Positions 1-63,981 of a DNA stretch of 63,981 bases are shown here, in pieces; the stretch's first letter is position 1; each line of letters begins with the position of its first letter. This DNA is from Albugo candida. Lineage: Eukaryota. The notes under the pieces were generated by a model. That model was given only the letters and a program-made list of their open reading frames with translations, had not been told where the DNA came from and did not search any database. The stretch is taken from positions 248,001-311,981 of the forward strand of contig JBDOQK010000018.1 in the NCBI GenBank assembly GCA_040437565.1, given 5' to 3'. A program made the translations under genes and the position numbers.

Positions 1-1
1 A

Positions 2-1081
2 CATGGAGACACGCTATATCGTTCAGCAAGCTTACAACAAGGAGATCCCGCCTTAATATTGATCAAGGGATTGGCGGCAAAAGCGTGGCAATCGAATCGA
101 GTGAAGATGGGGTTGGCATTGTGGCTTTTAGGCGTCTTTTTCATGATGTTTGCTCCCAGCCCGAAGTCACTGACCGCTGGTACGAAGATGTTNNNNNNNN
201 NNNNNNNNNNNNNNNNNNNNNNNNNNNNNNNNNNNNNNNNNNNNNNNNNNNNNNNNNNNNNNNNNNNNNNNNNNNNNNNNNNNNNNNNNNNNTTTAGGCG
301 TCTTTTTCATGATGTTTGCTCCCAGCCCGAAGTCACTGACCGCTGGTACGAAGATGTTTAAGTAGTATCATTTATAATTGCATGTACGCTTTCAGATATG
401 AAAAATCAATTCCAACAAATGATTGTTGAGGCTGCAGATGCACCTGCATACGAGAAAGCACTCAGAAAGTATCAGAATGCTCGTTTTCACGCTGACGAGG
501 CAAAAGTTTGGTTTTGGCGGTTCCGAGAGCCACACAAAACTATCGTACGCGACCGGGAGAAAAGTGTTAATGAATTAAAAAGCAAATTAGATCATTTGGA
601 TGCCGAACGTGAAAGAAAGATGACAAAAGCGAAGCAGTTTGTCGGCATTTGGTCCGACTACGGCATGGATGACGTGCGTAACCGATTTTGGGGCGCATAT
701 GACAAAGGAAAAATGTTTGCACAGCAGCAAACGTTTTACCACATGATAATGTATGTTCTCTCTGGTCGGAATGAAGACATATTGAGTACCATTTTGAATT
801 GGGTATTCGTGGCACTTGCTAATTTTACAACGGGATTAATTGGTAGTCTATTTTACTTCATGTTCAGTCTCATCGGCATGATCTATTCGTATCAGCCTGA
901 TCCCTTCAGCGCTGTCGCCTTCTTTGCCTTGGGCATTTTAGGTGCAGCTAGCGTTGTCGCTTCGTATTTGATCGGAGTGTATGGTATGGTGGCTAGCGGC
1001 ATGTATGTGGTTAGTAAAGCCGCAGCGCGAAATGCTTTACAGGATGAAGCCCGACATCATATTAGGTACGAGCAACGTTGA
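2..1081 (+). CDS. Membrane protein of unknown function (N-terminal TM helix, coiled coil, C-terminal TM helices); possibly 5'-partial, interrupted by an assembly gap
   Basis: The frame is open from base 2 (first in-frame ATG at 107, MGLALWLLGVFFMMF). After removing the duplicated gap flank, a GT-AG intron at 346-395 joins it in frame (ACC GCT G|AT ATG) to ORF 398-1081, which has a charged helical segment and several hydrophobic segments. Confidence 0.75.
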
Positions 1082-4000
1082 TATTCATGCAGTTGGGCTG
1101 TGATTCTCGGATCTTCGATCGATATTGGATGCTAATTTTTGAATGCTAATTTTTGAAATAAAGAGCAGCCTGATTCTCATCATGAAGTGCTCTATTCATA
1201 ATCGTTCAGCTCCGCTGAGTACTTTTTTTGAAATGACAATACTCAGATCTTTGTACGCACGAAAAAGTAGAGTGCCAGTAGTCCATGCACGCACAAATAT
1301 TCAAAGCTTTTTTTGCCGCCGGTGGTGGTGAAGGTGTTCATTTGGGTAAAAGTACCTTTTCAGGCAATCTCATTTCTTGACAATACCATTTTTGTGTGAC
1401 TATATGCCACTAAAGTTGGATGAGATCTACATGCTGTAATCGCGCTCGTTGGAGTTGTTCAGTAACCAGCTAATTGGGTCTTCGCGAGATACAAGAAATA
1501 AGATAGGAAGAAAAGTCTCTGGTCATATCGCATTCACGGGTCATCGCCTATCGAATGGTAAATCTATCCATGTTATAAATATTCGGAGCAAGCGACATTG
1601 AATAAATCGAGGACAAATTGCTTCCTTCAACGAAAACTGAACGTAAGTAGAAGGACACCCATGACATGAAGCATTTACGAATGATAAATAGAAGATTGTT
1701 TCACAGCCCAGGTTGGATGTGTTTGTCATCACAACAAAATCATCCGAGTTATGCTTGTAGCAATAAAAATCAAATTTGAATGATATCACGACTAGGAGAA
1801 GGCTCAGACGTTAAAGAGCACAAGATGCATGCTCGAATGAACGAAATCGTATACTGCATTGATCACATCGACATATGCCCAATGTGAACGACATAGAAAG
1901 TGCTTGACATAACATAGATCTGTTGTCGTCGACTCAATTTGTATCTCGTGCTTTCACTGACATCTTCCTGACTAAATTTCTCATCCCCCGCTGTGATCTG
2001 AACCTCTTGCTAAGAAGAGAGCCTACTGAAGATAAGATATACATTTTCGGTGCAAGAGTTATGGAGAAATCAATCGCTGGACCGACTATTAACACCATTC
2101 GTTTCCGAAAATATACCATTGGTACCACATCTACTTTTCATGAAGGGGAACAGCAAACGGAGAGTGATTAACCAAGCAAAACCGTAAAGGAATACACGCC
2201 AGGGCATACAACCACGAATTTTCGCTCGGCCGCTCAAATCTCTGAGCTGAGGTTGAAGATACAAATTCCTTTCGCTCTGCTTCAGAGATATTTACTTAAT
2301 TCCTTCTTTATTCAATCAAGCCTTTGAGTGACATTTGCTGACACCATACACGGCCAGAAAATCTATTTATTATTGACTTTATCAGCTCGGAGGGCATATC
2401 TAGATATTGTCCCGAATCTTAAAGATCAACAATGTTCTTTTTTGTATCTACATCCTCAAATATCGTCGCACTGCATTTGAAAACATGGAACAGGATGATT
2501 TAACCTATACAAAATTGAGTCGCCGTTGAAGCACTGAATACACTGCCTTTTCACACTGAATACAAACGTCACCTAAAAGAACTTGCTCATCAGCTACTGT
2601 CTACTATGAGCAATATCTAACAGCTGCTTCGAGAGCAGCATCTGCTGACAGCCAATGCCGACATAGTTGTTTTTACACACCAAATATTTAGTCGGCAGCG
2701 TAAGATTTCACGACACAACTTGATCCGTTTGCTTTCATTTACGTGGATGTAGCAGAGTGCACCACTACTTTCCATGAATGCTTCACTACGGCCGAAATCG
2801 TGTTCCCCTTGATATGATTCCTCTTCACCTTGTTGGCTATCAGCGCCATAGCGTCTTTCTTCATGTTTCAAGTAATCTTTGCTGCTATTTGTGCGGTGGC
2901 TCAAAATCTTCGTTATTCAAAAATCAAGTTACTACTTAGTATAACTTCTGTGAGAATTGAGATGCACCAGAGTTTGGCAGTTTGAGGTTTCGTCAAAGTG
3001 AACACGGCAGAGATGTACCGTCGCTGTCACACCATGGAACACCATTGAGCTACGCAGCGTTTCATGTCCGTCTCTAAGAAGATGAGAACAGAAAATAGAC
3101 CTCTTGGAGAGTCTGCGTATGCTAGCAACCTTTGAATTCATGAGAGCACAAAAAAAGAGGAATGCGCCAATTTGTCCTGTCGTGAAGATTTTGAGAGAAG
3201 ATAAATAACACGAAGGCTGATTCTAATCGCGTGAATATCTCACTCGTACTAAAGTTTCTTATATATGCAAAAAAGGATTTATCACAGCCACGCACTGCTT
3301 TTAGAAAAGAACAGATCGTATTTTCCACTTTTCCCCTAAATGTTCTTATAAGGACTTGATTCGGAAGTGATCAGGTCTAGAATTGCGTGGTGCAAAATGA
3401 TTGGACTTTTCACAGAAACGTCAAGGAGACATGGTATCAAGCTGGCAGAGGTACACTGTAGGATTGATTCTTTCAACAAATTGTCTTTATGATACGCTTT
3501 AACAAGATTTTGGCTGGGCAACCTGAATCAAGCGACGCGAAACGTGAGCACGTATAGTAGCATGTGATATTGTAAGGAGAAATCGGTATTGCAGGCAAGC
3601 TTTTTGTACATAAGCGAGATGAACAAAGGCAAATTTTACAATAAATGTCAGAAGAGGACAGGAGTTTTTCCTAAAAACTGCCGCGTGCAAAACCTTTCCA
3701 ACCTGGCTCGTTCCCAATTTATCAAAATAGACGAGCATTGTTTCTCATGAAAGCGTATGGAAAAACTACCTTGCTTGTAAATGAATGAACGGGGGCGGCT
3801 TATGCCAAGGTAGCTTGCTCATCGAATATTGGCTAGCAATCAAATTTTGTGCGACAGTTTGACGTGAGAATGAAGAATCTGAATTTACACCACCGAATGC
3901 TTGTTCTTCCACGTCTTACTGCACGATTCCATTGTCAAGAGCTTTTATCTTGATTTTTGCAGAGACCTGGGCAATACCGAAGGTGACAATTAAAGAGATG

Positions 4001-7000
4001 TCTATTCGGTCACGCTTGAATACTCGGATAGCACTGAGAAATCGATGCGATCTTGCAGATACGAGATTGAAAACGGTTATTGGATTCTTTTCATGATTGT
4101 TTTTCACTCAAGTGAGATTTAGAGCTATCCAAGTCCATATCTTGGGAAGGTAGCGATTGAAGCATGCATAATGTCTCGCTGGGATAATGATCATGCATGA
4201 TGCAAGGCCTTTTGAGGAAGCAACATGAGCTAGAGTCTAGCCATTCTCCACAACAATTCGTTGATAAGTCGCTCGATTGATTACGTAGCATTCCAGCAGA
4301 ATGACGTGGTGGTGATATTTTTGGCACCAAATCCGCGCGAATAATGCATGCTTCGTCTTGATTTGCGTAAGCGCGTTAGAATCGAGATTGCAGTCAAGTT
4401 TGAAAAAGTGTGTGATGAAGTGTATACTGCGCGTGCACTTATTTGAGCAGATTTGTTGTTAGGTCCACCAATTATAAGCATTCAAGGGCGCTTCGGCCAG
4501 CAAAAACTTTTCAGGTTTCGTATCCTCCGTGAAGTCACTTGGTGAGAAATAAGGGAAAATTTTTTTCATTTCGATTTTTTTACACTTGTACACTCAGTCT
4601 ATACCAAAGCGTTTTGCAATCAATCGCCGTAATGTTATCGAGCATCGAATCTTACATCAGATACATGATACTTGCCTGACGATCCGAGCTCCCCATCCTA
4701 CAGTCTGCAAGCTTGCTTGGGTGCACGTTGTGCTTGCTATAAAGACATAACCGAAAACAGCGCCTTTGTTTGAACGCAATTCATAGCTTTTAAGCATTTT
4801 ATTTATGTCAAGTCGTCAACAACACTAGTTTAAAGTCTGAGCATCCATCGCTTAGGCNNNNNNNNNNNNNNNNNNNNNNNNNNNNNNNNNNNNNNNNNNN
4901 NNNNNNNNNNNNNNNNNNNNNNNNNNNNNNNNNNNNNNNNNNNNNNNNNNNNNNNNNCAGACTCCTCGAATCAGACGTACTGATCAATCACTTCAGATTG
5001 TGGCTGTCTAAGAACATGATCTTGGTTAAGATGCCAGCTGATCGGAGACGAGTGCAAGCATAGTGTATAATGCTTTGAGAAAAAGGCTTTGATGATAGAT
5101 CAAAACATTCAGCAATGCTGAATGGCTTGAACAGCGTCAAGAGTATGTGAAGAGCCACAAGACGGTCTATCGAGGTGTTCTCCTATCCTGCATTGAAGAT
5201 TGCTCCAGTTATTATGCACTCGAATGACAATAATTAAAAACAGTAGAAGGTGTTGTATCCTTAGAGTGATAAGTGTGTGAGACGGTGCAACATCAGCACT
5301 CAAGTGACGAATCTGTTACAAAAGATTTGTAACAGGAGAGAACTACGCGTGCGAACAGTTCCGCGACGTGACGAAGTTTTCCAGGCTTTTGATTGGCTGT
5401 TAATCGGTGGGTGTACATTCAGCAGTGGCCATCTTTTATTGCATTCACATTGTCAGGTGCTTTCCACGTCTCGTAAAAGCTCTGAATATTGTCCAGGAAA
5501 TGGAATTTGTTTGAAAGACGCGGTAGGTCTTCTGAGCCGACATCCACGTGAATATTTTCTCTCTCTTCAGAACCTCCTTACTTTGTTTCCTATGTAACGC
5601 GCAATAGGCCGCCATACCCTGTGTAGTTCCGTTTTAACAGAGCATGGTGTAAAATGCAGGATAAGCCATGACTTCGTTTATGTATTTTGACTTAGCAGCA
5701 CACGGGACATCAAAAGAAAAAAAGCTTTTCTCATGCCAGCATGATGACTGGGACCTTAGTAAGCAAGAAAGCAGAGAGTTTAAGAAGGCATGAAGGTTTT
5801 TGAAAGTTCTTTCGACGCTTCGTGCGATGGGTTAACGTCCTGATGGTACTGATCGCAAACAATGCTACACGCAACCAGCTGAATACCTCAGATTTGTCTC
5901 CCACCACAGGTCACAGGTTTAGAGGCGTCAATCTAGACGTAGGCCAGTCATGATTTGCGTGTATTAAGCAGAAAGGGAGTAGCTAATTTGTTGAAGCAGA
6001 ACTCGCCCGATAGAGCAACCATTTGATTTTACCGAATGAAGAATGGAATTGCTTCATATATCCTACCGTAGCCCTAGTATTTCATTGAGTGAACTCAAGT
6101 ACTTAGCTGATTTCGATGAACCTCTACCGATATAATAGCGCTGAATGTAAAGCATAAGCCATGTTATGATAGTCCTTCGAATTTGTGGCGAAGTTGATGC
6201 ACATATTGTTTGGCGGCACGAGAGAATTCCCACCGCCAACACTAATCTAGCTTATTTTCACGGCAGCGAAATAGCGTCACATTTATAGATTGAGTTGACT
6301 GAGCGTAAACTCAATTGCAGCCGCTTCCAGATCACTTCAATATTGTATGACCCGCAGAAATCTGAATATAACCCCTCAGGTTACGAATGCAGCTTCAAAG
6401 CACAACTTTTACATTTTCGAAAAGATGAGATACAGTATTTGTGCAAAAAGCATCCAAATTATATAGAATGCAGCCTGTCCCCGTTGCTTCTAGCCATATA
6501 CACTCATGTTCCGAGGGTGGGGATGACGTTCGAGTAATAAGTGCATCTTCAACTTCTATCTGCTCTTACTTTGACAATTTAGCAGCCTGACCATCGGTAC
6601 ATGCAACTAACATAGTTCAACATCAAAACCAAGTAGTAGCAGTACTGACATATGAAATGTCTATCAATCCACACAAGCGATGATACTAGGGAGATTGCTC
6701 CCAGGATTCAGCATCTCGAGCAAAATCGTACCTTATACGGACTGCTATTGGGAAGCTACAGAGCGGGTCGAAATTATCTAGGCTCTAGTATCCATGTCCG
6801 TCAAAGCTATATTTACAAGTGGAGTAAACAGAGTTAACTTAGTGAATCGGGTGCTCCCAAAGGTTGGGAATTATAGATACGTCCTCTGGATTGTCTTTTG
6901 AGGCTTACGAATCCATCGGCATAGCGCCTTTCGAACGCATTCTGGGCTAGAAACTAAGCTCAAATTATGAGGATTCAATACTCCAATCCGTCGTCGGGTC

Positions 7001-8972
7001 CAGAGCAACAACATGTCTCAACGGTACTATGCAGAGACGTTCAGTCGGTGAATAGAAATCATTGGAACTTTGCTATCTTGCAGAACTTGTTTAAGATCAC
7101 CTCAATAACAAGATATTAATTCAATCCGCAGGTCACCACTTCGTAGGGGAAGGGAATTCTACAGAAGTAATCAAAAGGTAGACTCCCTTATACGGATATG
7201 GCGCCCTGACGAAATCCTGGACGGTGATATTATTATTCACGCCAGATTATTTTTTCACCCAACATGGCGTATACTTCACCTACCGCAATTCAACAGCGCT
7301 TGATTAATCTCTAGTCTGCACCTATGCTCGCAAGGCTTGCTCCCTTAGATCCTTTGAAGTCAATAGAAGTTGCTACGCCCACATTAGTGATAACGTTTTG
7401 CTCATTTGGATTTTTCGATGTATATAATTGAAGTTTTTTCTTAAATTGCAATCTCAAAGCTTGTCCTTCTGACTCTACGAATGATGGAACCAGTCAACGC
7501 ATTGGCATGTTTTTCTCTACTTCACGCCATTGGTACTTATTGACAAACTTTTGCTGAAAGCCTGCTGATAATCTACATCTTTGCGAACAAGGTAGCACGT
7601 TGTGTCTTCCAGTGGACAGAAATTGAGAGCACTTTTTTTNNNNNNNNNNNNNNNNNNNNNNNNNNNNNNNNNNNNNNNNNNNNNNNNNNNNNNNNNNNNN
7701 NNNNNNNNNNNNNNNNNNNNNNNNNNNNNNNNNNNNNNNTGATGGAACCAGTCAACGCATTGGCATGTTTTTCTCTACTTCACGCCATTGGTACTTATTG
7801 ACAAACTTTTGCTGAAAGCCTGCTGATAATCTACATCTTTGCGAACAAGGTAGCACGTTGTGTCTTCCAGTGGACAGAAATTGAGAGCACTTTTTTTATT
7901 TATCTCACTAAGCGAAAATTCTTGGTCATTAATTATGACTACAGGACGAAAGTTTTGCCCTACAAATTTCATCAACGAGAAGTAATTGGGTAGAAATGCC
8001 TGGTCGTAATGTTACAAAATGCACAGGCTAAATATCTATGATCGCATTCGACTCTTGAAGTCAGGCCGAAGATTCCATCAGAATCATTGCTTGCAGCTTT
8101 CTGTAGAAGCAGGTTAAGCGAGATTGACACATTCATTTTACTGTCATCCCTCAAGGCAAAGGCATTTTCAAATTGTCCGATTTATACGCGATATAACCAG
8201 CAAAACATCGGCCAAAGCAAATTTATCGAGAATAGAGTGAGATTGTAGGCGTGAATACTGTGTAGCCTTTATCATGTTACCGTGTCATCGGTAGCTTCTT
8301 AGTTAATGAAAAAATTTGCAATAACCTCCTCTTTGATTTCATCGATGCAGATAGAGAGATTGCGATATATTGTGGCAATGGTAACTCCTTCACAAACGCA
8401 TAAAGTCTACCCACCGATAAAAATCGTTACAAGATAAAAGGGATGTTTCTCTGTACCGAAACGCAATTTCATATCGAGACGCGCCCGCTGTTCGGATTAA
8501 CTTCAAACAATCCCTTTCCAAGTTTCATAAATTTTGCTCTACAGCACAGAAAATCGCCTCTGACTGTACTTCGTAATGATTTAGAATACAGTGGCGTTCT
8601 TGTATCGTCTTTCTTAAAGTGTTTATTGCGAAGTCTAAACATGTATATTCGTGCTGAATCCAGTATATCGGTTCTTCAGATGGTTTGAAGATGCACAGCT
8701 CTTACCCTTTTGCTTCACCCCAAGCTGTATCTATAAATGCGAAAGTTATGTGGCTCCTTTTTTCTCTATATCCGCAGTTATGTAGAGTGTCGTAGTCGTA
8801 TTTCCATTGTGAGCGCACCTATCGAACTCCAAGTATGACATGCTATTTCAGACGTATGCGGAATTACGTTCTAATTACTAGTCGGTATCGCACGTCTATT
8901 CCGAATGATCACTTTGTCGATCAGGTGGTTGCAGGATAATACGGAAAGATACTGTCTACAACCAAGCTTTCA

Positions 8973-10062
8973 CGATGATTTTTTGTAAATTGTTCGTTAA
9001 CGACACCGGGCCATGCTTTTCTGTCAATTTCTACTTGATAATACGTGCATGTATATGTGGTTATAGACAAGTCGCTTCTAGCAATCCGTCGGCAAAGGAG
9101 AGTACACTGCACACTGCGTAGAACTGCTTGTTTCCGAATATTTATCGATCGTATGTGGCATGTAAAGGTTTGGAAATCTACAGTTGCTGCAACAGATCGC
9201 TGTTAATGACAACATCCACACAAGTCCGGATGCTCAAAGATGTACTATTATTGGGACAGATTTATCAATTGATACCTCGTTTGTTTGGGCCCAACTGCTA
9301 ATTCGAATGAGCACACGAAAGAGGGCACCTCAGACTGTGAGAGTTAGCTTTGATGAGAGAATCAAAATATTGATACGTGATTAATAACATTTTTGCTTGC
9401 AAGCTCGTAAAGGCGTCGGTCGAAACAGGTCATAGAGTCATATGATTTTGAGGTTTTTACGTGAAGTNNNNNNNNNNNNNNNNNNNNNNNNNNNNNNNNN
9501 NNNNNNNNNNNNNNNNNNNNNNNNNNNNNNNNNNNNNNNNNNNNNNNNNNNNNNNNNNNNNNNNNNNCGATGATTTTTTGTAAATTGTTGTTAACGACAC
9601 CGGGCCATGCTTTTCTGTCAATTTCTACTTGATAATATGTGCATGTATTTGTGGTTATAGACAAGTCGCTTCTAGCAATCCCTCGGCAAAGGAGAGTACA
9701 CTGCACACTGCGTAAAACTGCTTGTTTCCGAATATTTATCCATCGTATGTGGCATGTAAAGCTTTGGAAATCTACAATTGCTGCAACAGATCGCTGTTAA
9801 TGACAACATCCACACAAGTCCGGATGCTCAAAGATGTACTATTATTGGGACAGATTATATCAATTGATTCCTCGTCTATTTGGGCCATACTGCTAATTCG
9901 AATGAGCACACGAAAGAGAACGCCTCAGACTGAGAGAGTCAGCTTTGATGAGAGAATCAAAATATTGACGGGTGATTAAAAACATTCTTGCTTGCAAGCT
10001 CGTAAAGGCGTCGGTCGAAACAGGTCATCGAGTCATATGATTTTGAGGTTTTTACGTGAAGT
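8973..10062. repeat. Two diverged ~495-bp copies (8973-9467 and 9568-10062) either side of a 100-N gap
   Basis: Direct repeat with about 25 differences (hand count) including 2 single-base indels, unlike the other gap-flank duplications, which are identical. Confidence 0.9.
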
Positions 10063-10287
10063 AGGACCATGCAGACAAGGGCATTCTACTTTCGTAATTA
10101 ATGTGCACGATTCACCCATTAAAAGTAAAAAAAACATGCTCGCATGGTAGTAAACGAAAGGACACATGAGAACGAGTGCTGAACACTGAGCGTTGAGGAT
10201 ATTTTTGTCACGCTATTTCTCTCATCTGCTCCCAAAAAAACATTGACCGCAGAACTTGTGATTCTCATACGGACAAATTAATTTGGA

Positions 10288-11934
10288 ATGGTACGGATGA
10301 AAGTAGAGATACAAAGAGATGCTTGGAATAATGAGGACTCCAACAACAATAATTTGGATCAGCATGATGTCTCCCAAGTAACAACTCGTCATGAATCTAA
10401 TATGCAAAAAGTAGAGCCCTTATTGATACACGACGGAAAACGGGCATCGATTATTACTTCTGACATATGTGAAGCGACGCAAACTCCTTGGACACCAAAA
10501 GCATTGGGACGCGCCAAAAGTGCGTTTATTTACAAGGCAGGTGTAGGAAAATAATGAATTGATGCCGTTCACATAATTTTTTTGTTACAGCAATGCTTGA
10601 ATGACACGCTGTTGATAATGGAACGAAATATTCTCTTCTTTGCGGACTGGACACCATACTTTGTATCGCTGCAGCAAAAGCATCTGGTGCTATATACAAG
10701 TCGAGAAAAATGGGAGCAGGGATTGAGTCCGGACAAGGTATCTATGATATAAGCATGTGATATTTCGTCTTGATTGTCATATCTTACGGGCAGGTTGTAA
10801 AGCTTACCAAAGCTATGATGCTGGGAGATATGAAAGTTGAAAATTCAGCTGAGGATCGAAATAACAACAACAACACCGGAAGGCTTTTCCGTCGTAGAAT
10901 TTTAGAGGTTGACAACATGGATGAGGTAAATGATTATTATCCACAACGTTACAACATTCTGATTGTTTGTTGTTGGGCTCGCATAGTGGGTCAATTTGGA
11001 GCTTCAGCAAGGATTGGTTATAGGTGGCGGTAGCAATGTCGATGCCACTTATAATAATAATCCAAAAGCCAGTACGCATTGTGTCCTCGAGTTTGCCACA
11101 ACCAATCAAAATACTTTCGAATTATGGACAAAGGCAATTCGGCGTGTGCTGCAGGCGCAAATTGTTTTTTCAGATAATGAAGTGATACAGAAGTATGACA
11201 ACAATGAAAAGCGCGTTCATGATACAGATTCATGGGTATCGCCAGGACGAGATTCAAGACTATCTTTGCATCAAAGCGAAATATGGTGTCAACGTGTCTT
11301 ATCCGAAGATCGAGACAAGGCAGAATCGGAGATGCGTCGTATTGTCGCTATGGAGAAGCTTATAAGTCAGGTCACAAGTCCAAGAATGGCGTTGTTAGTG
11401 TATGAAAAAGTCAGTAGGGTTCACGAGCTTTTCATCGCTAACAGTAGAAGAGAAATCGAACGTTTGGATGGACGACAATCGCCAATATCCTCTAAAATTC
11501 TCAATTTTTTTGCGGATCATCTGAAGCGAAAGTATTCCGTTTTTCTCAATTTGGCATTAGCCTACGGAAATCATGAAGAACAAATTCGGCAAGCTCATGA
11601 GACCATGTGCCGTGAGAATGCATCTATTGATTCAGGCATTGGTGGAGGAGATGGAGAAATTCCTCGTGCTGTCGCATCTTATGGTTTCGAAGACGAAGAA
11701 AGCATTGAATTATACGAAAAATACCGAGATGCAGCACAAAATTATTATCGAATGAATTATGGTGAATCTGCGACGGCTGAAGAAGAGGATGCTGTGATGC
11801 ATCTACCTGTCATGTTGCAAGTTTCAATCATTCGTAAGGACGAAGAGGAGAGGCGAGCAATGTCATCGATACTGAGGACCGTTAAACAGCGACTCCAGGA
11901 CCATAGCAGAACACAAGAAAATGAGACACACTGA
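10288..11934 (+). CDS. PH-like domain protein, 4 exons
   Basis: Exons about 10288-10536/10542, 10591-10737, 10794-10925 and 10987-11934 join in frame. PH-like motifs KSAFIYK, WTPYFVSLQQKHLVLYTS and LEFATTNQNTFELWTKAIRRV are followed by a helical C-terminus. Confidence 0.75.
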
Positions 11935-12322
11935 TGACAAAAATCGAGCCATATACTACTAGCAAATGATTGCAAGCTGATCCGAAGGAAAAAATCCCCT
12001 TTCGTACTCTTTATTGGATGGCGAAGTATATAGTCATTAGTGTTGCACATATGCTTAATGGTATGCACAGTGTTCTTCTTGCTTTACTGAATTAGTTTCT
12101 TGGCATATCACTCCATGAGAAACGTACAAGACTAGGACCCGGCCTGAGATACAATATTTCGAGTCAGCATCTTCGTATTTACAGCATCATTACCGTTGCA
12201 CTTGAAAGACCGTTATCTCATCTGATTCATTGGATAGCCAAGAATCATTAGACCAGAGATCCCTACATCTATCGTGAAACGCATTTAGATTTTGTTTTTG
12301 CTTTGCTTCGGGTCGTACTTAA

Positions 12323-14639
12323 ATGAGATTCGCGACGATCGACCACATCATTCGGAAGAAATGGTATCTTTCTACTATCTGACCATTTTGGATGCTATTA
12401 CTGCGCTTTACAGGGATGCGGTGATAATTGGGGGAGGTCACAATGGACTGGTGGCAGCAGCTTATCTGGCTAAAGTCAGGATTTTTCTTAATTTGAACGT
12501 TACGAGTTTACTATGAGACGCAATGGTAGGCAGGCAAACAAGTTTGTGTTCTGGAAAAACGCCATGTTATCGGAGGAGCAGCGGTCACCGAAGAAATTTT
12601 TCCAGGATTCTTATTCTCGCGCGCTTCCTATGTCTTCAGTTTGTTCAGACCCGACATTATCGAATACCTTGAACTGAAGCGCCGTGGACTTCATATATAC
12701 TCACGCGATCCAGGGTCATTCACACCAACTCTCAATCAGAAATCTCTTCTTCTGTGGTCAGATATGGAAAAGACACAACAAAGCATAGGACAATTTTCCA
12801 AAGCAGATGCACTCATGTATCCAAAGTACATTAAGGATTTGGAGGTGTGCACCGTCTGAAATCGAGTTTTTGTTTCGACTTTGACAATCACAACTTTACA
12901 GTTTTTGGTGCAAAACTTCATCCCTATGCTAGACGAGGTTGAGTGGATTCATCTTGTCCTTTGTATCAGCTAATGATTTTATTATGGTTCCCAGATCCCA
13001 CCGGATGCTAGCGTTCTTTTCGACTCCGGTGCAACCGTGAGGTACTTCGCATAATGGTTCATGTCATCAATAATGATAAATGACAAAAGCTTACCTATTG
13101 AAGGAGACGATTGGAAGCCATTCGAGCCATCTGGAATCTTAGTTGCCATGTCCGGAAAATGAGAGGTGAAATTGGAACCTTTCTAGAGTTTTTGACCGCG
13201 CCTGCGACGAAAATTCTCAATCGATACTTTGAGTCCGAGATATTGAAAACGACTCTTGCAACGGATGCAACAATTGGAGCAGCGGTACTAAGAACGGGTA
13301 CCAACCTAGCTTCAGGCTGAGAAAATTCTCCATTTCCAGATCTCTCCTTCAACCCCCGGTTCGGCATATATTTTGTTCCATCATGTCATGGGTGAGGTCA
13401 ATGGTGTGAAAGGAGCTTGGGGTTATGTAAAAGGAGGTATGGGTCAAATATCAACAGTGATTGCTGAATCAGCACAAGAAGCTGGAGCGGAAATTGTGGT
13501 CAATGCTGATGCTCAACGCATAATGACCATGGAGGGCAAGGTTTCTGGTGTGTGTTTGAATGATGGAAGTGTCATTCATTGCGACTGCGTCCTCTCAAAT
13601 GCCGACCCTGGAAGCACAATGTTAGGTCTTATACAGGATCACGAGCTTCCCATCGACGTTCGTAGTCATTTTATGCGATCATGGCAATGTGAGCCAGCAT
13701 CCACAAAAGTGAGCTAATACTTCTATCCGAAAAGAGTCTCAACTAATTCAAATCAAATGGCGTAGATAAATGTGGCTCTCGACAGACTTCCGGACTTTAC
13801 GTGTCGACCAAACGGTAGTGAAGAAGTATCTCCTCTCCCGCACCATTCCGCCACAATACATTTTGAAGATACACTTCAACAAGTAAATTCATTCCACTAG
13901 AAAATCAACCACTGCTACTATTTCTCTAGCTTGAGGATGCCTTCATGGACTACAAGCGAGGTTCAGCTTCTTCTCGTCCGATTATCGAAATGGTGATACC
14001 ATCATCGGTTGATTCGAGCATTTCACCCCCAGGTCTCTCTTTGATTGAACCTTGGCAGAATAGCGTTTTCGACATTGTTCTGGAACAGGAAAGCATGTTG
14101 CTCTGCTTTTTGTGCAATACACGCCATACAAACCTCAAGTGAGTAATGCATACGTGGCCAGAGATCAACCTGCTCACGAAAAAGCGTACAGGAGGGCGCT
14201 TGGAATGCAAGTACTCGAGAGAACTTCGCACGGAAGGTGTTCAATGTCATTGATCAATACGCACCTGGGTTCTCTCAGTCAATTATAAATTACGAAATAT
14301 TGACGGTATGTAGATATCTGTTCCTGCAGCAATACAGAAGGTAATGCATGGCGCAGCCACCAGATCTAGAAGAAGTCTTCTCTTTGCCGAGAGGCAACAT
14401 TTTTCATGGTTCGATGGGCTTGGATCAGGTACGTGCTTTCATTCTTCGACGACACAAAATGTCACACTGATTCGATTCTAAACAAGCTCTTCTGGCTACG
14501 ACCTATGAAAGGAATGTCTGACTACCGAACATGTATTCGAGGCTTGTACCTTTGCTCAGCTGGCACTCATCCAGGAGGTGGAGTGATGGGGGCTTGCGGT
14601 CGTAATGCCGCTATGGTGTGCCTGAGAGATATGTGCTGA
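12323..14639 (+). CDS. PYROXD2: Pyridine nucleotide-disulfide oxidoreductase domain protein 2 / phytoene desaturase-like FAD oxidoreductase (many short introns)
   Basis: Spliced start [34 protein letters not shown] (Rossmann GxGxxG); [39 protein letters not shown]-terminal [24 protein letters not shown]. Confidence 0.93.
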
Positions 14640-14771
14640 TTCTTTGACGTGTGAATCGATTTATTGGACGCCATTGAGTCTATATAACATTGAGAGCTGC
14701 ATGATTGTGCGCATTACCATTCAACTTGCTTAAATGTACAGTCTATTTTTTATCCATCCTAATTGACACCA

Positions 14772-17359
14772 TTACATCTCACTTGATAAAGCTTGGACCT
14801 GAACACTTCTGCGACCAGTAAACGCTGAATCTAGTATGTCGTCTTCGTCCACCAGGAACGAGTTTGTTGTATCACTGACATAACTAAATTTGCCAAAGTC
14901 GTTATCGCTTGTCGCATTGGTAGTATTGCGTCGCGCACGAGCCGTTCGTGTGCTTTTCCAGCTTAGAAACATGTTGAAAATATTGCCACTTGAATCTGCA
15001 CGAGACGCAAGATATTTATCGAAATTCATAGATGCAGATCGAGATCGTTCATGCTCTAAAGAGACTGGAGTTGGTACCCAAGGCGGCTGAATTTTCTTCT
15101 TCAAAATCCAGTCCCACTTGATATCTCGGAAAAAAGGATGGGTCAAAATTTCACTAGTTTGACGTGCTCCAAGCCTTTTCGTCGGGTCCTTTTCCAGCAA
15201 ACCCATAATGAGATCGCGTGCGTCAGAAGGCATGGTGCATTTGGTCGGAAATTTGACAGGGTCCTTCTCAATGAGTTTGTACAAAACCGACACATTCAAA
15301 TGATGAAATGGTCGTTTTGCAAGCAACATTTCATAGATTAAGATTCCCAGACACCACCAGTCGACAGCTTTTCCATAGTCTCGAGTTCGCTTTGGTTTCA
15401 GTAACTCTGGAGCTGTATACGCGGGAGACCCTGCCATCGTTCGAGCTCCGGTCAATAGACTCACGCTTGTCTTAGATAGCCCAAAATCGACCAATGCAAT
15501 GTTGCCAAACTCATCCAGCATTATGTTATCTGGCTTCAAATCACTGTGACATCAAGCAGCATATGTTAGCTACATACAGAAGTGATTTTGAAAAGAGGAC
15601 TGACCGATAGACAATATCACAAGCGTGTAAATGACACAGAGCTAACACAATTTGCGCTGCGTAAAATCGAACGCGTGAAAGTTCCAAAGGTATTTTAATA
15701 CGATGTTCCTTGTTGTTTGAGAATCGATTCATGTGCGTGTACAAGCTTCCACCTGGATAATACTCCATCCCCAAAAATACTCTTGAATTGCTCTGAAACG
15801 CGAATCTGTAGTGAGAAGTGTATTCGATCAGATCCGTGCGGTTGTAGACAGAAGGAGAGACTGATACCTTAATGGAGCAATAAACGGATGATGAACGTCA
15901 CGTAATATCCGCATTTCCGTTTTCGTTCTCAATTTGTCATAAGAGGACATGGAATCTTTTTCCAATACCTTTACTGCGAATATTTGTCCAGTATTCTTGC
16001 GTGCAGCAAGTACAACGGTTCCGAAAGTTCCTTTTCCTAAAACTCGGTTGACGTGAAAATGTTGGATAGAGAGAGAAAGCACTCTTTTAGATGCCGAAGC
16101 TTGTTGTTGTCGATCCAATTTTGGGGCTTTTTTCACAGAGTCAACGACTTTGAAAGCATTGAAATCCACTTCAATTTGCATAAACATACTAACCACTCGA
16201 CCACCAGGGCTGATTTCTATCTCATCACGTGTGTTGAAAACAAACTCACGACGAAGAGTTTTGTTCCAAATCCGTCCTGACGCGATCACTTGTAATGTAT
16301 TAGGCTGTTTCGTAGTTAAACACCGGCTCACTGTGAAATTTCTGAATTGTACATGTTTGTAGAGACCCAGCACAACGTCCACAATTCCTTCCCGACCATG
16401 AAACACACATGATGGTAGAAATTCGCACGGATATCGCAAAGTTAAAACAATATCTGTAGAGCATAACGGGAATAGGGCCAAAAAGCCATTGGAGGAAGTA
16501 ACATCCGCATACAAAGTACTCCAGCATGCGTAGAACTGCTTTGTGACGTTCATATTTCTTGTTTTCAGGTCACCAGAGCTACGCACTGTCTGAGCCAATA
16601 AAGAACCACTCGTAAGCTATGAATAAAAGAATTTGTGACTGTCTACTCATTAATGAAAACGTAAGGAGCTCTTACTGAAGTTTTCTGTCCAGTTGAGTTT
16701 GCTACGGCTTGACTAATCATGCGTATCCAAAGATCTGACTCGATAGTACTGGACGTTTGTATGGAAAACACTTTATTGACCGTCGTGCTGACCAAGACCC
16801 CATTGGTTCGACTTTCGTCTCGTTCAGCACCGGTCACTGTCACCCGACCTCGATAACGCTCTGTGTCGGCCATTGCAATTTCTTTGGAGGAGTAATCTAC
16901 ACAACAATCGCGTGTGAGCTGTGTTATAACTGATTCAAGATGAACTACGTTACATGAGAAGCATGTTCCAGATAAGACTGCGTAGCGATAGCGCCAAGAG
17001 CGCACAACATGGCCCTGTTTCCATATGTATCCTTCCCAATCTGTCTCGAATAGATCTTCAAACGTGTGACTGACTTCGGGAGAAACACTGATACGTTGAC
17101 CCATGTTTGGTATCAAGCCTGTGTCCGTGCCAGTTTCGAGAGAATAGCTGTCACCCATGCTATCTCGATCTTTAGTGAACATTGTCGAGCTCGTACGTGA
17201 TACAAAGGCTGCGTTGTACAATCCTGAAGCATTACTACAGCTATTCATACTATGCTTTTGAGAAATTTGACGCTCTCGCTCCCGTTCACCCATTGCTACT
17301 GCATCTGCATCGGAAAATAAAGTGATCCCTTGCGATTTTTTCCGGTGGCGTTCTGGCAT
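14772..17359 (-). CDS. AGC-family Ser/Thr kinase with N-terminal PH domain and central SnoaL/NTF2-like domain
   Basis: PH: WEGYIWKQGHVVRSWRYRYAVL...WIRMISQA, with an in-frame 57-nt intron at 16897-16953. Kinase: GKGTFG, AVKVLEK, YR|DLKPDN, DFG, APE, DWWCLG, HPFF..IKW..PPWVP and the AGC hydrophobic motif FGKFSY. First ATG at 17359. Confidence 0.92.
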
Positions 17360-18299
17360 AGCGCTTGTTATGGACACTTATCACGATAACTCTGAACTAC
17401 CGCGTGGTGTACGATTAGCACCAGAAGAGTAGTACAGAGGCGACGCGGCAAAGAGTTATCGAGAAGTCTAAGAGACTGGCGAAATGGAAAATAAAGAGAC
17501 TGCTTGAGACAAACATAACGTCCTCTCTAAAACATAAATTTAGAACTCTCGACTCATAAAAAGACGGTCCAGACCCTATCACAGTGATGCCTATCAATAC
17601 GATCATTTATTTTCTCTGCGTATGCGAAGGGTTAGGCAGAGTTCGATTTTGTCATCTGCGGACTGGGTAGTATCACTAAACGAAACGATCTGATCACTAA
17701 TTCCAATTTTATGTATTGTAAAAGTGGGACTATCCTCGCGCCGTATGTGACAGAGTTTGGATTCTGTAAGGAGTGCGTCTATTACAGAGGCTTGACGCTC
17801 AATTACAAGTCAATAGGTTTATCTTTAAAGCCATACATTACGTAGTCACTATGATCGATGGGTGTTTTGTGTCTGCTGTAGTCAGTATCTATATGTATGA
17901 CATTGATGTGCAGCACTGATGTACGCGAGGAAGCATCGTTTGAAGATCTACTCACTCAGCATACACTTCGGGCGTGAACATACACTATTTATATATATAC
18001 TTGGTCAGCTCTTGCAAACATTTATCGGTTTTGCTCCCAAATACTCACAAGTGAAGGCTATGTCAATCTGGTATTATGTCCATTTCAGAGTGGACAGGTG
18101 GAGATTGATTCGGCCTTATGATTGCTCGTTGACTCGTTGAACAGCAGGATGTATTTTACTCACGTTGACCTCCAGAATTTTGTCAGAGACGATTGACAGG
18201 ACTTTACATCAATCAACACTCATGCAAATTGCTCATAGAACCCGATTCTACGAATTCTACTAAAATATGAACTGAAACAAAAGGAGCATATTTCAAACA

Positions 18300-19137
18300 T
18301 TAAAAGATATCGTTCCAAATGTCAATTTCATCATCATCTTTCTTCTCAATAACCTCTTCCAGCTCCTCTTCATCATCTTCAAGTACTTCTGGTAATGCTT
18401 GAATACGTCGGCCCTTGATATTGGCCAGCAAAGTCCCTGCAGGCACTGCAGGTACAATACCATCGGGAAAAGAGATTGTTTCCAGGAAGAACTTTGAGTC
18501 AACGTCTAGACCATTGACATCGATTTCCAGGGTTTTCGGGACTTGATCTGTATTTACGTAACATTCTACTTCGTGGCAAATGTGATTGATGTAGCCTCCA
18601 CGTTTCAAACCTGGACTACCTTCCTCATTTATGTAAGTAATCGGGATGGAAACTTTCCTGCCATGTTTGTACCGAATGAAGTTCACCGTTAGTGGAAGAT
18701 CTGTGACTACATTAGCAATGAGCTAAATCAAAACAGTTGATATCGCGATGTACGATCTATTGCGAACCTGGATGAAACTGTACATCACGCATAATCGCCA
18801 AGACAGGAGGCTGATCTTCAACTTGCACTTTGAAAACCTGGTTATCAATGGATGTCCATAATTTGCGATGCAATCGATCGAACAAAGTCTTCTTTAAAGA
18901 GATCAGCACCTTGTTATCATCACCATCCATTCCTTCTCCATAAAGGATACCAGGTAGCATGCCCTTTTGACGTAATTTACGAGATGCACGTGACCCATCC
19001 TGTGTACGGATATCAAGTGGGAGAACAAGCGTTTTGGTGATATCTTTTGCGGCTTCTTGATGAAACGGTGCAACAAAACGTGCAAACCTGTGGAAATAAT
19101 CAAGACAAACTCTTCGCTGTCTATGGTTGGCTAACAT
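18300..19137 (-). CDS. rplY: Ribosomal protein bL25/CTC (long form), probably mitochondrion-targeted; 2 exons
   Basis: GSRASRKLRQKGMLPGILYG and RDVQFHP|VTDLPLTVNF (intron 18707-18767), then SPGLKRGG, VPKTLEIDVNGL and an acidic tail. The N-terminal extension is Arg-rich. Confidence 0.88.
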
Positions 19138-19239
19138 TTTAATGTCGCCGATACATAAATCGATATTTTACAGAATGATAAGAGAAAGCGCAAAATAAAT
19201 GAGCTTACAACATGTATATTTCATAAGTGGCCTCAATTT

Positions 19240-22156
19240 TTATATCAATGTGAACTGCTCATACAGCAGCGAACGAATGCGATAGTAACTTGCTGATAGT
19301 ACACCTTCGACAATGATTTCGTTATTGAGCGCTCGTTTCAGAACGACACCGTCGTTGCAAATAAGCATTCCGCTTCGAAATTTCGCATCAAAACCTGCTC
19401 TACCAAGTACTTGCTTCATTATATCCAGTTTTAATTTACCATCACTCAGTAACAAAGGCTTATGCTCTGTTTTGGTGGAATCTGATCGCAGCTGAAGCAT
19501 TGGGATGCTGCTTGTTGCTGAAATTGACACTTGACCGGTCACATAAGCTACGTCATGGTTGCCAACCTACAAACAGAAAAAACCGTATTCAGAATCGTAA
19601 AGTATTTCTCACAAATCAATATCTTCACTTTGTGGAACTTCATCGCGGTGTATAGAGATTCTTTCAGCGCCAGTTTGTAGATACTTGTATCTGACTCAAT
19701 ATCGATGCATTCCATAGCTTTAGGCGTGAATATCTGTGAATAAAGATTAGTCGAGTGTTCCCAAAATCAATCATGCTGCGTCCAGCAAGACTACCGCTTC
19801 ACACAGAGTGATTGTGTTTTCCACAAAGTGTTTTAGATCGGCCGTCGTCTGCTCGGTTCCATGAACGAGAATGAGCTTCCGAGGCTTCACATTGCTCAAG
19901 CAGTTTCGGATCGCTCGTCCATCTGCTATCCCATCAAAGTCAACCCACAATATTCGAGCATTGACCTACGTTGATTTGTCCGTGTCAAATTTTTATAAGA
20001 AGTAAAGTACATTGAATAGACTTGCCGTGACTTGAAGATGCTCCACAACCGTTTTCATCGGTCGGGAATCTACCATTGTATCTTGATCATCAACCATAGT
20101 CGTGTCAGGATCGACATCTTCCAAGCCAGGAATCGCCTTTCGAACCAAAAGATTTGTTGTCAATGAAGTGTCTCTAAAATCTTCGGGTCGAATAATCTGA
20201 ATCGTACAGCGGCTCAGCAGTGTATTGATTAAGACTTTCTAATGTGAATTCGGTGATCGGTACCTCGCCATACTCGTCCCACTCCACTTTCGGTTCGGTG
20301 GAGAAAAACATCGGGTAGCGAATAGATGCAATTTGGCCAAGTCCAGCTTTGAATGTCCCACGTAATTGCGCTATATATTAACAGACATGTCGAAATGTGT
20401 TTCCCCGAAAAAAATCAAAGGCTTACTGCTCGGTTCATCTTCTGCATCCGATTCATATTCTTCAATACCCATCATCATGTCTTCCATTGCTGCATCCTCC
20501 ATTTCTTTTGCCTTTTGCTCCGCCTCCAGCCGAAGTCTCCTTCGTTCTTTCGCTTCAAATAGTGCTAATTCAGTCCCTTCTAGTAGAACTCGCTTGGCAA
20601 TCTACAGGTCTGTTCCGTTACCATACTGAAGTCATGGTACCAACAATACTTACAGAACATGTAACGACACGTGAATTGTTCTGCTTGTTCATGTCGAGTA
20701 CTCGTGCACCAAAGGAACGTGGTGGTGGAGTTGTGGTGAAAATAATCGAGTTCCGGACGTCCGCAGCATATTTAATAAAAGTTTCCTTGGCATAACCACA
20801 TTCCAAGCTTGCAGAAGTGGCGAGTACAACCTGACAAATGTGACAAGACATTACATACCGAATTAGAATCTTCTTAAGCGAAAAAAGGTTGGTGTTCACC
20901 TTTGGACTACTAAGATTTTCGAGTTCTTCGACACTATGTATCAGATGAATATGGCTACGTATATATCAAACATAGTTGAGTTCCATAGCTGAGTCTTTGC
21001 CTGTAAGACTCACGAGAATTGGAAAGGGTTTTGCCGGCCCGCATCAAAGTTTCTTGCAATTTGTTCGTTACACCATTCTAGCATAGCTTCTGCGGCTTTA
21101 GGTGTGTAGTAGCTCATATCATGTAGCAATGCGATCGGATCTCGTAAACTTGAAGCTTGCCAATGAGCATCAAACATGAGTGACTATTTGGGGAGTTCGT
21201 ACTTATTTTGTATCCAGTATTGATCCAGCACTCGCATCAGCTCCAATACGCGTCCCGCGCTGTCGGTTGGCATAAGAACGTTACCGCCTGATCGAAGTGT
21301 CTTCAGTATCTCGACCATAATCTGATCCAGGAAGTTAAAGATTGATGACAAGGGAAGCTTCAAGTAAAGCAAAATAAAAACCTTGCTATCTCGATCTTTG
21401 AGCTTCGGTTGCTTTGTGTGCAAACTCATCGAATCCGTTATCAGTAAGGTCGGCCTCCTACAAAAATATTGAAATACGTTGATGCGCGAGATATCATCAC
21501 ATCGATCTTACGTGAATGAGCTCAAAACTGCTTTTGGTAGAACATGCTCGGAACGATGATTATAATCAACGGCATATATAATCTCATCCTACAAAAATTT
21601 CACAATGAGAACCATCATGCGAGACATCAAAAATCTTTGCTGCTGCATAGCCAACCGTTTCTTTCATTATTCTCCACATTGAACCTCCAATCAAATGACC
21701 TGAAGCATGCGGTGTAATCACTATTCCTTCCCCAGAGCTCGTGAGCGTCAACTTCTCTGAATATTTTAGCTGCTTAAAGTTTTCAAAAACAGCATCGACG
21801 TGATCCAAATTGTACAAGTCGAAATCACCATCACTTTTGACGATTGCTTGGTGCGCTTCATACAGAGTTATCTGCCCCAAGCGGTGCACAGGAAGTGTTC
21901 CATAAATTGGTGCTTTCAAATTCAGCTTGCCGATAGCATAAGGAAGTGCACCAATGTGTGCCATATCAGGATGCGAAATTAAGACAAGATCAATCCTATC
22001 AGCGACTTTTTGCAAGGGCTTCAAGAGTTCTGTATCATACTGATCAGTCCAGCCACAATCGAGTAAAATACAAACTTCATCGATTTCAAGTAAGTAGGCA
22101 CAACATGGATCCCGAGAACACACTCCATAAAGCGGCGTGAATGTGATGACAGCCAT
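19240..22156 (-). CDS. CPSF2: Cleavage and polyadenylation specificity factor subunit 2 (CPSF100), multi-exon
   Basis: ILLDCGW, LISHPDMAHIGALPY, QLKYS, SGHLIGGSMWRI, GGNVLMPTDSAGRVLEL, beta-CASP region and C-terminal EGVLSASYYRIRSLLYEQF. Confidence 0.95.
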
Positions 22157-23617
22157 TGACTGTGATTTTGAACCAATCCGAACTAATTCTATTGTATATC
22201 AAAAATTGTAGACGTCAACAACAGCATATTGTGCAGATTTAGCTGTCTTTTAGCAATGTAGCGTTTTATTCAGAAATATTTGACAGATAATGGGTAAGAT
22301 TCTGTGTAGCTGGATGAAACACATCAACGCATAATTAGAAGTTGAGGTCTGGTCCCTCGATGTTGATCCCACTTTGTGTCGAAATAAATTGAGAAGTGAT
22401 CCTAGAGATTAATGACGTTGTCGCTGGCCACGTCCGTGTAGAACATCGATCCTTATTATTACTTGAACAGTAAATAGTCTGACTGCTTTGTCACATGATT
22501 TAAGGCTACCGGCGCTCAGTTATGCTTACTGATAGATGGAGTAATGTCATGTTTCACGTCGATGCTTTTTTCCAGAAGAAAGCTGAACTTACTCATGACT
22601 CAAATGGATCATACTGAATGGTTTTATGGTTACTATGGTCAAGTAGTGATGGAGAGCAACCTTGACAGTAGATTTAAATGCTGCTTCGATGATTCTATCA
22701 ACGATTAATCCTTGTACACATTTCTCTCGGGCTCCTAATAAGTTCGTTGCTAGCATCATAAATGTTAAGGTTCGGGACGCAGTGCTTGCACAAAGTTTCT
22801 CACAACCAAACCTGATTCTTCAGCTTCAAAAGTCATCCACCCTATTCGTTATTATCCTTCCATTAGAGCTGATCATGATGCGATAGTGTCAATATCACGA
22901 TACATGCAATAAAACCGCGTCGCGTTCTCGATAGCAATGCATCACGACATGATAGTTTCTGCCCGAACATCATTGCAATTCGTATGTCAAAGCCTTATGG
23001 CGTGATAAGCTATAATCATCCATAGGCTCCCCCTATATGTGCCTTTGTGCCCTTCATAATTCCTCTCGAATACCACCATCAAAATATCTGCCCCTCTTAC
23101 TTCGGAAATCCTTGCCATAAACACACATCGATGAATATTCCCATTGGGTCAATGCATATATTTCTCACACGATGCTTACGGCTGCGCGAAAACGTGCTAT
23201 CTACAAAAATGAGACATGATGCAGTCATACTTACATTATTTATTATAATGCTCTGATTTCGACCCTTCGGACCGTATCTTCTGTCAGTCTCATTTACACC
23301 TGATGCAATGATGTCCACGGCTACCGTAACCATGTCAGGATCTGAAAAGCAGGTCTCAGAAGCTGAAATGCAAATATCATCCATCAAAATGCACAGAAAG
23401 AATGCTCGTTCCTTTGTCAATTGGCAGCAACTGCGACCACCAAACGAGGCTAAANNNNNNNNNNNNNNNNNNNNNNNNNNNNNNNNNNNNNNNNNNNNNN
23501 NNNNNNNNNNNNNNNNNNNNNNNNNNNNNNNNNNNNNNNNNNNNNNNNNNNNNNATAATGCTCTGATTTCGACCCTTCGGACCGTATCTTCTGTCAGTCT
23601 CATTTACACCTGATGCA

Positions 23618-26354
23618 ATGATGTCCACGGCTACCGTAACCATGTCAGGATCTGAAAAGCAGGTCTCAGAAGCTGAAATGCAAATATCATCCATCAAAAT
23701 GCACAGAAAGAATGCTCGTTCCTTTGTCAATTGGCAGCAACTGCGACCACCAAACGAGGCTAAAGTCATCGAAAAAGTCCTATTTGTCTTGGTGATTTCC
23801 GTGTACACAAAAACTCTGTATCCATCCATTCCTGGAGGAGATAGTGGTGAACTGGTAGCGGAATCTTGCCACCTCGGTGTTGCTCATCCTCCTGGTTATC
23901 CGCTATACCTTCTTATTCATCATGCTTGTTTCCAATGCATGCGTTTTCTTACGAGTCTATCTTCCATCGCAAATGTACATCCTGCAGTTGTTGCAAATTT
24001 CGTATCTGCCCTGTGTGATACCTTTACGAGTATCTTTCTATTCCGTTCTATTTTACTCTGGATCTCCTGGCCTCGATATGATTCAAAGCAATTGCCATTG
24101 TACGCACCGATAGCGGCATCAATCGCTGCGGTAAGCGTTCGTCAATATATGTTTTGACTCCGTGACGATACGAGTTCTAATTGTAGGGTCTATTTGCATT
24201 TTCTCCTCTTGTTTGGACATACGCAGTAGGTGCAGAGGTATTTGCACTGAACAACTTGCTCGCTACTGCGTTATTACACACTCTGGTTCGATATGGCTGC
24301 GCTCCAAGGTTCAGCACCGCTCTCAGTGGGGCATTTATTAGTGGTATAGCGCTTTGTAATCAGCACACGATCATATTGATGGAGCTTCCGATCATGCTCT
24401 GGGTCTTACGGCATCGTTTTGGAGTGCTCCTGAAGAGGAAAAAGATAGAGTCATTCCTTAATGATTTTCTCAGTCTCGCTGTCGCATTCTTTGCGGGAAT
24501 CAGTCTGTACGTAGTACTTTGCAGCTCTTGATTGTAGCAAGTAATTGATCATTGATCATAGATACTTGTACTTACCCATCACTGCCACATGGAATCCTCA
24601 ACCTGGGTCGTGGGGGCATGTTTCATCACTAGCTGGATTCTGGCATCATTTACGACGCGGTGATTATGGTACCTTTCGGCTTTTCTCAAGTCTGGAAGCA
24701 ACAGAAGGTGTTTGGGAGCGGATTCAATTGTACTTTTGCGATTTACACCTGAATCAAGGCCTTTACGTCTTGATTCCTCTGGCGCTTATCGGGACCATTA
24801 GTTCTTTGTACATTCCGCGTTTGCAAACCAACATGAGTTTCCAAACAAAAGCGCACAAATCAGTCATTTCTGGGCTCATAATGAAGCGAGATGTTGCTAT
24901 ATTGATCGTTGTATCATACATATTCTATATTGTGGGGTTTCATGCTCTGTCCAATTTACCCTTAAGCCAAGGTCTCACATACGGCGTTCATATGAGATTT
25001 TGGCAGCAGCCAAACATCCTTGTTTTCTTTTTTATGGGCGAAGGTCTTTGGAGGATTCTCAACAGCATTGACCGCGCCACTCAGCTTGCAAATATCGTGT
25101 CTCTTGGATGCACTGCAATAGTTTTACTTCAATTATATCGATGGTATTTTCTTATGGATCAGAGCGAGTCCTGGTACGTGAAGTGGTACGCACGAGCACT
25201 TTTGGATCCACTTCCTCGTCGGGCGATTTTGATCGTGAATTACGATCTGCAGTGGACATCGCTGCGATACTTGCAGGAATGTGAGATGATACGGGGAGAT
25301 GTGACGCTTTTAAATCTTTCTATGATGACATATTCGTGGTTTTATCATAAACGGTCTCAGTACCCTTCTTTGATATTCCCAGGAGCCCGGTTGTCGCTAG
25401 ATCCGGTGCGTTTTCGATAATCTTCATCTGGAGATAACAATTTGTAATCCATATAGGGCAAAGGATTCACATTCTCATCATTTTTGGATGCGAATTTGGT
25501 CACTAATGTGGCGAAGAATAATACAAGAATATTTTTCAGCGGAAGGCTAAGTCCGTATGACCGTGATATCACTGAGAAATACCAACTTGTTCCATACGGT
25601 ATGGTTGATGAGGTACGCATTTCGGTGTGAGTTCGTAGAACTATTGTAATGCGGGAGATCGCTAGATCATCGTCAAAACTTCGGCGTACAAGAATTCTCT
25701 TCATCGATGGTATCGCCAGCAACGAAAAGTACGTCGCATCATGCACAAGCGTTTGACAGCATTACCGTCCACACCCAAGCATGATGATAAAACGTGGGAG
25801 TGGACTATTGTGAGTACGATCGAGAGAAAAGCTTCTAGAGACTCAGATGCTGATCTACGTAGGCCCGAGATTACCGGATGCGTGAGATACAATATGCAAC
25901 CTATTTGCTGGAGCAAACTATTGCTGTTGATCCACAAAACCTTCGTTTCTTATGTGAAGCAACCTATGCATTGGAATATTCGTACTTGTTCGAGCCAAAA
26001 ACATTCTGGAATCCGTTATCGACACTGAAAAATCTAGGACTCGGATACGCGCACATTGTGAGAGCAAATAGCACATTTGACGAGTTTGAAGTCGGTAAGG
26101 AATCCTGGCAGTGGCCAAAACCTGGATTTTGGCGGGCAGAATGGATCCGTATGAATCAACCACAGGACCCCTTTGCGGGGAACCCACACGTACTCAGCCA
26201 TGGACGACAAAGAAGTAACAAGGCATCTCCAGAAGTGTGGAAAGATTGTGCCGCTCGCCGTATGCTACAAATATGGGGAGAGTGGCTCAAATTGGATAGG
26301 GCCGATTCGGATTCCGGGTATAATACTATCAAAAGCTTGGTTTCGAGATTTTGA
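23618..26354 (+). CDS. TMEM260: TMEM260/DUF2723 family multi-pass glycosyltransferase (protein O-mannosyltransferase-like), multi-exon
   Basis: [69 protein letters not shown]. The first 210 bp are duplicated across the gap at 23455-23554. Confidence 0.92.
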
Positions 26355-26677
26355 GACGATCGGTAGAAAAGAGATACGTAGGTGATAGTTGCAACAGATC
26401 GCATTCGCTCATCGCGTAAAATCGAAAGTCGAAAAGACGGTTAGGTATCAAATCCAATAAAACAATTTGCGCCTCCACCTCACTGAGAAGATATGCGATC
26501 TCGTGATTGCTATGGCAATTGACCTTGGTAGAAGGATAGGAGATTGTACTCACTAAATCTCTTAACCACACATGTTTTTGAAACGTGTCGAATTGGAATT
26601 AATATAAAGAATAGATGGCATCGTCTTGCAGACATTGTGCTTGTCGTGACGTTATAAAAGCCGCTTTTTGGAGTGTA

Positions 26678-26986
26678 CTATTTGGCATCTGTCTCTAATT
26701 TCTTACATTCTCTAATTTTTAGAAAATCTGAGTATGTTGTTTTGTCACGTACGAGAGTTTGCGCTGTAGCTGGTTTTAGTTCGGTGATTATACTGCTCGG
26801 AAACCCTGCCTGTAATAGTTGTTGGCGCGCTTGAACTGTGATCATAAATGGAATACAAATAGATTTTTCTGTGCTCTTTCGACCGTACCAGATCCGTTCC
26901 ATCCATTTGGAGCCTTCGTACTGCCATTTATTGTAGTAATGATGACTGAGTTGGTGCCATCGATGTAGTCGTTGTTGGAGGCGCAT
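26678..26986 (-). CDS. Small hypothetical protein (102 aa) with an IPFMIT..RQQL..GF..I..LKP..A motif
   Basis: ATG at 26986 (MRLQQRLHRW...), open to the stop at 26678. Basic N-terminus; the true start is uncertain because an assembly gap lies just upstream. Confidence 0.55.
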   Translation of the reverse strand: MRLQQRLHRWHQLSHHYYNKWQYEGSKWMERIWYGRKSTEKSICIPFMITVQARQQLLQAGFPSSIITELKPATAQTLVRDKTTYSDFLKIRECKKLETDAK

Positions 26987-29908
26987 TTTGCAGCGATTAA
27001 GTACGCCTTTACTGTAGCCTATGTTCGCTTTTAACAGTAGCACAAGCTGCTTACATTTGATTGTTGGAAAGCTGTGAATCTTGTTCGATTNNNNNNNNNN
27101 NNNNNNNNNNNNNNNNNNNNNNNNNNNNNNNNNNNNNNNNNNNNNNNNNNNNNNNNNNNNNNNNNNNNNNNNNNNNNNNNNNNNNNNNNNCATTTGATTG
27201 TTGGAAAGCTGTGAATCTTGTTCGATTATTTTCCTATGACGATCTTGATATACTTATGATGAATACGTGTATATAATTCTCTTATGATCGGAGCATGGTC
27301 TTTCACAAATCAACGGCATACTCAAATCAAGTATACTACGTTGACGTGTGTCAATCCTACTTGAGTATCTAAATTGGAGAGAAGATAATTCATAGAGTAT
27401 TGAATTAAAAAAGTGAAGTCAATTGTTGATGGTTCATGTACCGGCTAAATGAAGGAAGCATTGCGACGAGGTTCCACAACGCTGTGATGTTCAAGGCGTC
27501 CGGCTATTTGGACACTTTCGTTAGGTCAATGTGAGGTAGGAGTATTAGCGTATCCTGGATAGAATCTTAGCCTTGTCCCTCTCTTGTATAGTTTCTTCAG
27601 CAACGCTTTCATTCCCTGTTTTCTGTAATACTCAGTAACTTGTAGGAGGGGGAAATTATTCCTGTTGATAGCATTTTTTCTGTACGTGTCATTTCCTGCT
27701 CAATTTACAGAACTAATTAGAAACCTGCAAAATGGTTGGACTCGGGTACATTGATGAGTGCAACCCAATGCGGTTTGAAGTCGAGTTGGTTTGTGGACGT
27801 CCGAGTAAATTTGCAGGTACATTTTGTGAAGAGCGCGTGATTATTCACATCCTCAACTAAGCGGCTATCTTGCACCCTTCCCATGATATGCTATCACTGG
27901 GATAATCGCCTTGCGAGACCTCGTTTAAGAACTCTATACTCTGCTTTTTTTACAGTGCTCCCGCGTTGGTGTGCCTCTCGGCGTCGCTCGAGTATCGGTA
28001 AGAGAATGAGAGAAGTGGCTTGTTCGCAGGGCCACGTGATCATGAAGATGAATTTCTCTGCGAGCTCGATAACGGACTCAATATTGTCGCTTTGATGTCT
28101 GTCTTTCCATCAGCTTGATAGCTCAAAGGAGAAATTAGGGACTTGTAAGTTCCCAACTGATAAGCGTAGTCCTTGAAATAGCAGTCAATACTGCATTAGT
28201 CTGCGAGCTAGATTAGCTGGATGAAGTGCTTTAAACCATTGACGATAACGAAAAGTTACCTTCTCTAAGTCTCAACCAGCAACGTATGTATGCTGAGCAT
28301 CCTATTTTACTTTGTGACGAAGATGATGTCCGTTCCACACCTTGCTACAAAGGTTTTCGACCAGGTATATAATATAGGTCTCAAAATATATCATAGTAAA
28401 GCCGCAAAGACTGCACCACTACAAGGTGTCCTCAAGATATTGGGTGCTTCTTCACAACGTTAGTAGGAACTGCGATTAGGAGCAACAGTCAAGTCCGTTA
28501 TAAGATACGCTCATCTTTAGATCGTAAATAGCGATTCGTCGTCAGCATCTACGACGGCAGGGTGTTCTGATGTAGCTAGTTAGGATACTACATATCCTGA
28601 TTAGAGTATTTATGCTATGATCTGATCATCCATGTACGATATTATCATTGCCGTTCGAATACCTTAAGCAAAGATGAGATATCTAGCACAAACAATGCAG
28701 GTACCACCTGAAAGTAATCAGATATATGGCAGCGACCACTGCATCAAAGCACATACAAAAAGAATTTTGTATAGTCTTGGAGCTGAGATAAACAGTCTCT
28801 ACCGATGGTTTAATACGATAGCTCACTCGTTTGATCGCTTAGAATAGGCGTGCAGCTTTGTGACGACCTAATTCCGTCGTTACTCCTCAGAGCTGCGTAT
28901 ACACCTGATATCCCAGTTTGACAGTTTAGTAATCTATCATTCTTTCGACATTACCTAATTCTTCACCGTGATCATCATTGCACTGGTCAAATAAACAATG
29001 ATTTGCTGTGCCCATCCAGGATTCTTGTATTTGCAATTGACGACACTCCCTTTATCATCGCGTGTGCCGACCCAGCTCTTTCTTTTTTCCATTTTATTCC
29101 TACCTTTTGACGCTTAGCATCAATTAGGTAGCATCTGAAAACCCTGGCATATTGGCTGGCTACCGGGGTATCTGAGTCTATAATGTACCCTTGCCATGCC
29201 CTCCTTTCTCGCATATCATGCTACACATTCTCAAAGCTATTTCATATGCTTTCGTTGTTAATGATCTAGATAGGTCGTAGTTTCGTTGGGACTTGGGTTG
29301 GGAAGTCGCCATTATTAACGTGGTGGATGTTGCTCGTGTATCAGTTGATTAATTCTATATTTATTTTGGACAATGTCTAGCAATATCGTTCTCGTGCAAA
29401 CACGTATCATGTAAATCTTTTTGTTCCTATCTCCTGACACAGCTAGTGATGATACTCCCATCTTCTTTGATTTATAGAATCTTCCAAGAATGATAATTCC
29501 GGTACAAAAAATGATTATATTGAGGCGGACCAGTAATTACGGGCAATGGAAGTGCGAACTGAATGTATGCTTTATGCTCAATTGCGTCGCATTGAAAACT
29601 TCATACTTTCATACAAGTGCAAACGTGAAAGAGGAATAACTTTATGTGTCGACTGGTTATACCTATTCGCATGTACATTTTGGTCGTGATATCAGTATTC
29701 ATCATTCAAAAACATGGTATCTTATTGGAATTCAACACCTGTAAAGATCTCTACATCATTCTATCACGATAACATGCGTCGATATATGGATGAAAATGCC
29801 TGATATATTGGGATTCTAATGGTCTGAATTTTACACCAATAAGACCTCTGGCAAGCTAATAATACGCGAGTTTATGTACACAGGTCGCACCTGGATGACA
29901 GCATCGAA

Positions 29909-32900
29909 ATGCTCGGAGAACAAAGAAATGTTTCCGAGATAGAATGTCTTCTCGACTTTATTGTCGAAACTATTTCGGCCATGCAAGAAAACGCGCAAAT
30001 TGAAAGTCATGGGGTAGAAGCTTTGGTGGAAAAAGCTCATGCGATGGTGGGCAGTACGGACGTCAATGATCTCGGCCCTGCCACGAAAGCATCAACGACT
30101 AGAATAGAAGAAGTTGAAAGATCAGATCCGTGTGGTGCTAACTTGCATACCGTGTCGTCAAAATCTGACGAACAGAACCTAATAGCGAAAGTAAAGTACA
30201 TGTAAGTTACTGCAATTGGAACAGCGCTTCTTTTCTGATGCATCGATGCGACTTCTTGTCATGCACTTGTGACCTACTTTTAGTACAAAATATGACAATG
30301 TGTACATTCTCGAATCTGGTGAAATCGTTGCACTTCCACCATTTTGGACTGTCCATGAGAGCAAATCGCGTAATGGGCTGAAGTACTACGCATCTAAAAC
30401 AGGGCACACACAGTGGCATCGACCACCCGTAAAAACAGGTGTCAAGTGGTTAGACAAGATCACGGAATTTTTCATACTGAAAGATTATTGCTCATACAGG
30501 GATAAACTATCAGTTTGAACTCGAAATTGAAGTAACGCTTAATACTGAACAGCTCGGATTAAACCTCAAGCAAGTTTCTAGCGAACCAGGATGCGTTTTC
30601 ACAGATATTCCAGTTTTTGTGGCGGAGATCTACAAGGTATGAAGTTGTCACTACTATATTTCGTCATGTTGACGAAACCCACAAATAGTTTCCGAGTGGC
30701 ATGGCTAGCTGCGCCGAGTTGTACAATTGGAGTGTCAAAGCAGATAAGTACGTACAAAATCACACTGATTAAAGACTTAGTGATCTGTAGGCGAATTCGT
30801 GTTGGAATGAGGCTCACTGCAATTGATGGATTCTCGCTAGTTGGGTTTTCATTTACAGAAGTCATCGAGAGGTTGCGACATGCCCCACGCCCTCTGCGGA
30901 TTAGGTTCGCAGACATCACCACAGGTGTAAAGGTCAGTACTGAGTTTGAACCGATAACATCATGATTGTGGCTCAATCAGTTGTTTAGGGTCGAAGCAAA
31001 GAGAATACTATTATAGCAGAAAGTTCAATTGAAAAAACGAAAAATGAGACTATTGGGAAGCAGAACCTCGTAAAGTCATGGTACTTGAAGATCATGATCA
31101 TGCTTGAGTTGAAATTGGAGATTTGGAAAATACAGGAAGAGTATATACAGCAAATGCAACGAATTACAGCGTACAAGCATAGAGACCTACTCATAGGGGC
31201 CCATTCGGAAAAAGTCAACGCAGAACGACTTAGAGGCGAATTGAGGGACCTAGATACCGAAACAAGTCTGCTGCAGGATCAAATCTCGAATTTATCTCGG
31301 CAAGCTGAAGGAGTGGTGGAGTCAGAAGAATTGACTAGATGGATTCTTTTGAGGGAGAAAAACGAAATTCTGGAAAGGGAAGTCTGGTCTGGTCTAGACG
31401 AAATCACATACCACAAAGAAGAACATAAAATGTTGCATGAACGCTTCCAACATATGGAGTTGGAAGTCGCAGCACTCAAAGGGAAAGGTTCCAATCATGA
31501 GCTACCTGTTAGTCAAAGAATTGCAGAAATCGGTGAAGAAGGTTATACAAAAGACATTTTCGAAATTTCCGGATGCTCTAGTACTCAAATTGAAGAGAAT
31601 ATCAAGCTTACGCAAAGCAGCTGTGAGAAGGAGCAAGAAAAAGCGAATTTAATCCGAGCCGAGATAAAAGAACTGAAGCAGAAACTAGTCGATGTAGATG
31701 CCATCGATCATCATGGAGTGCGATATTCTGCATTAAACGCGGCTGAGTCGAGAACAAGAAACACAGAAATGACATTGGTAAGCTCATTTATTATCCACGT
31801 TATCACATCTGACTCAAGTCGGGGTGCAATTGGATTAGTGCTTGTTGATGAAGACAATCGGGGAGACATCGCCAAGTCTAATCAACGATACAGACCTATC
31901 TCTCGCCACCCCAGAGCTTCCCGAAGATGAAGCTGTCTCACTTACCGAATCAAGAACACATCAAAGAGGAATGTCATCACCATTTATACCGCTTTCAGCA
32001 TTATGGAATGACGTTCATGGTAACGACCAAACGGATAAAGTCATCGAAAATGAAGTGTGGGATTCTGTTCATCGCAGTTCGATTCATGGTCACGATAAGG
32101 ACGACAAAAGTGCCCTCATGAGCACATGCAGACAATCCTCAGTACCTGTAGTAAGAAAAACGTCAGAACGACGACAAAATACTGTAAGGATGGTTTTATA
32201 TTTTATCAATCCCCACTTGACCAAAGAAATTTTTCGGCAGGATGTGGAAGGACTCGAAATCGCACGAATGAGTGACGAAGCAATCAAAAAGCATGAGCAT
32301 GATCACGAGCATGATCAGATCAGAGAGGTACAAAGCACATCAGATCCACTTTGTCTGGAACCAAATATAGCGAATCTTGGAAGTAAGGAAAGCTTAATGG
32401 TGAATCTCATTGACTGCAATGAAACCAAGTCCGCGTTCGACGCTAAGGAAAGCAAGTCTTCACACTTTGTTGCTCGTCCAATGATTCATGCACAGGATTC
32501 CGTCGGAAGTATACTTTCTGACTTGGTAAGCACTCATCATTGAATTTATCATGAGCTCATGTGCCCGATAGCAACAGAAGACGCGAGAGCAACCACTCAT
32601 CTCTTATTATTCAAAAGAAACTGGAGCTTTAGACGCCTACCAAATTGACTCTGATGAAAAAGCACAAAACCATCAGGAAAATTTGGAAGAGAAAAACATC
32701 GAGCTTGCAATTGAGCTGACCGGGCCAGTACCGACGAGGCAACGAATTGCTTGCGATCAATCGCGCAACCATGTTAAGCGAGTAAAATCTCACCCTGAGG
32801 GTTCTTCATCGAACGTCAAAATTTCAAACAGGTGCGGTATTTTGCAGAAACAGCGAACCCTTTATCAGGATAAGGGTGTTTTCAAAAAGATATCGCTGAG

Positions 32901-33246
32901 AGGGGCTCTTGAGCGCTGGTGCAAGATTGATCGCTCGGGTGTATTGCTATACTACAAACGTGAAGGAGACAGAAATCCTCGTGGCCGGATTGAGCTCAGT
33001 GATCCAACTGTGGAAGTTACGTACGAGGAAATGAATCCGACCTCATTAAATTTTACAATATCGACGACTTCAAAGCAAGTACGATTTTTGACCAGAGATA
33101 GAGCTGATTTGATAGGATGGGTTGAAGCATTACAAACGACGTTGAGTTATTTTTCTCACATCCGATCGTCAATTTTAAGCCCTGAAGCTCTGGATCACAC
33201 CGACACGGTAGATTCTGAGAATTTGAGAGCGACACTCGGATTTTAA
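29909..33246 (+). CDS. WW + PDZ + coiled-coil + PH domain scaffold protein, multi-exon
   Basis: WW: LPPFWTVHESKSRNGLKYYASKTGHTQWHRP. PDZ: QLGLNLK...IRVGMRLTAIDG..FTEVIERLRHAPRPLRIRF. Heptad-rich 31.1-31.8 kb. PH: CGILQK..ERWCKI..LLYYK..PRGRIEL..LIGWVEALQ. Exon boundaries are only approximately resolved. Confidence 0.8.
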
Positions 33247-34129
33247 TGTGCTATGGTTGCATTCCCTATCGTTCACTAACGGATCAAGGGTTTCAATCGC
33301 TGATTATTTTTGCGCAGGCGGCTTCTTGTGAAGTATACTAAACCATCCTTGTTAATCTACTAAGAACCTTCTTTGTGAAATGTGACGTGACCGCTCAATA
33401 TCCGCAAAGCTTTGTGTTTTGCAACTATACCGCTGTATTTACAACCAGAACTTTCTTCTTGTGTGTAAGGGACAAAATATCACTGGTTGGACCGAAGCCA
33501 AGCGATATTGTCGTTATACTATACGAAGCTAAGACCTCAGAAGTAGTCGCTGAATAGGGCCATTCCCAATGCATCAAGGCTCATAAGCAGGTCTGACAAA
33601 AAATTGAAGCCCAGAGACCAGGTTGCCAGCTAGAAAGCGCTCTAAACCGAACTCTGTGTGTTCATGCCCTCAGGTATTTGGATGATGCAAAGGCGCTGCA
33701 GCATGCATTTATATGTGAGAACACATTATACTCTAATTGAGACCTAACAACTCAACTTTGATTCGATACCAATCTCGTGTCATTGCAATATCTGTCTGAG
33801 TATGGTTATACTACATTACAAGCATTCATAGCGCTGGATTGCACTGGAATTTCCCAGTAATATTCAGAAAATTCAAAGCGCCACTTTTGATCAAATCTTA
33901 TTTTACGTCGGATTAGGTCTCTGAGCAACCGAAATTTGGTCCACTATGCTGTGTCCCTACCTGTTGATGATGAATGAGCACGCTAATAAAACTGAAATTG
34001 CTCCTATTGCTGTACTAATTTATGGTAGAAACCTTTTCGACGAAGTAGTTGTCTAGCCGTTACAGATCTTGTGATTTTAGAAAATGTTTTATCACAATAA
34101 GATTGAGCAGCAGAGCTCACCCGACGAAA

Positions 34130-35992
34130 CTAGTCGAGCTCATACAAAAGTGAAGTACGCAACTGAATTCTCAGTGGCTCCTGTTCTGGAATCTTCGGCG
34201 CTTGAAGGATTGTTCCCGTGTCTTCATCATGTGATATTAATTTATGAAGTACGAGTGCTGCATTTTCTGTTGCAGTATCAATTTCCCATGATCCGATTTT
34301 GTAAGGCACAATTTGTGTGTTAAATTCCAATTGATACATTTCTGAGGTTGAGGCTGAGGCGACATCTGATGATTGCGCATCGCTCTTCGTTTTACATTTA
34401 AAGTCCACTCGCAGACTCTTATCAAGACGATGCACTCGGATAGAGTCTGCTTCGATCAGTGGAACATGAATGAATATAGTCAATTCGGTAGCCGTCTCGT
34501 GAGTGGTGTACAGCGGAGCGTTAGCATGCTCCTCTACCATGACGGAATGATTTGATACAAGCGGGCGGTCTATCTCAGAGTGGCCCTCAGAGTCCCCGAT
34601 TGATGTGTCTGTCTTTTGATAAATCGGGTCATTTGATACCATCAAAGCTGTTTCTCGGACAGGAATAAATGCATCGAACTCAACGCTTTTCGTTCTCGGT
34701 TTTGCCTTACTCGTAGATGATTTCTCAGCGCTTCGTTCCACATGTTCATATAGATGACCCGATAAGTCGGGATGCTCCTGCGGGTCTTCTGTTGCCTCTC
34801 GAACTTCAAAAGGGACTATGGGTCGTTGCGGGGTTTGAACGGGCAATGTTATCACCAGTTCTCTTGTGCTCTGGTTGAAACGAGCGAATCCTTCATCTTT
34901 CAGAATAGGAAAAGGGAGGTCGACTTTTAATGTGTCAAACTCGTCTGAATGTATGATTTGTACTTCTTTCTCTGAAACTTCTAATATGATACCGTTGGAA
35001 TTCTCACGTGACGGAAAGGGGATCTTGACTATGATTTCTTTCGGTCTTTTGAGATCTTTGGCATTGCCGTAACACATCATATGGTCCATCCAATCATGCT
35101 CACCACGATAAATGAGCTCATACTGCATTTCTTTCCTCGTTCGTGACGTATTGATTTTTGCTGGCGTATTTGATATAGTCGTAAGCCCAGAAAGCGCCTC
35201 ATTGTCAGAATATGTTTCTGGAGTTTCGAGTGGAGGCTGAAATTGGCTGCTGTGATCTTTCGGTAGGCACATGCGTATTGGTTCTCCAGACTTGTAGCAC
35301 ACTCCTTTCAGAATGCGATAGTTCTTATCCACGTTTGATGTACCGGTATCACAACCCTGATATTGCTTTCGAGTCGCTTCAATGGCGGTATCAATAAGCA
35401 TTTTACGAAAAATTTCTTGCTTTCTGCTATTTTCAATTGTTCTCGGATGATACACGACATCGAAAGTAGATGTCGGATGACCATAATGATCTTTTTCCTT
35501 GCGCTCGGGACCAATGCTATAAGGTAAATGCCAATTTGTTCCTTTGGATGCTCCTGCTGAGGTCTCCATTGTACTTGATGGAGCTTTAATTTTTTCATGC
35601 ATGCATACGTTGATAAATATCTTCCCGGTGGGTTCGTTCTCCTCCTCGCAACTGTACTTTGTTTTGATAACGAAAACAGGAATGGGAGTAATGAGAATTT
35701 TATCTTTTGGCACTTTGTTCTCGGCTTCTAATTGTTTCAAGTACGCTTCTGTTTCAGCGCGATTATTAGGGTCTGAAATCTCTTGCATGTACTCATCAAG
35801 CAGAGCGCGGAACTCCGGTTTTCTTAACGCGGACAGGAACGACTGCTGTTCTTCCGCTGTCATTGCATCATTGTGAGATCTTTTGTCATCATTCTCGCAT
35901 TTGAACTTTTTCTCCAAATTGACGGTATTGTGAATGGAGCTACCTTTTTGCCACTCGTACTTATTCTCACTCATTTGTGCCGTTTGGATCAT
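34130..35992 (-). CDS. DNAAF2: Kintoun/PF13 (dynein axonemal assembly factor 2), PIH1-domain protein, intronless
   Basis: PEFRALLDEYMQEISDPNNRAE.EAYLKQLE, PVFVIKT, KIFINVC, WHLPYSIG, FDVVYHP, PIH1-CS region ARFNQSTRELVITLPV and a C-terminal LLYELD. First ATG at 35992. Confidence 0.9.
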   Translation of the reverse strand: MIQTAQMSENKYEWQKGSSIHNTVNLEKKFKCENDDKRSHNDAMTAEEQQSFLSALRKPEFRALLDEYMQEISDPNNRAETEAYLKQLEAENKVPKDKILITPIPVFVIKTKYSCEEENEPTGKIFINVCMHEKIKAPSSTMETSAGASKGTNWHLPYSIGPERKEKDHYGHPTSTFDVVYHPRTIENSRKQEIFRKMLIDTAIEATRKQYQGCDTGTSNVDKNYRILKGVCYKSGEPIRMCLPKDHSSQFQPPLETPETYSDNEALSGLTTISNTPAKINTSRTRKEMQYELIYRGEHDWMDHMMCYGNAKDLKRPKEIIVKIPFPSRENSNGIILEVSEKEVQIIHSDEFDTLKVDLPFPILKDEGFARFNQSTRELVITLPVQTPQRPIVPFEVREATEDPQEHPDLSGHLYEHVERSAEKSSTSKAKPRTKSVEFDAFIPVRETALMVSNDPIYQKTDTSIGDSEGHSEIDRPLVSNHSVMVEEHANAPLYTTHETATELTIFIHVPLIEADSIRVHRLDKSLRVDFKCKTKSDAQSSDVASASTSEMYQLEFNTQIVPYKIGSWEIDTATENAALVLHKLISHDEDTGTILQAPKIPEQEPLRIQLRTSLLYELD

Positions 35993-37397
35993 TTTGGCGG
36001 ACGATCGCTTTGTCTGATGATTACAGTATCGCCGTATTTCAACCAATCATTTTATATCATCTTGAGAACAAGCTAAAGCACAGTTGGAGCCGTCTTCGAA
36101 AGCGAAGTAGTCTAGTTAGTCGGTGCACTATAGATAGTTGGTGAATTTCTCTTACTTTTATTTGCTTCAATGTGTATCTCCTAACGTATTTTCTGTAGTG
36201 CAAAATTGACATATGCGAGCGTCGCATAGCAGCGGCGACCAGGCAGATTTTAGGCCAATTTTCCGTGTAGGAAGAGATGAAGTATGACAGACGTGTGTAC
36301 AGGTCTATCCCTATAAAGTTCAGCGTGTCGTCACTTTGGATTGAGAAGCAAGCTTATGGCATGATAGCTGATAAAACGAGTCTGAGTGTCGTTAGCGGCT
36401 CAAATAATAGTGTGTTCTGACTTTTCCGCTCAACGTATGTGTGCTCTTTGATCATTCAGGAATGCAGTAGAGCGTTCAAGAGCGAGATAGATTCGCCAGA
36501 GCATTGATGAAGATGTGTGGATGGCATATCGAGGCTCCGTTACACCGTCCACAAAGCATCTACCAAACATCGGAATACCAGCATTGTGGCCACATCCACA
36601 GCGAACTGACTCGGTTCCGATGCTTTATAATGCGCATCAGTGATTCTTTCCGGAGTTTGTTAAAGTTGAAATCATGGTTAATGAAAAGGAGGCTGTACGT
36701 TTTTCCGTCCTGCATCTGCACCAACATTCGACGGTGTTGTCACTTCTGAGTGAGACGCTAACGGGAAGCTGAAACGAGCGAATCCTAAATGCAGAATGTA
36801 GAGGAGCGTCCGGTACTGTTCACAAAGTCGATCGGGTACTGGATATCATAATGTGCCTCAAGACCAACATGGTCGGTTGTATCATGTATAGCGCATTCGA
36901 TGGTTGAGGGAAATTATGCGACAAAATTTGTTAGTTGCAGCAGACTCTCGTTTGAGGACAACGACATCATACAATGCTGTACTCGTTATTCCTACTACAC
37001 CCACGGCCACCCTGGTTCTCCAATTTCGACCTTTTAAGCACGTCCTCGTCCGTACCCTCTTGATGCTAATCCACCGCGAGCTCTCGTACGTCTTCCTATG
37101 ACCGCCTGTCAATCTACAATCATCAAAATTTTAGTGCCCGCAGCTCAAAGCGTCGTAATCTCTTAAGTAAGGCCTTCATTCTAGACGAAGCGCAGGTTTT
37201 GGTAAAAAACAATCCACACGACGCTGAAGTTGACCTTCAGTGATTGCAGCAACGACATGCTGCTTCACAGAGTGTGATACCGGCCAGTCTCTATTCGTCG
37301 TACTTATCCTATTCTCACGACGTTCTTACCCAAATCTAGCTCGACGCAAATCTAGGATTCTCCCGTCATAACTTGCTTCTCCATCCTCATTGAATCC

Positions 37398-38294
37398 ATG
37401 CCCTTCTTCTCCACGTCGTCCGCGAAGGGACTGACGCAGTCTCAAATTCATTTCTTCCATAAGAACGGGTACCTTCACCTTTCTAACGAGCTGTCTGTCA
37501 ATACTTGTCGCAGTCTACGACAACGTGCCATGCATCATGTCGAGCAATTCCAGCAAATTGCATCTACGTCGCCGACGAATGAATCGACACAAAATTTGGC
37601 GGATCGTGCTTTTTTGAGTTCGAGTGATCGAATACACTGTTTCTACGAAAAAGAAGCTTTAGATCAAGATGGGAAGCTACTCGTACCCCCACACAACGCG
37701 ATCAGTAAAATCGGGCACAATTTACACAATCTAGACGTCTTATTTCAGCGCATCAGTTACTCCAACCGCGTCCAGGAAATCCTGAAAAGCCTCGAATATC
37801 GCCGCCCTGTAGCCATTCAGTCTATGTTTCTCTTCAAGCAGCCTCACATTGGTGATGCAGTTAATCCGCATCAAGATGGTTCCTTCCTGGCGACCAATCC
37901 GCAATCTGTTATAGGCTTTTGGTGGGCCTTGCAAGATTGCACCGTGGAGAACGGTTGTCTTTGGGGTCTTTCTGGATCACATCGATCTATTCCAATTCAG
38001 CAGCGCTTCCGAAGGACAACCCAATCCGAATTTGAGACAACGGGCAAGATGGTTACTTTTGATTCGCAACGTCCGATATCAGTAACATGCGATGTTCCCA
38101 TTTTAGCAAAAGCTGGTGATGCTGTGCTTTTACACAATGCCTTTGTACACAGCAGCGAGCAGAACAAGTCTGAGCGCTCAAGGCACGCTTTTACCTTGCA
38201 CGTAATCGAAACGAAAGATACAACATATGAAGCGGAAAATTGGTTGCAGCCCGAAAAGGGAATAAATTCTCTGCCAGTAATGTATTCAACGTGA
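37398..38294 (+). CDS. PHYHD1: Phytanoyl-CoA dioxygenase domain-containing protein (Fe(II)/2-oxoglutarate dioxygenase)
   Basis: QSMFLFKQPHIGDAVNPHQD (HxD), ENGCLW, distal VHSS..N.S.RSRHAFTLH, NWLQ. Confidence 0.92.
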   Translation: MPFFSTSSAKGLTQSQIHFFHKNGYLHLSNELSVNTCRSLRQRAMHHVEQFQQIASTSPTNESTQNLADRAFLSSSDRIHCFYEKEALDQDGKLLVPPHNAISKIGHNLHNLDVLFQRISYSNRVQEILKSLEYRRPVAIQSMFLFKQPHIGDAVNPHQDGSFLATNPQSVIGFWWALQDCTVENGCLWGLSGSHRSIPIQQRFRRTTQSEFETTGKMVTFDSQRPISVTCDVPILAKAGDAVLLHNAFVHSSEQNKSERSRHAFTLHVIETKDTTYEAENWLQPEKGINSLPVMYST

Positions 38295-38809
38295 GCTTTG
38301 GCGTAGCAAGTCATGGTAGATGCTTTGTTGTCAAAATACATTGTCGGGTTGTTCCCGGTTAATCAAATTATATGTATGCATGGTAGAAAAAGCTAGGTCC
38401 CACACAGGCACGTATTCGCATATGCGGTTCAACACTGCTCTCAGGAAATTGTGGCGTAATGGTGAATCGCTCAAATCATCATCCACGCACCATCAAAATT
38501 GATCAGCCTTAATGCCTGCAAAAGACGAAAGAACCTAGCCGTAAAGAGTCATAGCAAACAAGCTCGTGCGGTCTCCTATCATCGCGAGCTACGAAAGTGT
38601 GACGGCGATTGTTCCGCCATTGCTTAGCAAAATATGACATTGAAACCCCAATGCAATGATAGTGTGTGCAGCGCTGATCTAAAGGCGACTGTTGCAAACC
38701 TTCCGGATGTCCTGACTCCGTAGACCGTCATATCGCAACCTCAGTGACATATACCATCGGTTGATAATGGCGGTTGAATGGAAACCATTCGGAAATGCAT
38801 CATACTGTA

Positions 38810-40389
38810 CAGTACCCTACCAAAAATTTTGTCGTTTTTTTTCATCCATATTTTTTTAGATCTAACCAAGCGCACTTCAAGCACAATTACACAAGCATCT
38901 TCAGCTCAATGTCTCTCAAACTTTCAATACTTGTTCTAATGCATATGAAGAAGTTTCTCCCCAAACATTATTGATATAGATTAAATTTTAGACATTTTAT
39001 TAATATTGGAGTATGGGTTATGCTATCAACGAGTTGATCCGCCATTTGAAGCAAGAACTGCCTGAATTCTGCCTTGGAGGGTGTCGACTAATCTTTGCAA
39101 CGAATTTCCATCTATCTTGGATCAACATCTTGAATTTGATACCACAATTCTTTTTCATTTTTTGCCATGGGAAGCNNNNNNNNNNNNNNNNNNNNNNNNN
39201 NNNNNNNNNNNNNNNNNNNNNNNNNNNNNNNNNNNNNNNNNNNNNNNNNNNNNNNNNNNNNNNNNNNNNNNNNNNGCCATTTGAAGCAAGAACTGCCTGA
39301 ATTCTGCCTTGGAGGGTGTCGACTAATCTTTGCAACGAATTTCCATCTATCTTGGATCAACATCTTGAATTTGATACCACAATTCTTTTTCATTTTTTGC
39401 CATGGGAAGCTTCTGGATCTAATATTTGAGTCTCGCCCACACATGTTCGATTGGGTTCAGGCCTGGGGAATTTGGTGGCCAATTCAGCTTTTCAATGCCT
39501 CTTTCATCCCTCCATTTCTTGAGGGCATTGCTTCGATGAATTGGAGCACTATCTTCCCATTAACACTGGACCATCGAGCTTAGCCCAAAATCTTCCCAAT
39601 TCAATATCATAGACTTGTTCACTAAAGTCAAGTGCTGTCCGCCGATTCCGATCCATGCAGATCAATCGACTCTTCTTTTTTCCTTGAAAGGAACCCCATA
39701 CCATCACTGAGTAGCGCCCTGATTTGAAAGAGGGCGCCAGACAGTCTAGATTGTACCTCTCATAGGCTGTTCTCCAGACAAGGACCTAGGGGTAATTCTT
39801 GCCGATTTCAAAGCTGGCTTCAGGTGTCCAGCAGACCGAATTCCAGAACGGCATAGTTGCATTTTTGTGTTTCCGTGCAAATTACAGTCGACAGGCAATA
39901 TGCTTTGCACTTAAAACTGGCCTCCTGGGCCCTACGCGAGAAAATAATCCAGTTTCATGAAGTCACCTTTTTGTTATTGACGGGCTGACTTGGACAGTCA
40001 TTTGTTGGTCATGTCTTGAAGGGTTGCCCGCCGATCTTCCTTGACTTTGCGAGCCAAGTGCCTAACATCCCTTTCACCAAGTTTTTTTGGTCGTCCTTGG
40101 CTTTTCCTGGGAGTAACAATGGAGTCATTGTGGCTGCGCTTCACGATGCGCTATACTTGTCTTTGGCTGATTCCGAAATGAGCTGCAATCAAGGGAGTTT
40201 TCTGACCAGCCGACTTCATTCCGACCAGACTGCTGCTACACTGTATCTTCAATCGATAAGGTTTTAGTTTTCAGAGTTTGAGTGGCCATAGTTGTAATTT
40301 TGGGAAGTGAGACAAGTGTAGGGGAAGGGAGCGCGTCGTCAATTAGAACTTCAAATATAAAAAACGACAGTCTTTTTGGTAGGCTACTG
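38810..40389 (-). mobile_element. Tc1-family (DD34E) DNA transposon, degenerate
   Basis: 31-bp TIRs CAGTA(C/G)CCTACCAAAAA...TGTCGTTTTTT (27/31 match) at 38810-38840 and 40359-40389, flanked by TA at 38808-38809 and 40390-40391. Minus-strand remnant EDSAPIHRSNALKKWRDERGIEKLNWPPNSPGLNPIE has 34 residues between D and E. Confidence 0.93.
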
Positions 40390-42287
40390 TACATCGGTGT
40401 ATTATGGACAGTAGGGTACAAGTAGATGTGTGGAACACGTCAGTCTAAAACATTTGACAATTAAGCAATAGCTGTGGGTGACCAGTTTACCAAGGCTTAG
40501 ATCAACTAGGATAGTGAAATAAATATGGACCTTTGCTCGATAATATAATGTGTTAATTTAGCTTTACATTGCTAGGTAGTGTTTCTGGATTATTCCAGCC
40601 CTCTTGACCAAGAGCCTCGGGTAGTCTAATCCGGAGTCCACCAGAAAGAACTTTGATATACAGCTTTGAAGACATGTACCAAGCAACAGGGAGAGATAGG
40701 AGGCTTTTAAGTCAGGAACTCGATAATCGAGAAGAAATCTTCATGTCGGAAGTTCCGATATCCATTTTACGGGCGATATAGATCCAAGGATGACGAACAC
40801 GGAACGCGTACTCCTAGTGGAATGGAAAATAGCGAGAAAGAAGCCAGTTGGGAAGACTGGTAAATAGAACGATGGAGTCAATACCATTTCAATCGGACAT
40901 TCCGCTGTTTTCGATGTATTGGAAGAACTTGGTGGGCTGAGTTTTCAATGTGGACTCAAAGGAGGATGTAACGGAGGAGATGCTTACGAAGTGTGAACAA
41001 ATAATGCGAGTCTGGTGCTAGCGCTGGAGCAATCCGTCAAGTCTTTGCAAATTTGAAAATCGATTTGGATGTGCCCGATACCTATTCTCGATGCTTGAGA
41101 GAATTCAAGAATTCAAGTACAGGTCTAAACGAGCTGGCTTACTGGGATATTTTAAGAAGAGCGCAAAAAACGATGAAAATTGCTCGTTAACGCGGTTAGA
41201 CCTATAAATCTTCAGTTCCGAATCCATTAATTGAAGTCGGTGGCACGCGGTCAGATCCGAAGATGCTATATGAAGTTTGACAAAACAAGAACCACAATTC
41301 AATCAATGTTATTTGGCAAGAAAATCTCTCAAGACTGCAATTAGAGACCTCAAACTGAATGCTGAAAAAGTAAAGTAAAATGTCCAGTGGAGAAGTCGAA
41401 AATCAAAGAATTAAAGATCAGTCACATGCACACATGCCTTGTTCCAAAAACAAAAATCAAAAATAGCGATGCGGCTTATGCGGTAAATAAGCCAATGGAA
41501 ACCGAAACAGGGCTGCTCGAAGTGTGGTCAAGATGACTGGCTGAGTAAATGTACGAGCCTAACCGTAGCTACTAAAGTAAATGCGTAGAAGTTACGACGT
41601 TTGAGTCCTATGAAGCAAAAAACTTGATGGTTTTATTTGAAACGGACAGTGGAAAAGCTATCATTATTCCTGCTTATCTAGATAATGGAGCAGATGATAC
41701 CGTTATCCCTGAAAGTTTGATCAAAACGTTGCTCTATGCCGGGATGGAGCTCCATGTGAAGAGCATTTGGTCAAGGTAGTACCGTATGGGAAGCGTAGAA
41801 GTCCTTTTGAGACTGTTACCAAAAGGTGAATATGCAGTTTGGTCTGGAAAATCCAGTTGGTCCAGTAACGTTCGCGGATACTGATTGTTATATTGTTCAA
41901 GAAGCCGCGGGGGAAATACATATTGGAAAATCTTTGTTATTTGCGCTTGATATAGACGTCGAAGAAGAGCTTCTTTATTTTGGGGAGAGAGTTGAGGGGG
42001 ATGGTGGACTTATGGAAGTTGACGAGTGCTTAGGCAGAGGACCTCAAGACTGTGGAAGAATCGATATACGGATGGTAATTGCCTCAACTAATAATGGTGT
42101 AGTGAAAGAACATCGGGAGACGTTAGTTCATTTCTTTCGAATTTCCAATGTTTTTTTGCGTCAGAACTATTCTCTTTAACTGCTGCTGAGGCTGAGCCAT
42201 TGTCGTTACAGCGCGTGAAAAGTGCACAACCGGTTCGTAAAACATTCAGAACGTATGCGCCCCTGATGATTTAAGTGACGAAGGAAC

Positions 42288-45200
42288 TATTGGAAATTGA
42301 ATGACGTTGAAGTTTGTGTAAACGGCCATTCAAGAAGATTTCATTTTTCAGTTTAATGCGTGCCGTCTTCTATATCTATCGGGAAGCATATACATACGAG
42401 CACTTAGGGTTTGGGGAGATTGGCGATTATGTAGTATGTTCATACAATATTTTAATATAAACAACAGGTTATGAGCCCAACAAGCTCGAACGATGGATAC
42501 ACTGTCGTTCGAAGTCAATTGTCATCGCAGGTGCGCGCGGAGGCGTGGACGATTTGATGTGGTAAAAGAACATGAAGAGAAGATTGCGTAAGTTGCCACA
42601 GGAAACGGAAATGATTTCTTCAGGGTAGTCAAGGGTTATGGCGAACAGAAGAAAATGATTAAGCTCATGCATTGCTTGATGGGGCGATTGGATCGATTGG
42701 AAGGATCCCATAAAATAATTCAAGGACAGCTTTCTGGATGGGACCGGGTGAAAAAGATTGTGGGTGATATTAACATGTCACTAACGGAAGATTTATTCGC
42801 GTCGGGAATGGGGCGTAAACCACGAATGCATATCGTTACATCCGGTTGGTCGAATCCATCGGCCAAGGCGGAACAATCAGAAGAGCCCCTGAGGTATAAT
42901 AGACACCGGCAACCTGGTCATGGTTTACCGCCGTCGCAAGTGGACCAGATCTAAGCCACGGATATGAAGTATAACCAGGGTGGTACCTAAAATGTATCCT
43001 CAGCATGTAAATGATGCTCGAAGACCGGTACAACAATGTAGAAGTTTGTGCAGTACCCTGACGCATAAAGAGCTTGTAGTTCGTATGTTTGATGGAGAGG
43101 AATTGCACGAAGGACTTGGCTCTGGGTGGGTTTTTGTATTGGGGACGTCGTTTTGATAGACAGGTAAATTCGGCCCAGTCATCGTGTAGCTTTTTATGGC
43201 GGAATACGTCAAAGTAAACATTCTCGGTCATTACATCCAAGGCATGGCTGAACGTTACTACTGTAAACAGCTGGAAAATTGATGGAACCAATTGCCGACT
43301 CTTCATTATGCGATGGAAAAGTACTTGAGGCTTATAATACCCATATCACTCCGGCTCAGTCGATGCGATTGTTTACGGGGCATAAGGATCCAAAGAAAAC
43401 ATGGAATGGACATTTCTATCACCCTGGCGAAAGTGTAGGAAGGTGCCGTGGAATATCTGGTCCTCAACAACATCGTGCAATACGCGTCAGAAGACATGAG
43501 GGTCGTCATGATGGCGAAGGTTGAAAGCCACCGAACAGATTAGTTCCCAGCAGGCTGATGAATTGGCCAATTTTGCCCAAATTTGGGATTCCGTAACGTA
43601 GAAACAACTGTCGGGAGACGTGGCGAATATCTCTCGAGAACCGAGATTTCGAGAGACTCGAAGGTGTATCAAATATGGTGAGACTGGATATTTGAGTGAT
43701 GTGTCCTTATCGAATCGTGCAGGTCTCAAAATGTGCCGCTAACTTTATGCTGGCGATCGCAGCACATGAATTGGCGGAAATGATTACTGGATATTGGAAG
43801 CGGATCAAATCGTCCCTAATGCAGAGATGAGTCGTGGTTAGAAAGATGTCGAAGAAGCCAAAGGTGTCTGTATCCAGCCCAACGGAGACGAGTAGACGAT
43901 CAGCAAAGTGGGCAACGCAACACTGCGGGTCTCTACGGATGGCATGGTTCAGACTGTGCAACTTACCGAAGCGTATTTTGCGGTCAGACTTGATNNNNNN
44001 NNNNNNNNNNNNNNNNNNNNNNNNNNNNNNNNNNNNNNNNNNNNNNNNNNNNNNNNNNNNNNNNNNNNNNNNNNNNNNNNNNNNNNNNNNNNNNTCGAGA
44101 GACTCGAAGGTGTATCAAATATGGTGAGACTGGATATTTGAGTGATGTGTCCTTATCGAATCGTGCAGGTCTCAAAATGTGCCGCTAACTTTATGCTGGC
44201 GATCGCAGCACATGAATTGGCGGAAATGATTACTGGATATTGGAAGCGGATCAAATCGTCCCTAATGCAGAGATGAGTCGTGGTTAGAAAGATGTCGAAG
44301 AAGCCAAAGGTGTCTGTATCCAGCCCAACGGAGACGAGTAGACGATCAGCAAAGTGGGCAACGCAACACTGCGGGTCTCTACGGATGGCATGGTTCAGAC
44401 TGTGCAACTTACCGAAGCGTATTTTGCGGTCAGACTTGATTACGGTTCGATATCGTATGACAAATCAGATTCCAAAAGCCTAGGTGCTCGGTCGCCGTGG
44501 CGCTCAGCGTGTACTGGATAGAAAAGTTTGGTCTTAGACGTGGACTTATCCAAAAGTGCTAATTATCAAAGCTTGAGTTCTTCGTACATAGCAGCCATAT
44601 CGATACGTAAGTTCGGCGGCACTTGCGGACAACGCCGAGCTAAACGAAGACACTCCCACATACCACAACAGGGTGACTTATATGCTTTTCATTGGAGTTT
44701 GGGGGGCACCCTAATTATGGTGCCGTGGAAAGATTGGGTCGGACTACAGCTTCGGGTATCATCCTGACCGATCGAGCGCGTGTCAATTGTTCGACATGCG
44801 CACAAGGCAAGAAGAGAAAGAATATACAATCAACTCATAATACTGGGGTGAACTCTCCTATTGACCGGATTGGTGAAGTTATTTGCTCGGATCTCAATCT
44901 CAAAGGTCCCATGACGCCAAGGGGCGGGCTCGCAATCGCCACATGAATGATTTTGTAGCTCACAAGAGTAATTCGTGGAAGTGTTTCTCGCCCACACCAA
45001 AATTAAAGCGACTAAATCATTTCAGGAGTTTTGGTATATTTCTAGAAGCGTTTTGGTTGTCGAATTCACGTCTTGCGTAAAGACTCTGGTGGTGAAGGCG
45101 CTAAAGCAATCCAATAACGGTAAGGCGGAGCGTATACACCGTATCATTATGGATATGGCGCGGTGTATGCTTTTTGCCAGCGGTGTGCCATTTAATGTTT

Positions 45201-47494
45201 TGGAGGATGCGGCTCAATACGTTGTATACGTGTTGAATCGTTCGCCTCCGAATGCCAATGCCGGTAAAATATCCCCAATCGAGATACTTACGAATGTGAT
45301 ACCAGCACTGAGTGAGATTGTGGTTTTTGTTTCTCCATTTCCTCTTTAGAGATCCGAAGAAGAACAATTTTGCGAAGCGTGTACAACGTTATATTATCAT
45401 GATGGCAATAAAGGATGTCAAGTATTTTTAAGAATCGCACCGTAATTACAACACACCATACACGAGACATCTAGACTCTCGACAAGAGAAGAATGACTTA
45501 TTGATGCGTCCCTTCGCTGTTACTAAGATGCGAATGCGGAAGAGATTGCGTGCCATGAGAATAAATACAAACACATCGATCACTCGCAGGCACTCGACCA
45601 AGCCAGTATGGACAAGGGAGTGTCCAATGACAAGATCGATACATAATGACTCAGTGGCACACAAGACGTATCACTAGCGACGGAGACTGGCCCTGGAGTG
45701 GTGAGAAGCGTGAAATATGCGTACCTGTCAACTAACTTATCGCGAGGCAATTCAGAGCTTGAACAAGTCCAAATGGGAAGTGAAGATGCTAAGACATCAA
45801 AGCTTCGGAAAGCAACCAAGTGTGAAAAATGGCGGTGGCACCATTTGATGAAAATTGCCTACTTTAAAAGAGTTGTAAAAGACGAAACGTGGCGCAGATG
45901 GAAATTTGAAGCGATTCAGAGCTCGTTTGGTCGCGTGTGGAAATGAAAAAGTGTTTGGTCGTGACCACAACGTTTCTTCCGCAGCTGTGAATGGATATGG
46001 AAAGCGTAAAATCAATATTGGCTTTGACGAATGGCGGGTCCCGATACAGCATGAAGATGTAACCAGCGCATATGTCAAAGATGACAAGGAATTGGAGCTA
46101 TGAATCCCACAAGCAATGGACGGGGACACGACACACTTAGGTCATATGAAGTCGAAAGAAAGGAAGAGCTGTCTCTAGAATTGAAGGAAACGCTGTACGG
46201 TTTGAAACAAGCAGGAAGACTTCGATAAGAATTGCTGCATAAGAAATTAGTGTCTCTAAGATTTCCGCAGTGTCTAGACGACATGTGTGTTAACTGGAAG
46301 CGAGATAGTACACGTTTTATCATTGTGAGGCTTACGTTAACGACCTTCGGGTAACGGCTACTAAACTTTTGCAGATCGATAAGTCTTCTAGTGATTTGAA
46401 GATTTCTCTATGAAGCAGTTGGGTATTGCGCATGAAATTTTCGGAATGCGAATCAAATGAAGTGGGTTACAACATTTGAAGATTTTGGATACGCTCAAGG
46501 AATTGGGTCTGGAAAATGCCCATAGAAACCGATTCCGATAGTCGACACCACTAATGATGTGGTCGAAAAGATGTCATGCTTCCGATTTGTACCACACAGA
46601 ATGAAGTTTCTGTGCGTATATTTCAATCCCTGGTAGAAAAGTTGCTATGGATATCGCGATTCACCCGCACTGATCTTTCATGTGCGGTACATCGGGCGAC
46701 AAGACATGCGCATTGTCGAACTAAAAGTGATTAGAAATTTGCCAATAAAATATCCAGGTACCTCCAAGGGTCGAAGGACCTTAGTCTACGAATGAAAAGA
46801 CATGGCGATCTGAATATGCCACTCAAGTCGTTGGGTTATTATAGTGATGCAGACTTTGCTGACCGTAAATCCGTCACCGAGGGATATATCGAAATGGCGT
46901 GTTTGCGAGCTGTATGGTTTACTCGCAAACAAAAAAGGGTTTCGCTCTCTACCCTGGAAGCAGAATTCACTGCGGCGTCGGTCGTGGTTGCAGAGATAAT
47001 TGGCATCAGAGAATTGCTGGGATAGATGAAGATAGATTGGGTTATGCTGATATCACTCAAGGTCAATAATCAGATAGGACTAATGCAATTTTGCCGGAGA
47101 ATCTTCTTCAAAAGAAAAACACATTGACGTTAGAACAAAGCTTCTGGGCTCGTACGCCAAATATGAGATTCTCACGACCAAATGTTGTGAAGGTTCTCGA
47201 ATGCCAGACTCTTGTCGGTTTACAACAAAACTAGTGAGCCATGCCATGGCGGAATGTGCACTTGAATAAATCAGAACCGAAAAAATGCACGATGGAGACG
47301 TGTTGGAAATCGAATGACGTTGAAGTTTGTGTACACGTACACTGGACAAGATTTCATTTATTGATTTGATGCGTGCCGTCTTATCTACCTATCGACAAGC
47401 ATATTCATACGAGCACTTGAGGTTTGGAAATATTGGTGGCTATATCAACTTCTCAAGATAGGACTCCTGCCTTTACCTTTTCTCGTAAACAACT
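42288..47494 (+). mobile_element. Ty1/Copia LTR retrotransposon, degenerate, full length
   Basis: LTRs at 42288-42466 and 47301-47494; TSD GGAAC at 42283-42287 and 47495-47499; PBS GGTTATGAGCCCA. Domain order is protease remnant, integrase (CSTCAQGK, SNNGKAERIHR), RT (RFRARLVACGN, LYGLKQAGR), RNase H (YSDADFA, SLSTLEAEF). Confidence 0.94.
42467..42479 (+). promoter_or_regulatory. Copia primer-binding site of the internal tRNA-iMet (half-tRNA) type
   Basis: GGTTATGAGCCCA directly follows the LTR end ...CAACA and resembles the Drosophila copia PBS GGTTATGGGCCCAG. Confidence 0.75.
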
Positions 47495-49116
47495 GGAACA
47501 TATCGACAAGCTTCTTTCAGCAGGTTTCATTTATGAAAACACTGATTCGAGGTGGAGTGCTCCATGTTTCCCCGTCAAGAAATCTAGAAAAGCAAATCGC
47601 TTGAAAAGCTATTGACTATCGTGGGGTGAACAGGATAATTCAGTTGAAATCTGGTTCAATGCCTAATTTGTCTACAAATCTGTTGTTACAAGTAAGATGA
47701 CTACGTTTGGAATTATGGGAATGTGCTCTGGTTTTTGGCAACTTCGTTACATGTGGATAGTCAGGATATACTCTCTTTTGCCATAGATTGCAATGTCGAC
47801 AGGAGCAGTTGATTCTGCTTTGCGTTTCCAATCAATTATAATCAAGTACTTTGAAGGTTTATTGGATAAATCACTTCTCATTTGGATGCAGGATCTTTTT
47901 TTTGTTTACGGGAAATGAGGTCACCTTTCTCACGGTATTAAAAGATGTCTTGAATATTGTGAATAAGTTCCGGCTGCAGGTCAGTCTTGATACAACCAGT
48001 CTGCATATGCAAGAAGCTCGATGGTGTGAGAAACATTTTGATGGATATGGAATAAAGCAAGATCCTGAGAAGTTACAGGGTCTTCGGGACTTGAGAAGTA
48101 CGAGCGCAGTTGGTAAACTCCAACAGTTGCTTTGTGGAATGATCTGGCTGCGTTACCAGATTATACAAGATTAGTGCGTATTCTGCAAGAGTTGCTGAAG
48201 GACAATTGGCTGGAATGGCCGGAACAAAACGAGCGGCGAGAAATATGCCATTAATATTGAATCGGGAGCAGACGGATTGCTTTCCAATGGATGAGGAGCT
48301 TTTGATGGAGCGTGTGAATCTGCCTTATTTTGTAGACACCGCTGTGTTGTGCCCATTTACGAATGCAAGGTTTTATGGATGGAGTGTCGTAACAGCACAA
48401 GCTGTAGAGTGGGATTTCACACTGCCCGTAGAGAAAAAAGCACATCAAGCAGTCATATTCTTATCTGGTTGCTTTATTAAAGCCGGCTTGAAATAGATAG
48501 AAGGAGGCGTTTCCTATTATTATGTCTCTCGAAAGACAGACTAAGTTTTTTCGTTGTTTGAATGGATTTAGGATGTATTTTGAGCACAAGAATCTCATTC
48601 GCTTTTTTGCTCCGGACTGAAGCACAAAGAAGAGCTCGGTTGGAAGACTCCATCCGTGGAGCATGGACTTGATGTCTTTCAAATATGAGGCTTATCATGT
48701 TGTAGGAATGATGGATATATCGGTGGATATCCTTACTCGCTGGTTATATGTACTAGATGAGCTCGAGTGAACAAAAGGGTTGAGTAATAATCCAAACCGC
48801 GTCGTCGACAAATGGTCGCCTAATGATTCAAAGGGAGCAGAAAACATGCCCCTGCCAACATATGAGATTACAGGTTCCATATGGCGTTGCCGGATAAGAA
48901 TTTTGCAATTTAAAACAAGTTTGGGAGGAAGTGGGGATGTTTGGATGTTTAATCAAGATGCTGGTATCACCGTTCGACTACTGATTGTTGTTCGTCATAG
49001 TATTGCAGGCATTGGGCTCAAAAGCTCTATCATCCATCCTGGACAAAGTGATGACTGAGCTCGCTCGTCCTATCGGATCCTCTTGCGAATATATTCTTGC
49101 GTATTATCACTGGAAG

Positions 49117-49422
49117 TGTGATGGTCTCCGGATTAGACTACTCGAGGCCCGTGATCAGAGGGCTGGACTAATCCGGAAACACTACGTAATAATATAAAGC
49201 AAGAAGTATGTATATTATTTTTCCAAGGTCCTTAGCTCACTATAGTCGTTAGTCTAAGCCTAAAGGAAGGGTTCGCCCACAGCCACTGGTTTAATCTCCA
49301 AAGGATATAAACTGGACTGATGTGTGCCACACATCCACGTGTACCGTACTGTCCATATACAACGATGTACATGTACGTTACATATCCGATTGGTTTCCAT
49401 TTACCCGCCATTATCCACCACA
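49117..49422 (-). mobile_element. Solo LTR of the same Gypsy family, in inverted orientation
   Basis: 306 bp with termini TGTGATGG...CCACCACA and 5-bp TSD GGAAG (49112-49116, 49423-49427). Its reverse complement aligns to 61780-62077 and to the split LTR at 38756-40645. Confidence 0.93.
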
Positions 49423-51412
49423 GGAAGAAATGAAACTGGATACAAAGAAATGGCCTAATTTTATCTCGAGTGTTATGGGAATATTGAACAAACTTGATGC
49501 CAGATATACCTATAAACTTTGTTTTCATAATTGATGATATGCTAGCCCGAGAGCTAATAAAACGTACATTTGATGAAGAGATGCAGATTTTACATCAGTC
49601 CCTAGTGGATATTCAGCTGGGGATTGCTGATGAAGCTGAGGAAGACAACTCGAGAATTAACTGGTTTTCAGAGAGGCGTGCAACCTGCGTTATTTAATGT
49701 CGGTGATATGGTTTATTGACGAAGGTCATATGAAACTAAATCCGAATGAATTGATCATTAATTGGTTGGGCCCCTATCGCGCAAGCACTATGTATGATCA
49801 AACACTTGTTCATATGTCGTGCAAACGAACTCCATCACAGTCGTTTGAGAATTCTAACGCGACTCGGCAACTGAAGACATCGTGGCGCATGTAGTCCATC
49901 CATAGTCATCGTAAGTGCAGGGGGAATGAGAGCTACTGGTCAAATGGCATGTATTCGAAGAGGTGGAGGTATCATGGGATTCTTATGCATCTCTGAAGCG
50001 AGGTGTACCTACTCTAGTCTCAAGATATTCACAGATTTGCGACTCTACAGCGTTGAGAAATTGGAATTCCATTGTGGGAGCAGTGTGGGGGATAATTGTG
50101 GTTCAATCCCAATAGAGGCATATACTTACCCATGGGACCTTGTTTGTGATAATCCGAACAAAGCAATTTGAACGCGACTCACTGAGGACCTTGAACACTG
50201 ATCATAGATTCTGATCAGGAGTATGGTACTTCTCAAAAACATCGCTTGCGAGCATGATGGCTAGTATCATCAAAAATAGAGATATCTGGGGTCCTCCCCA
50301 GCTCAGTCGATTCAGCACTTGAGCACACGGACCCCCTGCCGGAGATCGTTTTTTGATCCCCGGCAGTGGGGGAAGCGGTTTGAGCCCACTCAAGCAATAA
50401 GCTTCGAAATATCTGCCTCCCTAGGTTTGCAGTCTGATTTAGGTGATATTCACACGGTCAGGGGCTCATACAGTAATAGGATAAGGAAGGTAGTTCAAAA
50501 CCAGATAAATAGTGTAATGAAATCCTTGACAAAGAAAAAAAAGATATCATCTATAATGGTATATAATAGATTCTGATTAGGAGTAGATCGACATGACATT
50601 TTTCAGTGAAAGTTGGTGGTTTAGATAAGCACTTGTACAGACGGCCGTATTTCTTTCATACATGCTAGTGAGGTCGTTGTGCATATTCTGACGAGTACTG
50701 GAAAAGTTTTCTCTGCGATGCATTGATGGTAGTTGACAGTGTATGATCTCGAAGTGCTCGTACTGTCAGCAGCATTCGTGTGGCTGCGCAGACGACACAT
50801 CTTCTCATGTTTGCGGGCTTAGACACGTGAGCTTTTCTAGCAGAATGTTCGACAATCTTAATCGATCTTTTTACAGATTGTGCTTTATTGCACATAAAAA
50901 TGATTCTTTTTCTTATATTTTGCCATCAGCATAACAACATTTCATTCTGCCTTCCTCGCCAGGGTGATAAGCTACCAGTTTCCTTACAAGGAAATGTATT
51001 GTCAGTGTTGCTTGGACTTCGATGAGTCGATTGTATCATCCCAGTTTTATTTCCCTTTGGACCAAACGAGCCGATGAGTTATTCACCTTCTCACTTCGTC
51101 GTTCTCGAACTGAACAATTAGGTAGCACGTCTTGATTGAGACGCTTTTAATTTTGTGTTCAGTATATCCCACTTCTTGACAAGGTGCCATCTATGATTTC
51201 GCTCCCTCTATAACAGTCTTATCCAATTGACATCACAATTAACATGAACTCACCGTAATACCTGNNNNNNNNNNNNNNNNNNNNNNNNNNNNNNNNNNNN
51301 NNNNNNNNNNNNNNNNNNNNNNNNNNNNNNNNNNNNNNNNNNNNNNNNNNNNNNNNNNNNNNNNTTGATACTCCCACACTTCCACCTTACTACCCACCTA
51401 AGAATCAGCTCC

Positions 51413-54400
51413 ATGTCGACGATGATTTCTGCGACGACCCACGCGGAATGCGTTCGTTTATTGGAATTGGTAACTAATAAACGAGTTCAGGAGACGTGGT
51501 CATGGATGTTCATGGAGTCGACACAACCGTCTTCAATCAAAATAAAAAAACCTATGGATCTCAACACCGTGAAAAAAAATCTAGGGTCAAAACCTTCTCG
51601 ATGTCGCTTTAAGTCTCACGAAAAATTCGCTAAGGACGTTCGACTAGTCTTCCAAAACTCAATTTTATCCTCTGAACCAAATACATCTGTCTATAATGCC
51701 GCGCAACACCTTTTACGCGTTTTTGAGACCGCATACGCCAAAGCCAAAGAAAATGGACTGAGTGCAAGTACTTCCGAGTCATTAAGCGCTGAATGCGTTC
51801 ATTCCGTACCAAAAGTCGAGCGAATTAACTCACAGAATTCGGAATGCGATGACAATTTAAAACCACCACGAACTCTTACAACTGAATCGACGTCCAATCC
51901 CGCTGTCAACCCCCAGAATAATTCCATTCGACCGGAAGATTCTCCCCCCGTTCTTGCGCAAGAAAGTATAAAAATGACCGATTCCCTACAACTTTCGTGT
52001 AAAAATGTGCTCTTGAAAGTGATGCGATACAAAGAAGGCAATGTCGTTCCTGCTGCGCCATTTTTAAAGCCTGTGGATCTCACTCATTTTCCAGACTATC
52101 GCATCAAAATTTTGCGTCGAATGCATTTGTTTGGCGTACAAAAAAAACTGAAAAGCGGATCTTACGCGACGCTGGAAGACTTCGCCGCTGACGTTCGCTT
52201 GGTTTTTTCTAATTGTCTCGTGTATAATAGCGATGTAGTACTAAGTAAAATGATTAGACAGCATGCAACTGTGCTCATGAAGCTCTTCGAGACTCAGCTT
52301 GAGAAGCAGTGTGGAGGATCGTGGCCAGGGATCACAGAGAGGTGGCATTGTCATCAAATTCTCCAGGAAGTTTTGGCACATCGCATTCAGGTGCCAGGGA
52401 AAGAAAAAGATGAGCAGTCTTACTCAGTCAAAAGCGGCGAGGAGACGGCTCAATGGTTTAAATATCCGATCCAGACTTATTATGATTCAATCGACCAGTT
52501 ACCTCACGAGTACTTCTCTATCATCAAGCATCCAATGGATCTCGGAACGGTGACATCGCGGCTTCATGAGCCGCGATATCAATTTGTGCCAGAATTTGCT
52601 TTTGACATCAAGCTGATTTTCGACAATTGCATCCAGTATTGGTCAAATGATCCCCATGGACGTGCGTATTGCGATTCCGCCAATGCACTGCTTACTGTGC
52701 TGAAAGACCAGCTGCATAAACGTTTTGGAGCTTCCGTATGGCTCAAAATGCTTTTTGAACGAGAGCGTGTGACGAAAAGCTCGCTTGTAGCGGCGTGTAA
52801 GAGTGGTTCAGCACAGGCGGTTGTGAGCATTCCACTTCCAAAGCGTGCGAAATCAGAAGCTAAACAACGAAGTTCCAGGCATGAGGGAAGCAATCCGTTT
52901 TCATCAAAAACGCGATCGGCATTTTTGGAAAAGGCGCAATGTCAATTGATACTGAACAAGGTTCGATCTCACAAAATGAAAGGGTATGGAGGTATCGAAA
53001 TCATGACCTCCGGTCCATTTCTGCATGCAGTGGACGTAAGTAAGTATCCAGATTACCTCAGTATTGTCCGTGAGCCGATGGATTTCGCAAAAATTGAGCG
53101 TAAAATCAAAAACGATCGATATCGCACCGTACATGAATTTGCCGCTGATGTCAATTTGGTCTTCACGAATTGCATGAAATACAATAATGATCCCATCGAA
53201 GGCGCTGATATTCGTACGATGGCGTCAACACTTCAAAATTACTTTATACATTTATACGAAGAGACATTCCATGCTTCAAACAATGTCAACCGTATGGCTG
53301 CTTCTTGTCCATCTTCGACGGACTCGGTTTTGCATGGAAAAAGCCTCAAGATGTCGTCATTTGCAGAGAGAAACCTCAACACCAAAATTCTTAAACACCT
53401 AACCAAACCCTCTGAAGGTGTTCCAAGAAAACCTCCGTCACCAGAAATGAAGCTTTGTGCGTCGCCTCCCGCCAAGCTAAATATTATAGGAGAATCTGAG
53501 TTTTCAGGTAAACAGGAAGATGAGGCTTTACGACCGAACAAGGATGAAACAAAACTCGAAGGTGTGGTGTCAAAAGACAACGCTTCGATGAATGGGAGCT
53601 CAAAATCGCTCGATGTCAATTCGGGTCTGCAGCGAAAAAAGCTCAAGAAGGAAAAGAAGGAGAGAAAAAAAAAGGAAAAGAAAGAAAAGAAGGAAAAGAA
53701 AAGGAAGAGAGATAAGAAACGCAAAGAAAACAATGAGAAGCCGCAAGCCTCATCGGTGAACGGATCGGTCCGCACGTTGTCAGTCTCACGCACATTGAAA
53801 GATGCTTTCAACCACGCATCAGAGTATCCAAGTGAATCCGATACAAAATCTGGCGCAGTGAAAGCACCTGTCACAACTACGATATCGGCAGCAAAGGTCA
53901 TCTCATCGCTTGTGTCTTCAAAAGCTTCGAGCGTGGAGGAAACGTCCAAGAAAAATGGATCGAGCAAGAGTAAAAAGAAATTTGCCAATGACATGAGTGC
54001 GTGGGAGTACGTCTGCGATAACGTTATCAGCAAAGTATCCAAGATCGAACACATTTCCAAGCTACATTTTGACCAGCCGCTGTTGAAAATTTTCCCGCAG
54101 CTTACCACAGAATATTTGAAGATGATTGGCGAGCCAATGGATATTGCTACACTTCGATCACAATTGCAGTCGCATGCGATTTCAGCTCCGGCTGAGTTTG
54201 TACGTAAAGGTAGTCTTATTTTTCAAAATGCAATCGATTTCAATTCTGCCGGAGATGATGCCTCGCTGCACGTTCGTGAGATGTCGCAACACTTGCTCTG
54301 GTACTTTCAATCGCTTTGCACGGAACAAACACTCATTTCCGGAGAAGAAGCTCGTGTCGAACTACGAAAAGAGCGTGCCGATGTTATACAAAATATCGCT

Positions 54401-55558
54401 TTGGAAATCAAAGCACGTGAGTGTCAGAAGTTGTTGCGTGGCTTACAGTCACAAAAATATCAGAAGAATAGCTGGCCATTTCAAAAACCAGTCAAGGCTC
54501 TTTTCCCTTTACTCGAGGCTGATTACTTTGAGCTCATCAAGACACCAATGGATTTGGCCACAATTCAGGATAAGTTGAATTCATTCGAGTATTCCACATA
54601 TGGTGACTTCATCCGCGATGTTCGTCTTACCTTCGAGAATGCGATCTTGTACAACCGTGCTGACAAAGGACGGGAAGGGTGGAGTGTGTATGGAGCCGCT
54701 GTGTCGATGCTGAAAGTAATTGACGACTTGTGGGGCACTGTCACATTGGAAGTGGCAGAGAAATTGCGCCGTCGAGAGGTATTGCGGAAAGAACGAGAAC
54801 GTATTATGGAAGCCAAACGACGGGAGGAGCAACGCTTGAAGGAAATACAGGATGAGGCTGATGCAAAAAAGCAGGAAACGGAGCCAAGCACAAAAGAATT
54901 GGCTCAAGCTCCAAAGCCTTTGATCAACTCAGTTTCCGCAACCTGTCGATCGGTCGAGATTGATTCTTTGACGTCACGGAACAAATCGTCGGACATCGTA
55001 ACAAAATCAGGCAACAGTGGGATCGAAAACAAGTCAACTGCGGGTCCGTTTGCTGGTGCAACTGTTACTGTGGCATCATCGTCTTCTTCCAGCGACACCC
55101 GTCTCAAGCTTCAAGTCGTGAGCCGTTCCATTTCGAACATCTCGACGCCCGACCGGACTACTAACAAACTAGAACGGAAAGCGGAAGAAAGACGACGCAA
55201 ACGAGCTCGAAAAGAAGAAGATCTAGCGAGAAAAGAGAAACGCCAACGCATTGCGATTGCAGCGACAGATGACGCGTTACGTGAGGCAGAAGCACGGAGT
55301 TGGCGACGGTTACAGCGATTGGATGTAGCGAAAGCCATCATGCAACGGGAAGAAAGAGAACAGAAATTAAAAGAACAAGAGCAAGCGCGTCTACTGATGG
55401 AAAAGCAAAAATTTCACGCGGATGCGTGGACGGGGAAGTTGCTTCCATTGTCAAAATATAAGTCAAAAAGGGCAGAAGCAGATACTCCTTTTTGGCTTAA
55501 AAAGCGGAATAAGCTACATGTATTGGACGTTTTTGCCGCCGGTATCGACGCTTGTTGA
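51413..55558 (+). CDS. Intronless multi-bromodomain protein (six bromodomains, Lys-rich linker, C-terminal coiled coil)
   Basis: Six repeats of the pattern PM(D/H)L..V/I..KL...Y...F..DV.L.F.N at about 51440-51750, 51985-52310, 52340-52730, 52925-53270, 54000-54320 and 54410-54750. ATG at 51413; a gap lies immediately upstream. Confidence 0.92.
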   Translation: MSTMISATTHAECVRLLELVTNKRVQETWSWMFMESTQPSSIKIKKPMDLNTVKKNLGSKPSRCRFKSHEKFAKDVRLVFQNSILSSEPNTSVYNAAQHLLRVFETAYAKAKENGLSASTSESLSAECVHSVPKVERINSQNSECDDNLKPPRTLTTESTSNPAVNPQNNSIRPEDSPPVLAQESIKMTDSLQLSCKNVLLKVMRYKEGNVVPAAPFLKPVDLTHFPDYRIKILRRMHLFGVQKKLKSGSYATLEDFAADVRLVFSNCLVYNSDVVLSKMIRQHATVLMKLFETQLEKQCGGSWPGITERWHCHQILQEVLAHRIQVPGKEKDEQSYSVKSGEETAQWFKYPIQTYYDSIDQLPHEYFSIIKHPMDLGTVTSRLHEPRYQFVPEFAFDIKLIFDNCIQYWSNDPHGRAYCDSANALLTVLKDQLHKRFGASVWLKMLFERERVTKSSLVAACKSGSAQAVVSIPLPKRAKSEAKQRSSRHEGSNPFSSKTRSAFLEKAQCQLILNKVRSHKMKGYGGIEIMTSGPFLHAVDVSKYPDYLSIVREPMDFAKIERKIKNDRYRTVHEFAADVNLVFTNCMKYNNDPIEGADIRTMASTLQNYFIHLYEETFHASNNVNRMAASCPSSTDSVLHGKSLKMSSFAERNLNTKILKHLTKPSEGVPRKPPSPEMKLCASPPAKLNIIGESEFSGKQEDEALRPNKDETKLEGVVSKDNASMNGSSKSLDVNSGLQRKKLKKEKKERKKKEKKEKKEKKRKRDKKRKENNEKPQASSVNGSVRTLSVSRTLKDAFNHASEYPSESDTKSGAVKAPVTTTISAAKVISSLVSSKASSVEETSKKNGSSKSKKKFANDMSAWEYVCDNVISKVSKIEHISKLHFDQPLLKIFPQLTTEYLKMIGEPMDIATLRSQLQSHAISAPAEFVRKGSLIFQNAIDFNSAGDDASLHVREMSQHLLWYFQSLCTEQTLISGEEARVELRKERADVIQNIALEIKARECQKLLRGLQSQKYQKNSWPFQKPVKALFPLLEADYFELIKTPMDLATIQDKLNSFEYSTYGDFIRDVRLTFENAILYNRADKGREGWSVYGAAVSMLKVIDDLWGTVTLEVAEKLRRREVLRKERERIMEAKRREEQRLKEIQDEADAKKQETEPSTKELAQAPKPLINSVSATCRSVEIDSLTSRNKSSDIVTKSGNSGIENKSTAGPFAGATVTVASSSSSSDTRLKLQVVSRSISNISTPDRTTNKLERKAEERRRKRARKEEDLARKEKRQRIAIAATDDALREAEARSWRRLQRLDVAKAIMQREEREQKLKEQEQARLLMEKQKFHADAWTGKLLPLSKYKSKRAEADTPFWLKKRNKLHVLDVFAAGIDAC

Positions 55559-56162
55559 GAAGCGCTCTGGTTGAAGAAGTGCCCATGAAGTTGTGTATGG
55601 AGTGCCATGTTGACTTCTGCATGCACATGTAGTACTCGCATGGTTTGAAGTTTTACGTTTGAGAAAAGGACCAGTAAGCTACTTGTAGGTTTTGTCAGTA
55701 AAACACGATTTATTCGTTGATAGCATCTGTGGGCCAGAGCATGGGCACCAGAAGCTCCTCTTTCAAAAGGTAATGAATGGAGCGACTTCATTATTATGGG
55801 TGTGTTTGTCAAGGATTTCATTACACGTGTCTGTTCTTTGCCTACCCACCTTATCCTATTATTAGATCTTGACCGCGCGAGTATTATTATCACCTAGACC
55901 TTTTTTCAAACCTGTAGAGACATCATTTTCCAAGCTTCTGCTTAGGTGCGTTCAAACCACTACTCACTTATCAGGAGAACAAATACTTCCGGTCAGGGAT
56001 TTCGCTTGCACTTATCAATTTGCCGCCTACTACGTACCTCGCAAACCGATACAAAGACGCAACTCTCAACCCTAAATTGTCGTAGATACTGATTCCTATC
56101 GACATTTCAAGGTTACAAATGCTTACATCAACTGATGTTTGCTACACGTGTCCATGTATGTA

Positions 56163-59108
56163 TAGTGCAAGCAAGACACTTATAACTGAAACCCCCTCTT
56201 TTTATGCGGCCAAATTTTAAAATTTCAATTTCATGCAGCCTATACTTCTAACGTGCCAATGACCGGTTTTAATAGCCTATCAGGAGTAGTGCATGTATGT
56301 AGGTTAATCAATCGCCATAATCTTTAGGGATTCCGTAAAACACAATTGGAGGATCCATAAAATAGGATGTGCTCTATGGACAAGATCAGTTCAGAAGTTC
56401 ATAACGCCCTCCGTATTTTTTTTTGCACTTACAGCTCCCCAAAGTAACCATGCCACGTGACAAAGAACAAAGGAAACACTTGTAGATGGCATCAATATAT
56501 GCTACAGAAAACAAGAAGCAGAGAATTGCAGTCCATGGTGATGTGCATGAATTTGAAAGTAGCAGCGCCTACGGTGAAATGAATTCCAGATGGAGAACGA
56601 AAATGAAGTGGAAGATGATGACATAATTGTTGGGAATATTGAGATAGCTGTCCTTTCAGTGCTGGCCCAACGAGAGCAACCGACCAGTGCGGTATCTGGG
56701 AAGTTCGTCACGCACACAAAGGCGCAAGAAGGCGGTGCTGAATAGATATTAAACCGTTGACTGAATACTGGACGCTGAAACGATGTTTACAGAAGTTGGT
56801 GCTGAAGTGGATAACGAAAATGATGCAGACTTGGATGATGAATTCGATGAAGACCAGGTTACTGAGTGGACCAAAGCTGATATCAGTTTGGCAGTTGAGA
56901 ATCTCAAAAACCTAAATCGAAAGCCAAACAGGAACAACAATGCAGCACATGCGCGTGAAGCAGCGCTACTCGGGTACTTTCGACCACTCAGAATAGGAAA
57001 AACAAAGAAAGCGGCAAATTCCATTATCTCAGATGCAGCAGGAGAAGGGTGTTACCTTTCTAGATCAATACGGACATGGGCTGGAACGTTTATGAAAGAC
57101 GGGTCTCTGCCTCAGTCGAAAGAAGGAAACACGCCAAGCGATCAAGTTTCTTCAGAACGAGGACTGTATCATTACCCTGCAGCAATACCTCCGTGCAAAT
57201 GAGTTCAATGTCGAAATTGCAAGCTTGACAAAATACACAAAAGAAGAAATCCTGTCCGAGTTAGGCTACGCACCTCGCCCAGAAATATCGGAACGAACGA
57301 TGATGCGCCGGCTACAGTGCTTAGAGATAACCTAGAACGAAGTTGCGAACGGGATTTACATCGATGGTCATGAAAGAGAAGATGTTATTGAGTGTCGCTA
57401 AAAGTTTCTGGCCAGATTAGATAAACTTGATGCTCGCATGCCTGTTTTCCCTGCAAAAGATGATAATTTCGAGGAAAACCAAGATGATGTAATATGGCCA
57501 GCAGCGAACATTCAACCACTTCTTTTGGTGACCCATGATGAAAGTACGTTTGCTGTCAATGTTGGGTTGAAGCGCCTTTGGATGCTGGATGGAGAACAAC
57601 CATTGCACAAGAAAGGCCAAGGGAGATTCATTCATGTCAGTGACTTCCTTTTTCCAATTTCGGGACGCCTCGCCCCGGACCACGAAAGAAAAGATCAGTT
57701 TCCGACGCTGCCAGAACAAGCATGTGTGATCATGCACCCTGGTATTGAACACGACGGATGGTGGGAGGCAATAGACCTGTACAACCAGGTGCTTGATCGA
57801 GCACTTTCCATCTTTGAGGCACAATTTCTAGGCATGCAGGCCCTCTTTGCCTTTGCCAATGCCACCAGCCATGCTGCCTTTGCTGCCGATGCGCTCTGTG
57901 CAAACCGCATGAACGTGGGACCTGGTGGCAAACAACATCTGATGCGACAAACGACTTGGGGAAAAGGAATTTACCGGGAATTGGTTTTTCCAGAAGGTCA
58001 TGCAATTGAAGAACTTCTTGGTAAGACAAAGGGTATCAAACTTGTTCTTGGAGAGCGAGGACTTTGGCGTGCAAGCCTTAAACTTGAATGTCGCATGAAA
58101 TGTTCTCCATCCAAACCGGACTGCTGTGCCAAAAAAATCATGGCAAATAAGCCGGACTTTGTTCGCCGCCAGATATGCATGTTAGAAGAGCTTTTTGTTG
58201 GCGCCGGCCACATGGTAATATTTTATCCAAAATTTTATTGTGAACTCAGCTTCAGTGAGAACATTTGGGGCTCTGCCAAGCGGTACGCACGAAAACACTG
58301 CAACTATTCATGAACTGGACTAAAGGACATGGTGTCAAAATCATTAAATTCGGTCAGTATGACCGAGATAAGGAACTACTATCGAAAATATCAGCGGTAT
58401 ATGGATGTTTACCGCAAAGGGTTAAGTGGTAAAGCTGCGGAATATGCCGTCAAAAAGTACCGTTCTCACCGACGCGTACCAAATTCAATCCTGATGGACA
58501 TGAACTGCCTCACGGCTTNNNNNNNNNNNNNNNNNNNNNNNNNNNNNNNNNNNNNNNNNNNNNNNNNNNNNNNNNNNNNNNNNNNNNNNNNNNNNNNNNN
58601 NNNNNNNNNNNNNNNNNNAGCGGTATATGGATGTTTACCGCAAAGGGTTAAGTGGTAAAGCTGCGGAATATGCCGTCAAAAAGTACCGTTCTCACCGACG
58701 CGTACCAAATTCAATCCTGATGGACATGAACTGCCTCACGGCTTAATACTACATTAACGGGACCATACTTTCGAAAATTCTTTTATAATTAATAACTTGT
58801 CAAACATGCTTCATAAAACGATCGGTCCCAACAGTATTACGTACGAAAGGTTTTAGTGTATAATCATTGATTTTCCGGCGGCCAAATATCGCTCGTCCCA
58901 TAGGAAATGGCCGAAATTGGCCGAATTTCAGATCCCAACTATTCCATCAACAATGAAGTTACGAACAGTTGGCCTTTAATATCTTTATGCGTACGTAGTC
59001 TATGTACTTTAAGATAATGGAATTCTTTTTGTTACATTGAATCTTTTTATGGAGAGAAAAAATTCTTGTCTACCGATTAAACGCGCTGGCGATAAGTGTC
59101 TTGCACTG
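56163..59108 (+). mobile_element. IS630/Tc1/mariner-superfamily DNA transposon with long Cys-rich catalytic insert, degenerate
   Basis: TIRs (T/C)AGTGCAA[GCAA]GACACTTAT at 56163-56183 and 59092-59108, flanked by TA. Transposase fragments at 56783-58746: YIDGHEREDV, THDESTF, F(A)NATSH, FYPKFYCELSFSENIWG, YRSHRR. Stops and frameshifts are present. Confidence 0.87.
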
Positions 59109-59299
59109 TAACACTATGCCACATGCATACCTATACCGTCGGACCCTGCCACGTCATGGTAGCAATTGGCCAATTGGAGGTTGATTTTAGATTCAGACAC
59201 CTCTCTCCCACTGCAACTCCTGCCAATCAGTAGGTGGCAATGGGTGTGGATGACGCAGCTGTGTCATCCACTTCAAAACCGGTTAGAGCAGCTAGTGCA

Positions 59300-61700
59300 T
59301 AGAGTCGTCGGCAAAGTTAAGTCGGTATTTTGAAGGGGCAAGCGGGAGATCCGAAAGGATAAATCCATGCAGAAGGCAAAAATGATCGTACGTTGCAATG
59401 CTGAAATCTCTGACACCTGATCTTAAGTAACTTAAAAATCTTTCGAAACGGACGACCAAGTTGACATGTATGGTTTGCATAATTGTCAGCAGCAGAACCT
59501 TTGATGCTATCAAGCACAAATTCTCCATTGTTGTTGAAACGGACCAGAGTTGGTCACCCGCGCAATTACTGCAATCTTTTGCTCGATATCATCGGAATCC
59601 GATCCGGAAGGAGATCAAGGTTGAAGACGAAATTGGCCAGTTGGCTAGAATGCCTGGAGGCAATTTACGACTATTCGTAACAAGTGAGAAATTCTGCCAG
59701 AAGCTGGCCTATAAAAAGGTTTTTTTCCGGATAGGTATGCGCTATTCATGGCTACGATATCCTCGACTCAATAATTCTTGAATATTTTCGGAATCGGACC
59801 GGAATTATCTACATCCAAAACACTGTATCGTTTTGGCTGCGATGTTCTGTACGAGAATTCTCGCTAAGCACTTGATCTGAAAGACTCGTTTTGTCTTTTT
59901 TGGCGGGTATTTTTTTTCTCTATCTCCTGTTCAGAGGCTTTGATGGTGGCTGGAAAATTAGTGAACAAATATGCTTCAGATGGAGGTACTCTTTGGCTCG
60001 TGGAAATGGGGCTCGTTACCAGCTGAGCGACTGAGGATGAATAAATACAGTCCATGCTGCTTACTACTGCTGGTGAACAACCTGAAATTTCCTTAAATTT
60101 TGTCTCAACGAGCGATGAAAACCCAATTCATTTCCTACATCTAAATCAGAACTGGTGCCGAAGAAGTGCACAAAAAGGCAAAAAAGTCAACTCAAGAATA
60201 GCAAAAAGCAAAAAGCAAAAAAAAGTCATTCGAAATCAAGCACCGCCCAAGGTCAACCCATATGCAGATCAAACATTCTGTCCTCCGACATCTTCTAAGA
60301 AAAAAATCGGCAGGTCTACATCCTTTTGTCGAATTTTTCAGGCTGGTTTACAAGGATTTCAGGTATGTTTCACTTCCTCATAACGGTGATCATCTGGGGT
60401 ACATTGTAAAATCAGTAAAATAATTTCAAGTTCAGGGATGTGTTTTTTTTTTGGAAATTCCCTACTTCCTTTTCGACTATCCGATAATAGAGAAGCAATC
60501 GAAGAGGAGGCAAACCGTATTTTGGAAAAACTTCGTGTTTTATCTCATCAGGGAATAGAATGGGAGCGCATGAGAGCTTGTCCAGGTATAATCAGAACTT
60601 CAAGTTCGAAAATAAGATGAAGAACATGGAGAAATCATCTCTGCATCTCTTTCGCCCAGCGGACTCGACATGTCATCAAGTTTCTTACTAAGAAGTTTTA
60701 CTTTTAAGTGGACAAACGTTGGAGAATCCGGTCGGTACACCTAAAATTCACCCATCACTGGGGTGATATCATGGGATATCAATCAAATTCTGCTGGGCCT
60801 ACTTTGCGACCTATTACGCAAAGGCAAGCAACAGTCATCCAGTGATCCAGTGATTCAGTCATTCAGTCGATCACGAAAAATCACTCATTCGAGAGGATGG
60901 AAACAAGTTGACACTCCGCATTGCTCTTTTTCATGACGATATAATTTTGGGGAAGTTTTTTGTGGAGAATGACGGACCTAGAATATGTATCACGCCAACG
61001 ACTATAGCAACGAGTTTGTTTTTGTGAATGACGCGACAGTATTATCGTATTCCTTCAGTGAAGTAGAGGTGTAGCTTGAGATTGTTCAACATTCTTGCGA
61101 GGATTCAGGGGCCAACTTTTACTGGTCCAAACCAGTTTGCTCGCACTCAGTCGACATCAAGTCTTCACCATTTTCTTTTTCGAAGATTGAAGTTCCTTTA
61201 CCAATGGAATTGTGTAATACTTGAGAATCCACTTTAAGCAATCACCAGTGGGTGATCTGACGTGAAATCGTTTTATGGTGGATTTCGTTAGTAGTTTCGT
61301 CGATCCGGAACTGTTGGTTAAAATTGCTAATACTACAAACTATGAATCGATCACTTTTATGGTTCTACAACGCTTTTCAACATTCAGCAATATCTACATC
61401 GACGCTTACAGCCGATGCATAATCGATTTGTTTTGAATCGTAAGTATGATCGAGCTTCGCCAGACGTTTAGCTAATCAAGTTGGCCTTCTTATACCTATT
61501 CGTACAAAAGGAGGTTTACAGGTTCTGAAACAATAATTCCAATTTTTACAGCGATTTTCACTCTATTCCAGCACAACTTCACGCAGCAATCGGACACTTA
61601 CTGTCATGGAGTTCGTGAAAATTGAGAAGTGTTTTTTTATTTGAAAAGGTCCTTTGTTCGCAAACTTACTTCGAAGCCTTTCCTCTAGCACCATTGCTCC
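59300..61700 (+). mobile_element. Decayed non-LTR (L1/Tx1-like LINE) retrotransposon remnant
   Basis: From 61021 the frame reads FVNDATVLS...*LEIVQHSCEDSGANFYWSK, resembling the LINE RT motif FADD...FC..SGA.LN..K. ORF1-like fragment at 59461-59781. Boundaries are approximate. Confidence 0.55.
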
Positions 61701-61779
61701 CGCAAGCCAGTGCTATGACGTTGTAAGAATACGTGTACTTACGCAAGGTATAGAATATTCAATCCGGACAATGACATGT

Positions 61780-63981
61780 TGTGGTGGATAATGGCGGTTA
61801 GATAGAAGCCAATCGGATATGTCACGTATCTGTACATCATTATATTATCGACAGTACGGTACAAGTAGACGTGTGGCACACATCAGTCTTGTTCATATCT
61901 ATTGGACAATAAAACAATGGCTGTGGGCGAAACGTTTCTGAAGGCTTAGACTAACGAGTACAGTGAACTAAGGACCTATACATACTTTTGCTCCATATTG
62001 CTACGTAGCGTTTTCGGATTGTTCCAGCCCTCTGATGAAGGAAGGGCCTCGAGTAGTCTAATTCGGAGATCACCACAAAGATCTTTGGTATACAACTACG
62101 AAAATGTACCAGGAAAACAAGGAGAGAGAGGACCCTCGCGTCAGGAACGCCACGACCAAGGAGATGTCTCCAATAACCATTTTTCAGGCGGTATAAGCTC
62201 CGAGAATGACGAGCACTGACCGCAACTTCCTGGTGGAATGGAAAAGAGTGAGAATTGAGCACGAAAGACTGGTGAAAAGAAACGATGGCGTCAATGTCGC
62301 TTTAATAAGAAAACCTGTTGATCCCAGTGTGTTGGAATCGATGGTGGACTGGGTTTTTAATGTGGCTTCATAGGAGGATATCACGAAGGAGATGCTAATG
62401 ACGTTTGTCAACAAACAGTGCGAGGATGGTGCTATGGATGGAAACGCTGGAGCAATACCTCAAGTATTTGCAAATTTGAAGATGGATTTGGACTTTCCGA
62501 TACCTATTCTCGATGCTTGAAGATGTTTCAAAAATTTAAGCGAATGTCTAAACGAGCCGGTCTGTTGAGATATTTTGAAAAGAACCCTAAAGAATAGTGT
62601 AAATTGCTCGTCAATGCGGTTATACCTATGGATCTTCAGTTTGAAATCCGTCAAATGATCAAGTTTGAAGTCGACGGCATGAGGTCAGATCCGAAGATGC
62701 TATTTAAACAATTGACGAAAAAGGCAGCACAGTTCGATCATTCTTACTTGGCAAGAAACTTTCTCATCGCTGCAACTGGAGACCTCAAACCGATAGGTTG
62801 TGATGCTGAGAAAGTGAAACGACCAGTAGAGAAGTCGGCAAACCAGAAAAGCAAAGATCACACACATGCAAAAAATGCCTTGGGTAAAAATAGCGGTGCA
62901 ACTGTGCGACAAACAAGCCTAGATGAAAACCGAAGCAGGGATGCTGGAATTGTGGTCAAGATCACTGGCTAAGTGAATGTCCAAGCTTAAGTGGAGCTAA
63001 GAAGAAAGAAGTGGCTGCAAAAAAGCGGACCGAATATTCTGCGAAATGTTACCGCGTTTGAGTGACGCTGATGCAAAAAGTGGATGGCGTCGTTTGAAGT
63101 GGACAGTGGAAAAGTTACCACTATTCCTGCTTGACCAGATAACGGAGAAGATGATACCAAGAAATTACCGTATGGGAAATGTGGAAGTTTCCAAAGAGTG
63201 CTGCCAAAAGGTAAACATGCAGTTGTGTCTGCAGACTACAGTTGTCCGGTAAAGTTTTCGGATACGGATTGTTACATTGCTCAAGAGGCGTCGTGGGAAA
63301 TCCTTCTGGAAAACTTTTGTTAAATGCGGTTGGTATAGACGTCGAAGAGCAGCTGATTTCTCTAGCTGAGAGCCAGAGTCAATGTGACAGGGATGGTGGA
63401 CTTATGGAAGTTGAGGAGTGCTTGGCGGAGGACCGTAATACTGTAGAGGAACAAATAGCACAGGTGGTGACTGCCTATATTAAGACTGTCTGAGGGAAGA
63501 AAATTCGTGAGCCGTTGGTTGGTTTACTTTCGAATTATCAATGTTATTTTGCGTCGGAATTGTTTGGCTCTACACCTGCGAAGATTGAGCCGCTGTCGTT
63601 ACAGGTCGTGAAAGATGTACAAGTGGTTCGTGGATGATTTAGAACGTATGCTTCCTTGAAGGTTCAAGTGATCAGGAACATGTGGGCAAGCTTCTTTCAG
63701 CAGATTTCATTTATAAAAACACCAGTTCGAGGTGGAATTCTCCCTTTTTTCCCGTAAAAAAACCTGGAAAAACGCAATAAAGAATGACCATAGACTATCG
63801 TGAGGTGAACAGGATGATTCAACCGAAGTGTGGTTCAATGTTTTATTGGCGACAAAAACCGTTGTCTTGAAGAAAATGACCACGTTTGGAATTATGGACA
63901 TGTTCTATGGTTTCTGGAAAATCCGTTACACGTGGACAGTTAAGAGATACTTTCTTTTGCTACCGATTGCAAAGTCTACAC
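61780..63981 (+). mobile_element. Second copy of the Gypsy family (5' LTR, gag, protease, start of RT), truncated by the window end
   Basis: LTR TGTGGTGG...CACCACA at 61780-62077; zinc knuckle CWNCGQDHWLSEC (~62940). Collinear similarity to 40646-42287 joined to 47500 onward. Confidence 0.92.

Follow-up and report, generated by a model that had tools for sequence, protein, structure and literature searches.

The window that we analyzed, a 63,981-nt stretch of the Albugo candida contig JBDOQK010000018.1, contains only one gene of the PH/NTF2-like kinase family, as determined by tblastn of the window. Its coding sequence was modeled from ATG to stop at 14772..17359 on the minus strand, as are all features described below, with the start codon at 17359 and the stop codon ending at 14772, and it encodes a 782-aa protein in which a PH domain, an NTF2-like domain and an AGC (Akt-like) kinase domain follow one another. 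The gene model has five exons (17359-16954, 16896-16676, 16616-15868, 15805-15605 and 15543-14772), which are separated by four GT..AG introns. Intron 1 (16897..16953, 57 nt) lies within the PH domain and is in frame and stop-free, and ORF 16643-17377 stays open across it. Intron 2 (16617..16675, 59 nt) is in phase 0 and separates the PH exon from the NTF2-like/kinase exon, while intron 3 (15806..15867, 62 nt) falls within the kinase N-lobe and intron 4 (15544..15604, 61 nt) directly ahead of the catalytic-loop sequence RDLKPDN. Contigs of 3116 nt from run X1 and 2915 nt from run X2, both complete across the coding sequence, lack positions 15544-15604, 15806-15867, 16617-16675 and 16897-16953, i.e. 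exactly the four predicted introns, and a DNA contig from run X11 was colinear with the window. X1 and X2 are runs of one study whose RNA nature is a guess, no listed run being recorded as RNA, and their contigs show that the spliced form exists and say nothing of expression level. Together with the five-exon model, they bore out the original prediction of a gene at 17359-14772 on the minus strand that is read as a single transcript.

We considered whether this architecture might be an annotation artefact, in which a PH gene was wrongly joined to an adjacent kinase gene or the middle segment is non-coding or intronic read-through, and several database models of orthologues are indeed cut to PH-only or kinase-only pieces (e.g. 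P0026-P0030, P0035 and P0036). However, the uninterrupted exon 16616-15868 holds both the NTF2-like domain and the N-lobe of the kinase, with GKGTFGTV and AVK, so that their fusion is independent of splice prediction; all five exons were spliced in single contigs from two runs, which already refutes this explanation; and full-length orthologues with the entire architecture, ranging from Albugo to Saprolegnia, number at least 14. The chance of an artefact is therefore practically negligible. The Albugo laibachii protein F0WKB1 is equal in length to the window protein and differs from it at 31 of 782 positions. The peptides that had been quoted for this locus were all found in the 782-aa product, with KQFYACW at residues 235-241, LFPLCSTD at 257-264, HGREGIVDV at 282-290 and SPGGRVV at 345-351.

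The PH domain (residues 109-200, 16703..17035), which is split by intron 1, was delimited by Pfam PH and by alignment to the PH domain of Akt2. Pfam PH scored 34.2 bits on orthologue P0001 and 22.8 bits on the window sequence translated through intron 1, versus a cut-off of 25.1. The beta1-beta2 loop of this domain carries the basic pattern K114-x8-R123-x-R125, which we take to be a 3-phosphoinositide signature.

The protein kinase domain (residues 396-664, 15129..16058) is split by introns 3 and 4, and exons 3, 4 and 5 all matched Pfam Pkinase, which scored 206.6 bits on P0001. Its catalytic core is that of a eukaryotic protein kinase and is complete, comprising a G-loop at 403-410 (GKGTFG), K425, E443, YRD at 525-527 (YRDLKPDN), DFG at 545-547 and APE at 570-572. 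A comparison with PDB sequences gave Akt2 and Akt1 as the best solved relatives (E 5e-73); the top 23 distinct PDB sequences were all Akt1 or Akt2 (5e-73 to 2e-66), followed by SGK1, PKC-eta, RSK and PKA, and, as judged by sequence, the kinase appears to be closest to Akt1/2 among characterized kinases. The activation segment TMAGSPAYTAPE (residues 561-572, 15405..15440), which aligns to 'tfcGtPeylAPE' of Akt2, is nearly invariant in the orthologues, and T561 coincides in this alignment with the T-loop phospho-threonine of Akt, its PDK1 site. This segment had been called atypical, which was correct as to its sequence (TMAGSPAY here, TFCGTPEY in Akt); however, the loop is divergent and not defective, because T561 is retained.

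The C-terminal AGC hydrophobic motif FGKFSY (residues 742-747, 14880..14897) was intact, as had been claimed, and F742, G743, F745, S746 and Y747 were invariant in 17 orthologues. It is followed by a conserved C-terminal extension (residues 748-782, 14775..14879, including SFLVDEDDILDSAFTGRRSVQ) that was recognized in the orthologue alignment. The block formed by residues 742-782 was 49% invariant in 14 orthologue rows, a degree of conservation that equals that of the PH domain. With the catalytic motifs, T561 and FGKFSY all in place, the kinase is predicted to be catalytically competent.

The protein thus resembles Akt/PKB in having an N-terminal PH domain, a kinase domain, an activation-loop threonine and a C-terminal F-x-x-F-S/T-Y motif, here F-x-x-F-S-Y. 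It differs in its 35-aa conserved extension past the hydrophobic motif, in its N-terminal 105 residues, which are variable, and, above all, in the spacing between PH and kinase domains, which is 43 residues in the Akt2 chain (109-150) and 192 residues here (204-395). As the original prediction had noted, Akt has only a short linker at this place; in the oomycete protein the spacer contains a folded domain instead of a short flexible linker. Akt-type kinases are usually pictured as PH, short linker and kinase. Against that picture, a cone that is folded and conserved within the linker implies that control in a whole eukaryotic lineage includes a step that is different or additional.

The spacer segment is predicted with high confidence to form an NTF2/SnoaL/ketosteroid-isomerase-like cone at residues 222-366 (16146..16580). 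An AlphaFold2 model of a 186-aa segment had a mean pLDDT of 81, with pLDDT of at least 90 in 114 of the 186 residues and mostly above 90 in the core. Its layout consists of a long helix, a second helix, a strand, a short strand, a third helix and four long antiparallel strands (DSSP, model numbering: H13-37, H42-51, E52-61, E71-73, H74-88, E89-101, E107-118, E123-135 and E141-150), which corresponds to the alpha+beta cone of the NTF2-like superfamily, with three helices on a strongly curved antiparallel sheet of 5-6 strands. Foldseek returned at least 500 matches at E<=1e-3 (best E 4.6e-7), with ketosteroid isomerase and NTF2-like chains on top and a TM-score of 0.80 and an rmsd of 1.9 Å for 3ebt. 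When the structure matches were re-checked with VIA-align, 954 of 1000 chains reached Z>=8, and the top value, Z 16.0, was obtained for 1tuh (rmsd 2.1 Å over 127 of 131 residues). A structure search independent of Foldseek found Z>=8 in 184 of 48,161 chains, and all 50 of the 50 listed matches belonged to the NTF2-like superfamily. The best among those listed were ketosteroid-isomerase-like proteins, TerC, limonene epoxide hydrolase, LinA and designed cortisol and digoxigenin binders, and the protein-binding NTF2-like chains ranked lower among them, i.e. the CaMKII hub at rank 33 (Z 13.2) and NTF2 at rank 47 (Z 12.6). In the ESM Atlas, which uses protein-language-model features, SnoaL-like clusters were found at 0.95 and 0.94. 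The proposed NTF2-like fold of the middle segment was thus upheld by AlphaFold2, Foldseek and VIA-align alike, and its size was revised from ~125 aa to ~145 aa.

Sequence searches gave a different picture, and the Pfam search that had been suggested gave no SnoaL_2 or NTF2-clan match. The middle segment of the window protein matched no Pfam family at E<=10, including CaMKII_AD (PF08332) and NTF2 (PF02136), and did not reach the gathering score of 27 bits for SnoaL_2 (PF12680); in the AGC branch as a whole, none of three scanned proteins gave a SnoaL/NTF2 match (the window protein at E<=10, P0001 and P0028 at E<=1). NCBIfam returned nothing relevant for the segment, and the domain alignment, used as a profile against PDB sequences, returned only chance-level C2 matches (E 0.04-1). 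When the 186-aa segment was searched with phmmer, three matches at E<=0.001 were obtained among 1.84 billion representatives, namely one orthologue cluster, the repeat protein P0037 and the Achlya MAPK model P0038; P0037 was dismissed as a relative, its match being short and low-complexity-like. We also sought stand-alone relatives in the size range of 73-293 aa with a profile, and none of 1581 candidates matched at E<=0.1, which is weak evidence for the absence of free-standing relatives because the candidates had been word-filtered.

A search with exon 3 returned 36 matches, all 36 of which covered the same region, and every named match was an oomycete protein. The NTF2-like domain of Albugo was 37-65% identical to those of Pythium, Phytophthora, Saprolegnia and Aphanomyces, and 30 of 149 columns were invariant in 14 rows. 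As determined by these comparisons, the PH / NTF2-like / AGC kinase architecture appears to be conserved across oomycetes and specific to them. Orthologues bear the database name 'AGC/AKT protein kinase', and the main text of the 2010 P. infestans kinome survey contains no occurrence of SnoaL or NTF2 (PMC3019232). We note here an annotation gap, the Pfam SnoaL_2/NTF2 models remaining below threshold in the AGC family and in the MAPK family described below alike. PsYPK1 was considered as a characterized orthologue and rejected; it is described as an 870-aa protein with no known N-terminal domain and a kinase domain at 542-861 (PMC7010300).

Oomycete MAPK proteins accounted for 57 of the 89 profile matches. 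The kinase in this family is of the CMGC/MAPK class and not AGC, and the domain order is PH, SnoaL_2-like domain, kinase. Pfam SnoaL_2 was found at the corresponding place in 14 of the 15 MAPK-family proteins scanned, with sub-threshold scores of 16.0-26.0 bits versus 27. An AGC-only profile aligned to a MAPK-only profile over 125 columns with a probability of 97.9 and an E value of 3.5e-13; the two were colinear in the PH part (7e-16) and the NTF2 part (8e-11), and their N-termini and tails gave no match (tail matches only at E>=3.9). The beta1-beta2 loop of the PH domain reads RWEERY in the MAPK family, compared with RSWRYRY in the AGC kinase. These profile comparisons argue that the PH + NTF2-like cassettes ahead of the AGC and CMGC/MAPK kinases are homologous and in the same order, and that the cassette is probably an evolutionary unit that was placed before two unrelated kinase classes in oomycetes. 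Because the unit also stands ahead of a MAP kinase family, the results suggest that it is a portable regulatory device and not a one-gene accident. Albugo laibachii has a member of the MAPK family as well (P0085). A possible C2-like region, a lead only, was observed between cassette and kinase in the MAPK family, the C2 signals in paralogues being weak (Pfam E 0.011 for P0056 and 0.15 for P0038; Atlas 0.88).

We presume that this PH-domain MAPK family is the PsSAK1 group. Li et al. (2010, MPMI) reportedly described PsSAK1 as a PH-domain-containing MAPK, and it is said to be necessary for the viability of zoospores and for infection.

NTF2-like domains on kinases are already known from the CaMKII hub, plant MKK3 and bacterial Ser/Thr kinases (PMC3924330, PMC5177658). 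The view that the architecture is uncharacterized agrees with our literature search, in which no paper was found to name an NTF2/SnoaL domain for any oomycete kinase, but the association of such a domain with a kinase has precedents. The CaMKII hub (PF08332, NTF2 clan) resembles the oomycete domain in being an NTF2-like fold attached to a Ser/Thr kinase, and the S. rosetta hub (5ig0) matched our model at the Z of 13.2 given above, with an rmsd of 3.3 Å over 122 residues. However, the hub lies at the C-terminus and assembles into 12-14-mers, whereas the oomycete domain is N-terminal to the kinase, has a PH domain as its partner and did not match PF08332 at E<=10. The domain of plant MKK3 is likewise an NTF2-like domain on a MAPK-pathway kinase that is conserved lineage-wide (PMC5177658), but it lies C-terminal to a MAP2K in a protein with no PH domain, whereas in oomycetes the domain stands on the N-terminal side of an AGC kinase and of a MAPK. 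In bacteria, the NTF2-like families DUF3828, DUF3887 and DUF4878 are fused to Ser/Thr kinases and a SnoaL_2 domain occurs in M. tuberculosis sigma-J, and these non-catalytic domains were either proposed or found to regulate the signalling domain to which they are attached (PMC3924330, PMC5766207). They come from prokaryotes and are for the most part extracytoplasmic sensors, or are borne on a sigma factor, in contrast to the cytosolic, eukaryotic and PH-paired oomycete domain, to which they have no detectable sequence similarity.

These systems raise the question of whether the oomycete domain works through protein contacts. As a ligand-free oligomerisation module, it might form a dimer or higher oligomer that gathers kinases at the membrane and permits trans-autophosphorylation or cooperative activation. 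Dimers or higher oligomers are formed by NTF2 and by many SnoaL-like proteins as well as by the CaMKII hub; the hub, the best-studied of the NTF2-like domains borne by kinases, works by oligomerising (PMC3924330), and the same idea was raised for the NTF2-like domain of plant MKK3 (PMC5177658). Strong conservation of the domain in the MAPK branch, where 73 of 146 columns were invariant in 8 sequences, would also fit conserved protein-protein surfaces. However, the hub was placed below ~30 small-molecule-type NTF2-like chains among the matches listed, and the domain's N-terminal position and the failure of CaMKII_AD to match distinguish it from the hub. On balance, we consider oligomerisation a tentative possibility, on the unlikely side. 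The CaMKII hub also has a cavity for the small molecule GHB (PMC8346900, PMC11400628).

A role in nucleocytoplasmic shuttling, in which the domain would bind Ran-GDP or FG-nucleoporins like NTF2 proper, is very unlikely. It was proposed for the domain of plant MKK3 (PMC5177658), NTF2 itself (1ar0) matched our model at Z 12.6, and PsYPK1, a different Phytophthora AGC kinase with no PH domain, was reported to be controlled by nuclear localisation via its N-terminal region (PMC7010300). Nevertheless, NTF2 came after the SnoaL/ketosteroid-isomerase-type chains among the matches listed, PF02136 gave no match at E<=10, and the domains that accompany the cone (PH in each family, with a possible C2 in the MAPK family) indicate membranes and not nuclear pores.

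The closest structures among those listed are small-molecule enzymes and binders, which favours ligand binding, and for NTF2-like domains on Ser/Thr kinases a regulatory role through ligand binding has been put forward (PMC3924330). We infer that the cone is non-catalytic and open-pocketed, binds a ligand and controls activity, and we propose, with a probability of roughly 40%, that the protein is an Akt-like AGC kinase with a regulatory PH + NTF2-like cassette whose liganded cone controls activation. The PH domain would recruit the protein to a phosphoinositide-bearing membrane, where the cone, held nearby, could take a hydrophobic ligand or a lipid tail into its cavity. Its liganded state would then decide whether phosphorylation of T561 in the T-loop and of S746 in the hydrophobic motif can activate the kinase. 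The original prediction, whose structural part was upheld, had likewise put forward a membrane-recruited kinase that might be gated by a lipid, sterol or other small molecule; neither oligomerisation as a rival nor the recurrence of the cassette in oomycete MAP kinases featured in it. Sterol auxotrophy would be ruled out as the driver, since the NTF2-like domain is also present in Saprolegnia and Aphanomyces, two genera that synthesise their own sterols.

Only five polar residues were invariant in both families (Y238, S262, N327, R349 and D360). Several of these belong to motifs with a structural role in many SnoaL-like proteins. With so few invariant polar residues, several of them in structural motifs, there is no clear ligand-contact signature. 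The same scarcity bears on the idea that the kinase is fused to an enzyme, with the cone acting as an isomerase, cyclase, dehydratase or epoxide hydrolase. Enzymes make up most of the top structural matches listed, but the few polar residues common to both families form no recognizable catalytic pair or triad, Pfam, NCBIfam and the PDB profile search placed the domain in no enzyme family, and NTF2-like domains in a signalling context tend to be non-catalytic (PMC3924330). Catalysis by the cone is thus highly improbable.

Alternatively, the cone might bind a peptide of its own protein, e.g. the C-terminal extension, or the kinase N-lobe, and so replace or extend the autoinhibitory contact between PH and kinase domains that is known from Akt (PMC7438110, PMC9417420), to be released by membrane binding or phosphorylation. 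The conserved block at residues 742-782 speaks for such intramolecular docking. However, the MAPK family has the cassette with no detectable equivalent of the AGC tail, so that docking specific to the tail fails to explain why the cassette is shared, and a full-length AlphaFold2 model of P0001 built with 17 sequences was poor (mean pLDDT 46), with only the NTF2-like part confident and no readable interdomain contacts. We regard this form of autoinhibition as rather unlikely.

Among the oomycetes are major pathogens of crops and fish, which offer few targets that their hosts lack. A lineage-restricted domain with a fold that typically has a small-molecule pocket would be attractive for ligand discovery and inhibitor design. 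A bolder and doubtful extension is that PH and NTF2-like domains together form an oomycete-specific lipid or metabolite sensor. Here, the PH domain would sit on a phosphoinositide membrane while the cone picks up a second signal of hydrophobic nature (for example a host-derived lipid or a sterol, fatty acid or oxylipin), with an Akt-like growth/survival kinase and a stress/zoospore MAP kinase as outputs. If true, the cassette would act as a coincidence detector, and plant and animal pathogens would have in it a pocket that is both druggable and lineage-restricted.

The gene lies on the minus strand at 17359-14772, where three long ORFs plus some shorter ones are connected by four GT..AG introns (57, 59, 62 and 61 nt) into a single frame of 782 codons, giving exons 1-5 at 17359-16954, 16896-16676, 16616-15868, 15805-15605 and 15543-14772. 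We aligned public contigs to window positions 14600-17600 and found two five-exon contigs, one of 3116 nt from sequencing run X1 and one of 2915 nt from run X2 of the same study, both lacking exactly 15544-15604, 15806-15867, 16617-16675 and 16897-16953; a DNA contig from run X11 was colinear with the window. That X1 and X2 are RNA is our guess, and the contigs prove a fully spliced single molecule while saying nothing on its amount. The single transcript supposed by the original prediction was thus confirmed, and a gene-model artefact was ruled out by the contigs that carry all five exons spliced together. Exon 3 by itself codes for both the flagged middle segment and the kinase N-lobe (GKGTFGTV, AVK), so their fusion is independent of any splice prediction. 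The product equals Albugo laibachii Nc14 F0WKB1 in length; the two align without indels and have different residues at 31 of 782 positions, which places the source of the window in an Albugo closely related to A. laibachii. Compared with this 782-aa product, the coordinates and peptides originally quoted were all correct. Intron 1 (16897-16953, minus strand, 57 nt) is in frame and stop-free, and the unspliced reading is therefore also open (ORF 16643-17377). The Lagenidium giganteum model P0004, which has no precomputed PH hit, carries an insertion of ~20 aa exactly at the intron 1 position in the PH domain (alignment columns 190-210); the annotation seems to have kept the intron as coding sequence.

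The middle domain (residues 222-366, window 16146-16580) matched no Pfam model at E≤10 and no NCBIfam model at E≤1, and a PDB sequence-profile search with it returned chance-level matches only. An AlphaFold2 model of a 186-aa segment, built from a 19-row alignment, had a mean pLDDT of 81, a pTM of 0.73 and 114 residues at or above 90, with the elements in the order helix, helix, strand, short strand, helix and four long strands. Foldseek returned at least 500 PDB matches at E≤1e-3, led by ketosteroid isomerase, NTF2-like proteins of unknown function, NsrQ, limonene epoxide hydrolase and PhzA/B, with a top TM-score of 0.80 (rmsd 1.9 Å, chain 3ebt). When these were re-checked with VIA-align, Z reached 16.0 (rmsd 2.1 Å over 127 of the 131 residues of 1tuh) and was at least 8 in 954 of 1000 chains; a Foldseek-independent structure search gave Z≥8 in 184 of 48,161 representative chains, and the 50 that were listed all belonged to the NTF2-like superfamily. 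Protein-language-model features, which are independent of the structure searches, pointed to SnoaL-like clusters at 0.95 and 0.94. Based on the model, the three structural comparisons and these features, we regard assignment of the predicted domain to the NTF2-like fold as secure. The SnoaL/NTF2-like fold originally proposed between PH and kinase was therefore recovered, with model and structure searches in agreement (best Z 16.0), whereas membership in Pfam SnoaL_2, for which the segment gave no match at E≤10, is not secure by sequence.

A search with exon 3 found 36 proteins, every named one from an oomycete (Albugo, Pythium, Globisporangium, Lagenidium, Phytophthora, Nothophytophthora, Peronospora, Peronosclerospora, Plasmopara, Saprolegnia and Aphanomyces). 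They are usually labelled 'AGC/AKT protein kinase', and none of the 36 has an annotated domain between PH and kinase. The middle domain was kept throughout an alignment of 17 of these orthologues, in line with the predicted PH / NTF2-like / kinase architecture. Invariant columns, computed on 14 rows once three models had been set aside for their evident gaps or insertions, made up 68% of the kinase domain, 44% of the PH domain, 20% of the NTF2-like domain and 1% of the N-terminal 105 residues; the hydrophobic motif and C-terminal extension (residues 742-782), at 49%, were on a par with the PH domain.

No free-standing relative of the middle domain emerged at E≤0.1 when proteins of 73-293 aa were searched with a profile, and searching 1.84 billion representatives with the single sequence gave only three proteins at E≤0.001, among them an Achlya MAP kinase model. 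Among longer proteins, a profile that included one MAPK-family sequence matched 89, of which 32 were AGC orthologues and the other 57 were oomycete CMGC/MAPK proteins about 800-1200 aa long, including Albugo laibachii F0WA53 (P0085). Because of that one sequence, separate AGC-only and MAPK-only profiles were compared, and these matched with a probability of 97.9 (E 3.5e-13, 125 aligned columns). The Pfam order in the MAPK proteins is PH, SnoaL_2-like, kinase (in P0085, PH 125-216, SnoaL_2 306-382 and Pkinase 706-992), and the SnoaL_2 match fell at the same place in 14 of the 15 family members scanned, with scores (16.0-26.0 bits) that never reached the threshold of 27. By BLAST against ten MAPK-family proteins, the PH (7e-16) and NTF2-like (8e-11) parts of the AGC protein matched colinearly, and its N-terminus and tail, including the C-terminal extension, had no match. 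The profile-profile match, shared domain order and colinear BLAST matches show that PH and the NTF2-like domain are one inherited unit ahead of two unrelated kinase classes. We take this PH-containing MAPK family to be the PsSAK1 group; in 2010 PsSAK1 was reportedly introduced as a new type of MAPK on account of its PH domain. The stretch following the NTF2-like domain in P0085 (~385-600, …NPAGTLHVVVFRGEQI…), like its counterpart in other MAPK-family proteins, may be a C2 domain, a lead given by Atlas (0.88) and by Pfam C2 at E 0.011 in one of 15 proteins and at E 0.15 in the Achlya hypogyna model P0038; if real, it would make the MAPK paralogue PH-NTF2-C2-MAPK.

Residues 220-230 (VRSSGDLKTRN, window 16553-16585) form the start of the NTF2-like domain's first helix. 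It carries the motif R-S-S-x-D/E-W-K-x-R-N, six residues of which (R, S, S, K, R and N) are the same in all AGC-family orthologues; an alignment comparison found the motif absent from the MAPK-family domain, and it is thus AGC-family-specific.

The PH domain scored 34.2 bits by Pfam on the AGC-family orthologue P0001, and the window's PH region read through intron 1 scored 22.8 against a cut-off of 25.1. Its beta1-beta2 region contains K114-x8-R123-x-R125, which we take to be the basic pattern typical of 3-phosphoinositide-binding PH domains. Judged by its motifs, the encoded protein is a competent Akt-like kinase: Pfam found a complete kinase domain with the G-loop, K425, E443, YRDLKPDN, DFG and APE all in place. 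Its T561 aligns to the T-loop threonine of Akt, and the protein also has the canonical AGC hydrophobic motif, FGKFSY (742-747). Among solved structures the best 23 distinct sequences were all Akt1 or Akt2, with E-values from 5e-73 to 2e-66; SGK1, PKC-eta, RSK and PKA came next. The last PH residue in the Akt2 chain is 108 and its kinase alignment begins at 151, compared with 203 and 396 in the Albugo protein.

Among the matches listed, the structures nearest to the middle domain were overwhelmingly small-molecule enzymes and binders and not protein-binding members of the superfamily, and few polar residues are invariant across the AGC and MAPK families. Together with the membrane-binding partner domain, these observations favor a reading, at a probability of roughly 0.4, in which the PH domain would hold a putative non-catalytic NTF2-like sensor cone at the membrane, and the liganded state of the cone would control kinase activation. 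Gating by a lipid, sterol or other small molecule, as originally suggested, is a plausible candidate function. With the same few polar residues, an enzymatic role for the domain is the least probable of the functional readings, despite the small-molecule enzymes nearby, and a nuclear-transport role is very improbable, NTF2 itself ranking 47 (Z 12.6) among the matches listed in the Foldseek-independent search; both are less likely than oligomerization or docking. The CaMKII hub, an NTF2-like domain on a kinase that serves oligomerization (PMC3924330), ranked 33 (Z 13.2) in that list, and the hub also has a GHB-binding cavity (PMC8346900, PMC11400628); oligomerization in the hub's manner, although rather unlikely, is one of the two main alternatives to the sensor reading. 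The other, intramolecular docking or autoinhibition, is somewhat more doubtful, perhaps involving the strikingly conserved 35-aa C-terminal extension past the hydrophobic motif (residues 748-782, window 14775-14879, …SFLVDEDDILDSAFTGRRSVQ…), which could act in docking or be a target of phosphorylation; a full-length AlphaFold2 model of an orthologue had a pLDDT of 46, too low for reading interdomain contacts. The putative sensor cone has a parallel in bacterial NTF2-like DUFs fused to Ser/Thr kinases, for which ligand binding was proposed (PMC3924330).

Plant MKK3 carries a C-terminal NTF2-like domain whose role was still unreported in the cited text (PMC5177658). As described in the cited passages, the NTF2-like domains of CaMKII, MKK3 and the bacterial kinases lack the PH partner present in the oomycete kinases, and none has the PH / NTF2-like / AGC kinase placement; the CaMKII hub and bacterial DUFs share no detectable sequence with the oomycete domain. 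A P. infestans kinome survey counted 20 AKT-subfamily kinases, six with recognizable PH or PX domains, and its accessory-domain table contains neither NTF2 nor SnoaL, words that occur 0 times in its main text (PMC3019232). Full-text literature searches found no description of either domain in an oomycete kinase. The original statement that no characterized example of this architecture was known fits these searches, although NTF2-like domains on kinases in general have the CaMKII, MKK3 and bacterial precedents. What appears to be new is an unannotated and putatively regulatory PH + NTF2-like cassette on an Akt-like kinase specific to this lineage and on its sister MAPK.

Elsewhere in the window, Pfam identified ORFs for Ribosomal_TL5_C (18300-18686, minus), PIH1 N-terminal plus CS-like domains (34130-36046, minus), PhyH, a phytanoyl-CoA dioxygenase (37398-38294, plus), and a 1397-aa protein with six bromodomain matches (51365-55558, plus); Pfam matched neither the 77-aa ORF at 14406-14639 nor six other ORFs of at least 200 aa. 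No functional link of these neighbors to the Akt-like kinase is evident. In a few places the run contigs depart from the window sequence; these differences, one-base indels among them, cluster in the 3' untranslated region just past the stop (14653-14674) with others scattered, consistent with strain-level variation. In the MAPK family, P0038 (782 aa) begins with a MAP kinase C-lobe (residues 6-136), followed by PH, SnoaL_2-like and weak C2 matches, unlike all the other members, in which PH is first and the kinase last; it probably represents two tandem genes merged. Two family members of Aphanomyces stellatus (P0042 and P0089) are adjacent on one contig.
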